From an uncultured virus (IMG/VR IMGVR_UViG_3300028888_000136) (Duplodnaviria > Heunggongvirae > Uroviricota > Caudoviricetes), in IMG/VR virus record IMGVR_UViG_3300028888_000136: 64,000 bases of DNA. One strand, 5' to 3'. Both the position numbers and the translations under genes were made by a program. Below the pieces are notes generated by a model. The model had not been told where the DNA came from, did not search any database, and saw nothing but the letters and a program-made list of their open reading frames with translations. Shown in pieces: positions 1-64,000 of this stretch (position 1 is its first letter; each line of letters starts with the position of its first letter).

Positions 1-1
1 A

Positions 2-724
2 CATACAGATACTGAACTTTTGATAAAATTTGAACCAGAGGAAAGAGGATGGTACATTGAATTTGAACAGTCGTTTGACAACTGTGAAGACTGGGAAAGC
101 AGAGGTTATGAGAGTTATAGCGATTGTGATTGTCAAAACAATCAAATTTGCCCTCCAGAACCAGACTGCACCGACTGTAACAACTGGTCTGAATGCGGAT
201 ATGAGAGTTACGATGACTGCCGTTGCCAACAGTACGGTGAATGTCCAGAACCGCCCGTTCCTGTCGTGCCTCATTTGAAGATAGTGGAAACGTTGAAAGA
301 TATTCTTGAAGGTATGGTTTCCGACACGGATTGCGCATTGCAAAGCTGGCAATACAACAGATTGTCAAAAGCCAATGTCAGACTTGACACAAAAATGCCC
401 TCTCCGACCGCTCTTTTCGTCCAAATTCAAGACTTCAAGGTTGAGATGACCAGATTTACCAAAAAAGAATTATCGCACGTTTTAGTGACGTTTCTGGACA
501 AACAGACGAAACTTGACGATGAAGGGCTGAACGAAGATGCCATAATAGCCAATATGTCAGACTTGGCGATAGACTTCATATTGAGGGTGAAAGATGAAAA
601 GAGTTTGAAAATCACAAACGATGTAATCAATTTGAAATCAGTGTTTTATCAATCGGATTCCAACCGCACTGGCGTAACGGTTGAATTGGATATAGAAACA
701 CTTCCAACTTGTATAATGAAATAA
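2..724 (+). CDS. 5'-truncated Cys-rich repeat protein with C-terminal putative tail-terminator domain
   Basis: Frame open from base 2; bases 1-195 match 33095-33289 with one mismatch; C-terminus homologous to that of 32139-33911. Confidence 0.7.
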   Translation, partial: HTDTELLIKFEPEERGWYIEFEQSFDNCEDWESRGYESYSDCDCQNNQICPPEPDCTDCNNWSECGYESYDDCRCQQYGECPEPPVPVVPHLKIVETLKDILEGMVSDTDCALQSWQYNRLSKANVRLDTKMPSPTALFVQIQDFKVEMTRFTKKELSHVLVTFLDKQTKLDDEGLNEDAIIANMSDLAIDFILRVKDEKSLKITNDVINLKSVFYQSDSNRTGVTVELDIETLPTCIMK

Positions 725-1239
725 ACACCGACACCGTGGATATAACGAAGACCACTACGATAGAAGAAGTAGCACCGTTTCTGAAACCAGAGCATATCGA
801 AGCGTTGTTGGAGAAATGCGACACCGTTGCGCTGACGAAGCCGATTATAGGTTTCACGGTTGGCGAGTTTCTTGAGGCAACTGACGAGAAATACATTATG
901 ACGTTTTTCAAAGACCCGAAAGAGCTTGTCACAACAGCCGTTGGCCGTCTAAAACAGTTCAAAAAGGAAATGGAGCAGATACAGATGTTGCTCAAACAGA
1001 ACGAGATAAAGCTAACACCAGAGGAACAGCAAGCCCAGAAGGGTGTTGTTTTCCCGTCATTCCAAGAGTGCGTGCTGGTTGAGACTATGGAATGGTTTGG
1101 TCTCCATAACCTCAACGATGCGGAAGACATACCGTTGTCGAATTATCTGGTTATGAAGCGCAAAAAGAACGCCGATGCCCTTTTTGAACGCCGTTTGAAC
1201 GAAATATACGCCAATAAATCAAAGACAAAGAACAAGTGA
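709..1239 (+). CDS. Putative tail assembly chaperone
   Basis: Paralog of 34486-34989; position two genes before the tape measure gene. Confidence 0.5.
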   Translation: MYNEINTDTVDITKTTTIEEVAPFLKPEHIEALLEKCDTVALTKPIIGFTVGEFLEATDEKYIMTFFKDPKELVTTAVGRLKQFKKEMEQIQMLLKQNEIKLTPEEQQAQKGVVFPSFQECVLVETMEWFGLHNLNDAEDIPLSNYLVMKRKKNADALFERRLNEIYANKSKTKNK

Positions 1240-1703
1240 TGGAAACACATATAGACGAATTGAACAAGGTACTGGAAGACTGGGGAAACAGAGTTGTTGT
1301 CAGAATCCAAGAGAATCTGGACAACACGGGGACTACGGCCAGCGGCAAGACGAAGAAAAGTCTTGAAACGGTTGTGGATATGGGCGAGCTTACCATATAC
1401 GGAAGACAGTATTTCAGAGGAGTTGAGGAGGGAAGGCCAGCTGGAGGCATACCTTACAGATTCCCAGACATAATCTACCAATGGGCGAAGGACAAAGGCA
1501 TCGTTGACACTTTCGGCAACACCGAGAAAGAGAAACGCCAAGTTTCGGCTGCAATCGCCTATTTCATCAAAAACCACGGAACGAAATTGTACAGAGACGG
1601 AGGAAGACAAGACATTTACAGCGATGTAATCAATGAAATGCTTCCAGAATTGCAGGAAGGTATAGGTGTTATGGTCACGGAAACACTTGTCAAGAACCTC
1701 TGA
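1239..1703 (+). CDS. Putative tail completion/neck protein
   Basis: ASGKTKKSL and EEGRPAG motifs; paralog of 34976-35512. Confidence 0.55.
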   Translation: METHIDELNKVLEDWGNRVVVRIQENLDNTGTTASGKTKKSLETVVDMGELTIYGRQYFRGVEEGRPAGGIPYRFPDIIYQWAKDKGIVDTFGNTEKEKRQVSAAIAYFIKNHGTKLYRDGGRQDIYSDVINEMLPELQEGIGVMVTETLVKNL

Positions 1704-1795
1704 ACATAAAGAACTTTACACGACACAACAACAAATAGATGGAGTGCAAACTACTCCGTCTATTTTAGTAAATAACATAACATAAACACTATACA

Positions 1796-4700
1796 ATGGG
1801 ATTGAGCGACAAAGAAAAGGACGTTGTTCTGCATATAGAGACGAACTATGCCGAGACAATCAAGGAAATAGAGAAACTGACCAAAGATTTAGCCCAGCTT
1901 GATGTGGAGATGGGCAAGGTCAGACAAGACCAGAAAGACGGCAAAAAGACCACGGAAGAAGCTAACAGGGCATTGGAGGCACTGGAAGCCGAATACCGTA
2001 ATGTCCAGTCGGAGATAAGAGCCAACAGAAAGGAACTCCAGAACGGAGCGAAGGCGTACAAAGAAGCCGAAGGAAGCATAAAACAGATGAGGATGGAGCT
2101 TTCAAATATGCGTAAGTCCTATGAATCAATGGGAAAAGCGGAAAGGGAGAGCGACATTGGAAAGGCGTTGTTGAAGAATATAGCCGACACGACAGACGAG
2201 CTTAAAAAACTGGAGAAACAGCAAGGCGATTACAGAAGGGAAGTCGGACACTATGAGAACGCATTAAACAATTTAGACCCGAAACTTGCACTTATCGTCA
2301 AAGAGTTCAAAAACCTCTCTGGCGGCACTATGAATTTCAGCACGGCGATGAAAAACGCCGTACCGATGTTGAAGTCATTCGGAAAAGAATTGTGGATGTT
2401 GGCAAAGAACCCGTTTGTCATAACGATAACAACGATTATAGTTCTGATGAAACAGGTTGCCGACCAGTTCAGAAAGAGCGATGACGCTATAACCGCCCTC
2501 CAACAACTGTTTGCATCGTTCCAACCGATACTTGACGTGTTTGTCGGAACTCTTGACGCTGTTGTGAAGGTTCTTACGAAAGTCATAAGCGGTTTCACCA
2601 GTGCCGTGACAGCTGTTATGTCGCTTATACCAGCGTTCAAGGAAAGTTCAGAAGCGGCGCAGGAGTATGTGAGGGCTATGGATGACCTTGAGGAAAAGGA
2701 ACGCAAATACAGCGTGCAGACGGCCAAGAACAACATTGAGATTGCAAGGGCGAGGAACAAAGCGGCCAGAGCGGATATGTACAGTGTTGAAGAACGCAGG
2801 GATGCAACAAAAGAAGCCATCAGACTTGAAAAAGAGAATCTGCAAATGAATCTTGAGGTTGCAGCTGAAAAACTGCGTCTTGCCGAACAGGATGCTGCCA
2901 GAAGACACGACACATCTGACGAAACAAAGAACAATATAGCCGAACTTAAAAGAGCTTATTTTCAAGCGATTGCCGACACGGAAGCTGGTATGAGACGTTT
3001 GAACAGCCAGATGGCTAAATTCAATGCCGACATAAGGAAGGACACGATAAACACTTGGAAAACCATTATCGGCAACAGTGCCTTCACAACAGCCGAATGG
3101 AAGAAAGCGGATGCTGAATACAAGAAGATGGCCGATGCCCTTGAGAAAAAGGCCAAAACGTGGTTTAAGATGGCAGCAGATTCAGCCGCAGCTGGTGACG
3201 AAGCGTTAGCTGAACAACAAAAAACACAAGCAGAGCAATACCAAAAAGAAGCGGAAGACGAAAGACGCAACCAGAGGACAGAACACAAGAAATACCTTGA
3301 TGCCTTGAAGAACCTCTCCGAATCCTATTACAGCAACCAATTGTCAGCAAGAAGGGCGTATGAGGACGCTGTACTTGAAATGATGGATGATTCACTTGAG
3401 AAACAGTTGCAATCCATTGAAAACCAATACAAAAGAGAGATTGAAGACCTTGAACACAAATTGAAAACGGAAGAGCATCTGACGGTTGAGGCGAGGGATT
3501 ACATAAACAAGTTGATAGTCGAAAAACAGAAACAATACGACAGACAGAGGACTTTGACAGAAGCCGCATACTGGAGCAATGTCCGTGAACAGGCGAGGGA
3601 GGCGATAAACGAGATTGTTTCAATGAACACGAAGATACTCAACGCAGACCCTAACAGGTATGTGGGTTCATTTGCCGCAGCTATGGTGCAGGAAATGAGA
3701 GGCGTGACAGACGAACTTGAGACAACATCCAATATGCTTCTTGACAAGTTCAAATCCCAATACGCGGCTTTGCGCACGACCATCGAAAGAACGTTGTCAA
3801 ACGGTGCTAAAGGTATGAGTGACAATGTGGTGAAGATGTTTTCAGCTATCGTGAACGAAACAGACGAGTTTTCAAACAACGCCACCAAATCACTTGATTC
3901 CTTTATGCTGGCTTTTGAAACTATGCAACAGCGTATAGCTATGACCCCAGAGGAGTTCAACGAGATGAAGGAAGTGGTCAAACCTATGCTCGACAATATC
4001 TTTGACTATTACAAGGTGCTTGCCGATATGCCTTCCCGCTATATGGAGTATATGAGCAACCTTATGTTCAACAAAATGAAAATTGACGCTGAAAAGGTGC
4101 GTGATAATATGCTCAAGGCGTTTGATTTCGTGAGTTTCACAGATGCGAAAATACAAGCATTCGGTGTCGAACTGGACAGAATAGACAAAATACTTGCCTC
4201 CAAAACTGACGCTTGGCGTTACAGGATAGAGAACGGTATCGGATTCGCCATTGACAACCCGCTTGAAATCAAGACTGGTTTTGAGTTTGAAGACCCAAAA
4301 CTGGAGGTTGACGGAATACTTGAAGAGACCCAGAAAGAGGTTGACAAACACCCGATACAAGTCAAATGGGGAATAGCCACCGAAGACCCGCAGCTTGAAA
4401 AGAAGTTTGAGGAACTTGGCGAGAAATACGGTAACGAGATAGACACGTCAATGAGCGGCGTATTGCGCCAGATAAGCGGTTTTGACGATTTGGGACAACA
4501 GCTTGACTGGCTCGTTAGGAACTACGAAACCGCAGTGAACAAAGTGAACGAAATGGCGAATGATATGCGTGACGCATACCAGATTAGCGGTGACGAGGCC
4601 TTCTATATGGCCATACCAGACACTTCAACCATATTGCAGGCATTGCGCCGTATTTATGACAGTTATTTCGACTATGCGCAACGCGGTTTCGATTATGAAA

Positions 4701-5869
4701 AGGCCAGACTTGAGGTCGAAGGAAAATATGTCGGAGAGGTTGACGGCGAACTGAAACGCCAGATAGAGCTTACAGCCCTTGACAAGAGACGCTACGAGGA
4801 ACAGGAGAGGACAGCGAAGGCACAGCTTGACTACGTGAAGAACGTTAGGGAAGAGGTTGCCAACCTAAAAGGCGAATACAACAGAGTGAACGCGGAGAAC
4901 AGCGCACAAATATCAATGCTTGAAACCCAATTGCAGATTCTACACGATGAGCAAGCGACTTGGGATGAGAACACCACGCAGGAGGTGAAAGACCAGAACT
5001 TCATACAGAGCGAACGGATACAAGCCGAAATCGAACAGTTGAGAAGCCAGATACAAAAGGCCTTGAGCGATTTGGTTGCCACTGGTTTCACGAGTGTGAA
5101 CGAAGTTGATGAAATGGTCGGAAACCTTGAAAAGTCGGTGCTGACGGCACAGAACGGAATAATACAGACAACAGCCCAGCAGACAGCCAATTACACTGAC
5201 CTTTGGATGAAATCATTTACAAGGGTCACAAACGGATTGGGTGAGCTTGGCGGTGCGTTCAACAGTCTTTTCACCGAACTCGGACAACTGAACAGCGAAT
5301 ATGACAAGTTTGCCGAATTGAGCGCATATTTCAATATAGGCATTGCAATGGCTCAAGGTATAGCGGAAGCGGTTGCCGCTGGTGCTGGCGTACCGTTCCC
5401 AGCCAACCTCGGTGCAATCGCGGCAGGCGTTGCAAGCGTGGTCGCTGGTGTCGGGCAAGCCATATCTGTCTTCAACCAATATCACGCCCCGAAATACGCT
5501 GACGGCGGTTTGATAGGCGGCAGATATGCCAAAACAAGAGCGGAAGGAAGACGCGATGACGTGAATATCAAGGCCTCAAAAGGTGAATACATTGTAAACG
5601 CCGATGCAGTCAAGAAATACGGTGTTGAGTTCCTTGATTTGCTGAATTACGGGAAGTCTATGAAACTGAAACTTCCAAAACTCAAATATGCTGACGGCGG
5701 CTATGTCTCCACCTCCACGATTGACGCTGCCAACAACCAGATGAATATGGATGCCACACGTGAAATGCTCGTTGAGGCAATGTCCGAAATCAGCCCAGTT
5801 GTTTCAGTTGTCGAAGTGACTAAAGCCCAGAACAGAGTGAAAATAGCCGAAAGAAATTCAAAACGATAA
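1796..5869 (+). CDS. Tape measure protein (1357 aa)
   Basis: Long coiled coil, hydrophobic segments, C-terminal YADGG..SKGEYIVNA motif. Confidence 0.88.
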   Translation: MGLSDKEKDVVLHIETNYAETIKEIEKLTKDLAQLDVEMGKVRQDQKDGKKTTEEANRALEALEAEYRNVQSEIRANRKELQNGAKAYKEAEGSIKQMRMELSNMRKSYESMGKAERESDIGKALLKNIADTTDELKKLEKQQGDYRREVGHYENALNNLDPKLALIVKEFKNLSGGTMNFSTAMKNAVPMLKSFGKELWMLAKNPFVITITTIIVLMKQVADQFRKSDDAITALQQLFASFQPILDVFVGTLDAVVKVLTKVISGFTSAVTAVMSLIPAFKESSEAAQEYVRAMDDLEEKERKYSVQTAKNNIEIARARNKAARADMYSVEERRDATKEAIRLEKENLQMNLEVAAEKLRLAEQDAARRHDTSDETKNNIAELKRAYFQAIADTEAGMRRLNSQMAKFNADIRKDTINTWKTIIGNSAFTTAEWKKADAEYKKMADALEKKAKTWFKMAADSAAAGDEALAEQQKTQAEQYQKEAEDERRNQRTEHKKYLDALKNLSESYYSNQLSARRAYEDAVLEMMDDSLEKQLQSIENQYKREIEDLEHKLKTEEHLTVEARDYINKLIVEKQKQYDRQRTLTEAAYWSNVREQAREAINEIVSMNTKILNADPNRYVGSFAAAMVQEMRGVTDELETTSNMLLDKFKSQYAALRTTIERTLSNGAKGMSDNVVKMFSAIVNETDEFSNNATKSLDSFMLAFETMQQRIAMTPEEFNEMKEVVKPMLDNIFDYYKVLADMPSRYMEYMSNLMFNKMKIDAEKVRDNMLKAFDFVSFTDAKIQAFGVELDRIDKILASKTDAWRYRIENGIGFAIDNPLEIKTGFEFEDPKLEVDGILEETQKEVDKHPIQVKWGIATEDPQLEKKFEELGEKYGNEIDTSMSGVLRQISGFDDLGQQLDWLVRNYETAVNKVNEMANDMRDAYQISGDEAFYMAIPDTSTILQALRRIYDSYFDYAQRGFDYEKARLEVEGKYVGEVDGELKRQIELTALDKRRYEEQERTAKAQLDYVKNVREEVANLKGEYNRVNAENSAQISMLETQLQILHDEQATWDENTTQEVKDQNFIQSERIQAEIEQLRSQIQKALSDLVATGFTSVNEVDEMVGNLEKSVLTAQNGIIQTTAQQTANYTDLWMKSFTRVTNGLGELGGAFNSLFTELGQLNSEYDKFAELSAYFNIGIAMAQGIAEAVAAGAGVPFPANLGAIAAGVASVVAGVGQAISVFNQYHAPKYADGGLIGGRYAKTRAEGRRDDVNIKASKGEYIVNADAVKKYGVEFLDLLNYGKSMKLKLPKLKYADGGYVSTSTIDAANNQMNMDATREMLVEAMSEISPVVSVVEVTKAQNRVKIAERNSKR

Positions 5870-5897
5870 GAATAAACTATTAAACATAATTTACAAT

Positions 5898-6842
5898 ATG
5901 CGTACACAATTATTGCTTTCCATCAACGTGGTGTTCCCAGACGAAGTGGTGTTCACAAACGACAGAAACGTGGTCACGTTGCAGTATATAGGCGGAAACA
6001 ACCGCACTGTCGGAGGCCAGTTCACTTTCACAAACGGAGGCGGCGAGACCGCACAATTGAACTACAACAGCGAACAGAAATATTTGGTTTTCAATCTTTT
6101 GTCAACTTTCAAAAAGCTGATAGGAAACGATACCTACAACACTGTCACGATGACTGGCAGCGTGACGGACGGTATAAGCACCTCCAACATAACTCCAGTC
6201 TCGTTCAAATTGGTTGACGGTCGTACATTGCACTCCAGACCTCACAACGCAGAAAAAGTGGTTTATTATTATGACAATATGGATTTGCACGCTTTTGAAG
6301 TGCTTTCCCTAAACGGAGGCACTGTCGGACAAACCACTGTCCAGAGCGGTATCACCAAGTTCAATTGGGAGACAAATCTTGATTCGTTTGAAATGCCGCA
6401 AACGGACGGAACTAACGTCAGAACGATACTTTTCAAGCGTGCTGCACTCGGTGGAGACAACAACTTCCAAAGCGGTTGCGAGGACGGCAACGAGGAGGTA
6501 GGTGTGTTCAAAGTCAGATATTTCAACGTGGACGGTTGCAAAAGGTTCTTGCAAGGCAAAATCCAGAACAGAAAACGCACCGTGGGATATACCGAATGGA
6601 CGGCTGACGATATTGTTAGACACACACCTAACGGTATGATTACGAGCGTTTTGGATGAAATAACGGTCGGTTTCCCTTCCGTGGCCAGAGAGAGCTATGC
6701 AGAGGACATAATGTACTCACCGATAGTGGAATACCAAAGGGAAGACGGAGAGTGGCAACCTTGCATAATCAGCGGCAAAAGCGTTCAATTGAAAAACTGG
6801 ACAGAAAACGACATTGAAATAACCTTCAAAACCCTTGCATAA
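5898..6842 (+). CDS. Tail tip protein (distal-tail position)
   Basis: Follows the tape measure gene; paralog of 38988-40064. Confidence 0.55.
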   Translation: MRTQLLLSINVVFPDEVVFTNDRNVVTLQYIGGNNRTVGGQFTFTNGGGETAQLNYNSEQKYLVFNLLSTFKKLIGNDTYNTVTMTGSVTDGISTSNITPVSFKLVDGRTLHSRPHNAEKVVYYYDNMDLHAFEVLSLNGGTVGQTTVQSGITKFNWETNLDSFEMPQTDGTNVRTILFKRAALGGDNNFQSGCEDGNEEVGVFKVRYFNVDGCKRFLQGKIQNRKRTVGYTEWTADDIVRHTPNGMITSVLDEITVGFPSVARESYAEDIMYSPIVEYQREDGEWQPCIISGKSVQLKNWTENDIEITFKTLA

Positions 6843-9652
6843 TGGAAATATACGTTGAAAACCAGCAGCTTCATATAACAAAAGGTGATGTCTCGTTGAA
6901 TTGGACAAACATCCGTTTTGATTCGTCAGTAGCCGATGAATGGTCAACGGAAATTGAGCTTCCTAATGACAAATGGAATATCAACCTTCTTGACGCTTAC
7001 GGCCTTCTTGACCGTGGAGCGTTGTTCAACCACAAAATAAAGTGTCTCGTTATGGTGGATTCTGTGGCGAGGGACGGGTATTTGCAGATTCTCACCATTG
7101 AGGAGCATTCCATAAAAGCGAGGGTGTTTCTGTTGATGTTCCCTTACGAAGTACTTGACAAAAAGGTGTGTGAATACTATCCACATAACGATAAAGTGTA
7201 CAGATGGGACAGATACAGCCCGATAAAGACCACGATAGCTGGTGAGGTGGCTGGAATATTCCCGTATGACTATTCGGAAAAGGACTTTTATTCCAACATA
7301 TTCGCACAATGGCACGCCAGTTGCAGCGTGAGCCATATAATTGGCCTCATACAGTCAGCTGAAAATATCACTCTTCCGACAGTCAGCAACACGCTCTGGG
7401 AGCTTGCAGCACGCAAAAAAGTCTGTCCTTCAAACCCTTACCAAGTGATGATGGGCAGTTTTGAACATTCAAACGCCATAACGGACAGAAACCTTGATAT
7501 GGCTGGCGGTCAGCATATCACCAACGATTTGTTAAGCGATTGGAAATATTCAAATTTCAAATGGCTTCCAGACTGGTCAAACTGGAACTATCTGGAGACG
7601 GCTATGGACTGGTGCGAAAACGCGAAGAAAATGGATGTAATAACCTTCAACCGCTCTTGCACAGCCCACATTAAGGTCTATGCGTGCGCAACGAAGATTG
7701 GCGGCATTCTAATCCCACGTAAAAACGGTGTGAACCTCGCACCACCTGCGGCGAGTGCTGTGCCTTCTTTTACGACTGGAACTTGGTCGGAAAGCGATGT
7801 ACTGATTTTTGACGATTGGGTTGATTTTGACGATGGTGACGAACTGACCTTCCATTATAGCGGTTCTGCGCAAATAGGAGGCCGTTTCTTGCAGTATTCC
7901 GTGGTGGTTGAATACGAACACTATGATTGGGATGAAAACGACTATGACGTTGATTTGGAGTACATTCCCGCTCCGTTCTGCATATTCTACAACTGGACTT
8001 CTGGCGGTGTCACGACCTACGATGACAAACACGATTTCGGTGGAAACGGTGACGGTACACACTCTCTTGAGGATTACGCTTTCACATATTTCGGTGTTTA
8101 TACAAACCTTGAGCGTGAAATGACCGTTAGAGAGTATATAAGCGATTTGTGCTGGATTGCCAACCAGAAACTCTATCTTGACAAAAACGAATTGATATTT
8201 ATGTCACCTAATGTTGCGCGACCAATAACGGCCAATATGAGGACGATAGAGCCGTCCACGGACAAACTTGGACAGAACAACAAGATAGGGTACAGAGATG
8301 CGGAAGAACCGCTTCAATTCGCCATTGACAATGAGTTTTTGGATGATGAAATGGAGCTTCACACTTCGCACTTCTACACCAATGAATACATACCGCAATA
8401 CAGTTACGAAATGACCTATTCGGAGAAACCGAACAACAGCGGTGACAAATGGGTTACGGATGTCAAGGTCAATTTTGAGGATTTGTCTCCAGTCATAATG
8501 TCGGCAATATACAACGGCAGTGTATATACGATGGAGAAAGCCCCAGACCTTCAAGGACTTGGACTTGCACACTTGACAAATGCCACACAAATCACTTTCG
8601 CCACTTTTGACACGGTTTGGGATTGTGATTATGTTTATGTTGACGGTCATAAGTATATGGTTATCAGCGGTGAAGAGGATATGCAGACTGGTGAAAACGA
8701 GATTACGGTGATAAAGATGGACGCTACGGTTGAGGTTGAACCTCCAACCCCACCGCAATACACTTACAAAGCCACATACCAATACCCTTCATCCACGTAT
8801 GACACTGTGTTTTTTGACGTGGCTGTTAGCTACGGAAGTGCCAATTTCACGCTTTGCGGAGTGCAATTATGCACAAATCCAGATTTCACTGGGCAAATAA
8901 TCAGTGCAAGTGCTTATAACTACAAATATTCTGGAAGCATAAGCGGATTGGCGGAGAACACTATATACTACTACCGTTATTTTGCAGAATCTACGGAGTT
9001 CGGATATGCGACATACACACCGAACAACAATTCATTCAAAACCAATTACGCACCTCCAGTGTTGTCAATCACACACGACAATGTGACCGACACCACGGCA
9101 AGCGTCTCTTTCACTTACGTTGGAAATTACCCGATAGACACCCAAGCGATGAGCGGAGTTATAGGTGTTAACGGCCAGACCATACAGACAGTCCAGTTTG
9201 ACCATTTGTCTGTCGGCACGCCAGAAGTGGTGACATTGAGCGGACTTACACCGAACACTATATATGACGTTAGTTGGGATGTTGACTACTACAACGATGA
9301 GGTTTCCGCAGTTGACAATTTCACTACAAGTCCACAAGACACTGGTTCAGTGGAAATTAACGATATGAGCGTGTACGACACAGCAAACAACAAAATGACC
9401 TTCAAAGCCACGTACAAAATGGGGAAATACGGTGCTGATACAAAAACATTCCAAGTGCGTGTATATGACGAAAACAACAATCTGTTGGCTGATTTCACAC
9501 CAACGGTCAGTGGCGATGACTTATCTGGCGCACTGACGAGAGCCGCTGGCATAGAACTTCCCGACAAATGCCAATACGTGAAATATCAAGTCGTTGTAAC
9601 GAACAAAGGCGGTTACACCAATTCAGCTTGGATTGAAGTTTACCTTAAATAG
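6842..9652 (+). CDS. Tail hub-like protein fused to FN3-like domains
   Basis: N-part homologous to 40074-41912; C-part has GLAENTIY and GLTPNTIY FN3-like motifs and matches the end of 41923-43578. Confidence 0.65.
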   Translation: MEIYVENQQLHITKGDVSLNWTNIRFDSSVADEWSTEIELPNDKWNINLLDAYGLLDRGALFNHKIKCLVMVDSVARDGYLQILTIEEHSIKARVFLLMFPYEVLDKKVCEYYPHNDKVYRWDRYSPIKTTIAGEVAGIFPYDYSEKDFYSNIFAQWHASCSVSHIIGLIQSAENITLPTVSNTLWELAARKKVCPSNPYQVMMGSFEHSNAITDRNLDMAGGQHITNDLLSDWKYSNFKWLPDWSNWNYLETAMDWCENAKKMDVITFNRSCTAHIKVYACATKIGGILIPRKNGVNLAPPAASAVPSFTTGTWSESDVLIFDDWVDFDDGDELTFHYSGSAQIGGRFLQYSVVVEYEHYDWDENDYDVDLEYIPAPFCIFYNWTSGGVTTYDDKHDFGGNGDGTHSLEDYAFTYFGVYTNLEREMTVREYISDLCWIANQKLYLDKNELIFMSPNVARPITANMRTIEPSTDKLGQNNKIGYRDAEEPLQFAIDNEFLDDEMELHTSHFYTNEYIPQYSYEMTYSEKPNNSGDKWVTDVKVNFEDLSPVIMSAIYNGSVYTMEKAPDLQGLGLAHLTNATQITFATFDTVWDCDYVYVDGHKYMVISGEEDMQTGENEITVIKMDATVEVEPPTPPQYTYKATYQYPSSTYDTVFFDVAVSYGSANFTLCGVQLCTNPDFTGQIISASAYNYKYSGSISGLAENTIYYYRYFAESTEFGYATYTPNNNSFKTNYAPPVLSITHDNVTDTTASVSFTYVGNYPIDTQAMSGVIGVNGQTIQTVQFDHLSVGTPEVVTLSGLTPNTIYDVSWDVDYYNDEVSAVDNFTTSPQDTGSVEINDMSVYDTANNKMTFKATYKMGKYGADTKTFQVRVYDENNNLLADFTPTVSGDDLSGALTRAAGIELPDKCQYVKYQVVVTNKGGYTNSAWIEVYLK

Positions 9653-9676
9653 CTGGTTTGCAACAATATGAAACCA

Positions 9677-9720
9677 AAATCCGCGCTTTGAGTACATTAC
9701 CCTCGGCGCGGATTTCTTTT
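9677..9720. terminator. Bidirectional intrinsic terminator between convergent genes
   Basis: aaatccgcgc...gcgcggattt inverted repeat. Confidence 0.7.
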
Positions 9721-9750
9721 AATTAAAAAATAAGTAAAAATGAAAGAAGT

Positions 9751-10503
9751 TTATGCACCCGTAAGGGCGTTTTTGCGTTTGTTTATTACGTTTCTGAAAT
9801 TAACGTTGTTATGCAGATTCGGGTTGCTGTCCCAGTAGTATTTCAGTCTGTCAATAGTGTCGGCGTTCATCACCAAACCATACAACTGTCTGTCAATCAT
9901 TGACTTGTCTGTTGCCGCAGTTGCCGTGCAAAACGCTTTGTTTATGTTTTCAACAGCTTTCTTGGCGTAATTGGCTGTTCTTTGCGCGGTCTGGATTACC
10001 TCTTGTACATTTGAGTTAGGGTAATTGAAAACCACGTTCCCGAAACGGTCAACAATTACCAGTTTGGTTATTTTCTTCCCATCGTACCCGATTTCCTTCA
10101 CCGTGAACGTCATATTCATCTTGTCGTTGTAGTAATATGAATCTTGACATTTGATTTTGATTTTTGGAGTGGTATATAACTCTCTACCAATACCCCAGTT
10201 GAAACACGCCCTTTTGAACGCATCGGATGCCTCGCCTTTCTCCGCATCCGCACTGCTTTCTATGCCGCAATCGTCCTTGAAAATCCACTCTCCGTTATCG
10301 TCTTTGATTCCGACACTGCAATAAAGGTTTCCTTTTACCTCGTAATAGCGTTTCTTCCAGTTCATCTGTCCTACCGTCTCATCCAGAATGTTCATATCAC
10401 ATCTTGCGTCTTTGTACAACAGCAAAAGCGCACTGCCTTTGCACTTCGTGTCAGTGGGTCTGACTTGGATTTCATCTGCTTTCAAATTTCTAAACTCTTT
10501 CAT
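9751..10503 (-). CDS. Rad52/Sak-family single-strand annealing protein
   Basis: LYKDAR, EKGEASDAFKRA and WGIGRELY motifs. Confidence 0.85.
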   Translation of the reverse strand: MKEFRNLKADEIQVRPTDTKCKGSALLLLYKDARCDMNILDETVGQMNWKKRYYEVKGNLYCSVGIKDDNGEWIFKDDCGIESSADAEKGEASDAFKRACFNWGIGRELYTTPKIKIKCQDSYYYNDKMNMTFTVKEIGYDGKKITKLVIVDRFGNVVFNYPNSNVQEVIQTAQRTANYAKKAVENINKAFCTATAATDKSMIDRQLYGLVMNADTIDRLKYYWDSNPNLHNNVNFRNVINKRKNALTGA

Positions 10504-10521
10504 TTTTTACTGATTTTTAAT

Positions 10522-10800
10522 TTATAATTTATTTTTGTGTTTTTGATAACTCTTTTTCTCTGACAAGCTGTGTCTCATTTTCCAGTCGTTTATCCTGTCT
10601 TGTGGCCACCTCGCCACTTTGTCATCCAGATATTGGAAGTCTATTCCGCTTTTCAGCTTGAAGTACCCGTATATCACGTTCCGAACCGTCACTACGGCCA
10701 GATGATTGTCTTTTGCCGCCTCTTTCACGCTCGGATAAATCCAGTATATACTTCCGTTGATGTACTTGCCAACCGCTTTCGTTTTCCTCTTCTTTGCCAT
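10522..10800 (-). CDS. Small NUMOD1-like HTH DNA-binding protein
   Basis: YPSVKEAAK...VRNVIYG pattern; absent from unit B. Confidence 0.5.
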   Translation of the reverse strand: MAKKRKTKAVGKYINGSIYWIYPSVKEAAKDNHLAVVTVRNVIYGYFKLKSGIDFQYLDDKVARWPQDRINDWKMRHSLSEKKSYQKHKNKL

Positions 10801-11039
10801 TGCATTAGTTTTGAAGTCTTATTCACGGTAAACTATCTGAAAAGTCCCATTTTTCATTAGTCAAAATTGCTGTGTGTTTACCTCGTGTTTCAATTGTACA
10901 TAATTTCCACGACATATCCAAACCGAAATGCAATTTTTTTTCAAACGCTCGTATTTGCGATTTTTCGGGCGATTTTGTCTATGGATGATTAACTATACCA
11001 GCCATACGGTTAACGCCTCGATTTCGTCATCTTTGACCC

Positions 11040-11114
11040 CTAATTTTTGATTTCTTCGGTATGGGTTTCTGTCGTTCCTTGAGAGATGTAATTTTCTTGT
11101 TCCATATCTGCCAT
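11040..11114 (-). CDS. Conserved 24-aa acidic micro-protein
   Basis: MADMEQENYISQGTTETHTEEIKN; homolog at 44657-44728. Confidence 0.55.
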   Translation of the reverse strand: MADMEQENYISQGTTETHTEEIKN

Positions 11115-11165
11115 AATTTAATGTTTTATTTTCCAAAAGTAAATAGTTTGTTTGAAACAAAAAAA

Positions 11166-11189
11166 CCACCGTGCTTCGGGACACGGTGG
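11166..11189 (-). terminator. Intrinsic terminator
   Basis: 8-bp stem plus U-tract on the minus strand; counterpart at 44841-44866. Confidence 0.7.
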
Positions 11190-11255
11190 AAATTTTACCA
11201 ATTAACTATATATTTACAAACTATACCAGATTTCACGCTCTGGTTAGGCGTTAAT

Positions 11256-11516
11256 TTATTCTTCTTCTTGTTCCTCGTATGCTTCAATCAATTCTTCCAC
11301 ATTGTTATTGAACTCATTAATGCGTTTGGTTAGATAACCATCGTAAGAATTCATTAACAAATCCAGTGTAGTGTGTTTTCGTTGAAATACGTCATTTATA
11401 TCCTCTTCACCATAGTCCTCTATCTTATCCTTAATCTCATCGCACCAGTCAGAAATATCCTCAATCAGCGATTCCCTTTCCGCTTTCAACTCTTCATTTA
11501 ATTCTTCTTTAGTCAT
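11256..11516 (-). CDS. Highly acidic small hypothetical protein
   Basis: D/E-rich 86-aa ORF; unit A only. Confidence 0.7.
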   Translation of the reverse strand: MTKEELNEELKAERESLIEDISDWCDEIKDKIEDYGEEDINDVFQRKHTTLDLLMNSYDGYLTKRINEFNNNVEELIEAYEEQEEE

Positions 11517-11548
11517 AGTAATTTCAATTTTAATTTGTAAATAATATT

Positions 11549-11881
11549 TTAATTTGCTTTTTCTTGTGCCTCTTGTTTTTCAACATACTCTTCAAATTGC
11601 AAGAAAATCCACCCGCTGGCATTGCTGTATGCTTCTGTTATATGTTCTACGTCTTTCAGAAAGAAAACCTCCCGTTTGTCTTTAATTTCAACACACAGCG
11701 TTGAATTGTTCTGAATATACATTAACACCTTGAATCCGTTTTCGCTTTCAAGGACAAAACGCTGCCCAAGCGCGGCACATTGTAGGAAGTTATTGTAAAA
11801 ATCAAACATCATATCAACAAAATTGGTTACGTTTTCGTTGTTCTCTGCGTTTTTGCTCGCCAGCACTTGATTTTCTTTCAT
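11549..11881 (-). CDS. Early hypothetical protein
   Basis: Near-identical to 44934-45263. Confidence 0.75.
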   Translation of the reverse strand: MKENQVLASKNAENNENVTNFVDMMFDFYNNFLQCAALGQRFVLESENGFKVLMYIQNNSTLCVEIKDKREVFFLKDVEHITEAYSNASGWIFLQFEEYVEKQEAQEKAN

Positions 11882-12295
11882 ATTACTTTTTAATTTATAT
11901 CACAACCAACATCGGCTGTATTGGCAGTTGTACCAAAAAAGATATACAAATCCAAATCGAAACGCAAAAAAAAATTCATCGTGCTTGGAAGGTTTTGATT
12001 TTCAGTCTGTTGAGATGAAAAAAAAAAACGTAATTCATAACGGACAGTCACGTTTCGTATCGCGCCCATATATATTATATATTTAAGAATATATTGCTAT
12101 AAGGTAAGAAGCGTACCTTTATAGAATACGTAAGTAATAGTAACGTTACGTAATCGTTTCTTATTTTCTTTTTATGTTACTTTTTCTTTTCTTCTTTTTG
12201 GCAATCTCAATCGGAAAGTTAAATTATGTTAAAAATGCGATGCGATACGTTTTCGGTTTGGAAGTCACGATTTATTTTTGTACAACTACCAGCGA

Positions 12296-12386
12296 GAGAT
12301 AATGGTGAAGGTTAGAGAAACAACAGGCAGGGCTATATCTGGAACAATACCATTATCTCAAAAACTCCAGATGTAGCCCGACCTGT
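12296..12386 (+). ncRNA. Structured 5' leader (putative RNA switch), unit A
   Basis: Long hairpin 12323-12386; loop ACCATTATCTC is the exact complement of upstream GAGATAATGGT. Confidence 0.55.
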
Positions 12387-12405
12387 ATTAACTAACAAAC
12401 ATATT

Positions 12406-12996
12406 ATGGCATACAAAGATACCAAAGAGCTTTGGGACAATTTCAAGTCCTTGAAAGAAACAGCACCATCAATGGATGCGGAAACGTTAAACACGGAGTT
12501 CCAGCGTATTCTCAACAGCGTTGACGAATATTACACACTCCAATGTTACAGGGATGACACACGTAAGAAGATGACAGAACAACTTGAGAGGATTCTGCGT
12601 ATCAAACAAAACTTCATTGACAAGTCTGGCAAACCGACTGTAAAGGGATTTGTGATTTCAGACAATATGCTTCCAACCGAATCGAAAGAGACGATGCGCG
12701 TGGCCATTCTTGACTGTTTCATTGCAATGAGGTTGAACGAAAGATTCTGCTCACTGGTTGACACAGACCAATCGTATTTCTGGGAGTATCTGACACTTTT
12801 GAAACAGTCTGTGGCCAGAAAATACGAGGTCAGCGAGGAGAAAGCCAGACAGACCATCATTGAGCTATGGAACAAGGTGTACGATGACGAAGAAACGGCT
12901 GCGAGAAACGCAAAGGAAACGGCGGAGTTCCTTGCCATTCTCAACGGAGAAAAAACTGGTACAGTTTTTGCTGAAAAAGAAGCGTCAAAAAATTAA
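12406..12996 (+). CDS. First rightward early protein, putatively replication-related
   Basis: Positional equivalent of 46094-46633; similar C-terminal helix (LKQSVARKYEVSEEKAR vs MKENISRQFNVAEEEVR). Confidence 0.55.
   Translation: MAYKDTKELWDNFKSLKETAPSMDAETLNTEFQRILNSVDEYYTLQCYRDDTRKKMTEQLERILRIKQNFIDKSGKPTVKGFVISDNMLPTESKETMRVAILDCFIAMRLNERFCSLVDTDQSYFWEYLTLLKQSVARKYEVSEEKARQTIIELWNKVYDDEETAARNAKETAEFLAILNGEKTGTVFAEKEASKN
12957..12971 (+). promoter_or_regulatory. Sigma54-type -24/-12 promoter
   Basis: TGGTAC-N5-TTGC. Confidence 0.5.
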
Positions 12997-13012
12997 CTTA
13001 ATACCCAATCCT

Positions 13013-13597
13013 ATGAAAAAATTGGACGTAATTGGTATCGCAAATGAATACCAAACAAAAACAAGACTGATTCAAGAGAATATCATCAACTCAATGAAGA
13101 GGTCGGTCAAGACAAGGGATTTCAACAGAATGAAACGCATAAAAAGCCCGTTTGTCGAAGACTGTTTCGTGTTAACCACAAGCGACAGATACACTGGAAC
13201 TATATTCATCAAGGTTGACGGAAAATGGGTGTTCAACAGTGAAAGAGTTGATATTGAGGGTAAGGTTTTTGAATGTTTCAACATCATTTCAGAGCATTGC
13301 ATTGAAAGATTCCGCTGCCGTCTCAATATGTACGCCACGCCAATCGAAGACGTTCTGAAACGTTTTGAAGAATCGTACCTAAACGGAAAATCGTTTTCGA
13401 CCACAACGGACAGATTAGGCCAGTGCGTCTATATTGACACCTACAACGTTGTATGCCCAGTTGAATATACCTATTACAACGGCAATACCAGTTTGGTTTG
13501 CATCATAAAGACAGTGTTAGACCAGCCAGACAGAAAGACAGACGAGGTTAGGGGCAGACAAGATTCAATCCTTGAGAAAATGGCATCAGTGGCGTAA
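13013..13597 (+). CDS. Accessory hypothetical protein
   Basis: ATG follows the repeated cassette leader; start corrected from 12860. Confidence 0.7.
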   Translation: MKKLDVIGIANEYQTKTRLIQENIINSMKRSVKTRDFNRMKRIKSPFVEDCFVLTTSDRYTGTIFIKVDGKWVFNSERVDIEGKVFECFNIISEHCIERFRCRLNMYATPIEDVLKRFEESYLNGKSFSTTTDRLGQCVYIDTYNVVCPVEYTYYNGNTSLVCIIKTVLDQPDRKTDEVRGRQDSILEKMASVA

Positions 13598-13620
13598 ACA
13601 AACCAAATATTGTAAAGAAA

Positions 13621-14133
13621 ATGAAAATAAAGAAACATATCAATTTTGAAAAACTTGACGAAAAGGCCGTCAAAGTGGAGAGTATTGAAGCACTTTTGAA
13701 AGAAGGTGTTATAACGGAAAAAGACATCAGAGTTTTCAACAGTTTTGACATTCTCCCTCACCAATGTCACCATACCAGCATAATGGCGGCTATATTAGGC
13801 GATGGGATTGATAGCGTGGCTGGACGGTTCACCAAAACGAGAAGTGTTTCTGGCTTCCATTGTATCAACCGAAAGAAAGACCAGAACGGAAATTGGAGAT
13901 ATTTCGATTTGACAGACTGGAAAATCGGATTGCATTATAAAAGTTTCTACCAAGAGAGAGCTTTCAACAGAGAGAACGCCTATAACTGTTTCTCTTATTA
14001 CCGTTACAGCTTCAACACCTCTTTCCCCGCTATCGGCAATTTTTACTACGATGACAATGGTGATTTGAAAACCACGATAGACGGTGCTACACCAAGACTA
14101 TTCAGTAAAAGGGAAATTGAAATGTGGGATTAA
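13621..14133 (+). CDS. Accessory hypothetical protein, possible Cys-His-Asp triad
   Basis: QCHH...HCIN...YFDLT pattern resembles transglutaminase-like folds (inference). Confidence 0.55.
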   Translation: MKIKKHINFEKLDEKAVKVESIEALLKEGVITEKDIRVFNSFDILPHQCHHTSIMAAILGDGIDSVAGRFTKTRSVSGFHCINRKKDQNGNWRYFDLTDWKIGLHYKSFYQERAFNRENAYNCFSYYRYSFNTSFPAIGNFYYDDNGDLKTTIDGATPRLFSKREIEMWD

Positions 14134-14145
14134 GCTGGTGATTTC

Positions 14146-14160
14146 TGGCACGGTTTTTGC
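14146..14160 (+). promoter_or_regulatory. Sigma54-type -24/-12 promoter
   Basis: TGGCAC-N5-TTGC, consensus match. Confidence 0.6.
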
Positions 14161-14200
14161 ATATAGCCAACTGTCAAAAAATAACTTAAACCCAATCAGT

Positions 14201-14725
14201 ATGAAAAAGATTTTATTTGCAGCATTGGCATTCGTGGCCATCGTTTCAAGTTCCTGCACCGATTCACAGAAAGCCAGAATCTATGTCAAACGTTACCTCG
14301 GTGACGATGTTAAGATTACCGATTTCACGTATAATGAGAAAGACACGGTTTACACGTTTGACGAAATGTATGAAGTGTTGAAACAAGTGGACTACAAAGA
14401 TAACGAGGCGAGGCGTTATAAGAGATTATCGGACAAACATTTTCTTTTCGGTAGCGTAAGTCTTGGCGAAAGATACGGTGACAAAGCGTGTGAGATGTTG
14501 AGTGAAGAAAACATATTGCTTGATATTTTAGGCGATATGCAGCCAACGAAACATATTGTAAGCACCGTTGAAGTAACATACAGAAACAGCGAAAACAACT
14601 ACAAAACAGACAAGTTCACACTGACAAAAACACACACTGTCGGAGGCAAAATCGAAAGTCTCGGTGTAACCCTTGAAGAGTTCAATACCTTGATGAGAAA
14701 AATAGCAAACAAACCGCTTGACTAA
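14201..14725 (+). CDS. Predicted lipoprotein
   Basis: MKKILFAALAFVAIVSSS-C signal; start corrected from 14084. Confidence 0.7.
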   Translation: MKKILFAALAFVAIVSSSCTDSQKARIYVKRYLGDDVKITDFTYNEKDTVYTFDEMYEVLKQVDYKDNEARRYKRLSDKHFLFGSVSLGERYGDKACEMLSEENILLDILGDMQPTKHIVSTVEVTYRNSENNYKTDKFTLTKTHTVGGKIESLGVTLEEFNTLMRKIANKPLD

Positions 14726-14731
14726 ACAGGT

Positions 14732-15202
14732 ATGAAAGAATATTTATTTACACTTATTTTTGCGGTTTTGTCAAGTGCCGCTTATTCCCAGAGCTTCACT
14801 ATTGAAAATGTCGTTGGAAGAGGACAATATTTCAAATACGAAACCGAAACCCAATACGAAAAATGGACTGTCAAATACCTTAATGTTACGAAAGACAGTG
14901 ATAGTTACAAAGTATCGTGTCAATTATACAACGTGAACGAATCGTTTTATGACGAAATACCTAATGACACCACTGTTTACACGTTCATTGGTGATTTCAC
15001 AAAGTCAACACGTAAAGACGGTACAGGGTACACGCTCAAACATTCGGAAGAGGACGGTTATGCAAACTATACCGTCAGCGTATGCAAGAGCGGGTGTTTT
15101 GACGAAATAACCATAATGATACATTACCAAGTTCTGACAAGCGGTTATGTTGTTTTTATAGATATGACAACAGAAGAATTTCAAAAATGCCAACATAATT
15201 AA
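14732..15202 (+). CDS. Predicted exported protein
   Basis: Signal peptide ending AYS-Q. Confidence 0.7.
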   Translation: MKEYLFTLIFAVLSSAAYSQSFTIENVVGRGQYFKYETETQYEKWTVKYLNVTKDSDSYKVSCQLYNVNESFYDEIPNDTTVYTFIGDFTKSTRKDGTGYTLKHSEEDGYANYTVSVCKSGCFDEITIMIHYQVLTSGYVVFIDMTTEEFQKCQHN

Positions 15203-15222
15203 TACACAACACACAAACAGTT

Positions 15223-15708
15223 ATGAAAAAGTATTTATTAACACTTGTTTTAACAATTGCTTCAATTGTATCAACGAAAGCACAAGACATATTCGTATTT
15301 GAAAAAGACACGGTAAACAACAAATATGACAGCACTCTTGTTGTTTCCTGCAAACTCCACGAAGGTGACTGTTTGTATGTACAAGTTTATGGATATGAAA
15401 GCAAAGGTGTAAGAGCAGAGATGGACACTGTTGTTTTGTTGGAATATAAAATAAAAAACAATACAAATCGTGTGAAAATCGGATTCGTGACAAAAGACGA
15501 AGTATCTTGGGAGGTGGTTTATTACATAATTGATTACAGAATATTCTACAAAGGCGAGTTTTGTTATGATTATGCGTGTGATTGTTACAGATATATGCGA
15601 GTAAACAAAGGTAGCCATATAAGATTTACAAGACCAGAAGAGAACGAAGGAAACTATGAATGGGCTTTTTATAACCAAAAGACTGGTGTGCATACACTAT
15701 CATATTGA
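15223..15708 (+). CDS. Predicted exported protein
   Basis: Signal peptide ending TKA-Q. Confidence 0.7.
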   Translation: MKKYLLTLVLTIASIVSTKAQDIFVFEKDTVNNKYDSTLVVSCKLHEGDCLYVQVYGYESKGVRAEMDTVVLLEYKIKNNTNRVKIGFVTKDEVSWEVVYYIIDYRIFYKGEFCYDYACDCYRYMRVNKGSHIRFTRPEENEGNYEWAFYNQKTGVHTLSY

Positions 15709-15726
15709 TAATCAACACGTAATTTT

Positions 15727-15741
15727 TGGCACAGTTTTTGC
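15727..15741 (+). promoter_or_regulatory. Sigma54-type -24/-12 promoter
   Basis: TGGCAC-N5-TTGC. Confidence 0.6.
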
Positions 15742-15812
15742 TTATAGGTAAGCGTCAAAAAAATAATTTCATTCACCAAAAGGTATGGCTACCGTATAAC
15801 AGCCAGAAAGAT

Positions 15813-16337
15813 ATGAATAACAACATCAGAGAGACCATCAGCAACAACGTGAACAACACCATCGCCAACCACGAGAGCGGAAGATTCGTCATTGAGAACA
15901 TCATTGACTTCTATGACTTCAAGTATTCCATTGACGTGGAGAAAAGTGATGACCATTATATCTATTTCCCTATCGTGGAAATTGAAAGTCTGGAGTACAA
16001 TGTGAAGATTGTTGACAACACTGCCAGTGCCGAATGCACTTATTTTGGTGATGATGCCGCAGAAGACATTACAGATTACATTGAATCTATGTACGAGAGT
16101 TTCATTCAGTATGTAACCGATATGCGTGAAATCGTTGAGAACGAAGTCAAAAGAGATATGGATATTCTCGGTGAAGATTTCAATTCAGATGACACTTTGG
16201 CTGACATTCAGACCAACTATATTGACGATATTGACGATTACGATTTTGAGTTCTCAACTGACGCTGACAAGTCCTTCAAGTCTATGTGGTACGAGACTTT
16301 TCTTGAGTGTGTTGACCAGATGAAAGCAACAAGATAG
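15813..16337 (+). CDS. Very acidic hypothetical protein
   Basis: D/E-rich; start corrected from 15726. Confidence 0.7.
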   Translation: MNNNIRETISNNVNNTIANHESGRFVIENIIDFYDFKYSIDVEKSDDHYIYFPIVEIESLEYNVKIVDNTASAECTYFGDDAAEDITDYIESMYESFIQYVTDMREIVENEVKRDMDILGEDFNSDDTLADIQTNYIDDIDDYDFEFSTDADKSFKSMWYETFLECVDQMKATR

Positions 16338-16368
16338 TCATTCATAACTTATAATTTTAATTGTTTGG

Positions 16369-16405
16369 AAATCAGTCCTTTGCTTAAGGGCTGATTTTTT
16401 TTTTT
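16369..16405 (+). terminator. Intrinsic terminator
   Basis: aaatcagtcctt...aagggctgattt followed by a T-run. Confidence 0.75.
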
Positions 16406-16474
16406 AGGTTTTTCTTGACTTTTTTGGTATAATAGGTTATATTGTTAACAAATAATCTATTAAATTACTGGAAA

Positions 16475-17080
16475 ATGCAGAAATACGACCCTATCAGCGT
16501 GCTGGTGAACAGCGGAAACAAGTGGAGGGTGTTCACGACAGAGAGTTTCACCATACGACCGATAGTAAACCATTTGCAGCGATACAACGCTGATTTCAAC
16601 ATACGCAAAGTCCGTTACGGCTACTTTCCGACAGAAATACTGCCTAACAACACGTCTTGGACAAAAATGACTTTGTACGAAGTGAATGATATGTTTGACG
16701 TGATAGACGAGGACACCAATTTCGACACAATACCGAGTGTCCCAGACCTCAAGAAACACCTTCTGGAGAACTACGACTACAGAACCGCATTATCTATGTG
16801 GTATATTCATTGTGCAAACAGCCACATATACCCCTCAAAATCGGTTTTCAGAGGCGTTAAGGTATCGGACATCCCAGATTGGCTGATAACGCAAACAGGG
16901 CGATGCCAGAGGCCTTGTTTCGTGTCTGACAAAGACAACCCATATACAAACGTGTGGGATATTCTCAAATATTACGATGGAAGAAGGATAGACAGAATGA
17001 TTAACGGCCAGAAGGTCAGCGGCTATCTTCTTGATTCAATGAGAATAACGAATGGAGAATCCGACACGTATGGCGTATAA
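16475..17080 (+). CDS. Conserved hypothetical protein
   Basis: Homolog of 47413-47976 (LLENYDYRTA shared). Confidence 0.75.
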   Translation: MQKYDPISVLVNSGNKWRVFTTESFTIRPIVNHLQRYNADFNIRKVRYGYFPTEILPNNTSWTKMTLYEVNDMFDVIDEDTNFDTIPSVPDLKKHLLENYDYRTALSMWYIHCANSHIYPSKSVFRGVKVSDIPDWLITQTGRCQRPCFVSDKDNPYTNVWDILKYYDGRRIDRMINGQKVSGYLLDSMRITNGESDTYGV

Positions 17081-17390
17081 CATTGACGAATCGGATTTTG
17101 TTTACTACTGCACAAAATGCTATTCCCTTGACATTAGGACTGACAACAAGAAATGTATGCACTGCCATTCCTGCGGTGCTGACATCTACAATATAGACAT
17201 TACCAGCTTCCATAGATGGGAAGAGCTTTACCAAGACAAATACGGACGCAAACTCGTTGAAAAGACGAGCGTTTATGACGATTTGAACGAAGTGTTGGCC
17301 GATGAAGGCGAAGTGATTATGACCGCTGACGAGGCGTTGTCGAACCAGATGAACGTTGGTGACGTAATCAACAGAAAAATAAAAGACTAA
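17070..17390 (+). CDS. Zinc-ribbon protein
   Basis: CxxC...CxxC; homolog of 47960-48295. Confidence 0.7.
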   Translation: MAYNIDESDFVYYCTKCYSLDIRTDNKKCMHCHSCGADIYNIDITSFHRWEELYQDKYGRKLVEKTSVYDDLNEVLADEGEVIMTADEALSNQMNVGDVINRKIKD

Positions 17391-17403
17391 ACTATGAAGA
17401 CAA

Positions 17404-17895
17404 TTGGACAAAAACAAAGTGAAAGCACGCGAAATAACGGACTATGCTTATTTCAAGATGATGATACCAGAAGGATGGACAACGACCCATTCGACAGACG
17501 AATACTCACGTTACGATGCGACCGTGACAAACGGCAACAAAGTGATTTACACGGAGTTGAAGGGAAGGGACATTGAGATTACGGACAAAATCAAAAGCGA
17601 AGGCGCATATATAGAATGCGCGAAAGCCGACTATCTCTACAAACTCGGTGACGCTGCGATAGTACAGATGTTCTGGAAGTCAAACGTGACCTATGTATGG
17701 AACTTGAAGGACAGAGGCGAATGGGAGAAGGTTTACAAGTATATAGACAACAACAACGAAACGAGGAAGGATGTAGGCAAATGGGTTTACCTGTTGCCGT
17801 TTGACGAAAAGAACGCCAGATACACGGTGGATTTGACCGATTACCCAGTAATGCTTGAAAATATTTATAATAAATTGGAAAACAACGAGATATGA
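17404..17895 (+). CDS. PD-(D/E)xK nuclease-like protein
   Basis: YD...ELKGR motif; homolog of 48317-48844. Confidence 0.6.
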   Translation: MDKNKVKAREITDYAYFKMMIPEGWTTTHSTDEYSRYDATVTNGNKVIYTELKGRDIEITDKIKSEGAYIECAKADYLYKLGDAAIVQMFWKSNVTYVWNLKDRGEWEKVYKYIDNNNETRKDVGKWVYLLPFDEKNARYTVDLTDYPVMLENIYNKLENNEI

Positions 17896-18125
17896 ACATT
17901 GAGAGAAGAGCGTGGAAAAACCTCCACAGACTTATAGAGGACGGGCTTCTGACAGAGAAAGAGAGCTGGGAGCTTGCCTGCGGAATATTCAAAATCAACA
18001 TCGAATATTACCCTCAATACATACAGCCGAATGACATACAGATACCGTTTGACGCGAGTTCTATTGACGAACAACAGCAAATAAATGAAACCAAAGTCAA
18101 AGGTTTCGCACCTACGAATAATTGA
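17892..18125 (+). CDS. Small conserved hypothetical protein
   Basis: Homolog of 48863-49069 (LI.DG.L.EKE, VKGF). Confidence 0.7.
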   Translation: MNIERRAWKNLHRLIEDGLLTEKESWELACGIFKINIEYYPQYIQPNDIQIPFDASSIDEQQQINETKVKGFAPTNN

Positions 18126-18142
18126 GAAAAATTCAAAGGTAA

Positions 18143-18655
18143 ATGGCTGATATAAACAAGATTATACCGAAAATCAAAAAATGGGAAGGCGGTTATGTAT
18201 CACACCCAGCAGACACAGACGGCGGTTGCACTATGCAAGGAATTACACTAACGACTTTCAGACGCTATTACGGGCGCGATAAGAATTGCAATGACCTCAA
18301 AAAAATAACAAATGACCAATGGAAACACATTTTGAAAACTGGATATTGGGACAAAATGAAAGCCGATGAAATTGAAAACCAGTCAATTGCGGAGTTATGC
18401 GTTCAAATGTGCTGGGGAAGCGGAGCGGTTACAGCAATAAAGAAGATACAAAGGTGTTTGGGGACAGAAGCGGACGGTATAGTAGGAAAAAAGACGCTTG
18501 CACTGCTTAACGGAGAGAACAGAGCCGAAATACACGCAAAATTACTTGAAATGAGACGCTTGTGGTTTATGAACATCGTACAGAACAATCCAAAAAAGAA
18601 AGTGTTTTTGAATGGATGGTTGAATCGTTTGGCTACGTTTGTCTTTGAAGAATAA
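18143..18655 (+). CDS. Endolysin, glycoside hydrolase family 108
   Basis: EGGYVSHPADTDGGCT..GI motif and C-terminal FLNGWLNR. Confidence 0.88.
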   Translation: MADINKIIPKIKKWEGGYVSHPADTDGGCTMQGITLTTFRRYYGRDKNCNDLKKITNDQWKHILKTGYWDKMKADEIENQSIAELCVQMCWGSGAVTAIKKIQRCLGTEADGIVGKKTLALLNGENRAEIHAKLLEMRRLWFMNIVQNNPKKKVFLNGWLNRLATFVFEE

Positions 18656-18674
18656 GAAGGAAATTGCGTAATGA

Positions 18675-19070
18675 ATGTCAAAATCAAAACACAAGAAAGA
18701 CGTAGGGAAATTCAAATCACATTTTGAATTGGAGGTTGCGGAGGTGATTGGCGGTGACAAATACGAGGTAGCGGAGGTGGACTATGAAGAGCCAGCTGTG
18801 AGCCACAAATACACGCCAGATTTCACGATTACGGCCACGGATGGACACACAGTCCACTTTGAGACGAAAGGCCGTTTCAGAACGAAATCCGAGGCCGACA
18901 AATACATCTGGGTGAGGGATTCCAATCCAGATATAGACTTACGTTTTATCATAATGGGCAAAAAGACGCTTATGCCACGGTCAAAGAAGACCACAATGTA
19001 CGATTGGTTGAGAAAGAACGGTTTCACTGTGTACGTGTGGCCTAATTTGCCGAATATGAAAAAACTTTAG
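18675..19070 (+). CDS. T7 endonuclease I-like Holliday junction resolvase
   Basis: KSHFE...YTPDF...ETKGRF...DLRF. Confidence 0.85.
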   Translation: MSKSKHKKDVGKFKSHFELEVAEVIGGDKYEVAEVDYEEPAVSHKYTPDFTITATDGHTVHFETKGRFRTKSEADKYIWVRDSNPDIDLRFIIMGKKTLMPRSKKTTMYDWLRKNGFTVYVWPNLPNMKKL

Positions 19071-19136
19071 TTAGGATTTGGAAATCTCAAATACATTTGC
19101 AATAATAGTATTGAACTTTTTTCGTACATAAAATTT

Positions 19137-19490
19137 TTATTTTTTGGTTTGAACCCCGTCAGAATCCGCTGGCGGGGTTTTGTGTTTCTTATGGAGAAAC
19201 CTGTTTACACGCGCCGCACAGACAGCGAAAGAACGCCTTGACTTGAAACAGAACCTGCCTATGTTCTCGTTGTCAACCAGAACGAGGTAAGCCCCGATAT
19301 TGGGCAGATAATCACCCGTGTGCCTGTCGAATTTCAATTCTTGGCATACAATGACCTCACCGAAATAAACAGATTCGTCTTCATCCATAATGATGATGTA
19401 CGCACCAGTATCGTCAAGGGCTTCGACAATATCATCCGTGGTTAGAAACGCGCCTTTTCTGGCATCGTCTTCCGTAATTATTATCTCCAT
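19137..19490 (-). CDS. Moron-like hypothetical protein with its own promoter
   Basis: TATTTTTG box upstream on the minus strand; unit A only. Confidence 0.6.
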   Translation of the reverse strand: MEIIITEDDARKGAFLTTDDIVEALDDTGAYIIIMDEDESVYFGEVIVCQELKFDRHTGDYLPNIGAYLVLVDNENIGRFCFKSRRSFAVCAARVNRFLHKKHKTPPADSDGVQTKK

Positions 19491-19756
19491 ATAGCTTTGT
19501 CGTTTAATACCAGCAAAAATACATTTTTTCCAGACAAGTCAAAAAAATATTAAAAAGACTTGACATTTCAAATAAAAATCGTATCTTTGCCGCCGACTTC
19601 ACTGGTCATACGGCCAGTCCCCCTTACCCTTTGGGTAGAAGAAGTTATTTTTTGACACTTGGGAGGTTAACGCCTCCCTTTTTTGATATGTCATTATGTC
19701 AGAACGGTTCTGCCATTCTGTCAGGTTGATATTGCAACTTGTTGAACGGCAAACAG

Positions 19757-19834
19757 AAAGGGACTGCCAAAAACGACAGTCCCAAGTCCAAGCCCGACAC
19801 TGGAAAACCAGACAAGTCAAACGGCGCGAAAATA
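19757..19834 (-). ncRNA. Putative small RNA downstream of integrase, unit A
   Basis: TATTTTCG box, conserved body and terminator; homolog at 51010-51097. Confidence 0.5.
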
Positions 19835-19842
19835 CAAAATAT

Positions 19843-20811
19843 TCACAACAGACGGCTGTTGGCTTCAAAAAGTCTGTCAGTCGGTATCTCACCCAGATAA
19901 TTGTCCGTTATGCCGAGATTATGACCGAGATTGCGCTCAATGACGGCGTAATTGACACCTTCGGAGTTCAGCACGGTGCAGTATGAATGTCTGGCGAATG
20001 TGAACGAGCAATCGCACCGCAAACCGAGTTTCCCGCACACTTTGCGCAATACCTTGCTGGCGTAGGTGTTGACATACATAACGCGCATTTCAACGGCTTC
20101 ATCGTCATTGACATCAACGCCTCCGAGATAAGAGCCGAATACAAGCCCGCCAGATTCGTATTCGTCACCAATGGAATCCAAGAGGGATTTCAATTGTCCA
20201 GTTATCGGGACACGCACGTATGCCCCGCTGGTGTTTCTTACTTTCCGCCTGTGGAATCCGAACACCCTGCCGCCAGAATTGTCGTATTCGCTGTCGTACC
20301 TCAACCTCAAGAGGTCTGCCGCGTTAGCACCGTTGCAGAGGTACGAGGCCAAGAACAGACCCAGCCATCTTTTAACGCCCTTCGGCTCTTCCCCGACAGA
20401 CACCCAGTAATCCCAAATCCTCTTCATATCTTCTTTGGTGAAATAACTGGACTGTCTTTTTCGCGGTTTCTCCAATTGCACTTTGTCAAGCTCGTAAGGT
20501 TTTGAACGTGTCAGTTTAGGGTCTCCCTTCACATATCCGAGATATTGGCCGTAATGCGTGATGGACTGCAACAGCGCGAAATAGGTTTTTATCGTGGCGG
20601 TTGATTTGCCTTCGCTTTTCAGCGTTTTGTGGAGATTGGATGCAAACTGCGAGTTCACATCGGACATTTTCACTATTCCGTAGTGTGTTTCGATTGTACG
20701 CAACAGCGTGCGGTAGTTTCGGAACGAAGAGCGTCCCTCGCTGCGCATAATCGTCATCTTTTCCGTTACAAGCTCGTTTAACGACCGACCGTCTTTTTTC
20801 ATCTTTTTCAT
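19843..20811 (-). CDS. int: Tyrosine recombinase/integrase
   Basis: GANAADLL, ARHSY and LGH...NYL motifs; SAM-like N-domain. Confidence 0.9.
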   Translation of the reverse strand: MKKMKKDGRSLNELVTEKMTIMRSEGRSSFRNYRTLLRTIETHYGIVKMSDVNSQFASNLHKTLKSEGKSTATIKTYFALLQSITHYGQYLGYVKGDPKLTRSKPYELDKVQLEKPRKRQSSYFTKEDMKRIWDYWVSVGEEPKGVKRWLGLFLASYLCNGANAADLLRLRYDSEYDNSGGRVFGFHRRKVRNTSGAYVRVPITGQLKSLLDSIGDEYESGGLVFGSYLGGVDVNDDEAVEMRVMYVNTYASKVLRKVCGKLGLRCDCSFTFARHSYCTVLNSEGVNYAVIERNLGHNLGITDNYLGEIPTDRLFEANSRLL

Positions 20812-20856
20812 TTTTCACATTTTTTGGTTAGTTTATACTTTATAACTATTTGATTA

Positions 20857-20905
20857 TCAAATATGCCCGCCATTTTGATGCTGGCAAGACGAAATAATCC
20901 ATATA
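20857..20905. repeat. att-like 49-bp core, copy 1
   Basis: Identical to 52121-52169; contains an imperfect inverted repeat. Confidence 0.7.
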
Positions 20906-20966
20906 ATAAATCTTGACCAGATAAACCGCTGTACCAAAGAACTTTAGGTACAAAAACCTAATTTAT

Positions 20967-21010
20967 GCCACCCACAGAGGTGGCTTTTTTTTGTGCCGCA
21001 AAACTACAAA
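20967..21010. promoter_or_regulatory. Plus-strand terminator abutting a Bacteroidota-type -7 box (TAGTTTTG, minus strand) facing int
   Basis: gccacc/ggtggc stem plus T-run; counterpart at 52231-52275. Confidence 0.6.
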
Positions 21011-21100
21011 TTATTCCAATACGCAACACACACAGCCATATTTTTTTTATGAGAACTCCACTGACACGGGCTTCAAATAAGTGGATAAAATAAAATTAAA

Positions 21101-21478
21101 ATGGCCAGACCGTACACGGATGAGGAGCGTAAGAAGCTCAAAAGGAAATTTTTGAAACTCTACAAAGAGAATTATGCTTTGATGTATGATGCGTGCGACA
21201 AAATGAACGTGTCAAGGGAGACTATATACAATTGGATGGAAGACGATGAAGAGTTCAAAAAGAAGGTGGAACATATAAAAGAACACGTTGGGGACATTGT
21301 TGAAGGGAAGCTGATGGAGAAGATATTACAGGGAAACACAGCCAGCATAATGTTCTATCTCAAGACACAGAGACATTGGAAAGAGACCTCAAAAGTTGAG
21401 GTTGAAAGTATCGGTGACGTGGATGTAAAAGCCGCTATTGAAGAGATAAGAAAGGAATTGGCTGATGACAACGAATAG
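21101..21478 (+). CDS. terS: Terminase small subunit
   Basis: HTH, IMFYLKT motif; precedes terL. Confidence 0.8.
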   Translation: MARPYTDEERKKLKRKFLKLYKENYALMYDACDKMNVSRETIYNWMEDDEEFKKKVEHIKEHVGDIVEGKLMEKILQGNTASIMFYLKTQRHWKETSKVEVESIGDVDVKAAIEEIRKELADDNE

Positions 21479-22664
21479 TCTTGGTATAGGGAAAACGTAT
21501 TTGAAATTCTTCGTTGACAATATAGACAGCCGTTATGTCATTTCAATCGGAGGCCGTAGGTCTGGAAAGTCATTTGCCACAGCAAAGTGGTTGAGGTTTC
21601 TTGCCAGCGGTAAACCGATAAAGATTCTTGTAATAGCAGCCACATTTCCAGCCATACAACTTGTAATAGAAGATTTCCAGAGAGCTACTGGATTGACCGT
21701 CACTGGCTCAATGATATATGGATACAGTTGTAAATTGAGTAACGGAAGTCTGTTTCAGTTCAGAGCGTTCCCAGAGAGCCAGCGAGTTCAAGGGACAACA
21801 GCGGATTACATCTGGTTTGAAGAATTTTTGAATATACCAGAAGAAGTTATCAGAGTTGCAACTATGTCTTGTACTGGACAGATGTATTTTACAGCCAACC
21901 CAACAAGAAAATCAAAACTGTTGAAAGACTACATTAACAAAGACGGTTCTAACTACTTGAAAACCACGTACAAAGACAATCCATACCTTACACCAGAGCA
22001 AGTTAAGGAGTTTGACGATATTAAGTTACGTTCACAGCTTCCAAATGCCACTATGTATGATATTTACTGCGCCAAAGTTTATTGTGACGGTGATTTCAGT
22101 GACCTCATCGGCAGATGTTTTGAAAAACTTGAATACATAACCAAAGAAGACTATTTCAACGTCCCGAAAGAAGAGGTAATATTTATGGATTTGGCTTTCG
22201 GAGGTGCTGACAAGACGGCGGTGTGCGGTTTCAAGATGTGGAACAACAAACTGTACATACACACCTATATGTACAAACAAGGAACAATAAACGCAAAGGA
22301 GTTGGGTTGGGATTTGGTGGATTGCGGTTTCAATGCTTACACGCCCATATTCGCGGACTACGGAGGTGTCGGAAGGCAGATACTTGACTGTCTTATCACG
22401 GCGCAACAGAACGATGAATTGTGGACTGAACCAGAGTTGAAAAACGGTTTCTCAATCGCCAACGTGTTGAAGGGAAGGGTTTTGGAGAGCGTTATGGCGT
22501 TGATGGCATTGGATTCAATAGTCATTGACGATTCAAACATTGAAACAAGAATGGAGTTTGAGAACGCGCAACTTGACGAAAACCAGAAACTTACTGGAGA
22601 AAACGACCATACAATAGCGTGTGCGAGGTATGCAATAAACTACTTCCACGCTGTTGGACAATAA
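21465..22664 (+). CDS. terL: Terminase large subunit
   Basis: Walker A GGRRSGKS, Walker B WFEE, ANP motif, nuclease-domain Asp residues. Confidence 0.92.
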   Translation: MTTNSLGIGKTYLKFFVDNIDSRYVISIGGRRSGKSFATAKWLRFLASGKPIKILVIAATFPAIQLVIEDFQRATGLTVTGSMIYGYSCKLSNGSLFQFRAFPESQRVQGTTADYIWFEEFLNIPEEVIRVATMSCTGQMYFTANPTRKSKLLKDYINKDGSNYLKTTYKDNPYLTPEQVKEFDDIKLRSQLPNATMYDIYCAKVYCDGDFSDLIGRCFEKLEYITKEDYFNVPKEEVIFMDLAFGGADKTAVCGFKMWNNKLYIHTYMYKQGTINAKELGWDLVDCGFNAYTPIFADYGGVGRQILDCLITAQQNDELWTEPELKNGFSIANVLKGRVLESVMALMALDSIVIDDSNIETRMEFENAQLDENQKLTGENDHTIACARYAINYFHAVGQ

Positions 22665-22692
22665 TAACAAAACACAGACAGTATTTTACACT

Positions 22693-23160
22693 ATGATAAT
22701 TGATTCAAATTACCTCTTGGAGTTCGGATTGCAGATTTCCGATGAGATAACAGAAGACAAACTGGCAAGGGCGATAAAAACAGCCGAACAATACGTTATT
22801 AAGCCCCGTTTAGGGTATGAACTGTACGCAGATATAGTGGAAGACCCGACAGCTTACGAAACGGTCTTGAACGGCGGTTTATTGGTGCAGGATGACAAAC
22901 ATATCTATGTCGCTGGTTTGAAGGAAGCGGAAGCCCATATCGCTTTCGGAATCCTTATAGCTGGTGACGTGAACGCCACGGCTTTCGGTTCGGTACTGAA
23001 AAACGATGACTATTCCACACACGCTGACGAAGACAAATTGAGACGCACTGGTATGATGCACACTGAAATAGGTATGCAGTATCTCAAGGAAATAACAGAC
23101 TATTACAAGATAGACAACACGGCCAAGCCGTTGCCTAACATCTGGGAAGAGCTTATCTAA
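22693..23160 (+). CDS. Putative head-tail adaptor
   Basis: AIKTAEQY..PRLG and T.FG.V.K motifs; paralog of 53968-54420. Confidence 0.55.
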   Translation: MIIDSNYLLEFGLQISDEITEDKLARAIKTAEQYVIKPRLGYELYADIVEDPTAYETVLNGGLLVQDDKHIYVAGLKEAEAHIAFGILIAGDVNATAFGSVLKNDDYSTHADEDKLRRTGMMHTEIGMQYLKEITDYYKIDNTAKPLPNIWEELI

Positions 23161-23195
23161 AAGAACTCACTATGTTTTTGTTGCATATAGATAGG

Positions 23196-23258
23196 ATGTT
23201 AAGAAGAATAAACTGGTTTGCCTACCAATTACTGTATAGACTGCCATTCGGAATTTGA
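23196..23258 (+). CDS. Conserved micro-protein upstream of holin (alternative start 23172)
   Basis: MLRRINWFAYQLLYRLPFGI; homolog at 54420-54491. Confidence 0.5.
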   Translation: MLRRINWFAYQLLYRLPFGI

Positions 23259-23267
23259 ATTTGAAAT

Positions 23268-23552
23268 ATGGGAGACATTTTAAGAAAGGCCGTTGACCAC
23301 AACTGGGCTTTTTGGATATGCTTGGGAGTCAGCATTTTACTGATATTAGGTGGAGCGTTTACACCCCCGCCATTTATCATAGACAGCTCAATATTCATAG
23401 CAACAGGAGAGATGTTCGGGTTTGCGTCATTATGGGCTTTATACAAGGCGATAGACAAGGGAGTGGATGCAAGGATAAAAAAAGGTGATACGGACATTCA
23501 CATAATAAACGAGGATAAAGAAGACAAAGAAGATGGATTATCTGAAAATTAA
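23268..23552 (+). CDS. Putative holin
   Basis: Two transmembrane helices and a charged tail. Confidence 0.6.
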   Translation: MGDILRKAVDHNWAFWICLGVSILLILGGAFTPPPFIIDSSIFIATGEMFGFASLWALYKAIDKGVDARIKKGDTDIHIINEDKEDKEDGLSEN

Positions 23553-23877
23553 CAAGGTTGCAAAATGGATTACGTACAGTCTTATGGCCGCTTTCGTGGT
23601 CGTGTTCATCATACTGTGCGTTGCCGTAGGGCAGAAGAACAAGGCAATCAAAAAATTAAAATCCAATTACACAGACCAGACAGAACTGGTTATCAAAGCT
23701 AATGCGAGAGCTGACAGCTTGGCGAAACTGGAGTGTGTCACGGTGAACAACACCGTTGTCATTAACCAAAAAGGGCTGGTCAACACGACACAGGCCAACC
23801 AAATAAGCAAGACCGTTGCCACATACACACGTGATGAGGTTTTGCACGCTCTTGACAGTCTGAATAAGCAGAAGTAA
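23533..23877 (+). CDS. Membrane-anchored coiled-coil protein (i-spanin-like)
   Basis: N-terminal transmembrane helix plus coiled coil, after the holin. Confidence 0.5.
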   Translation: MDYLKINKVAKWITYSLMAAFVVVFIILCVAVGQKNKAIKKLKSNYTDQTELVIKANARADSLAKLECVTVNNTVVINQKGLVNTTQANQISKTVATYTRDEVLHALDSLNKQK

Positions 23878-23888
23878 TTTACACTGAT

Positions 23889-24959
23889 ATGGGATTATTT
23901 GACCGAAACAAGAAGAAAGACATTGACGTGTTCCGTAACGCAATAAATATCAATGACTTGAACGAGAACGCATATTTCAAACCGTTTTGTTGGGATTGGA
24001 AGAAGAAAGGCAGATTTGAATTTTCAAGGTTCTTCCTTCAACTGATTACCAACAGAATATTCAACGGTATGAGGAACGTGACTTGGGATACTACTGAAAT
24101 TTCATACCTCGGAACGGACATAGCCAATTTCATTGACAAGAACGAGCAACTTCTGTTGTGGAGCTACTGGACAAACGGATATATGGTGGTTATGGTTGAC
24201 AAGAGCGGATTACTGCGCCTTCCGTATCAGAACGAATTGAGATTAGACGCAAACGGTTATGTCATCAACAAGAACGCCATTGTCATTTATTCAGACCCAT
24301 ACGTGACGGAGAGAAAGACACATTTCGGTCTGGCTATCCCCATTCTGAAAAACATTAACAGCAACCTTAACAATGCCAATTTCGCAACAGAAAACCTCGG
24401 CGCGTTGGGTATATTGTCAAGTAAGGCAGTTCCGTTAAGCCCAGCTGGTAAAGAAGAATTGAATGAAAAACTGGCCAAAGAATATGGATTGAGCGAAGAC
24501 CAATTCAGATTTATTCTGACAAACCAAGAAATGGCTTATACGCCTATCAATTTGCCGATAAAGGATTTGGCATTCAACGACAAAGTGAAAGACGATTTGA
24601 ACTGGCTGTGTAATTTTTTCTGCATATCTCCAGATATGGTGTTCGGTCAGTCAACATACAACAACAGCGAGGAAGCAACAAAAGCGTTCTATCGTACTTG
24701 TATTCAACCACTTGCTGAAACATTGCTGCAATTGGCAAGGACGTTGTTCGTATATATGGACACTGAATTGAAACCGTCAACGATATTGACTTACAGAATA
24801 ACAAACATCCCAGAGCTGAACAAACACCTGTCAACCGAATGCGAGGAGAAAACGGCGTATCTGGATTTGCTTATGAAACTTGACCAAGCTGGTATTGACG
24901 TTAGTGCCGACATCCAGAAACTTTACGAAATGGCAAAAAAAATGCTGGATAATGTATAA
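23889..24959 (+). CDS. Portal protein
   Basis: HK97-like GILS...STYNN.EEA...CIQPLA motifs. Confidence 0.85.
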   Translation: MGLFDRNKKKDIDVFRNAININDLNENAYFKPFCWDWKKKGRFEFSRFFLQLITNRIFNGMRNVTWDTTEISYLGTDIANFIDKNEQLLLWSYWTNGYMVVMVDKSGLLRLPYQNELRLDANGYVINKNAIVIYSDPYVTERKTHFGLAIPILKNINSNLNNANFATENLGALGILSSKAVPLSPAGKEELNEKLAKEYGLSEDQFRFILTNQEMAYTPINLPIKDLAFNDKVKDDLNWLCNFFCISPDMVFGQSTYNNSEEATKAFYRTCIQPLAETLLQLARTLFVYMDTELKPSTILTYRITNIPELNKHLSTECEEKTAYLDLLMKLDQAGIDVSADIQKLYEMAKKMLDNV

Positions 24960-24983
24960 ATAACTACTTGTAATTTGCACACA

Positions 24984-25544
24984 ATGGAAAACAAAATATA
25001 TTTGAACGACCTTGAAGACAATCTGGTTTTCAAAAACAGCGATGACAAACTTGAAATTGAAGGTTATTGCTGTCACTTCAACAGAAAGAACCTCAACGGT
25101 GAGATTATTTACAGAAGCTCTTTTGATACCTTTTTCACCGCATACGAAAAGGGTACAATCAGACCATTGATTAACCACGAGCATAACAACGACAGAATCA
25201 TAGGTGGCATTGACGATTTGGACAGAGACGATACTGGCCTTTACATTGTCGCACACCTCAACAAGAACATACCTTTTGTGGAAGAATGGCTGATACCTAA
25301 CATAATGAGCGGTGACATAAAGAACTTTTCAACAGAGGGATTCCCAGTCGGTGGAATCAATTCAATCAAAATCAACGATGACAAAAGCTATTCGGTGCTT
25401 GATTTTATGTTGACAGCCGTAGCCATCGTGAACCATCCAGCAGACTGGACAGCAGATTTCACTGTCAAAAACTATCTGTCAACAAAACCGACAGAAGAAG
25501 AGGTTAAAGAGACTGTGAACAAATCAAAATGGTATCTATTTTAG
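24984..25544 (+). CDS. HK97-family prohead protease
   Basis: EGY, NHEH, FSTEG and AIVNHPAD motifs. Confidence 0.85.
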   Translation: MENKIYLNDLEDNLVFKNSDDKLEIEGYCCHFNRKNLNGEIIYRSSFDTFFTAYEKGTIRPLINHEHNNDRIIGGIDDLDRDDTGLYIVAHLNKNIPFVEEWLIPNIMSGDIKNFSTEGFPVGGINSIKINDDKSYSVLDFMLTAVAIVNHPADWTADFTVKNYLSTKPTEEEVKETVNKSKWYLF

Positions 25545-25614
25545 AGTTCTCCATAACCGTGGACAGCAAACAAATAGACAAACGAATAATAATTCTTTAA
25601 CAATAAGGAGTACA

Positions 25615-26901
25615 ATGAAGAAACAATTTATTGAATATCTCCAAAACTCATTGACCGAAAAACAAAACATTTTGTCAACCAACACTTTGAGTGAGGAAGA
25701 CAAGACTTTGTTGGAAAACCAAGTGGCCAACCTTGAGCAAATGATTCAGAAACTTGACGAGGCCGAAGATGAAATCACCAATGAGCAGATGGAAGACATT
25801 AAAAATCAAATCAATACATTAAATGACAAGCTCACTGCTTTGAATGAGAAGATAAACTTAAACAAAAATAACGAAGACAACAAAGAAAACGAGAATAAAA
25901 TGGGAAACTATTTATCAACACAGAATGCTGTTAAGGATTTCGTAACTTGTATCCGCAACAGCCACAATTCACAAGAGTTCCAGAAAAACTGGAATGACAT
26001 TCTTTTAGCAAACGAAGCCCAAGACGGTTTGAATTTCGCAGAAGGCACACAACAATTCTACGTTCCAGATTACGTCCGCTCTAAAGTGGAAGACCTATGG
26101 CAAAAGGGTAGTATGTGGCTTTCAGATTGCGTAAATAGCGGAGCGCGTAGGTTCGTTGTAAGATTCAATTCTGATGAGGTAGCTGGTACTGACCAAAGAG
26201 CCAAAGGTTGGAAGAAAGGCGTTACCAAAACCTCCCAGAAATTAAATCTTTCTGCAAAGACCATCACTCCTCAATTTTTGTTCAAACTCATTGACATTGA
26301 CAGAATGACCGAATGGGAATCAGACCAAGATTTGCTTGACTATATCCTTTCAGAAATCGTTAATCAGCTGCTTGCAGAAGTCCGTATGAGTATATTAGTT
26401 GGAGACGGACGTAATGTTGACGATGACTTCAAAATCACATCATTTGAAACTATCGCAAAGGACACTACCGACTTGTTCACCACTGTTTTGACAGCTGAAT
26501 CAACGTTTATAATTGATGACATCCGCAAAATGGTCGATGAAATCCGCAATGAGGAAGGAAACGACATCTATTTGTTCCTCAACAAGACAGATTTCCGCGC
26601 CATCTCACGTGTGGCCGCTTCCGAAACCTCAACCCCAGTGTACCTTTCTGACGAACAAGTTGCTGAAATGTGCGGTGTGGCAAGAGTGTACAAAACCGAT
26701 TTGTTAGGCGGTGAATCTGCTTATAAAGCAATTGCCTTCATCCCGAAGAAATATACATTGGTTGGAGCTGGTATCAACGCTATTGAAATGACCACGCAGC
26801 ATAACATCTATTCCAATGTGACAGCCACACGCGGCGAGTTCCCGCTTGGTGGAGCAATCTCTGGTTTGAAATCAAGTGCAGTTCTTAAAGCTGGCAACTA
26901 A
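25615..26901 (+). CDS. Major capsid protein with N-terminal coiled-coil delta domain
   Basis: ILVGDG motif; follows the protease. Confidence 0.85.
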   Translation: MKKQFIEYLQNSLTEKQNILSTNTLSEEDKTLLENQVANLEQMIQKLDEAEDEITNEQMEDIKNQINTLNDKLTALNEKINLNKNNEDNKENENKMGNYLSTQNAVKDFVTCIRNSHNSQEFQKNWNDILLANEAQDGLNFAEGTQQFYVPDYVRSKVEDLWQKGSMWLSDCVNSGARRFVVRFNSDEVAGTDQRAKGWKKGVTKTSQKLNLSAKTITPQFLFKLIDIDRMTEWESDQDLLDYILSEIVNQLLAEVRMSILVGDGRNVDDDFKITSFETIAKDTTDLFTTVLTAESTFIIDDIRKMVDEIRNEEGNDIYLFLNKTDFRAISRVAASETSTPVYLSDEQVAEMCGVARVYKTDLLGGESAYKAIAFIPKKYTLVGAGINAIEMTTQHNIYSNVTATRGEFPLGGAISGLKSSAVLKAGN

Positions 26902-27006
26902 TCAAGAGTAAAAACTACACAACATAATTTATACGCGATGAACGGCGGGCGAAGTCGCAGTAACCCGCCATAATTAGAATAACAAAAACAAAAAACATAT
27001 ACAACA

Positions 27007-27588
27007 ATGGCATCAAATCTATGTGAAAAATTCATAAAGGGCTGTGTTTCAGTGGAAGATTGTGACAATATTGGTTTCGCTGGCGTTTCCAACACTGGTT
27101 GGATTGCAAACTACGCAGACATTGACACCGTTACATACGATTCCAACAACGGTAACATCGTTGACGGCATTACTATGAAGACCGAAAACAACGAAAGCAA
27201 ATGTTTCTTCCCTATGACCGTTATGGGCAACCAGCCGTATCAAGGTTCTAACACCTCTTTGGTTATCGGTGACTATGGTAACAGATTTACACACGTTGTC
27301 AACATTTCCATTTTGGACAACAGTCCTAAATTGAGCAATGAAGTGCTTGATAATCTGGCAAATGGTCGTTTCGTGGTAATTTTGGAAAACGACTTCAAAG
27401 ACGCTAACAACACCAACAGATATTCAATCTACGGTCTTGCAAAAGGACTTAAGGCAACAAATATTTCACGTGACCTTTACGACAACGAAGCCGCTTGGAT
27501 TTGCGAATTATCCGAAGAGGGCAACCCGAAATCTGAAACTTTCGTTAAAGCCAGCATAATGTCTGGTCTTGAATGCGACTGCGAGTAA
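27007..27588 (+). CDS. Putative major tail (tube) protein
   Basis: Size, beta-rich composition; paralog of 58369-58983. Confidence 0.55.
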   Translation: MASNLCEKFIKGCVSVEDCDNIGFAGVSNTGWIANYADIDTVTYDSNNGNIVDGITMKTENNESKCFFPMTVMGNQPYQGSNTSLVIGDYGNRFTHVVNISILDNSPKLSNEVLDNLANGRFVVILENDFKDANNTNRYSIYGLAKGLKATNISRDLYDNEAAWICELSEEGNPKSETFVKASIMSGLECDCE

Positions 27589-27611
27589 CAGACACACGAA
27601 AACAAAATATG

Positions 27612-27638
27612 AAGCGACCAATCACGGTCGCTTTTTTT
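27612..27638 (+). terminator. Intrinsic terminator
   Basis: aagcgacc...ggtcgctt plus T-run. Confidence 0.75.
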
Positions 27639-27690
27639 ATGCGAGTTCTTTTGTACAACCAACGGCAAATAAGTGATAAATATTCAGATT

Positions 27691-28053
27691 ATGACAAGAG
27701 AAGAAATGACAAAAAAAGTCCTTGCTATAAAAAATCCGAAAATGGAAAAGGATGTTATTTATGAAATAGCGAATGAATTAGGACTGAAATTAAAAAAGAC
27801 TGAATGTGGAAAGTGCTTACGTGATTACGTGGCAATTTTGAAAGAACAACTTGGTTTAATTGAAAACGCTGCCGATGAAAGCGATTTCAACAACACTGGC
27901 GAATGGGTTTATTTGCTCAAGAAAAAGCAATCGTGGCACGGCCATATTATTGACCAATACACAGACCCAGACATAATCGCGCAATTCGTGAAAGACCATC
28001 CAAATGGTTATTATGCGAGAAAAGAACAAGAAACTATAAATAACGAAATCTAA
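27691..28053 (+). CDS. CxxC-containing hypothetical protein
   Basis: Paralog of 59104-59493. Confidence 0.7.
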   Translation: MTREEMTKKVLAIKNPKMEKDVIYEIANELGLKLKKTECGKCLRDYVAILKEQLGLIENAADESDFNNTGEWVYLLKKKQSWHGHIIDQYTDPDIIAQFVKDHPNGYYARKEQETINNEI

Positions 28054-28064
28054 TTTATATTAAA

Positions 28065-29114
28065 ATGAAATTAAACGATGTAAAATTTACTCCAGCAACC
28101 AATGCTGTTGCTGACGTATATACAAAGGCCACTGGTATGCCCATTGTGGGTGAGATGATGGTGGCCGCAGCTGGACAAGGCGGTGAGCCGACACCGACCA
28201 AAGCGGAAGCTCCAACATACACATATTCACAAGAAACCACATATTGTTCCAACTACGATGTTACGCTTTACGGTGATTTGACTGTTAATCTTGCCACAAC
28301 AACGCCTAATGCAACCATATATTATAAATCTTCAATAACATCCATACCAGTTTCAGCTGAAGATTTTAATTGGGATATTTATAGCGATTGGATAATTTCA
28401 TCAAGCCGTACATTCAACATAGGTGGCGCTTTTGACGGTAATGCACTGATGATTGCATACGCAGCAGCTGACGGTATGGAGAACAGTGATTATACATATA
28501 TTACTCTTCCTTACAATACAACTCAAGCCAGAACTTGTGATGAAATCCCAACAATTTACGACTTGAATATTGAATTTACGGGAGTTGGACAAGCTACGGT
28601 TTCAGCAAGTGCGAGAGTTGATTATTCTGCCGATGAGATATATTACAGAATCGGTGGAGTGGACATCAGACTAAAACCGATGGAAGGCGACTACACCCAA
28701 CTTGAACTTGATAATGATTATACAAATCGGTTTGAAGATATAACTTCAACAACTCTTTACGGAACGATTGAAGTGTTTTCTCCAGAGCAAGGTGAAAATA
28801 TCGCAACATTTGAATTAGAAGCGACTGTAACGCCTATGTTTGATGTCTTTGATATTTCCGTCCAAGAATACGATGTTGACGATTACTCCATAAACGGAAG
28901 CGGTGATTTTGTCCCGAGAGAAATGTTTGATGGTGGTTGTATAGCTGAATTTCAAGGTTGTCAAAACCAAATATCATTGTATATTGGTGACGGTTCATTT
29001 GATGGAACTTATAGCGGTGTCGCGGATTTCCAAGACGGCGGAAGTGTGACGGTTACAGATATTAACAACAACATTTCTTGGAGTGGCACATATAGATATA
29101 ATTCGTTGCCTTAA
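28065..29114 (+). CDS. Modular virion-associated protein
   Basis: Ends near-identical to 59505-60524; middle domain differs. Confidence 0.65.
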   Translation: MKLNDVKFTPATNAVADVYTKATGMPIVGEMMVAAAGQGGEPTPTKAEAPTYTYSQETTYCSNYDVTLYGDLTVNLATTTPNATIYYKSSITSIPVSAEDFNWDIYSDWIISSSRTFNIGGAFDGNALMIAYAAADGMENSDYTYITLPYNTTQARTCDEIPTIYDLNIEFTGVGQATVSASARVDYSADEIYYRIGGVDIRLKPMEGDYTQLELDNDYTNRFEDITSTTLYGTIEVFSPEQGENIATFELEATVTPMFDVFDISVQEYDVDDYSINGSGDFVPREMFDGGCIAEFQGCQNQISLYIGDGSFDGTYSGVADFQDGGSVTVTDINNNISWSGTYRYNSLP

Positions 29115-29142
29115 AAATAACTGAACATAATTTACACAATAT

Positions 29143-32004
29143 ATGGCAAAGACAAGAATATTACCAATTCCGCTCGGCGGTGGCGGTGGTGAGTGCAATT
29201 TGCAACAGAAAACCGCCACTCCAACCACATCCACCCAGACAGTCAGACCAGACGCTGGTTATGACGGTATGTCAAGAGTGACGATAGAGGGTGTTGATGC
29301 GAATATTGACCAGAACATCACCCCAGAAAACATCAAGGACGGAGTTGAAATACTCGGTGTGACTGGAACTTACGAAGGCGAAGGCGGACAATGCAACCTT
29401 GAGCAAGGGAAAATTATCAACCAAAACGGAACGTATGACGCGCAATTGGACGGTTATGACGGTTACGGAGAAATAGTGGTTGACGTGCAAGGCGGATGCA
29501 ACCTTGAGAATGGAAAGACAATCACCCAGAACGGCTATTATGATGCCCAGAGCGATGGATATGACGGTTTTGACGCGGTTGATGTGCTTGTACAACCGAA
29601 TGTCGGAAGTTTGTTTGTCGTTCCGCAAGTAATGCAACAGACTTTCAATGCTTCATCTGACGGTTACGATGGATATGACACGGTGGATGTCGCTGGAATG
29701 AACCTTCAATCAAAAACAATTACGCAGAACGGCACGTATGACGCGCAAAGCGATGGATATGACGGTTATTCGTATGTTGATGTTGACGTACAACCGAATG
29801 TCGGTTATAAATTAATAACCCAGAACGGCTATTATAATGCACAGAGCGATGACGGTTGGGACGGCTATTCCGAGGTTGACGTGCAAGTTACACCTAACAT
29901 TTCACACGGTGACGTTTTCACGCCTTCCACGCAGCAACAACAAATAACAGCTCCGATGGCAACTGACGGTTACAACGATTTCACCATTGAGGCCGTGGAT
30001 GCAAACATTGATGCGAATATTCAAGCTGGCAATATAAAGGACGGTGTTACAATTTTGGGTGTCACTGGCACGTACACTGGAGGCGGCAGTGTTGACTATA
30101 ACGAACTGTGTTTCACCGCAAACGAAGCAAACTGCACTGTGGAGATTGAGAATAGCGGCACGAATGCACCCGTTATGTACTACTCAACGGATGGAAGACA
30201 GACTTGGGCTTTGTGGGATTACTCAACAATCACTCTACAGAACGCTGGTGACAAGGTTTACTTTTACGGCAACAATCCAAACGGATTCTCAACATCTGAT
30301 AATGATACCAGTATGTTTGTGACAAGCGGTGATTTGTCGGTCAGTGGTAACATAATGACCCTTTTGACAAGGGACGGCTCTATGACAACCATACCGTCTA
30401 ACGATTGTTTTACATATTTGTTTAGTGACACAAGCATAACATCAGCGGATGATTTGGAGCTTCCAGCGACGACACTGGCAAATAATTGTTATTGTGGTAT
30501 GTTTGATGGATGCGCAAGTCTTGTATCTGTTCCAGAGCTTCCAGCAACAACAATGGCACAATGTTGTTATTATGGTATGTTCCAAGGATGCGCAAGTCTT
30601 GTAAATGCGCCAGAGCTTCCAGCAACGACACTGGCACATCAATGTTATGATTATATGTTCTATGAATGCACCAGTCTTGTGACCGCTCCAGAGCTTCCAG
30701 CAACGACATTGGCGGATTGGTGTTATGAATATATGTTCTATGGATGCACAAGTCTTGTATCTGCACCAGAATTGCCAGCAACTACGCTGGTAAATAATTG
30801 TTACGACAGTATGTTTGAAGACTGTTCAAATCTGAATTACGTTAAAGTCGGTGCTACTTTTTGGGACGAGAATTACGCAAACAATTGGCTTAACAATGTT
30901 TCACCTACTGGAACATTCGTCAAACCTTTTGAACTTGTTGTAGGAACTGGTACTGGCGAGATACCTTCTGACAATCCAAACGGAATCCCAGTTGGTTGGA
31001 CAGTCAAAATCGGAGACCTTGACAAACACGCTTTATGCTTCACAGCAGAAGCCGCAAATGTTGACATATCAATCTCACGTTCAGACACTTTCACTTTACC
31101 CACTTTGTATATCACTACTGATGACGGCGCAACTTGGACGCAGATGCAGCTCCAGACATCGTACCGTATCAAGAATATTGGTGACAAGGCGTATGTATAT
31201 GGAAACAACACGGCGTTGTCAACAGATATGACACACTATCTGTATTTCTCAACAAGCGGTCTGTTTTCCATCAGCGGAAATCTCACCACACTTCTGAATC
31301 CAAACGGAACAACCACATTGCCAGATTACGCTTTCAACGGCTTGTTCATAAATAACACGAGACTGATTAAAGCCGATTTGACGATTCCAGTCACTTCCGT
31401 TGGATTACGCTCTTTGTACGGTACTTTTGAGGGATGTAGTCAAATGGTTGAATGCAATCTTGAATTGTCAGCAACGACACTCGGAGACAATTGCTACGGT
31501 AGAATGTTCTACGGATGCACGAGATTGAGGAATACACCTACGACATTACCAGCGATGACACTTACAGATGCTTGTTACAATGATATGTTCAGCGATTGCA
31601 CATCAATCACAACAGCTCCAGAATTGCCAGCCACAACACTTGCAACAAACTGTTATGCTGGTATGTTCCATAATTGTGACGCTTTGGTTAATGCACCAGC
31701 AACTTTGCCAGCAACAACAACGGCAAGCAATTGTTATAACGGAATGTTCAATTTGTGTGAAAACCTTGAAAAAGCTCCAGAAATATTCGCCGACACGTTT
31801 AACGGTAATATGTACTATATGTTCCGTCAATGCCACAGTCTGAACTATATTAAAGTTCATTGCACGACTTGGGACACTTCTGGTGGAGACAATAGATGGG
31901 TTGAAAACGTTGGTGCGACTGGTACTTTTGAAAAACCTTCTGGAACAAACATCCCGACTGGTATGAACGGAATACCGACTGGATGGACTGTGATTGACTT
32001 CTAA
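29143..32004 (+). CDS. Fibre/adhesin with BspA-like leucine-rich repeats
   Basis: ELPATTLA..CY..MF.GC.SL repeats and ITQNG.Y...DGYDG repeats. Confidence 0.8.
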   Translation: MAKTRILPIPLGGGGGECNLQQKTATPTTSTQTVRPDAGYDGMSRVTIEGVDANIDQNITPENIKDGVEILGVTGTYEGEGGQCNLEQGKIINQNGTYDAQLDGYDGYGEIVVDVQGGCNLENGKTITQNGYYDAQSDGYDGFDAVDVLVQPNVGSLFVVPQVMQQTFNASSDGYDGYDTVDVAGMNLQSKTITQNGTYDAQSDGYDGYSYVDVDVQPNVGYKLITQNGYYNAQSDDGWDGYSEVDVQVTPNISHGDVFTPSTQQQQITAPMATDGYNDFTIEAVDANIDANIQAGNIKDGVTILGVTGTYTGGGSVDYNELCFTANEANCTVEIENSGTNAPVMYYSTDGRQTWALWDYSTITLQNAGDKVYFYGNNPNGFSTSDNDTSMFVTSGDLSVSGNIMTLLTRDGSMTTIPSNDCFTYLFSDTSITSADDLELPATTLANNCYCGMFDGCASLVSVPELPATTMAQCCYYGMFQGCASLVNAPELPATTLAHQCYDYMFYECTSLVTAPELPATTLADWCYEYMFYGCTSLVSAPELPATTLVNNCYDSMFEDCSNLNYVKVGATFWDENYANNWLNNVSPTGTFVKPFELVVGTGTGEIPSDNPNGIPVGWTVKIGDLDKHALCFTAEAANVDISISRSDTFTLPTLYITTDDGATWTQMQLQTSYRIKNIGDKAYVYGNNTALSTDMTHYLYFSTSGLFSISGNLTTLLNPNGTTTLPDYAFNGLFINNTRLIKADLTIPVTSVGLRSLYGTFEGCSQMVECNLELSATTLGDNCYGRMFYGCTRLRNTPTTLPAMTLTDACYNDMFSDCTSITTAPELPATTLATNCYAGMFHNCDALVNAPATLPATTTASNCYNGMFNLCENLEKAPEIFADTFNGNMYYMFRQCHSLNYIKVHCTTWDTSGGDNRWVENVGATGTFEKPSGTNIPTGMNGIPTGWTVIDF

Positions 32005-32057
32005 CGATATAAACTAACAAAACCGATACGATATAAACTAACAACACTAATTTATAC

Positions 32058-32087
32058 AAGGTGGTCAATATGGCCACCTTTTTTTTT
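32058..32087 (+). terminator. Intrinsic terminator
   Basis: aaggtggtca...tggccacctt plus T-run. Confidence 0.75.
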
Positions 32088-32138
32088 GGCAGTTCTTTAT
32101 TGAAATTGCCGACAAATAAATAGAAAATAGATTTAGAT

Positions 32139-33911
32139 ATGAGATTTATAGATTACTTGACAGCAAACAACCAGACTGGCGATTGGGAACCGCAATGCAA
32201 AATTGACACTGGAATAGCTATGACAGACCCAGACATAACCATTCGTATCAAATACAAGCAGAAATATCCATCCAGAGGATGGACTTTCTGTGACAGGATA
32301 GTTGGATATGCACCAACTATTGATTATCAAGATGAAGTCGGTGGTACAGGCGGAGGGTTTAGACTTTTCGGTTGGAGTGGCGGTACTTTTGACTGTGGTG
32401 GAAGATGGACTAATTTGGGAATTGTTGAACAAGATACAATGTATGATTTGACTTTCAATACAAACTACCTGTTTGACAATACAGATGGTACTATGCTTGT
32501 TACCAGTGCTGGCGGAGTAGTTCCAACAGTAGTAGGTACACATATATTCATTGACGTAAGTTGGACTGAAATATATGAGCTTACTATTCAAAATAACAAC
32601 GGCCTTCTTTTAGATGGCAAACCAGCTGTTGACAACAACGGAAATGTAGGACTGTGGGATTCCGTTTCTGAAAGCTTAATTTACAATCCAGATTTGGATA
32701 TGTACGACCCGAACCCAGTGGACTGTACGGACTGTAATAATTGGCAAGAATGCGGCTACGAATCATACGAAGACTGTCAGTGTCAACAATATGGAGAATG
32801 TCAACAGCCAGACTGTACGGACTGTACCAATTGGGAGGAGTGCGGGTATGAATCTCTTGAAGAGTGTCAGAACACACACAAAGTAAATTTATTACCATCT
32901 ACAATGAATAGGATTCATTTGCAAATATCTGGTGGCGGATGGCCAAATGAAAGAATTTACATAGGCGATATTTATGTCTGGGATGATGATGACAACGAGA
33001 TGGACAGTTTTCTGGAAGTTTACGTCAACAACGGACATATAAATTATTATGACAATGATTGGGATGACGATTTCGGCAGATATGTGGTTGAAACACATAC
33101 AGATACTGAACTTTTGATAAAATTTGAACCAGAGGAAAGAGGATGGTACATTGAATTTGAACAGTCGTTTGACAACTGTGAAGACTGGGAAAGCAGAGGT
33201 TATGAGAGTTATAGCGATTGTAATTGTCAAAACAATCAAATTTGCCCTCCAGAACCAGACTGCACCGACTGTAACAACTGGTCTGAATGTGGATATGAAA
33301 GCTATGATGATTGCCGTTGTCAACAATATGGCGAATGCCCTCCAGACTGTACGGATTGTAACAATTGGGAAGATTGCGGATATGAATCTTATGATGATTG
33401 CAGATGCCAACAGTACGGTGAATGCCCTCCAGAACCTCCAGTCCCTCCTGTTCCTGAAAGAACAAGGATAGTGGAGATACTTATGGACATACTCAAGGGA
33501 ATGGCCGAAGACGAATATTGTGATTTGGCATCATACCAATACAACGACAAACCTACAGCCAACATAGTGTTGGACAAGAAAATGGATGACCCTACGGCAT
33601 TGTTAATACAGATAACAGACTGGAAAATTGACTGGTCCAAAGGAAGGATATTGGAGAAAGCAGCTATAAATCTGTCTTTCCTGAAAAAAGAGCCTAAACT
33701 TGACGCCAAAGGCATTGAACAGGAGGCTATTGTGAGCGATATGAAGGATTTGGCTATTGAGTTCCTGAGAAGGCTGAAGCAACGCAGATTCCAAGTGAGG
33801 ATAGTTGACGATGAAATAACGGTAAAATCTGTTTTCTTGCGCTCAGACAGCAACAGGACTGGTGTTAATTTACAATTTGAATTAGAGGAGGTACAGGGAA
33901 ATTGTCTATGA
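32139..33911 (+). CDS. Cys-rich repeat protein with C-terminal putative tail-terminator domain
   Basis: DCTDCNNW.ECGYESY.DC.CQQYGEC repeats; C-domain homologous to that of 2-724. Confidence 0.7.
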   Translation: MRFIDYLTANNQTGDWEPQCKIDTGIAMTDPDITIRIKYKQKYPSRGWTFCDRIVGYAPTIDYQDEVGGTGGGFRLFGWSGGTFDCGGRWTNLGIVEQDTMYDLTFNTNYLFDNTDGTMLVTSAGGVVPTVVGTHIFIDVSWTEIYELTIQNNNGLLLDGKPAVDNNGNVGLWDSVSESLIYNPDLDMYDPNPVDCTDCNNWQECGYESYEDCQCQQYGECQQPDCTDCTNWEECGYESLEECQNTHKVNLLPSTMNRIHLQISGGGWPNERIYIGDIYVWDDDDNEMDSFLEVYVNNGHINYYDNDWDDDFGRYVVETHTDTELLIKFEPEERGWYIEFEQSFDNCEDWESRGYESYSDCNCQNNQICPPEPDCTDCNNWSECGYESYDDCRCQQYGECPPDCTDCNNWEDCGYESYDDCRCQQYGECPPEPPVPPVPERTRIVEILMDILKGMAEDEYCDLASYQYNDKPTANIVLDKKMDDPTALLIQITDWKIDWSKGRILEKAAINLSFLKKEPKLDAKGIEQEAIVSDMKDLAIEFLRRLKQRRFQVRIVDDEITVKSVFLRSDSNRTGVNLQFELEEVQGNCL

Positions 33912-34430
33912 CGCATAACGCCATATATATTTATATGATGTTTTGTTTCTTCCTCTACAACAATCACTAATTTTGCTCCCATAGAATCCTAATTCACTCT
34001 CAATATTTTTAATTGATGACCAAGTTTTGATAAATTTGCCATCTAAATCGTATTGGTTTATTTTTTTATAGTGTGAAGTAGCTGAACGCTTTGTCCTGTT
34101 TCCATAATTACAATTGTATTTATTGTCACACCATTCCAAATTGTCAACTCGGTTATTCGTAACATCTTCGTCAATATGATTTACTTGCGGCAGATTATCT
34201 GGATTTGGGATAAAAGCATCAGCTACTAGTCGGTGTATTCTATGTTGTTTATAGGAACCGTTTTTATATAACGTTAAGGCAAGATACCCTTTAGTTTTTT
34301 TTACTTGTTTTAATATTTTTTCATTTCCAGTTCTGCGATAATTAAGACTTTTAACCCTGCCAAGGTTTGATATTTCATAAATACCCTCATAGCCATTCAC
34401 TGGTTTCCATATTTCATAAAGTTCTGTCAT
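33906..34430 (-). CDS. NUMOD4-HNH-NUMOD1 homing endonuclease
   Basis: WKPVNGYEGIYEISNLGRVKS, HRLVA, VNHID...NNRVDNLEW. Confidence 0.92.
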   Translation of the reverse strand: MTELYEIWKPVNGYEGIYEISNLGRVKSLNYRRTGNEKILKQVKKTKGYLALTLYKNGSYKQHRIHRLVADAFIPNPDNLPQVNHIDEDVTNNRVDNLEWCDNKYNCNYGNRTKRSATSHYKKINQYDLDGKFIKTWSSIKNIESELGFYGSKISDCCRGRNKTSYKYIWRYAS

Positions 34431-34485
34431 AAAACTGTAATTAAATTAATGGAAATTATACGAATATTCTACTAATAAAACAATA

Positions 34486-34989
34486 ATGCTTATAACAAAA
34501 AGGACAAAAACGAGGGATATTCTTCCTTTGCTCAACGAGGAGAGGATGAAAACATTGATAGACGCTATACCAGAATATCCGTTGGAGAAACCACTGTTGG
34601 AAATGACGATAGGCGAGTTCATTGATGTTCTGGATGACGGATACGCCCTCAAATATCTGAAGGAAAGAAGGGCATACAAGGCGTTCGGTAAGATGAAATC
34701 CTTCAAAAACCAGCTTGAGGCCATCACCAATTTCCTTGAAATGAACAATGTGGAGGCTGACAGCGACCAGATAGCCGCTGCAAACGGTGTGCAATTCCTC
34801 ACTTTCGAGGAGAATATGCTGTACACAACGGCTGAATTCTTCCACCTGAAATCGTTTGATGAGGCTGAAAAAGTGAAACTGACCAATTATTTGCTCATAA
34901 ACAAGAAAAACACATCGGAGACAAAGTACCAATACAACCTGAACAAAATAATGGAAAGAAAACAAAAGACCAAAAATGGCAGACATTGA
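34486..34989 (+). CDS. Putative tail assembly chaperone
   Basis: Paralog of 709-1239. Confidence 0.5.
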   Translation: MLITKRTKTRDILPLLNEERMKTLIDAIPEYPLEKPLLEMTIGEFIDVLDDGYALKYLKERRAYKAFGKMKSFKNQLEAITNFLEMNNVEADSDQIAAANGVQFLTFEENMLYTTAEFFHLKSFDEAEKVKLTNYLLINKKNTSETKYQYNLNKIMERKQKTKNGRH

Positions 34990-35512
34990 TACCAGACTTG
35001 ATTTTGAAAAAGTGCTTTCTGAATGGGCTAATGGTGTTATAAAGAAAATACAGTCCAATATGGAGACTGAAAATGTCAACGCCAGCGGTGATACATCAAG
35101 AAGCCTTGAATATAAATTCACAGACAAGGGAATACAGATACTTGGGGCACCGTATTTTGCCGAGAGGACTGAAATTGGACGCACACCGACAAAAAACCAT
35201 CAGTCATTTGACTTCCAATCCATTATAGCGCAATGGATTAAGGACAAAGGTCTTGACATTAAATGGGGACTTGACGAGGAAAGGGATATAAGGAAAGTCG
35301 CTGGAGCCATAGTGCACACCATATCAACAAGAGGTTCCAGAAAATACAGGGAACCAGACAAACAGACCGATGTCTATTCAACTGTTGTAATTGAATCTGT
35401 TGACATTCTCACAGATATGCTTTTGACAGGCACAACAGAAAGGCTTCTCGGTATGGTTGACAACATTGCAAGGGAAGACGGTGACAAAGTGTCAACAACA
35501 AAAATAAAATAA
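34976..35512 (+). CDS. Putative tail completion/neck protein
   Basis: ASGDTSRSL motif; paralog of 1239-1703. Confidence 0.55.
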   Translation: MADIDTRLDFEKVLSEWANGVIKKIQSNMETENVNASGDTSRSLEYKFTDKGIQILGAPYFAERTEIGRTPTKNHQSFDFQSIIAQWIKDKGLDIKWGLDEERDIRKVAGAIVHTISTRGSRKYREPDKQTDVYSTVVIESVDILTDMLLTGTTERLLGMVDNIAREDGDKVSTTKIK

Positions 35513-35533
35513 CTTAAAAAACAAAATAGATAT

Positions 35534-38500
35534 ATGGCATCAGGAACTTTATCAAAAGATGTTATAGTGAATATAGAAATCAAGGACCAGGAGGCTGTTA
35601 CCAACATTGCCGCCCTGTCAAAACGCATTGACGAGCTTAAGGCCAGACAGAAACTCCTGAACGAACAGCAGAGGGATTTGAACAAACAGCTAAAGGAAGG
35701 GGCGATAACGGAAGAGCAATACGCCGATGCCCTTGAGAAGAAATATGTCGAAATAGCCAAGAACGAGACTCTTCTCAAAGAGACTAAACGCTCGCTTAGC
35801 GCATACCAGAAGGAACTTCAAAACAACATTGTCGCTGAAAAGGCTGAAAAAGGCAGTCTTGACGCTCTGAGGGCACAACTCCTTAATATGAGGAAAGCTT
35901 ACGAAAGTATGTCAGAGGTTGAAAGAAACACAGATTTCGGTCAGAAACAACAAAAGGATATAGCCGATTTGACTCAGAAAATCAAGGACTTAGAGTATGC
36001 GCAGCTTGATTTCAAACGGAATGTAGGAAATTATCCTGAGACAACTCAGTCGGCTAAACAGGCTTTGAAGGAGATGAGGATAGAGTGTGAAAATCTTGCT
36101 GTAGCATTGGCACAAAGCGAGGGTGAAATACAGGCCCAGAACACGCTGTTGAAAAACCTTGCCACGACTCTTGGGACAGATTCACAGGAATACAAGGACG
36201 CTGCCGCAGAACTGAACCGTATGAATACGGAATACGACACTTCCAAACAGAAATTAAGCGAGATGACAGCCGAGACTGGTAAACTGGCCGACACATTGGG
36301 TGATGTCAGACAGAACATCAACTCATTCGCAAACGACCAGCAGAAGATAGCCGCTATGCAGGAGGGTGTCAGTGTCCTCACCAGCACATACACGATATTG
36401 GCTGGCTCAATGAAAGCGTTGGGCTTAGAGAGTAAATCACTGCTAGAAGTTTATGCTAAAATACAAATTGTCCAACAGTCCGTCAATTCACTAATGACAA
36501 TCTACAAGGCACTGAACAAGGATTCAAACTTGATGATTGTCTTGCGTAACAAAATGGAACAGACAAGGCTGGTATGGTCCAAAGCATACGCCAAGTCATT
36601 GGAGGAACAGAATGCGGCCATCATAGCCAACATAGCGGCAGAAAAAACCAACGCAGCGGCTACAACAGCGACAGCAACAGCCGAGGGAGTGGCCACAGCA
36701 GCCACATTTTCATTGAAAGCCGCGTTTGACGCATTGAAGGCCACTTTGCTCACCAATCCATTCACAGCGATACTTGTAGGAATTGTCGCTGTCGGTGCCA
36801 CTATAGGTGCTGTTGTGAAGAAGATTGTCAAATCGAACAAAGAGGCCAAAGAATCCGAAAAGGAACTTGCCGAACAAACTAAAAAAACTTCCGAAGAATA
36901 CAAGAAAGCGATAGACAAGAGGGTTTCCGCTATGAATTCGGCATCCAAGACATACACAGAACAAATAGCAAAAGTGAAATCATTGCTAAGTGTATTGAAA
37001 TCAGAAACATCAACTTACGATGCCAAAAAGAAAGCCGTAAACGAACTAAACAGGCTTGTCCCAGCATATAACGGACATATCTCCAAAACTGGCCAGATAG
37101 TTAAGGAAAATTCAGCGGCAATTGACAAATACATAAAAGATTTGGAACGTCAGGCAGAGGCTGTGGCTACTATGAACGCCCTTATTTCAGCATATGAAAA
37201 CAAAATAGAGGCCGACAGAAAGAAAAGGGAGAACGACAGATACCAGAAATACTACCAAGATATGCTTAACAAATACCAAGATATGCTTGACGAGCAGTAC
37301 AGTATGGAAGCCAGATTAAGAGACCCGCAGATAATTATGACGGCACAAAAAAACATTGACTACTACTCTAAGAAAATGTCAGCTGTGAAAGAAGAGGCTA
37401 AGGCGATAAACAAAGAACTTGACGGTGTCAACAAGGATATAAAGTATTTTTCTTCCATTGCAAAGGATATTCCTGTGTTTACAAACGAAAATACATCTGG
37501 CTCTGGGTCGGAGGAAAACGAAAACGTAAAGAACGCCCAGAAGCAATATGATGAAATGCTGAAAATAGCGGAGGACTACTACAATGAATTGGAGAAAATG
37601 GCCGATGATTCGGTTAAGACATTGACTGAAAAGGAAAACAACAGATACAAAGGCGAGAAAAACCAGTTGGAAACTGCATTGTCCGATGCCCAGAAACTAT
37701 ACGAACAGTTATCAAAAGACCCGAAACTGTTGAAGGAGTTACAAAAGAAGAACAAATACCTGTCACTTGAATCCCTTTCAAACCAGATAAAAATACTGGA
37801 GAAAGAGCTTGAGAATGTTGAAACAAAACACAATGAAAATCTTGACAAAATCACTTCCGACACAGAAACAAGTTTCAATCTCATAATGACGAAACTCAGG
37901 TACGATTTGGATAAATCAAGCTCCAACCTGACGGCAAAATACACAGCGGAACTCAAATCAAGGCTTGACGCTCTTGACGATGAACTTAAAAAGGAACTTG
38001 ATGCTTATGAATACAATGAACAACAGAAAATTGAGATAACAAAACTATATGAAGAGAAAAAAAGACGCTTGATAAGCGAATTTTCTAACGGTTCGATTGG
38101 CGATTATTCAAACATAGACAACTTAAACCAACTGCATACACAGCTTGCAAATGATTTGGCTGAGATAGAATCTATGAAACAGGCCGAACTCGCCGTATTC
38201 AAGGGTACTGAGGAAGAAAAACTGGCCATAACCGAGAAATATGCAAACAAGAGGGTGGCGGCTGAACAGTCGGCATCAAGACAGGAAGCCAAGATATGGA
38301 TGAATTCCACTTTGACAATAGCTAACGCACTTTCAACAACACTTGGGAATATGTCCGACCTTTTCAACACTCTTGCCGAAGACGATGAGAAGATGAACAG
38401 ATACTCAAAAGAGCTGGCTATGGGTCAAATCATTCTTTCAGCCGCTGTAGCCACCGCACAGGCTGTAGTCGCTGCAATCAATTTCGGTAAGGACACTGGA

Positions 38501-38968
38501 CTTGGCGCTGTGGTTGCCATACCTTTGGCATTGGCCGAGTTTATGGGAATAGTCGCTTCTGTTATAGCACAGGCGAAACAGACGCTTTCTTCCGCCACTT
38601 CCAGCAAACCCAGATTTGCGGATGGAGGTCTGGTCGGTAACAGGACCACAAGGAGAAAAGATGACACTATTGACGCGAAACTGTCCGAAGGAGAATATGT
38701 AATAAAGAGTGATGTGGTTGAAAAATACGGTGTGAAATTCTTCGATTTCCTGAACTACGGAAAAAAAGTGACGCACAGTGCTAAGAACACATACGCCGAT
38801 GGTGGTCAGGTTGTGCCTCAGTCTGTCATTGACAAGACACAGACATTCACTATGAATGATTTTGTCGAGGCACTAAAACAAATGCCAGCACCGCAAGTGT
38901 CGGTTAAAGAGATTTCCAATGTACAGAAGCGTGTGTCTGTCAAAGAGAGCATATCAAAATTAAAATAA
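35534..38968 (+). CDS. Tape measure protein (1144 aa)
   Basis: Coiled coil, NPFTAI, FADGG..LSEGEYVI motifs. Confidence 0.88.
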   Translation: MASGTLSKDVIVNIEIKDQEAVTNIAALSKRIDELKARQKLLNEQQRDLNKQLKEGAITEEQYADALEKKYVEIAKNETLLKETKRSLSAYQKELQNNIVAEKAEKGSLDALRAQLLNMRKAYESMSEVERNTDFGQKQQKDIADLTQKIKDLEYAQLDFKRNVGNYPETTQSAKQALKEMRIECENLAVALAQSEGEIQAQNTLLKNLATTLGTDSQEYKDAAAELNRMNTEYDTSKQKLSEMTAETGKLADTLGDVRQNINSFANDQQKIAAMQEGVSVLTSTYTILAGSMKALGLESKSLLEVYAKIQIVQQSVNSLMTIYKALNKDSNLMIVLRNKMEQTRLVWSKAYAKSLEEQNAAIIANIAAEKTNAAATTATATAEGVATAATFSLKAAFDALKATLLTNPFTAILVGIVAVGATIGAVVKKIVKSNKEAKESEKELAEQTKKTSEEYKKAIDKRVSAMNSASKTYTEQIAKVKSLLSVLKSETSTYDAKKKAVNELNRLVPAYNGHISKTGQIVKENSAAIDKYIKDLERQAEAVATMNALISAYENKIEADRKKRENDRYQKYYQDMLNKYQDMLDEQYSMEARLRDPQIIMTAQKNIDYYSKKMSAVKEEAKAINKELDGVNKDIKYFSSIAKDIPVFTNENTSGSGSEENENVKNAQKQYDEMLKIAEDYYNELEKMADDSVKTLTEKENNRYKGEKNQLETALSDAQKLYEQLSKDPKLLKELQKKNKYLSLESLSNQIKILEKELENVETKHNENLDKITSDTETSFNLIMTKLRYDLDKSSSNLTAKYTAELKSRLDALDDELKKELDAYEYNEQQKIEITKLYEEKKRRLISEFSNGSIGDYSNIDNLNQLHTQLANDLAEIESMKQAELAVFKGTEEEKLAITEKYANKRVAAEQSASRQEAKIWMNSTLTIANALSTTLGNMSDLFNTLAEDDEKMNRYSKELAMGQIILSAAVATAQAVVAAINFGKDTGLGAVVAIPLALAEFMGIVASVIAQAKQTLSSATSSKPRFADGGLVGNRTTRRKDDTIDAKLSEGEYVIKSDVVEKYGVKFFDFLNYGKKVTHSAKNTYADGGQVVPQSVIDKTQTFTMNDFVEALKQMPAPQVSVKEISNVQKRVSVKESISKLK

Positions 38969-38987
38969 TTGAAACAATACATAAATA

Positions 38988-40064
38988 ATGAGAAGTTATA
39001 CATACAACAACGTAACGGTAACCTACGGCGAGCAGGTACTCTGGACAGGGGACAGCAACACCATAACAATTGAGTCAAGCGTGTCAACTGACGAGGTTGG
39101 TGCCGATATAATCATAAGACACCCGTCTGGTGTTGAAACAAGGACAATCAGACATTTAAGCGAGCTTCCAAGGATAGTTTTCGTAATAGATGACGCTCTA
39201 ATCGCACTTGACGATGACAATATAGGTCAATACACTGCACAGGTAAACGTATATAAAAACGGAATTTACGATTTCTCGCACACTTTCTCATTCCAATTGC
39301 TCAAGGGGAAATCGTTCACCAACCAGTCACACGCTATCAGCAGGACATTATACCTGTACGACCCTGACGAGCTTGTGAAATTGCAGGTGTATTCTCCAGA
39401 AAGCGGTTCTTTCCATTTCGGAAGCACATACCTTCCTTTGTACCAAGGATTGAACCAATACAATATGTCCCAACATATCACTACCTTGGGAACATATACT
39501 TTCTGTCTTGAGAACGAGGTTGTACAACCTGTTGCTGTGATAAGCGGTGATACAGCTAAGACACCGTTTTCATCAACATTGTATTATTCGGTAATCAAAT
39601 CCAATGAAGACCCTTCGTATGAAGAAAAGGGGGGAGATGTATGGAAATATGACGAAACCATCTTCCCTGTATGCTACACTATCGTATATGACGAAGCCTG
39701 CTGGTCCAAGGATTTCGTGGAGTTGAGATACAGGGACTGTGACGGCTGCATAAGATACCTTGGCGGTAAGCTTGCATCCGAGACAAACGAGGTTGGAGGA
39801 ACTCCTTACACGCGGACGGAAACCGACAATGTATTCCGCAACATTCCAAGAAAACACATAGAGAACACCAAACGCACATTGAAGGTAGGTTTTATGAACG
39901 TAGCAAAAAACGCCTATCCTCAGGACATTCTCTATTCTTCAGATGTTTATATGCGTATGTACAACAGCGAATGGTGGCCAGTTGTGATAGGCAGCGACAA
40001 AATAGAAACCAAAAGGGATGACACACAGGACATAGAACTTGAAATAATAATCAGCGAAGAATAG
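38988..40064 (+). CDS. Tail tip protein (distal-tail position)
   Basis: Paralog of 5898-6842. Confidence 0.55.
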   Translation: MRSYTYNNVTVTYGEQVLWTGDSNTITIESSVSTDEVGADIIIRHPSGVETRTIRHLSELPRIVFVIDDALIALDDDNIGQYTAQVNVYKNGIYDFSHTFSFQLLKGKSFTNQSHAISRTLYLYDPDELVKLQVYSPESGSFHFGSTYLPLYQGLNQYNMSQHITTLGTYTFCLENEVVQPVAVISGDTAKTPFSSTLYYSVIKSNEDPSYEEKGGDVWKYDETIFPVCYTIVYDEACWSKDFVELRYRDCDGCIRYLGGKLASETNEVGGTPYTRTETDNVFRNIPRKHIENTKRTLKVGFMNVAKNAYPQDILYSSDVYMRMYNSEWWPVVIGSDKIETKRDDTQDIELEIIISEE

Positions 40065-40073
40065 ATAGCGGAT

Positions 40074-41912
40074 ATGATAACAATACAGATGAGAAATGGT
40101 ATGCTGGATGTCGGCTCAGAACAGGACATTGCATTCTCTTGGAAATCATTCCGATTCGCGGAGGGGCTCAGGGACCAGTACACGACCGACATAGAATTGC
40201 CGAAGACAGCGAATAATATAAAAATACTGGACTGCTACAATTTGCTTGATTCTCCTAACCAGTTGTATGGTAACCAGATACAGCCAGCCATTCTGACTGT
40301 TGATGGTCGTATGACAAATTGTTATCTTCAGGTTGTGAGTATAAACAAGACCACGATTACGGTATGTTTGTACGAAAACACATTTCCTATGTCAATCAGG
40401 GACAAAAACATAGCCCGTATGTTCGAGGATGACAATTCCACAATAATAGCTTGGAATACAAACACTTTGACAGCTTATCCAAACTGGTTCAAGGAATACG
40501 ACTACGGAATGCCTTATGACACACAATACGCACAGCTACACCCGTCTAAAAAACTAGATGACTTGCTGCCTGTGATTTCAAACAAAATAAACACTTCCAT
40601 ACCGTCCATAAGACCGAATTGGTATGTTCTGGCTACAGGAAAGTATTTATGCCCACAAAATCATAAACAGTATGTTGAGGGGAAGATGGATTCGTCTAAC
40701 ATATTCTGCATAATGGGAGGACAGCACATAACAAACGATTTGGAATACAGTGCTTCCATCACCAGTAACGACAAAATCATATTCAACCGCGACTGCAATG
40801 TATCTATGAACATATGGATAAGCTGGAAAGCTAAGAACAACGGATATAAAATACCTTTTGTAGTGAACCAATGGCATTACGACACGCACACGAACACAAG
40901 TTATGAATACCAATTGAACGGTCTTGACTACACGAACGACATCACGATAGGAAGCGCCACTTTCAACATAAAGAGGAATGACCATATTTCGTTTTTCATA
41001 CCTGACGGGGACAGGTTCGATATGGTAAGCTGTTTAGCTGAGCTTGACATAACGGACTACGAAATAACCGAAGACGACTACTACCAAGATATGCAGTATG
41101 TGTCCAGACTTCCAAAGCTTGTTGTCTATCAATACGGAGGCAATAGTTACGAGGACTGGTATTTTGACGGCTCTTCATACGACCTTGGATGGCACAGAAG
41201 AGGGACTTCAAACACTTTACACAGATATATACAGACAACTTGGTCATCATTTGCTTGGTTCGGCTATTATGCAAACATTCCAGAAATGAGTGTGGCGGAC
41301 CTTATTTGGGGTATTGGATGGCTACTTGGTAGAAAGCCTGTGTTCAGCAACGGCGAGCTTGAATGGGTTGATGTGGACACATCGTTAACCCTGACAAACG
41401 CTTATATAAGCGAAACAAGACCAGCGTCTAATTATTTTGGCAAAAAGAACTATATCAAATGGAAAAACGATGAAAATGCCGAGCCTATAAGCGAAATAGA
41501 CAATATTTGGCTTGAGGACAGGAGAATTCTTCACGAAAGCCCGTTTGCAAAAACCACTAGGCTCGGTCAATGGTCAGGCATTGTGCCGCAATATTCAAAT
41601 CCAGAATACGACAGTGAAAACGGAGAGTACAATTGCGATTTCGAGGATGTAGGTTTCGTGATAATGGAAAACGCCACAAATACTGGCAATATACAGGTTA
41701 TATCCCCGTATATCAGGACCATTCCTTTGCAAACACTTGGTCTGGAATCAATAACATCAACAGTAGAGGTGACGATAGAATCTTTTGACATACCGACTGA
41801 ACCAACCGACTTCATTTATCTAGACGGACGCAAATTCTTTACAATAGAAGGTAATGTTGACCTAGTAAACAAAAAAAGTACAATAACGGCATTGCTTGTG
41901 CCGACTTTATAA
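40074..41912 (+). CDS. Tail hub-like protein
   Basis: IELP..N and GGQHITNDL shared with 6842-9652. Confidence 0.6.
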   Translation: MITIQMRNGMLDVGSEQDIAFSWKSFRFAEGLRDQYTTDIELPKTANNIKILDCYNLLDSPNQLYGNQIQPAILTVDGRMTNCYLQVVSINKTTITVCLYENTFPMSIRDKNIARMFEDDNSTIIAWNTNTLTAYPNWFKEYDYGMPYDTQYAQLHPSKKLDDLLPVISNKINTSIPSIRPNWYVLATGKYLCPQNHKQYVEGKMDSSNIFCIMGGQHITNDLEYSASITSNDKIIFNRDCNVSMNIWISWKAKNNGYKIPFVVNQWHYDTHTNTSYEYQLNGLDYTNDITIGSATFNIKRNDHISFFIPDGDRFDMVSCLAELDITDYEITEDDYYQDMQYVSRLPKLVVYQYGGNSYEDWYFDGSSYDLGWHRRGTSNTLHRYIQTTWSSFAWFGYYANIPEMSVADLIWGIGWLLGRKPVFSNGELEWVDVDTSLTLTNAYISETRPASNYFGKKNYIKWKNDENAEPISEIDNIWLEDRRILHESPFAKTTRLGQWSGIVPQYSNPEYDSENGEYNCDFEDVGFVIMENATNTGNIQVISPYIRTIPLQTLGLESITSTVEVTIESFDIPTEPTDFIYLDGRKFFTIEGNVDLVNKKSTITALLVPTL

Positions 41913-41922
41913 GAAATATAAA

Positions 41923-43578
41923 ATGGCTATAACAAATTCAAAGATAAGAATTTATGCTGACGAGGACCTTGAAACTCTCGTCAAGACGATAGACACACAG
42001 GGAGATGCGAACGCAATAGACGCTTCCCAACTTGATGAAGGAGAGACATACTGGGCCACTGTTCAGATTACGGTTACAGGCGGTGTCACTTCCGAGGAAA
42101 GCAACAAATACAAATTCTATACACTCCCTGATATAGAGTTTACACTCGCACCGTTTGCGGCTGGCACTTCCATTCTTTTCGGAGTTGAAACATCAACCAA
42201 TACTGTCAGGATAGCCAGAAGCGGTGTGATGTACAAGGAAACAGACCAAAGGAGCAGGGAAAACTACGTCTATTCAGACGGTTTCCATCACGACTTCAAC
42301 GGACAGATAGACGGTCTTCTACCTGACACAATGTACACCCTCACGCCTGTTGTTGTTGATGAATTCGGCAGGATGTGGGTAAACACACCAAGCTCTGTTT
42401 ATGTGAAAACAAGCGTTGTCGCGCCTGTCGTGACAATCGGTTCACTCAATGTATCTGGTAATGTGGCAAGCGGCTCTGTGAATGTGGTGTCGGATTCACC
42501 GTTGACTGGTCTTGAAATCAAATTGCAGCCTCAGGGTGGTGGAAACTACATAAATGCAACAGGATATTCCGTACAGGACGGTGTCCAGCAATTCTATGCG
42601 TCAGGACTTTCCAACGACACTACATACAATGTGTATGCAACTGCAACCAATGACGGAGGAAGCGCAACAGCCACAGCCACACTCACAACCCTGTCAGTTG
42701 ACGCTTATGTCACACTTGACGATTGCGATTTGGATGTCCAGCACAAAACAGACACCATATACGTTGAGGTAAGCGGATACGCTGGAAGCGGTGCTACTAT
42801 CGACCTAGTCGGGGCCAGATTCTTCCTTGATGATTCAATTGGAAGCACTATGGTGGGTGATATTAGCGGCCAATTGGGTGAAACCTCTATAACATACCAC
42901 GCTGGAGGTCTCCCTTCAGGTACTGAAATATTTGTATTTGCATATATGACATACACCGTTGACGGAAATAGCTATACTGTATATTCTGAAAGCCATTCTG
43001 TCACAACAGTACCTGTTATGGAATTTGTCACTCAGTCAGTTAGTCAAGACTCCTGTGCTGGTGATTTCACAATAAAAGGAAACAGAGTAAACGCAGTTAC
43101 GCTGCAATACAAAGAAACATCAGCATCCAACTGGTCGAATGCGACAGTTAATGGTAATTCATACGTTATCAGCGGTTTGGTACCGAATACAACATACAAC
43201 CTGAGAGGTACTGTTTCAAACGATTCGGGAAGCTACACAACAAATGTTCTGAATTTCACTACAAGTCCACAAGACACTGGTTCAGTGGAAATTAACGATA
43301 TGAGCGCTTTTGTTGGTGAAAAAATGATGTTCAAAGCCACTTACAAAATGGGGAAATACGGAGCTGACACCACGACATTCCAAGTGAGAGTATATGACGA
43401 AAAGGACAAACTCTTGGCTGATTTCTCACCAACGGTCACTGGAGATGCCTTTGATGGCGTACTGACTAGAGAAGCTGGTATAGCTTTGCCAGAGAAATGC
43501 CAGTATGTGAAATACCAAGTTATTGTCACAAATAAAGGCGGCTATGAAAATTCCACTTGGATAGACATACGTTTGTAA
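41923..43578 (+). CDS. FN3-repeat tail protein
   Basis: GL.PDT.Y-type motifs repeated; start corrected from 41896. Confidence 0.65.
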   Translation: MAITNSKIRIYADEDLETLVKTIDTQGDANAIDASQLDEGETYWATVQITVTGGVTSEESNKYKFYTLPDIEFTLAPFAAGTSILFGVETSTNTVRIARSGVMYKETDQRSRENYVYSDGFHHDFNGQIDGLLPDTMYTLTPVVVDEFGRMWVNTPSSVYVKTSVVAPVVTIGSLNVSGNVASGSVNVVSDSPLTGLEIKLQPQGGGNYINATGYSVQDGVQQFYASGLSNDTTYNVYATATNDGGSATATATLTTLSVDAYVTLDDCDLDVQHKTDTIYVEVSGYAGSGATIDLVGARFFLDDSIGSTMVGDISGQLGETSITYHAGGLPSGTEIFVFAYMTYTVDGNSYTVYSESHSVTTVPVMEFVTQSVSQDSCAGDFTIKGNRVNAVTLQYKETSASNWSNATVNGNSYVISGLVPNTTYNLRGTVSNDSGSYTTNVLNFTTSPQDTGSVEINDMSAFVGEKMMFKATYKMGKYGADTTTFQVRVYDEKDKLLADFSPTVTGDAFDGVLTREAGIALPEKCQYVKYQVIVTNKGGYENSTWIDIRL

Positions 43579-43687
43579 TAAGCTCCATAGATGACCGTAG
43601 AGAGGCGATTTACTATACAGACGAGTAACCATACCACCAGACCGTATATCGCTTGAAATTCGAAGGATTTGGTGGGTAGAACAAAAG

Positions 43688-43715
43688 AAAGGGCTTCCAG
43701 TTTGGAGGCCCTTTT
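43688..43715. terminator. Bidirectional terminator
   Basis: aaagggcttcca/tggaggcccttt inverted repeat. Confidence 0.75.
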
Positions 43716-43751
43716 CAGTTAGAAAAATAATAAAGTAAAAATGAAAGAATT

Positions 43752-44471
43752 TTATGATGCGACTGAGAGTGCCGCTTTTCGTTTGTTTACTATGTTTTTG
43801 AAAATCTTGTTGTTATGATATTGAATATTATCATCCCAAAGACCTTTAAGCACTTCAATAGACTCAGCGTTAGATGTTTTTGCAAAGAGCCAAGCAGGGA
43901 TACGTTCATCTTTAGATTCTTGTTGTACATTCTGATTATGTTGAGGCTGAGTATATTGCTTCTGCACTTGCTGACCAGCTGCCCAGTTGAATACAACATT
44001 TCCGAATCTGTCCACAATAACTAACTTAACACAATCCTTTCCAACAAATTCAATCTCCTTAACTTGGAAGGTCATACACATTTTGTTATTGAAGTAATAT
44101 GACTGGGGACAGTCAATCTTAATCTTGGGCGTGTAATAGAGATAATCACAACCCCAACGAGCCAAACAACGCTTGAGAATGTCGGAGCTTTTCGATTTCT
44201 CTGCTTCAATATTTGCTTCACTCCCCGTATCTTCCTTATAGACCCAGCAATTTCTATCTTCATCCCAAATATCCAGTCTTCCATAAATAGTGCCAGCGAC
44301 ATCCTTATAAGAAATCTGCCAGTTCATAACACCGACAGTGTCGTTCAGTATTCTTGCAGCGCAGCGTGAATCGATATATAAGAGGAGGCTGCATTTCCCT
44401 TGTACCTTCGTGTCTGTTGGTCTTACTTCAATTTGCTCGGCTGTGAGCGGTCTAAAATTCAATTCTTTCAT
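43752..44471 (-). CDS. Rad52/Sak-family single-strand annealing protein
   Basis: Paralog of 9751-10503. Confidence 0.82.
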   Translation of the reverse strand: MKELNFRPLTAEQIEVRPTDTKVQGKCSLLLYIDSRCAARILNDTVGVMNWQISYKDVAGTIYGRLDIWDEDRNCWVYKEDTGSEANIEAEKSKSSDILKRCLARWGCDYLYYTPKIKIDCPQSYYFNNKMCMTFQVKEIEFVGKDCVKLVIVDRFGNVVFNWAAGQQVQKQYTQPQHNQNVQQESKDERIPAWLFAKTSNAESIEVLKGLWDDNIQYHNNKIFKNIVNKRKAALSVAS

Positions 44472-44656
44472 TTTTAACTAATTTTAATTTATAATTATTT
44501 TTGTTTTTTTTTTTCTAACTAACGGGAAACAGTTGCTTGAAAAATCCCAATTTTCATCAATATCAAAATTGCTGTGCGTTTCCCTTGATGAATAAGTTTC
44601 ATATTGCTTTCTGTATATAAATATACAAAAAAATACAGAGAATTCAAAATTAAAAA

Positions 44657-44728
44657 TTATTTTTTTGTTACTTCTTCTTCTTTGATAGTCTCTGTTGTTC
44701 CTTGGGTAATGTAGATTTCTTCTTCCAT
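44657..44728 (-). CDS. Conserved 23-aa acidic micro-protein
   Basis: MEEEIYITQGTTETIKEEEVTKK. Confidence 0.55.
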   Translation of the reverse strand: MEEEIYITQGTTETIKEEEVTKK

Positions 44729-44933
44729 TTTCTTTGTTTTTTAACTATTATTATTAAAACTAACGCTATATACAATAAGGTAAGTGCCGTTGGTGTCATT
44801 GTCAAGTGTTTTTATATAAATAGTCTTAAAAACAAAAAAACCAATGCACCTTCGGGAATGCATTGGAATTTTCATCCATTAAACTAATTATATTTTACAA
44901 CTTACCAGATTTCACGCTCTGGCTGGCGTTAAT

Positions 44934-45263
44934 TTATTCTTCTTCTTGTTCCTCTTGTTTTTCAACATACTCTTCAAATTGCAAGAAAATCCACCCGCTG
45001 GCATTGCTGTATGCTTCTGTTATATGTTCTACGTCTTTGACGAAAAAAACCTCCCGTTTGTCTCTAATTTCCACACACAGCGTTGAATTGTTCTGAATAT
45101 ACATTAACACCTTGAATCCGTTTTCGCTTTCAAGCACAAAACGCTTCCCCAGCGCGGCACATTGTAGGAAGTTATTGTAACAATCAAACATCATATCAAC
45201 AAAATTGGTTACGTTTTCGTTGTTCTCTGCGTTTTTGCTCGCCAGCACTTGATTTTCTTTCAT
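44934..45263 (-). CDS. Early hypothetical protein
   Basis: Near-identical to 11549-11881. Confidence 0.75.
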   Translation of the reverse strand: MKENQVLASKNAENNENVTNFVDMMFDCYNNFLQCAALGKRFVLESENGFKVLMYIQNNSTLCVEIRDKREVFFVKDVEHITEAYSNASGWIFLQFEEYVEKQEEQEEE

Positions 45264-45699
45264 ATTACTTTTTAATTTATATCACAACCAACATCGGCTG
45301 TGCAGGTAGTTATACATTTAAGTTTTGAAAAATCCAAATTTAAATTAATTTTTATTAAAAGTCAATTTGGCGGGCGGAACATTTTCGTGCCATCTAAAGA
45401 TGGATTCACTGTTGGAATACTTGATGTTGCTTCGCTTTTAGATGTAACCTGCTGATATTGAGATACCATTCACCAAAGAGCCGATTTAAGAGGCGATTAG
45501 TAGTTGAGAGGATAGATTATACCAGTTGGTATATTATCGCTTGTCCTGTGTTATCCCTGCCACCACCAGAAAGAAAATTCAGATATTGGTATATTTGTAA
45601 AAACGAACACGCAAGTGTGAGAACATTCCAACGATAGTTGGGATGTAAATAAATAATTTTAATTAAAAAAATTATTCTATACTGCTAAGGTATATATAC

Positions 45700-45890
45700 C
45701 TATAGGTATATTAGTAATATCTATATTACTTTATTAAATAGATATTAGTAATATCGATATTATTAATTGGGGTTATAACGCCAATCAAATTGAAAAATTC
45801 CCCAATCAAATACTAATTGATTGGGTATATAACGCCAATCAATTTATATGTTCCGCATATTGACTGGTATTATATTACCAATCAAAATAG
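45700..45890. repeat. Putative replication origin: CCAATCAA iteron-like repeats in AT-rich DNA
   Basis: CCAATCAA at 45781, 45802, 45835 and 45878; inverted copy at 45817; duplicated TATTAGTAATATC upstream. Confidence 0.6.
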
Positions 45891-45990
45891 CAGTGTTATT
45901 TCTTAAAAATTGTTAAAAATAATTATTTTTTAGAAAATTATTGATTTATTAGCTATTTATTTGTATAATAGTAATAGAAAGTAGCAGTGC

Positions 45991-46089
45991 GATACCACAT
46001 AGCACATAGAGGAATAATGGCTGTCAGATTGGAACTTATGGTAGTGGTATCCCGTAACTCCAACGACAGCCGCTTTTTTAAGATACCAC
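45991..46089 (+). ncRNA. Structured 5' leader (putative RNA switch), unit B
   Basis: GATACCAC (45991), hairpin with loop GTGGTATC (46044), GATACCAC (46082) just before the ATG. Confidence 0.6.
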
Positions 46090-46093
46090 AACA

Positions 46094-46633
46094 ATGTTAC
46101 AGTTAACAAATTATTCCAAGCTACCGAGCATAATATTTAACTCGGTGGAACTAAACCCAAATGAAAAAATAATGCTTGCATATTTGACCAACAGAGCAAA
46201 TTATTTCAATAGAGAAGATGATTGGTTTGGTGTTCCTCTTTGTTGTTTTGCAAGTGATATAGGTTTCAATGACCACCACAAAGTGTCTGATGTCAGAAAG
46301 TCTCTTGTGAATATGGGTCTTATAGAGTATAAGAGAGGCGGCAATGCGAAATCATCCAAATACAAAGTATGCTGGGATAATATTTATGAAAACCTCACAT
46401 CAAGATATGAAACAAAAACAGAAGAAGAGAATCAAATCAACGATGTGATAAATGAAAAAATAGAAGACGTAATAAACAATAAGAAATCAAATTACGACAT
46501 ATCGTTCGAAAATCCAGAGTTTCGTAAAAAACTTACCGCTATGAAGGAAAATATTTCAAGACAATTCAATGTAGCAGAAGAAGAGGTACGAAATAACATA
46601 ATAAACACTTTTAATAATAAAATTAAAATTTAA
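46094..46633 (+). CDS. Winged-HTH putative replication initiator
   Basis: L.PNEKIML.YL...R.SL..GLIEY.RG pattern; adjacent to the iteron-like repeats. Confidence 0.6.
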   Translation: MLQLTNYSKLPSIIFNSVELNPNEKIMLAYLTNRANYFNREDDWFGVPLCCFASDIGFNDHHKVSDVRKSLVNMGLIEYKRGGNAKSSKYKVCWDNIYENLTSRYETKTEEENQINDVINEKIEDVINNKKSNYDISFENPEFRKKLTAMKENISRQFNVAEEEVRNNIINTFNNKIKI

Positions 46634-46639
46634 AAAAAA

Positions 46640-46894
46640 ATGACTAAAAACATTGAAGAAACAATCGCCTTGATATTAAGGCCTAACGTAATGGAAGCCG
46701 CGTTCCAATTAAACGAAGTTGATTTCAAGTATTTAATAACAAAATTGTATTACTTCTCTAGGGGTAAGGAATACAACGAAACACCTGATAACGAAAACCC
46801 TTTGGTAAAAGTTATTTTTGATATGGAGAAATCATTTTTGGAATACAATCTCAACAGGTTCATTAAGAATAACGGTGAAAAAATTAACCAATAA
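46640..46894 (+). CDS. Small replication-associated protein (DUF6291-like by eye)
   Basis: L...D...L...Y...G....P.VK.IF pattern. Confidence 0.4.
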   Translation: MTKNIEETIALILRPNVMEAAFQLNEVDFKYLITKLYYFSRGKEYNETPDNENPLVKVIFDMEKSFLEYNLNRFIKNNGEKINQ

Positions 46895-46897
46895 CAT

Positions 46898-47269
46898 ATG
46901 GACAAATTCATACCAAAAGAAGAGTGGCCGTCACAAGTCAGGCCGAATTCAACAGACAGTGAACTTTTGAGATGCGGTAACATCCTGAGGAAATGGATAA
47001 ATGAAGACAAAAACATTGACGTTGATTTTGACTTTTTCTCCTTGTATAAGGCTATTGTAAGTTACATTGAAGCATATAAACGTAATGGAATAGAATTTGA
47101 CGAATATTATTCCTTAATATGTTTGAAAATAATAAACGACATATTGTTGTTTCTAGCCGACCGACACAACAGGGAAATAGATGACTACCTGATAGACAGG
47201 GACTATGAGAACGCCAGAAACTACATAAAGAAAAAATATCACTTAGAAGAAACAACGAAGCCAGCCTAA
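46898..47269 (+). CDS. Hypothetical protein
   Basis: In operon; followed by terminator at 47259-47285. Confidence 0.65.
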   Translation: MDKFIPKEEWPSQVRPNSTDSELLRCGNILRKWINEDKNIDVDFDFFSLYKAIVSYIEAYKRNGIEFDEYYSLICLKIINDILLFLADRHNREIDDYLIDRDYENARNYIKKKYHLEETTKPA

Positions 47270-47412
47270 TCAGGCTGGTTTTTTTATTTAATGTTGATAT
47301 ATGAATTTTTCATTTTCTTTTGACTTTTTCATTATTTTATGTATATTATAATTGAAAAAAAAAGAAAACAACACACTATTTATATTAAAATAACAAAATA
47401 AAAAAAATATGA

Positions 47413-47976
47413 ATGACAAAAATAAACATTCTAGTCCGTAGCGGACAGTATTGCAGGGTATTTTCAAGTCAAACATTCTCAATAAGGAATTTGATAACAC
47501 AACTAAGAAGGTATAATCCCAACGCAGATGTACTATGTATTTGGTACGGGGAAGGCACACTTTATTTCGCCTCCAACGATGAATGGAAAAAACTACCGTT
47601 ACACTCTTGGAGAGTGCCAGATGCAATTTACATCCCAACCGACAATGACAAAGTTAGTTTACTTGAGAACTACGACTATAGAACAGCCGTAAATCTGTCG
47701 TATGCGAGATGTATGAACATTGGCAAGTATCCAAAGCTTCACCCGTTCAAAGGCGTTAAAATAGGCGGTCATTTGCCATCAGAATTGTCCAAATACGAGG
47801 ATGCACACTATCCTTTGTTTGTGGCCGACAATGAGAACCCGTACGCCAACAAAGAGGATATATTGCTGCACTTGGACGGTTACAGGATTGAAAAGAAAGT
47901 CAACGGATATGACATAGCTGGCTATTTGATTGAAAATAATAGATACAGTTCAATCGAAGATGGCGATAGAGCATAG
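47413..47976 (+). CDS. Conserved hypothetical protein
   Basis: Homolog of 16475-17080. Confidence 0.75.
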   Translation: MTKINILVRSGQYCRVFSSQTFSIRNLITQLRRYNPNADVLCIWYGEGTLYFASNDEWKKLPLHSWRVPDAIYIPTDNDKVSLLENYDYRTAVNLSYARCMNIGKYPKLHPFKGVKIGGHLPSELSKYEDAHYPLFVADNENPYANKEDILLHLDGYRIEKKVNGYDIAGYLIENNRYSSIEDGDRA

Positions 47977-48295
47977 TAATGAATCAGAATTCATCGCATA
48001 TTGCACAAGGTGCCTTGCTATAGATATTAGAGTGGAAGGGAATTTAGAATACTGTCCTCACTGTTTCAAGAGAAAAAACCCCTCAACGATTGATTTCACC
48101 ACTTGGGAGAGGTGGGAAGAACTATACGAACAAAAGTACGGTCATCAGCTGGTAGAGAAAAAAACGCCATACGATGACATCAGTGAGGTTTTTTACGAGG
48201 AAGCCGAAGAAACAATCACAGAGATAGATGCAATCAGCAAGCAAATGATTGTTAGAGAGAAAATTAATTTGAATTTAGACCGTCTAAAGGAATAA
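47960..48295 (+). CDS. Zinc-ribbon protein
   Basis: CTRC...CPHC; RWEELY shared with 17070-17390. Confidence 0.7.
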   Translation: MAIEHSNESEFIAYCTRCLAIDIRVEGNLEYCPHCFKRKNPSTIDFTTWERWEELYEQKYGHQLVEKKTPYDDISEVFYEEAEETITEIDAISKQMIVREKINLNLDRLKE

Positions 48296-48316
48296 TATAG
48301 ATAATTCTGAAAACAA

Positions 48317-48844
48317 GTGACAAAAAAACAAAAACATTTCATAGAAGCCAAAGCGCACGACAATGTAGATTTTCATTTTTTCAAACAAATGGTAAAGCCC
48401 AACTGGACTTGCACACAGACTGGGGACCCAGACAAATTCTCGGATGGTGATTTCAGCGAGTATGACGTACTGGTGACTGACGGTCATAAAGAATTCTATG
48501 TAGAGCTGAAGGGCCGAAAATACCAACTTAACGAAAAACTCCTCAATGAAGGGTGTCTGATTGACAGGGATAAAGTTGAAGAGCTTGAAAAGTTCGGTAA
48601 CGCTTATGTTGTTCAGTTTTTCCCTGAGAGCAACAGGACGTTTGTTTGGGATATACACAACAAAAAAGACTGGAGATACCAAGAGACTATAACCACACCG
48701 TTCGAGCTTGGAAGCGAAAGGAAAATAAACAAGGATGTATATTTTATGCCTTTTTCACCTGAGAACGAGAGATACATTGATATTTCAAACTATAATGAAC
48801 TACTTGGCAAGGAAATAGACAGACTTACAAAAAATTATGAATAA
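48317..48844 (+). CDS. PD-(D/E)xK nuclease-like protein
   Basis: YD...VELKGR motif. Confidence 0.6.
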   Translation: MTKKQKHFIEAKAHDNVDFHFFKQMVKPNWTCTQTGDPDKFSDGDFSEYDVLVTDGHKEFYVELKGRKYQLNEKLLNEGCLIDRDKVEELEKFGNAYVVQFFPESNRTFVWDIHNKKDWRYQETITTPFELGSERKINKDVYFMPFSPENERYIDISNYNELLGKEIDRLTKNYE

Positions 48845-48862
48845 CAAGGAAAACAAATACTG

Positions 48863-49069
48863 ATGACAACAAAGAAAAAAGCGTTCAAAGTTATTTACAA
48901 CCTCATAGTTGACGGTGTTTTGGCTGAAAAAGAGGCTTACAACCTCATAGAAGGTATTTTCGACAGGGAAGTTATGCAGATTCCTGTGCCGATACCAACA
49001 GCTGAAACAGAGAACCCGATGGAAGAGCCAGTTAATAATGTAGAAGTGAAAGGTTTTCACTTGGAATAA
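48863..49069 (+). CDS. Small conserved hypothetical protein
   Basis: Homolog of 17892-18125. Confidence 0.7.
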   Translation: MTTKKKAFKVIYNLIVDGVLAEKEAYNLIEGIFDREVMQIPVPIPTAETENPMEEPVNNVEVKGFHLE

Positions 49070-49090
49070 TTGAAGAAAATTCAAAGATTA

Positions 49091-49570
49091 ATGGCTAAAT
49101 GGTTCAAATTGAAGGAGTTTTGTGTTTCAGGGTCACATCCAGAGCTGGTTGAGGTTCCGAAAGAAGGAACACCAATCTATAACAACATAGTATATCTGAT
49201 GGAGAGGATGGACATAATAAGGGAAAAATGGAACGGTCCGATAATTGTCACCAGCGGATATAGACCACCGAAACTTAACAAGGCTGTAGGTTCAACTGCC
49301 AAGAATAGTGCGCATTTGGTCGGTCTCGCTGCCGATTTTCACCCGAAGAACGGAAAAATAATGGATTTGGCGAAACAGATAGCCAGTATGGAGATGGACT
49401 GGGACCAACTAATATTGGAGAAATGCACAATAAAAAACAGTGAGATAATAAACTGCCAATGGCTACATCTTGGTTTCTCCAGAACAAACAACAGAAGACA
49501 AATTCTTGCTTGGGATGGCAAAACCTACAAGCCAGTAAAAATAACCACAGAAAAGAAATTGACTGTTTAA
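49091..49570 (+). CDS. Endolysin, peptidase M15 family
   Basis: TSGYR...N..VG...S.H..G.AAD...WLH motifs. Confidence 0.88.
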   Translation: MAKWFKLKEFCVSGSHPELVEVPKEGTPIYNNIVYLMERMDIIREKWNGPIIVTSGYRPPKLNKAVGSTAKNSAHLVGLAADFHPKNGKIMDLAKQIASMEMDWDQLILEKCTIKNSEIINCQWLHLGFSRTNNRRQILAWDGKTYKPVKITTEKKLTV

Positions 49571-50508
49571 TGGCAAGTAAGAACGAGAATTTACGCAAAG
49601 CTAAAAAAGCCAAAAATGATGAATTCTTCACAAGAATAGAAGATATAGAGAAGGAGTTGGTTAATTACCAAGATTTTTTCAAAGACAAAGTGGTATATTG
49701 CAATTGTGACCATCCTACAGAGAGCAATTTCCCAAGATATTTCATTCTTAATTTTGAAAAGTTAGGTTTGAAAAAACTTGTTTCAACCTGTTTCATAAGT
49801 GACAGCAAAGGATGGGTTGGCACAAAAGAAAAAGACTGTGAATACACTATAGAGCAGCTTGCAAGTGACGGTGATTTCCGTTCCGAAGAGTGTATTGAAT
49901 TTCTAAAAGAATGCGATGTTGTTGTGACCAACCCACCATTTAGTTTGTTTCGTGAGTATATTGCCCAACTGATTGAATACGAAAAAAAATTTTTAGTTAT
50001 TGGAAACTTAAATGCTATCACTTATAAAGATATTTTTTCCTTAATCAAAGATAATAAGATTTGGATGGGTACAACATATTTCAATGGTGGTGCAGCATAT
50101 TTTTATGGTGATGCCAAAGTGTTTGATGTGAATAAGATTGCCAACCCAAAGAACGCTTGGGTGGAAAATGGTAAATTGTATTGGCGAGTTAATGGTGTTC
50201 GTTGGTTTACAAATATTGAGCATAAGAAGAGAAACACACCAATTGACATTTATAAGACCTATTCCGCAGAGAATTATCCAAAATATGATAACTACGATGC
50301 CATTGAGGTGTCAAAGGTTGTGGAGATTCCCGAAGATTACAAGGGAGTTATGGGTGTTCCCATTTCATTCCTTGACAAATATTGTCCTACACAATTTCAA
50401 ATTGTGAAATTCCGTAAGGGTGATGACAATAAAGATTTGTCGGTCAATGGTAAATGTCCTTATTTTAGAATTTTAATTAAGCGAGTTAAAAATAACGAAA
50501 CAAAATAA
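49570..50508 (+). CDS. Orphan EcoRI-family adenine methyltransferase
   Basis: KNDEFFT, VYCNCD and TNPPFSLFREY motifs; ATG overlaps the lysin stop. Confidence 0.88.
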   Translation: MASKNENLRKAKKAKNDEFFTRIEDIEKELVNYQDFFKDKVVYCNCDHPTESNFPRYFILNFEKLGLKKLVSTCFISDSKGWVGTKEKDCEYTIEQLASDGDFRSEECIEFLKECDVVVTNPPFSLFREYIAQLIEYEKKFLVIGNLNAITYKDIFSLIKDNKIWMGTTYFNGGAAYFYGDAKVFDVNKIANPKNAWVENGKLYWRVNGVRWFTNIEHKKRNTPIDIYKTYSAENYPKYDNYDAIEVSKVVEIPEDYKGVMGVPISFLDKYCPTQFQIVKFRKGDDNKDLSVNGKCPYFRILIKRVKNNETK

Positions 50509-50514
50509 ATATGA

Positions 50515-50913
50515 ATGTCCAAAACAAAACACAAGAAAGATTGTGGAAAATTCAAATCGCATTTTGAATTGGAAGTATCTGAAAAAATGCCGACTGATAG
50601 CTATGAATGCGAGGAAATAGAGTATGAAGTGCCAGTCATTGCAAGAGTGTATCATCCAGATTTCGTGACAGAGCCAGATGGAAAGAAAATATACTGGGAA
50701 TGCAAGGGTAAACCAAGAAATCTTGAGGAAATGAAGAAGTATATCTACGTAAGAAATTCAAATCCAAATATAGATTTGAGGTTTATACTGATGGACAAAA
50801 AGACGCTGATGCCAAGAAGCAAGAAGACCACAGTTGCGGAATGGCTGAAAAAGAACGGATTCGTTTACTATTTATGGCCAGATATTCCAAAAAAACTTTT
50901 ACAAAATTCTTGA
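50515..50913 (+). CDS. T7 endonuclease I-like resolvase
   Basis: Paralog of 18675-19070. Confidence 0.85.
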   Translation: MSKTKHKKDCGKFKSHFELEVSEKMPTDSYECEEIEYEVPVIARVYHPDFVTEPDGKKIYWECKGKPRNLEEMKKYIYVRNSNPNIDLRFILMDKKTLMPRSKKTTVAEWLKKNGFVYYLWPDIPKKLLQNS

Positions 50914-51009
50914 CATTTTCAGAAAAAAAAGATACAATTAAAATTGACTAAATTCTTCTAATACTGGCTGGGAGCGCATACAAGGTGTGTAGCTTCCAGT
51001 TTTTTTTTT

Positions 51010-51097
51010 TAACGAAGGGCTACCCATTTAGAGTAGCCCTTTTTTTTGGTCCAAGCCCAACACTGAAACTCGCACAAAGTCAAACGCGGCAAAGATA
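51010..51097 (-). ncRNA. Putative small RNA downstream of integrase, unit B
   Basis: TATCTTTG box, conserved body, terminator at 51014-51047. Confidence 0.5.
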
Positions 51098-51107
51098 GTA
51101 TTTTTAT

Positions 51108-52082
51108 TTACGAAAGAAGCTTTTCATTGGCCTCGAACAGTTTTTCAACGGGAATATCACCAAGATAATTGTCGGTAATACCAAGAGAATGGCCTAAATT
51201 GCGTTCGATTATCGCATAATTGACACCCTCTCCGTTAAGAATAGTGCAATAACTGTGTCTGGCGAAACAGAAAGAACAGTCACTTCGTAAACCAAGTTTG
51301 CTGGCCACTTTTTTAAGCACTTTGCTGGCGTATGTGTTTATGTACATAACCCTCAAATCCACAGCGTCATCATCGTTGATGTCTGTGTCGTTCAGAAAGC
51401 TGCCGAAAACAAGACCACCGTTGTTTACCTCATCGCCAATCTCGTCAATGACAATTGATAGTTTTTCCGTTACAGGGACGCGCACATAGGCTCCGCTCGA
51501 ATTCCTAACCTTGTGCCTGTGGAAACCAAGTGTTTTCCCTCCACTGTTGCGCCATTCGTCATCATACCTCATACGTAGCAAATCGGCAGCGTTGCAACCG
51601 TTGCAGAGATAGCTGGCGAAGAATATCCCAAGCCACCTTTTCTCTCCATTTGACTTTTCAAGACCAATCCAGTAGTCCCACAGTTTCTGTATGTCATCTT
51701 TTGAAAAATAACTACCCTGACGCTTTCTTGGCTTTTCAAGCTTCACTTTGTCAAGCTCATATGATTTTGAGCGGGTGAGCTTTGCATCGCCATAGAACAC
51801 ACCTATGTACTGTCCATAATTCACTATGGACTGCAAAAGGGCGAAATAGGTTTTGATTGTTGATGCTGATTTCCTCTCGCTTTTCATCAGGTTATGCAGC
51901 CTTGTGGCAAAAGCTGGATTGACATCCTTCATCTGGACTATCCCGTAATGGCTTTCGATGTAGTGGATGATTGTCCTGTAATTGCGGTAGGAAGAACGGC
52001 CTTCCGCCTTCATTACCAGCATTTTCTCTGTCAGCAGCTCGTTGAGTGAGCGATTCTGTTTTTTTGTCCTTTTCATTTGCAC
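51108..52082 (-). CDS. int: Tyrosine recombinase/integrase
   Basis: Close paralog of 19843-20811. Confidence 0.9.
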   Translation of the reverse strand: MQMKRTKKQNRSLNELLTEKMLVMKAEGRSSYRNYRTIIHYIESHYGIVQMKDVNPAFATRLHNLMKSERKSASTIKTYFALLQSIVNYGQYIGVFYGDAKLTRSKSYELDKVKLEKPRKRQGSYFSKDDIQKLWDYWIGLEKSNGEKRWLGIFFASYLCNGCNAADLLRMRYDDEWRNSGGKTLGFHRHKVRNSSGAYVRVPVTEKLSIVIDEIGDEVNNGGLVFGSFLNDTDINDDDAVDLRVMYINTYASKVLKKVASKLGLRSDCSFCFARHSYCTILNGEGVNYAIIERNLGHSLGITDNYLGDIPVEKLFEANEKLLS

Positions 52083-52120
52083 ATTTTTTGGTTAAGTTTA
52101 TACTCGTAACTATTTGATTT

Positions 52121-52169
52121 TCAAATATGCCCGCCATTTTGATGCTGGCAAGACGAAATAATCCATATA
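52121..52169. repeat. att-like 49-bp core, copy 2
   Basis: Identical to 20857-20905. Confidence 0.7.
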
Positions 52170-52347
52170 TTTCCCTCGCACAATCCATCTTATTGAATCA
52201 GAGGTAATTAAACCCTGATTAGTAATTTACACCACCCAAAAAGGGTGGTTTTTTTGTGCCGCAAAGATACAAAAAAAATCCAAACTAGGTCAAAAAAAAG
52301 AGAACTCCCGAAGAAAAGCTGCAAATAGTAGAAAACTTCATCAAACA

Positions 52348-52722
52348 ATGGGAACACATTATACAAAGAAAAGAAGACAGGAGCTCAAAGAACAATTCCT
52401 GCAATATTATGACGAGAGCAAGGCTATGCAGGCTACATCAGCCGAAAGGATAGGTGTTACTGGAAGGACGATTGAAAACTGGAGAAAAAGCGATGAGGAG
52501 TTCAATGAGAAGATGAGCGAAATAGAGAAAAAGTGGGGTGAATGGGTAAAAGGCAAACTGATGACTTTGATTGAGAACAATAATGTCAGTGCCATCATAT
52601 TCTATTGCAAAACGCGCCTTGGTTTTTCCGAGAAGAAAGAAGTTGAGGTTTCCACTAAAAAATCAATTGACGTAGAGAAAGCATTGGAGGATATTAAAAA
52701 GACACTTGGAGAGGAGGACTAA
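52348..52722 (+). CDS. terS: Terminase small subunit
   Basis: IIFYCKT motif; precedes terL. Confidence 0.8.
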   Translation: MGTHYTKKRRQELKEQFLQYYDESKAMQATSAERIGVTGRTIENWRKSDEEFNEKMSEIEKKWGEWVKGKLMTLIENNNVSAIIFYCKTRLGFSEKKEVEVSTKKSIDVEKALEDIKKTLGEED

Positions 52723-53913
52723 ATGGAACTTAGCATTCCAAAGAAATATTTGAAATTCTTCGTATCCAATTTGAAATCAAGGCATTTGGTTATACAGGGG
52801 TCGCGTAGGTCAGCGAAAACTTGGTCTGTGCTGCAATACCTTTTTCTTTTGGCGAGCGGAGCAGAAAGGGAGGACATATTGGTTGTTTCTCCGTCATATC
52901 CGAGCCTGCAAAACACCATACAGGACTTTATGCAGTCAACTGGAATGGTTGTAGAGGGAAGCCAGATATACGGTTTCCATTGCAGACTGGAGAACGGCTC
53001 GATATTCAGATTCGTATCATACGACCGAAAAGAAAAGGCGCAAGGCACAAAATGCTCATATCTATTTGTAGATGAGGCACTTTCGGTTGACGAAGGTATA
53101 ATAAGCACTTTGAGTATGTCCGTAAGCAAACAGATTTTTTTCGCATACAACCCAACGAAGAAAAGCTTCCTTGACAAGTATATAGACAAGGATAAGAAGA
53201 ATTTCATTCTTACATCCTACCTTGACAATGAGTATCTTCCAGAGGAACAAAAAGAAGAATTTCGGCTTATTAAGGACCGCGCTTTGTCTCCAACTGCCAC
53301 TACATTAGATAGATACAACTATTTTGTCTATGTACTTGGAGAATTTTCCTCAATGGCTGGAAAGGTATTCAAAGAGATATGGAATATGACCGATGATGAA
53401 TACAAAGATATAAGAGCCACAGAAATATACGGCCTTGACTTCGGATTTGTTGACAACAACGACAAGACTGTTCTGATAGGAGCGAAGATATTCAACAACT
53501 GCCTGTATCTAAAGGAATACATATTCTCAAACACACTGTCAAAGGATTATGATTTGGCTTGGGCGCTTGTTGACGCAGGAATAACACCTTATGACATAAT
53601 AGCTGCCGACTACGGTGGAATGGGAAAATCAAGGCTTACCAACCTCATCACAGCAAACAACGGTGAATGGGCCGAAAACCCCATAAACAAAGGTTTCAAT
53701 GTATGCAACGCCGTAAAAGGAAGGGTTATTGACGGCATACAAAAAATGCAGCAGTTTGAAAGAATATATGTCACTGAAAACTCCATAAATATGAGGGAAG
53801 AATTCGACAGATACGAACTCAACGAGGAGGGAAAAGAGGTTTCTAAACATCAAAACTGTGTTGACGCTGCCAGATACGCAACGACCACAATGTTGGCTAT
53901 GGGATATAAATAA
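52723..53913 (+). CDS. terL: Terminase large subunit
   Basis: GSRRSAKT, FVDEA, YNP, GLDFG and DAARY motifs. Confidence 0.92.
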   Translation: MELSIPKKYLKFFVSNLKSRHLVIQGSRRSAKTWSVLQYLFLLASGAEREDILVVSPSYPSLQNTIQDFMQSTGMVVEGSQIYGFHCRLENGSIFRFVSYDRKEKAQGTKCSYLFVDEALSVDEGIISTLSMSVSKQIFFAYNPTKKSFLDKYIDKDKKNFILTSYLDNEYLPEEQKEEFRLIKDRALSPTATTLDRYNYFVYVLGEFSSMAGKVFKEIWNMTDDEYKDIRATEIYGLDFGFVDNNDKTVLIGAKIFNNCLYLKEYIFSNTLSKDYDLAWALVDAGITPYDIIAADYGGMGKSRLTNLITANNGEWAENPINKGFNVCNAVKGRVIDGIQKMQQFERIYVTENSINMREEFDRYELNEEGKEVSKHQNCVDAARYATTTMLAMGYK

Positions 53914-53967
53914 CGGACAGTTCTTTATGCTTTCTGACAAATAAACTATGAAAAGAAAATTTGAATT

Positions 53968-54420
53968 ATGTTAATAACAACGAACGATATATACGACAGC
54001 GGCCTTTCTGTTTCAACCGAGATTTCAGAGGCCAGTGTGGAGAGAGCGATAAAAACAGCCGAGCAGTATATGGTAAGACCGAGACTTACGGATGCCATAT
54101 ACATTGAATTTGTAAATGGCGAACACACTGACCTTTTCAACGGTGGTGTAGTTGGTACGAATTATGTGGCAGGATTGAAAGAGGCAATAATTGAATTGTC
54201 ATTTGCCGTCCTTTTGCACCAGTCCATCAATGCAACGACATTCGGGAGTGTTGTGAAAGTTGACGATTATTCCAAATACGCTGGTTATGACAACATAGCT
54301 GAAGAGGCAAAGAGACATATAGAGATAGGTTTGGCTTATTTGAATGAAATCACACATCTCCTTGGTATAAAAGAAGAGGACCAGATTTTGAATAATTTCT
54401 CAAACGAGGAATTCATATAA
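53968..54420 (+). CDS. Putative head-tail adaptor
   Basis: Paralog of 22693-23160. Confidence 0.55.
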   Translation: MLITTNDIYDSGLSVSTEISEASVERAIKTAEQYMVRPRLTDAIYIEFVNGEHTDLFNGGVVGTNYVAGLKEAIIELSFAVLLHQSINATTFGSVVKVDDYSKYAGYDNIAEEAKRHIEIGLAYLNEITHLLGIKEEDQILNNFSNEEFI

Positions 54421-54491
54421 TGCTCTGGAGACTTTGGATAAAAATAAACTGGTTAATGTACCAGTGCTATAGATTACCTATTGCGATATGA
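54420..54491 (+). CDS. Conserved micro-protein upstream of holin
   Basis: MLWRLWIKINWLMYQCYRLPIAI; overlaps both neighbours (TAATG, ATGA). Confidence 0.6.
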   Translation: MLWRLWIKINWLMYQCYRLPIAI

Positions 54492-54808
54492 AGGAAATAG
54501 TGAAGGATTTGATTTTCGGGATGCCTTGGTATTCATACGTTACGCTTTTTTTTGTGATAGCAATGACAACAACAGCTTTCTTTCTACCACCAATTGCAAT
54601 TGTCGATAAATCAATACTTTATACTGGCGCACTCCTTCTTGGCTTTAACTGGTTGATGTTCATAACCATCAACATACCGACATTCATAGAGAAGGGTGCA
54701 AGAATAAGGGCCACTTGGGGTGACAAGAAAATAGAGATAGGAAAAGAAAATAAATTTGAAAACAAAGATACAGATAATGAATATGACCAAGACAATCAAG
54801 ATAGTTAG
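54488..54808 (+). CDS. Putative holin
   Basis: Two transmembrane helices; paralog of 23268-23552. Confidence 0.6.
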   Translation: MKEIVKDLIFGMPWYSYVTLFFVIAMTTTAFFLPPIAIVDKSILYTGALLLGFNWLMFITINIPTFIEKGARIRATWGDKKIEIGKENKFENKDTDNEYDQDNQDS

Positions 54809-55127
54809 CATAGCTATAGAGGCGGTACTTATAGCCGTTTTCATCATCCTGTGTGTCGCTGTTGGAGTGAAGAACAGACATATTAAGGAATACAAGGCAA
54901 CGATAGCCGCACAAACGACTCAAATAGACAGCCTACAGTCAAGATGCGACAGATACGGACAGATGGAAGGAATCAGCGTGTCAACCACATTCGTAATCAA
55001 CAACAAAAACATTATGTCGGTGAACACCAATGCCGTTTCAAATGTTACCAGAAACTACGCTGTAATGACAAAAGAGGAAGTCCTCAAAGCAATTGACAGC
55101 CTGAATAATGTAAACAAGAATCAGTAA
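54783..55127 (+). CDS. Membrane-anchored coiled-coil protein (i-spanin-like)
   Basis: Paralog of 23533-23877. Confidence 0.5.
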   Translation: MTKTIKIVSIAIEAVLIAVFIILCVAVGVKNRHIKEYKATIAAQTTQIDSLQSRCDRYGQMEGISVSTTFVINNKNIMSVNTNAVSNVTRNYAVMTKEEVLKAIDSLNNVNKNQ

Positions 55128-55130
55128 TTT

Positions 55131-56201
55131 ATGGGATTATTTAGCAACAGGAAACAAGAGAATCCGAACATAATCAAAAATGCGGTCCAGATAAACGATG
55201 TTGACCCAGCTGCTGTGGCAAGACCGTTTTCTTTCAATTTCTGGAAGAAGGGCAAAGCCAACTATTCGAGGATGATATGGTACATCATTCTGACCAGACT
55301 GTTCAACGGACTGAAGAATATTAGCTGGAAGACCCAGAAAATCCATTACACCGCTATGGATGTGATTTCATTCATAGAGAAAAACGCTGAGGTTTTGGTT
55401 TACCACTATCTAAAAAACGGTTTCGCTTGCGTCATAGTTGAGAAGAGCGGAAACATCAGATTGCCTCAGACTAACGAATTGAAACTGGACAGCAAATTGC
55501 GAGTGCTCAATCGCAATGCTGTTTGCATTTACAGTGACCCTTATACCATTGAGAACACATCGCACTATATGTTGTCTTTGCCGTACTTGTTGGATATCGA
55601 TGACAGTTTGAATAATTCAAATTTCATAGGAAACCAGCAAGGTCTGTTCGGAATTCTCTCAGGAAAGGGGATGCCTATGTCACCAGCAGCCAAAACCGAT
55701 TTCCAGAAAATGTTGAAAAAGGATTATGGCTTCAACGAGGAACAATACCAATTCATTATATCCAACAACGAGGTTGACTGGACACCAATCCAAATCCCTG
55801 TTGACAAATTGCAGTTTGACGAAAAGACGGTTAACGATTTCAAATGGTTGTGCAACTTGTACGGCCTGAATCCAGATTTCTTCTTGGGCGGCAGTACATT
55901 CAGTAACCAAAGCGAGGCAGTTCGCTCCTTCTACAGAAATGCCGTAGTGCCGTTGGCTGAGGTCCTGTTGAGATTGGCAAGGGGGATTTTCATCTATGTC
56001 AACACCGATATGGAACCGAGCACAATCATTACTTACGATTTGAGTAACGTACCAGAATTCGATGACACACTGTCAAACAAATGTGCAGAGAAGAAAGCGT
56101 ATCTGGATTATTTGTTAGCGCTACGGGACGCTGGTGTGGATATTTCTATTGACCTGAAGAAACTGTACGAGTCAAGCAAGGATATGCTGACAGATGTATA
56201 A
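55131..56201 (+). CDS. Portal protein
   Basis: Paralog of 23889-24959, same length. Confidence 0.85.
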   Translation: MGLFSNRKQENPNIIKNAVQINDVDPAAVARPFSFNFWKKGKANYSRMIWYIILTRLFNGLKNISWKTQKIHYTAMDVISFIEKNAEVLVYHYLKNGFACVIVEKSGNIRLPQTNELKLDSKLRVLNRNAVCIYSDPYTIENTSHYMLSLPYLLDIDDSLNNSNFIGNQQGLFGILSGKGMPMSPAAKTDFQKMLKKDYGFNEEQYQFIISNNEVDWTPIQIPVDKLQFDEKTVNDFKWLCNLYGLNPDFFLGGSTFSNQSEAVRSFYRNAVVPLAEVLLRLARGIFIYVNTDMEPSTIITYDLSNVPEFDDTLSNKCAEKKAYLDYLLALRDAGVDISIDLKKLYESSKDMLTDV

Positions 56202-56228
56202 ATAATCAATTATAATTTATATTGAAAA

Positions 56229-56792
56229 ATGGAAAAAAACTTTATATCACAGACATTCAAGATTGAAAACGCTGCTAAAGATGACAATGGATTGAAAGTG
56301 GAAGGCTTCTGCTGCCATTACAATCAGCGTAATTTAAACGGAGAGATGGTTGATGACAATAGCTACAAAGCGTTTTTCACCCTTTACAACGAAGGCAAAT
56401 TGAAACCTCATTTCAATTGGAATCATACTGATATGATTATCGGTGGAATAGATACCATAGAATCCAAAGACAAAGGGCTTTACATAAGTTGCCATTTGAA
56501 CAACGATGTGGCACTGGTGAGGGATATGATTGCCCCAAATATACTCGCTGGAGACCTTGATTCATTCTCAACGGAAGAGAGTCCGCTTAACGGATATGAA
56601 GATATTGTACAACTTAAGGATAACGGTTTCTATTTGAAGAACGCAATATTGAGAGGTGTGGCAATTGTCTCAATCCCAGCCGACTGGACAGCAAAGTTCA
56701 CAGTTGCCAATTATCTTAAGGAACTTGGTGTTGAACTTGAAAACAAGAAGGATGAAATAGAGAAAAACAGAAAATGGTATTTGTTTTCATAA
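56229..56792 (+). CDS. HK97-family prohead protease
   Basis: Paralog of 24984-25544. Confidence 0.85.
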   Translation: MEKNFISQTFKIENAAKDDNGLKVEGFCCHYNQRNLNGEMVDDNSYKAFFTLYNEGKLKPHFNWNHTDMIIGGIDTIESKDKGLYISCHLNNDVALVRDMIAPNILAGDLDSFSTEESPLNGYEDIVQLKDNGFYLKNAILRGVAIVSIPADWTAKFTVANYLKELGVELENKKDEIEKNRKWYLFS

Positions 56793-56820
56793 CAGCGGGC
56801 TTGGCTCAAAGTTATGAGAT

Positions 56821-56894
56821 GGGCGAGTAGCTCAGTTGGCAGAGCATCTGGTTTGCAACCAGAGGGTCGTGGGTTCAAATCCCACCTGCGTCCA
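56821..56894 (+). tRNA. tRNA-Ala(UGC)
   Basis: Cloverleaf; anticodon arm tctgg-tttgcaa-ccaga; GTTCAAAT T-loop; G3:U70. Confidence 0.9.
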
Positions 56895-56999
56895 CATAAA
56901 AACATATCAGAAAACAAATTAACAGGCAGAACTGCCATAGCTCTAACTATAAACAAGTAGAGATTATTTGTAACAATAACTTAATAAACAAAAACAACA

Positions 57000-58268
57000 A
57001 TGAAAGAGACTTTCAAACTTTTCATACAGAATTCAATTGAAGAGAAACAGAAGTTGCTCGTTTCAAACTCAATTAATGAGGAGGACAAAGCCCTTATTCA
57101 AGAACAAATCGATAACTTGACCGCTATGGTGGAAAAAGTTGACGCTCTTGAAGACGGTGAAAAAGCCAACGAAGCTATTGAGGACCTGAAACAAACCGTT
57201 GCTGAAATGGCTGAGAAACTTGTTTCTATCAATGAGAAATTAAATCAAAAAGAAGAGAATAACGAAACAGAAATCGAAAAAGAAATGGAATACTTACAGA
57301 CTAAAAACAGCGTCAACGATTTTGTTGCCGCTATCAAAAACTCCAGAAATGGCGAAGAGCTGAAAGCCAACTGGAATGAAATGCTTGTCAAGAACGGCAT
57401 CACTTTTGAGGATGGAGAGGAATTCGCTTATCTTCCTGATTACGTTCGCGGTAAAATCTCCGACCTCTGGGAAAAAGGAGCTGGATTTTTAAGCTCTTTA
57501 AGAAACAGCGGAGCAAAGCGTTTTGTAGTTCGCCACAACAACAGCGACAAGAACGCAGAAACCTCAAGAGCAAAAGGTTGGAAAAAGGGCGACACCAAAG
57601 TCGGTCAAAGCATCGTTTTGGGTGCAAAGACCATCAACCCTCAGTTCATCTACAAACTTATTGACATTGACAAACAAACCGAGTTCGAGGATGACGGTTC
57701 ATTACTTGACTATGTTTTGGAAGAGCTTGTAAATCAGCTACTTAGCGAGGAACGTCGTGCCATATTGGTTGGTGATGGGCGTGCTGCTGACAGCGATTAT
57801 AAAATCACCTCTTTTGAGACTATTGCAAAGGACACCACAGACGCTTACACAACTGTTATGACAGCTTCCGAAACCTTCCTGATAGACGATATTCGCAAGA
57901 TGGGTGACGAACTGAACAACGAGGATAACAAGGATGTGTTCTTGTTCATCTCAAAGGCTGATTTCCGTACACTTGCAAGAGTGCAGGCTTCAGAAACCTC
58001 AACTCCTATCTATATGAGTGACGAGCAAGTTGCTGAAATGTGCGGTGTCACGAAGATTTTCAAAACCGATTTACTTGGTGGCGAATCCGACTACAAAGCC
58101 CTTATGATGATTCCTTCCGAATATGTTTTGGTCGGTGCTAATGTTTTGAATCCTGAACTTACCACTCAACACAACATTTACACAAACAACACTGCATACA
58201 GAGTTGAATGTCCCGCTGGCGGTGGTATAAACGGTTTGAAATCAACTGTTTGTCTTAAAAACGCTTAA
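57000..58268 (+). CDS. Major capsid protein
   Basis: Paralog of 25615-26901. Confidence 0.85.
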   Translation: MKETFKLFIQNSIEEKQKLLVSNSINEEDKALIQEQIDNLTAMVEKVDALEDGEKANEAIEDLKQTVAEMAEKLVSINEKLNQKEENNETEIEKEMEYLQTKNSVNDFVAAIKNSRNGEELKANWNEMLVKNGITFEDGEEFAYLPDYVRGKISDLWEKGAGFLSSLRNSGAKRFVVRHNNSDKNAETSRAKGWKKGDTKVGQSIVLGAKTINPQFIYKLIDIDKQTEFEDDGSLLDYVLEELVNQLLSEERRAILVGDGRAADSDYKITSFETIAKDTTDAYTTVMTASETFLIDDIRKMGDELNNEDNKDVFLFISKADFRTLARVQASETSTPIYMSDEQVAEMCGVTKIFKTDLLGGESDYKALMMIPSEYVLVGANVLNPELTTQHNIYTNNTAYRVECPAGGGINGLKSTVCLKNA

Positions 58269-58368
58269 TCAACCATAAACAACACGATATAATTTATAGC
58301 TGACGGTGGGTGAAGTCGTAGTAGCCCACCATTATTAAAGAATAATCAAAAACAAAACATATACTAAA

Positions 58369-58983
58369 ATGGGAAAATGTGATAAATTCATAGAAACCTG
58401 TATCAAAGCCGACTGCAAGAAACCGCCTTTCACTGGTGTAGAGGAAAAGGCTTGGATTTTCAACAGAGCAGAATGGTTGGAACCCACTTGGAATGCTTCT
58501 AACCCCAACCTTATTGATGCCATCAACTTGGCTGACGGTGCAACTGGTTACACTGTAAACCAATTGGGCAAGACCCCTTACACTGGGACCACTGTGGAAT
58601 TAGTGGAGGGAGCGTTTGGCAATACTTTCACAAGTACGGTACAATTTTTGGTACCTGACAACTCTGCGGCTGCTTCATCTGGAATTTTGGACCAACTTGC
58701 TGGTGGTAAGTTCGTTATGATTCTAGCTAACTCCTATGCGGGTTCGGATTCAAAGTCAAGATACCAAGTGTTCGGTGTCAACAAAGGTTTAAGCTGTACA
58801 GCTATGACCAACGACAAATACAATGCTGACGCTCTCGGTGGATGGCAAGTCACTTTGACTGAGGAAGCTGGCGGTGGCTCTGCTTATTTCCTCTATCACG
58901 AGACTCAACAAGGTGTTGACGACACTCTTGACTATATCGGCACCAAAACCGACAACTGCGGTCAGGATGAAAACAACGGCTAA
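58369..58983 (+). CDS. Putative major tail (tube) protein
   Basis: Paralog of 27007-27588. Confidence 0.55.
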   Translation: MGKCDKFIETCIKADCKKPPFTGVEEKAWIFNRAEWLEPTWNASNPNLIDAINLADGATGYTVNQLGKTPYTGTTVELVEGAFGNTFTSTVQFLVPDNSAAASSGILDQLAGGKFVMILANSYAGSDSKSRYQVFGVNKGLSCTAMTNDKYNADALGGWQVTLTEEAGGGSAYFLYHETQQGVDDTLDYIGTKTDNCGQDENNG

Positions 58984-59103
58984 TAACCGATACAGTAAAC
59001 AAACAAACAACCACATTCTATCAATTTAGGATGTGGTTCTTTTTTTTTATAAAGAACTGCTTTGCATTTGACGGCAATAAGGTAGAAAACATTTTCAAAG
59101 ATT

Positions 59104-59493
59104 ATGACCAAAGAAGAGATGATTGAAAAAATAAAAGGCGTGAAAAGCCCTAACAATGAGATTAAGACAATATATTCTGTTCTTGACGAGCTTGGTGTCA
59201 AGTACAAGAAGACAACCTGTCCAAAATGCAGAAAAGACCTTTACAATATCGCCCTCGAAGAGCTTGGTATGATTAAAAGCGCGGCTGAAAAGAGCGATTT
59301 CAACAAAGTCCCAGATGACGCTGAATACAGGTTCATCAGGAAGACAGGGACAGTATGGAAAGGTAAACTGTACGACCAGAACACACCTGTTGAAATGATA
59401 AGGGAATTCGTAAAACATTTCCCTGTCGGTTTCTACGAGAAAATAGAAAAGAAAGAACCTCAACAAGAGGAAACAATAAATAACAAAGAGTAA
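59104..59493 (+). CDS. CxxC-containing hypothetical protein
   Basis: Paralog of 27691-28053. Confidence 0.7.
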   Translation: MTKEEMIEKIKGVKSPNNEIKTIYSVLDELGVKYKKTTCPKCRKDLYNIALEELGMIKSAAEKSDFNKVPDDAEYRFIRKTGTVWKGKLYDQNTPVEMIREFVKHFPVGFYEKIEKKEPQQEETINNKE

Positions 59494-59504
59494 TTTATAT
59501 TAAA

Positions 59505-60524
59505 ATGAAATTAAATGATGTAAAATTTCTGCCAGCAACCAACGCTGTTGCTGATGTATATACAAAGGCCACTGGTTTGCCCATTGTTGGCGAAATGATG
59601 GTGGCCGCAGCTGGTCAAGGCGGTGAGCCGACACCTCCGACACCGACACAATTCACATTCACATCCATAAAAATAATCAAAAATGCTGTAGATGACTACA
59701 CTATAGAGGCCACATCCAACATACCAGCTCCAGTTGATAATGCAAGAGCGTATTTGGAAGATTCCTTATCCCAATGGGGAGGCAGTGTTTCTCCGACAGA
59801 AAATGGTTCTACACAGTGGGTTTTGAATCCCAATTATGAATATTTTTTCAATGAGGGAAGCATCCCGACAGAAGGTGGCCAATGTACAGCTTGGGGTGAG
59901 TTCATTGAAGGCGATGACCACACCATTCATTGCGATTGGACTTACGAACAACCAGCACCTATTTACGACTTGAATATTGAATTTATGGGAGGTGGACAAG
60001 CTACGGTTTCAGCAAGTGCGAGAGTTGATTATTCTGCCGATGAGATATATTACAGAAGCGGTGGAGTGGACATCAGACTAAAACCGATGGAAGGTGACTA
60101 CACCATACTTGAACTTGATAATGATTATACAAATCGGTTTGACGATATACATTCAACAACTCTTTACGGAACGATTGAAGTGTTTTCTCCAGAGCAAGGT
60201 GAAAATATCGCAACATTTGAATTAGAAGCGACTGTAACGCCTATGTTCAATGTTATGGATATTTCCGTCAACCAAGACGATGTTGACAAATACTCCATAA
60301 ACGGAAGCGGTGATTTTGCCCCAAGAGAAATGTTTGATAGTGATTGTATAGCTGAATTTGAAGGATGTGAAAACCCAATATCATTGTATATTAGCGATTA
60401 CGGGTCAATTGAAGGATTTTATGATGGTGTCGCGTCTTTCCAAGACGGCGGAAGTGTGACGGTTACAGATATTAACAACAACATTTCTTGGAGTGGCACA
60501 TATAGATATAATTCGTTGCCTTAA
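59505..60524 (+). CDS. Modular virion-associated protein
   Basis: Paralog of 28065-29114. Confidence 0.65.
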   Translation: MKLNDVKFLPATNAVADVYTKATGLPIVGEMMVAAAGQGGEPTPPTPTQFTFTSIKIIKNAVDDYTIEATSNIPAPVDNARAYLEDSLSQWGGSVSPTENGSTQWVLNPNYEYFFNEGSIPTEGGQCTAWGEFIEGDDHTIHCDWTYEQPAPIYDLNIEFMGGGQATVSASARVDYSADEIYYRSGGVDIRLKPMEGDYTILELDNDYTNRFDDIHSTTLYGTIEVFSPEQGENIATFELEATVTPMFNVMDISVNQDDVDKYSINGSGDFAPREMFDSDCIAEFEGCENPISLYISDYGSIEGFYDGVASFQDGGSVTVTDINNNISWSGTYRYNSLP

Positions 60525-60550
60525 AAATAACTGAATAATTTACACAATAT

Positions 60551-63500
60551 ATGGCAAAGACAAGAATATTACCAATTCCGCTAGGCGGTGGCGGTGGTGA
60601 GTGCAATTTGCAACAGAAAACCGCCACTCCTACCACATCCACCCAGACCGTTAATCCAGACGCTGGTTATGACGGTATGTCAAGAGTGACGATAGAGGCT
60701 GTTGATGCGAATATTGACCAGAACATCACCCCAGAAAACATCAAGGACGGAGTTGAAATCCTCGGTGTGACTGGAACTTACGAAGGCGAAGGCGGACAAT
60801 GCAACCTTGAGAGTGGAAAGACAATCACCCAGAACGGTTATTATGACGCACAAAGCGATGGATATGACGGTTTTGATGCGGTTGATGTAAACGTACTACC
60901 GAATGTGGGTTTCAAATCAATCACCCAGAACGGGATTTATAATGCCCAGAACGATGACGGTTGGGACGGCTATTCCGAGGTTGACGTACAAGTCACACCT
61001 AACATTTCAATCGGTGACGTTTTCACTCCATCTACTCAACAACAACAAATAACAGCTCCGATGGCAACTGACGGTTACAACGATTTCACAATTGAGGCCG
61101 TTGACGCTAACATTGACCCTAACATCCAAGCTGGCAATATAAAGGACGGTGTGACGATTTTGGGTGTCACTGGAACTCTACAGGAGGGAATAACCCCGAC
61201 AGGTACTTTGAATATCATAAACAACGGCACTTACAACGTCACAAACTATGCCAGTGTGTTTATCAATGTTGCAAGCGGTGAGTTTGGCGAACTCTGTTTC
61301 ACAGCTTTGCAGTCCAATTCTAAAATCAATATGTCTCACGCAGGAACAAACGCCAGTAACACGAAACCTGTAATGTATTATTCGACAGATGGAAGACAGA
61401 CTTGGAATCTCTGGGACTATTCAGAAATAACACTTGCAAACGTTGATGACAAGGTTTACTTTTATGGTGACAATCCAAACGGTTTTTCAAAAGGTGAATA
61501 TGATTATAGTACCTTCAATCTTTCTGGACAGATTTCTGTTTCTGGCAAGATAATGTCACTGATTAGCAGATATGCTGACAGAGATATACCTAATGCACAT
61601 TGTTTCAGAGAATTATTCAAAGGAGCTGGCGCACTTAAAGATGCACAGTATTTAGTGTTGCCGTCAAATACAACAGATAGTTGTTATAAAGGGATGTTCT
61701 CGTCAACTGGAATTACTGTCGCTCCAAATCTACCAGCTGAAACTGTCACAAACAGAAGTTATATGCAAATGTTTCAGTTTTGCAGTTCTCTTACAACAAT
61801 ACAGAGTTTCGGTCTGAAACGTTTTGACACCTCGTCTTCATCCAATTCAGCTTTTTGTAGCAATATGTTTAGTTATTGCGGAAACTTGGTTAACATACCA
61901 GATGTCCTTGAGCCGACCGAACTTGCCCCAGACTGTTATTGGAAAATGTTTGAAAGTTGTACAAGTATTACAAAAGCACCTATGTTACCAGCAAAAAACA
62001 CTGCTGTAAGAAATGTTTATCAAGAAATGTTCGATGGGTGCGCTTCACTTAACAACATTACAACTTTGGCGAGTAGCTTGAATCAATCAAACTGGGTGCG
62101 TAATGTTGCCCAGACTGGTACTTTCTATAAGATAAAAGGCGCTGATATTCCGATTGATTCTGCAAACGGTGTTCCTGTCGGTTGGACTGTGGTTGAAATA
62201 CCTTCCGTTATTGACAATAACAATGAGATAACGTTTGACTATAATACTGGTACTAATATATACTACACGCTTGACGGAACTACACCGACAACATCTTCAA
62301 CTTTGTACACAGGACCGATAGACGCTTTGGTTGTCGGTAACAAGTTCACATTGAAATATCTTTCTGTTTACAACGGTGTCAATTTGCCGATTATGGAATA
62401 TGAATACTACAACGCTTTCTACATTGAGGCACTTGAAAACAATACCGTACTCAATGTCAACAACTGGAGAGACAATATGCTGTATTCAACAGACAAACAG
62501 ACTTGGGTTATGTGCAATACAGCACCTAACAGAGAAATAACGCTAACAAACACTGGTGATAAGGTTTATTTCAAAAAAGCTATAGTTGACGGTGTGAAAA
62601 TGGGTGTTGGTGCTTTGGGTACTGTTTCTGGCACGATAAAAGCTGGTGGATTCCTTGAATACGCTGCCACTTGGGATATTACTAACAACGCAACTCTTAT
62701 ATCAAATGTCGGAAACCTGTTTGAAAACTGTACAGGAATGGTTGACGCTTCGGATTTGATACTGATAGACGATATGACAGGTTACAATCCAGGTTACTCA
62801 AGCAACAACGGTGCTTATGCCAGAATGTTCAATGGTTGTACGAATCTGGTCAAAACACCTAATCTTCCGTCACAACAGCTCGGTTTGTACTGTTATTATG
62901 AAATGTTCAAGGGTTGTACCAGTTTGACAAAATGTCCAGACCTGCCAGCAAGAACGCTCGGTGAAAGAGGTTCTTATCAAGAAATGTTTATGAACTGTAC
63001 AGGTCTCACAACTTCTGGTAAGATTATGGCAACTTCAATCCGTAATTTCTATTCAGTTAAAGATATGTTCAACGGATGCACTAATCTGTCAAGAGTGTTT
63101 ATTGAAAACTGTACAGACTTTGAAGGCACTTACGGAACAAGTGATTGGCTTAAGAACGTTGCGACAAACGGTGTTGTGTTCGTACCGTCAACAACCAATA
63201 TTCCTGCTGGTACAAACGGTATTCCTTCTGGATGGATTCGCGGTGACGCTCCTACAACCCCACGCCAATTTGTAGTGGATAGTGTTGGAACTGGAAGCTG
63301 GGTTGTCGGTATAGTTGACAACGGATGGCCTTCAACTGGAAATGATTTGCAGCTGGCACGCATATTCGCTACAATAGACAACACAGAGACGTATTGCGAT
63401 TACGATATATTCTACAGTATCGCCAACAACACAATCTATGCAACAAAATATAGCGGTTGGGATGACAATATAGCAACTGGAACTTCAACAAGTATGACAG

Positions 63501-64000
63501 GAAACAAGGTTATCCGTATTGACTTCAATTATATAACCGCGAATGGCAGCAACTACGAAAACTCAATTAATGACTGCCACGACTGGAGTACACGAGGTTA
63601 CAATAGTTTTGAAGATTGTGACTGTAATGAATACGGTTGGAGTTGCCAAAACGTAAACAATATGGTTTGCTTCACAGCTGTTGACCCGAATGTAACTATA
63701 GCTTATACAGGCAGAAACGCAACTTTGTATGCTTCAACAGATGGAGGTCAGACCTTCACACAAATGACCAAACAAGTGCCTGTCACACTTTCAAATATAG
63801 GCGATAAAGTCTATATTTACGGTAACAATGAGCGTTTGTGTGATATGCAAGACATTTCAAATCACACTTATTTCTTAATTAGCGGTGGTGATGTTACAGT
63901 AGGCGGTGATTTGACCACACTGTTAGACAGGAACGGACTTACAACTATTCCAGACAGGGCTTTCGTTCAAACATTACGAAGCGGTCATATTGTTTCTGCC
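60551..64000 (+). CDS. 3'-truncated large fibre/adhesin with BspA-like repeats and a Cys-rich module
   Basis: Start MAKTRILPIPLGGGGG near-identical to 29143; missing from the ORF track, apparently because it runs off the window. Confidence 0.78.
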   Translation, partial: MAKTRILPIPLGGGGGECNLQQKTATPTTSTQTVNPDAGYDGMSRVTIEAVDANIDQNITPENIKDGVEILGVTGTYEGEGGQCNLESGKTITQNGYYDAQSDGYDGFDAVDVNVLPNVGFKSITQNGIYNAQNDDGWDGYSEVDVQVTPNISIGDVFTPSTQQQQITAPMATDGYNDFTIEAVDANIDPNIQAGNIKDGVTILGVTGTLQEGITPTGTLNIINNGTYNVTNYASVFINVASGEFGELCFTALQSNSKINMSHAGTNASNTKPVMYYSTDGRQTWNLWDYSEITLANVDDKVYFYGDNPNGFSKGEYDYSTFNLSGQISVSGKIMSLISRYADRDIPNAHCFRELFKGAGALKDAQYLVLPSNTTDSCYKGMFSSTGITVAPNLPAETVTNRSYMQMFQFCSSLTTIQSFGLKRFDTSSSSNSAFCSNMFSYCGNLVNIPDVLEPTELAPDCYWKMFESCTSITKAPMLPAKNTAVRNVYQEMFDGCASLNNITTLASSLNQSNWVRNVAQTGTFYKIKGADIPIDSANGVPVGWTVVEIPSVIDNNNEITFDYNTGTNIYYTLDGTTPTTSSTLYTGPIDALVVGNKFTLKYLSVYNGVNLPIMEYEYYNAFYIEALENNTVLNVNNWRDNMLYSTDKQTWVMCNTAPNREITLTNTGDKVYFKKAIVDGVKMGVGALGTVSGTIKAGGFLEYAATWDITNNATLISNVGNLFENCTGMVDASDLILIDDMTGYNPGYSSNNGAYARMFNGCTNLVKTPNLPSQQLGLYCYYEMFKGCTSLTKCPDLPARTLGERGSYQEMFMNCTGLTTSGKIMATSIRNFYSVKDMFNGCTNLSRVFIENCTDFEGTYGTSDWLKNVATNGVVFVPSTTNIPAGTNGIPSGWIRGDAPTTPRQFVVDSVGTGSWVVGIVDNGWPSTGNDLQLARIFATIDNTETYCDYDIFYSIANNTIYATKYSGWDDNIATGTSTSMTGNKVIRIDFNYITANGSNYENSINDCHDWSTRGYNSFEDCDCNEYGWSCQNVNNMVCFTAVDPNVTIAYTGRNATLYASTDGGQTFTQMTKQVPVTLSNIGDKVYIYGNNERLCDMQDISNHTYFLISGGDVTVGGDLTTLLDRNGLTTIPDRAFVQTLRSGHIVSA

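Follow-up and report, generated by a model that had tools for sequence, protein, structure and literature searches.

A two-hairpin leader with complementary loops before the early operon of related temperate gut phages: a candidate RNA attenuator

According to the available parts of the literature, the CI RNA of P4 derives from a leader and pairs with complementary sites up- and downstream of itself, which leads to early termination before the replication genes (PMC4825925). In the C4 RNA of P1 and P7, specificity is borne by a loop, and a 4-nt change separates P1 from P7 (PMC5320573). In the pT181 attenuator and in the loop-loop control of rep in ColIb-P9 and pMU720, specificity was altered by loop swaps (PMC3753616). 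The leader considered here was not found described in the literature retrieved, nor in the accessible text of a review of phage small RNAs (PMC12197685). It was likewise not found in the accessible text and six supplementary files of a survey of viral structured RNAs (PMC10690425), whose files 1, 2 and 4, outside the search, may list it as an unnamed candidate. As judged from sequence, this leader family is a real, conserved and co-varying RNA leader located before the early operon of small temperate gut phages, and it very probably has a regulatory role.

The window, that is, the whole stretch of 64,000 nt that was analysed, belongs to a contig of 64,924 nt composed of two related phage genomes of ~32-33 kb each, unit A (1-32.2 kb of the contig) and unit B (33.2-64.9 kb). 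In contrast to the satellite P4, both are complete tailed phages, each with its own small and large terminase, portal, protease, capsid and tape-measure genes in addition to a tyrosine integrase and Erf, and both probably infect Bacteroidota. Such a host is suggested by TANNTTTG-type boxes, by BT4734-like domains in relatives and by distant integrase relatives (23-31%) in Bacteroidota genome bins. TANNTTTG is given as the consensus of the Bacteroidota -7 promoter box (PMC6847099). The integrase search of GTDB returned relatives at only 23-31% identity, the terminase search was positive for 3 of 401 Bacteroidales-order genomes, all distant, and a GenBank phage set contained no match. Four sequencing runs (X1-X4) were compared; the source of three is given as sheep or bovine gut, and the fourth carries no organism label. 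A tRNA-Ala gene (56821-56893) lies between the protease and capsid genes of unit B, and relative L067 has a tRNA in the same position.

The original prediction placed A and B as divergent sisters in one array. The way in which they are joined does not support this. An exact repeat of 1,044 nt (32178..33221, plus strand) forms the A-to-B join of the window and also the B-to-A join of IMG/VR record G001, so that the order is A-repeat-B in the one and B-repeat-A in the other, and the two ends of the contig each overlap this repeat by 127 nt. The shared repeat and the end overlaps point to paths through a collapsed node of the assembly graph. In run X1, depths were 11.0, 11.6 and 12.8 for A-only stretches, 46.4, 42.4 and 45.2 for B-only stretches and 62 for the repeat contig, as taken from long contigs without differing letters, contig depth being a rough measure. 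This roughly fourfold gap argues against a strict 1:1 tandem and suggests that most B molecules lack A. Runs X2 and X3 cover A-only stretches and almost nothing of the 34.5-41 kb part of B (at 90% likeness), such absence of cover being only a hint. Three relatives, G410, G419 and G415, are represented by records of unit length that bear direct repeats at their ends. Thus, A and B are probably separate phage circles of one community, joined by the assembler. One physical array, with the repeat join and the X1 depths against it, is quite improbable, even if a minority of A-B tandems together with free B would give the depths observed. More generally, assembly through a common tail segment of 1 kb can produce an apparent tandem "array" from sister phages. 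A tail gene with BspA-type leucine-rich repeats is found at 29143-32004. Record G002 is identical to unit A up to ~30.8 kb and diverges near its own end, so that tail segments are mosaic among strains.

In unit A, an 11-nt complementarity had been claimed and it is exact: the upstream seed GAGATAATGGT (12296..12306, plus strand) is the reverse complement of the anti-seed ACCATTATCTC (12349..12359, plus strand), and each is single-copy in the window. An 11-nt match to the loop arises within the 92 nt upstream in 25 of 20,000 dinucleotide shuffles. Among ~1,400 real 92-nt windows of the contig, and not counting the antisense copy of the loop, only the leader itself has it. The upstream site belongs to a small hairpin of its own (hairpin 1, 12287..12307, plus strand; 5 bp and an 11-nt loop displaying most of the seed), which had been missed at first, and the unit is on this account, in the predicted fold, a two-hairpin leader. 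Hairpin 2 (12323..12386, plus strand), whose loop carries the anti-seed, has a 19-bp core extendable to 12311-12396, a 22-nt loop (12344-12365) and a predicted energy of -33 kcal/mol; a U-tract is absent. The 125-nt leader folds with z = -6.2 on the plus strand and -2.97 on the minus strand, and a function on the minus strand, where the fold is weaker, was retained only within the countertranscript explanation discussed below. A weak match around the downstream start codon had also been noted. It is indeed at chance level (longest run 5 nt, 12,817 of 20,000 shuffles; by energy, 415 of 3,000), and a downstream target, of the type called seqC in P4, was rejected for unit A.

A candidate -7 box, TATTTTTG, which fits TANNTTTG, lies at 12273..12280 (plus strand), with a predicted start at ~12286-12288. 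A scan for sigma-70 promoters and terminators gave chance-level results. A 35-nt inverted repeat of 71% identity links 10894-10928 to 12251-12285, which suggests that the two divergent promoters of unit A are duplicates. The leftward Erf operons of A and B have homologous leaders (10815-10870 and 44520-44590, both minus strand). Their long-range stem differs in sequence between A and B with the pairing kept; it is predicted in B and absent from the best fold of A.

Could the leader of unit A alone be a decayed or repurposed copy, with an 11-nt match that merely covers the start of a 24-codon ORF? This ORF (12302..12376, plus strand) has its AUG inside the seed, is not family-wide and is of doubtful function. 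The missing U-tract and downstream site, the orphan first gene and the fact that no replication gene was recognised in A would agree with decay. However, A has the strongest fold and the longest seed of the set, and A-type leaders of two other studies keep the match. In these (runs X2 and X3), 12348 T>C turns the flanking U-G pair with 12307, which in unit A adds a G-U pair to the match, into C-G. The X2 contig has 11 substitutions, and among the 10 listed this is the only one within the leader; it changes one amino acid of the 24-codon ORF. Decay is judged very improbable.

Unit A was said to share the leader architecture of B, and this holds. Hairpin 1 of B (45987..46005, plus strand) displays the seed GATACCAC (45991-45998) in an 11-nt loop. 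The terminator-like element that follows (46019..46079, plus strand) consists of hairpin 2 (46019-46071) with the anti-seed GTGGTATC (46044-46051) and of a U-tract (46074-46079). A copy of the seed then occurs at 46082..46089 (plus strand), 4 nt before the start codon. The distance from target to loop is 53 nt in both units, and the TGGAAC...AACTCCA frame attributed to both occurs exactly twice, at 12340 and 46030; the U-tract is found only in B. The frame is private to A and B, CTCCA being absent from the other seven leaders, and together with the common 53-nt spacing it indicates that the two leaders are homologous. Predicted cross-pairing between A and B amounts to only -2.6/-2.0 kcal/mol, as against -17.1/-13.1 kcal/mol for the cognate pairs. 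As a side observation, a 9-bp pairing is possible between the A loop (12344-12365) and the B loop (46042-46052), with -9.5 kcal/mol and 74 of 5,000 shuffles.

Records of the family were gathered from IMG/VR and from JGI contigs via the integrase, the terminase, the capsid and one early protein, and their early regions were read; two of these searches covered 42 and 33 of 64 database parts. Nine copies of the two-hairpin leader, each placed ahead of the early operon, occur in 8 of 14 distinct related records: A, B, L067 (with a divergent pair, L067R and L067L), G412 (= L047), G410, G416, G417 and G420. The leader was not found in G003, G414 (= G418), G419, G411, G415 and G413, the last being a partial record. 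A strict detector run blind recovered six leaders, and G420 came from the same detector applied to a stretch picked by homology to G416. L067L and G410 were obtained with looser detectors and accepted by eye, hairpin 1, U-tract and start codon being present. Over the 7,488 nt of intergenic sequence in the contig, the strict detector picked out exactly two matches, A and B. Fourteen other loci (23,531 intergenic nt) yielded none, and another fourteen (23,276 nt) yielded three leaders. The 38 rows of the relaxed detector in 74.6 kb comprised 8 accepted leaders, 4 mirror-strand images and 26 background rows, which were dropped. A pattern scan of viral contigs (53 of 64 parts) returned at least 120 loci, four of them with an extension of at least 6 nt; two of these were chance matches and two were the known B and L067R.

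The seeds of hairpins 1 and 2 are, respectively, TTGCCAC/GTGGCAA in L067R, GCCACCAC/GTGGTGGC in L067L, CCTACCACA/TGTGGTAGG in G412, CCGCTAC/GTAGCGG in G416, CCGACAC/GTGTCGG in G417, GGTGCAG/CTGCACC in G420 and CTGCCC/GGGCAG in G410. Spacing from seed to anti-seed ranges from 45 to 63 nt across the nine leaders. The upstream site, reminiscent of seqA of P4, is present in all nine, with shuffle counts of 0-151 of 20,000 for eight of them; the 6-nt seed of G410 is insignificant alone (1,869 of 20,000). A U-tract follows hairpin 2 in every leader save that of A. A downstream seqC-like site, where the seed is repeated directly 5′ of the start codon, exists in B and L067R only, both times in the context CCACAACAATG. 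No Rfam family matched the window or the nine relative loci. A separate small-RNA gene carrying the seed was also considered and rejected: the exact seed copies found elsewhere in seven records look, by eye, like scattered chance matches. In four of the nine leaders (L264, L272, L234, L067), the sequence separating the two hairpins contains an AGATA motif, and these letters also occur inside the upstream seed of A. Besides, a second type of leader was observed in G419, G411 and L068 (L268:4316-4415, plus strand; L069:9218 and L068:3950, both minus strand). It has an 11-bp terminator-like stem and a 23-27-nt loop complementary to two tandem downstream sites, the second beside the AUG, and its loop and sites change together (35, 4 and 97 of 3,000 shuffles).

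Two complementary loops that change together may also be read otherwise. The pRNA of phi29 multimerises through loops, and the leader might similarly be a structural RNA, or else a DNA-level signal near an origin, rather than a regulator. Palindromic and repeated AT-rich motifs, origin-like, do lie 5′ of the B leader (45760-45860). This explanation nevertheless appears very improbable, considering the constant position between promoter-like sequence and first early gene, the U-tracts, the G-U pairs favouring one strand, the start-codon sites of B and L067R, and packaging by a small and a large terminase with an HK97-type head.

If loops define immunity groups, as the original prediction proposed, loop and upstream site should vary in concert among relatives. 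They do change together, in a set of few, related sequences. In the capsid tree, G416 and G417 group as sisters (100/99). Their hairpins 1 are equal except for two seed positions, and both changes are compensated. G420 and G416 share 91-96% identity over four blocks of 1.6-7.9 kb, whereas the 300 nt bearing the leader are unrelated, save an AT-rich motif on the promoter side, and identity returns from the U-tract on. The seed of G420 differs from that of G416 at 6 of 7 positions and is still perfectly matched. By its sequence, the leader thus appears to be exchanged as a cassette between near-identical phages. In G420, moreover, GGUG belongs to hairpin 1 and CACC to hairpin 2, a swapped polarity that gives a precedent for the same arrangement in A. 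In a table of predicted cross-pairing energies, eight of nine loops find their strongest partner in their own target. The A loop is the most isolated, with -17.1 for its own target and -4.1 or weaker for every other. Leaders of the GUGG/CCAC type are predicted to cross-pair strongly (the G412 loop scores -15.6 with the L067R target and -15.3 with its own), so that specificity groups are not all sharp. The two divergent leaders of L067 have a common seed core and a predicted cross-pairing of -14.0, as a diffusible RNA would favour. Taken together, covariation, the predicted lack of cross-pairing between A and B, and cassette exchange fit immunity groups. Since the seed variants of G416, G417 and G420 stand on a near-constant genome, the link between seed and immunity group is directly testable with reporters.

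The genes placed under the leader differ among phages. In B, G410 and G416, the operon 3′ of the leader has initiator-like or primase-type genes, and the first gene of unit B (46094..46633, plus strand) is replication-initiator-like (phrog_270, E 1.3e-6). In unit A, the first gene (12406..12996, plus strand) encodes a helical protein of 196 aa with one distant relative at 25% identity and no family or fold match in Pfam, PHROGs, ESM Atlas or Foldseek, and no replication initiator, primase or helicase was recognised within 9700-21000. Where unit A has this region, G003 has 1.3 kb without long ORFs. Three consecutive ORFs of the A early operon (14201-15708) have signal-peptide-like N-termini and no family match; exclusion or surface proteins are possible. 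G410 (L066:6376-7185) and G417 encode a sigma-70-like protein. Among the scanned early-region ORFs of leader-bearing phages, no cI-type HTH_3 protein was found except in G417, where it is the controller beside a restriction-modification pair; the cassette (L266:10559-12711) comprises this controller, a MamI-type nuclease and a methylase. Of the phages lacking the leader, G415 has an HTH_3/HTH_17 pair, and no repressor was recognised in G003, G414 and G419 either, G411 and G413 being outside the scan. Because these three have neither leader nor recognised repressor, repressor absence tracks the leader poorly.

Folding predictions favour the proposed strand by z-score in all nine leaders, the margin being narrow for B and G417. 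When transcripts are cut just after the anti-seed, the seed helix is predicted to dominate in seven of eight tested, an outcome that partly follows from any perfect match of 7-11 nt; in full-length transcripts, hairpin 2 is predicted to dominate in eight of eight. Considering these properties, a mechanism may be envisaged. Hairpin 1, on the promoter side, has a seed of 6-11 nt, and the loop of hairpin 2, with its U-tract in eight of nine leaders and the first early gene beyond, has the complement. During transcription, the seed is predicted from folding to pair with the emerging anti-seed before hairpin 2 closes. In a naive cell, the seed helix would act as a transient antiterminator and delay hairpin 2, and transcription (or, in A, translation) would go on. 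In a lysogen, accumulated short leader RNA would present a free anti-seed loop and capture hairpin 1 of any newly made transcript that shares the seed. Once hairpin 1 is captured in trans, hairpin 2 would form and the early genes would stay off; phages whose seed differs would escape. Unit A has neither a U-tract nor a start-codon site, and its output would more likely be translational, or pass through a weak or factor-dependent stop. The translational option would agree with the seed covering the AUG of the 24-codon ORF and with the extended hairpin ending 10 nt before the AUG at 12406. According to one study, structure near the start codon lowers initiation in Bacteroidota, in a zone matching 10 nt 5′ of the AUG (PMC6847099).

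The trans-immunity mechanism fits the loop display at both ends, the cassette exchange, the common seed core in L067, the proviral state of relatives and the finding that the scanned ORFs include no cI-type protein apart from the G417 controller. Against it, an intact terminated leader that kisses itself could mask its own loop. On balance, seed-specific immunity in trans stands at even chances, and so does the proposal, made by analogy, that the unit A leader in particular would be an RNA attenuator giving seed-specific self-immunity in the manner of the P4 CI RNA. The metatranscriptome X4 contains only short low-depth contigs, none listed over the A leader, and is uninformative on expression.

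A purely cis-acting attenuator or timer may also be imagined, in which pairing would tune read-through in response to ribosomes, a protein or the speed of the polymerase. Differences between seeds would then reflect neutral turnover or recombined modules and would play no part in discriminating between phages. A single transcript indeed contains all parts, which are enough for two alternative folds, no seed copy was seen in a distinct small-RNA gene, and A and B each have an upstream ORF running through the hairpin. But these ORFs differ in place and sequence and are not family-wide, and leader peptides were rejected as a common mechanism. Moreover, the display of seeds in loops at both ends, and a complete seed change between phages 91-96% alike, are left unexplained. 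A cis-only function is thus considered unlikely.

Another possibility is plasmid-type countertranscript control. An opposite-strand RNA would bind one loop and block the internal pairing, the loop setting the incompatibility group of a plasmid-like prophage. In A, two exact TANNTTTG boxes (12414-12421 and 12396-12403; 12396..12421, minus strand), a possible antisense promoter, point back across the hairpin, and U-rich sequence lies beyond it on that strand. The hairpins form on both strands, and B and L067R have a site beside the start codon of an initiator. In addition, the kissing hairpin of pT181 also holds the antiterminator (PMC3753616). However, exact antisense boxes exist in one of nine leaders only, the opposite strand has the weaker fold z-score in all nine, and relatives G412 and G417 are integrated. 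Such control is judged rather unlikely.

If immunity in trans holds, a broader proposition may be put forward as a tentative one, somewhat more doubtful than believable. In repressor-less temperate Bacteroidota phages, a single self-kissing terminator leader of ~100 nt would make up the whole immunity system, antiterminator in cis and repressor in trans, with a 6-11-nt seed swapped as a cassette, even in reversed polarity (A, G420), which would create open-ended orthogonal immunity groups. The leaders would also offer natural orthogonal RNA switches for Bacteroidota, a phylum with few regulatory parts.

Among known systems, pT181-type attenuators are the nearest rival. There, a 5′ hairpin that precedes a terminator and the rep gene serves as the kissing target and also contributes to the antiterminator (PMC3753616). 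However, pT181 and ColIb-P9 need a separate opposite-strand RNA, whereas the partner here is the terminator's own loop, the hint of an antisense promoter being confined to A. Countertranscript systems control an initiator directly downstream; here, the corresponding gene is initiator-like in B and an orphan in A. In IncI/B plasmids, rep control involves a pseudoknot. C4 (RF01695) shares with these leaders a specificity borne by a loop, loop and target changing together. It differs by its three stems, its two active loops (a' and b'), its excision by RNase P and its antirepressor operon, the leaders being one unbranched hairpin with one anti-seed loop. The RF01695 covariance model had no match in the window or the nine relative loci, control genomes giving none either in one window search, and no protein of the icd/antirepressor family was found among the scanned window proteins. 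The system that the leader works most like is P4 CI with seqA and seqC, and the order of parts is the same in B and L067R. A seqA-like upstream site is present in all nine leaders; a seqC-like site is found in two and is absent from A. In contrast to P4 CI, these leaders have a single unbranched hairpin with one seed loop. Since A lacks the U-tract, the downstream site and a recognised replication gene, the textbook output of P4 does not fit this unit. The leaders would extend the RNA-only immunity of enterobacterial phages (P4, P1/P7) by a minimal, differently folded version in phages of Bacteroidota.
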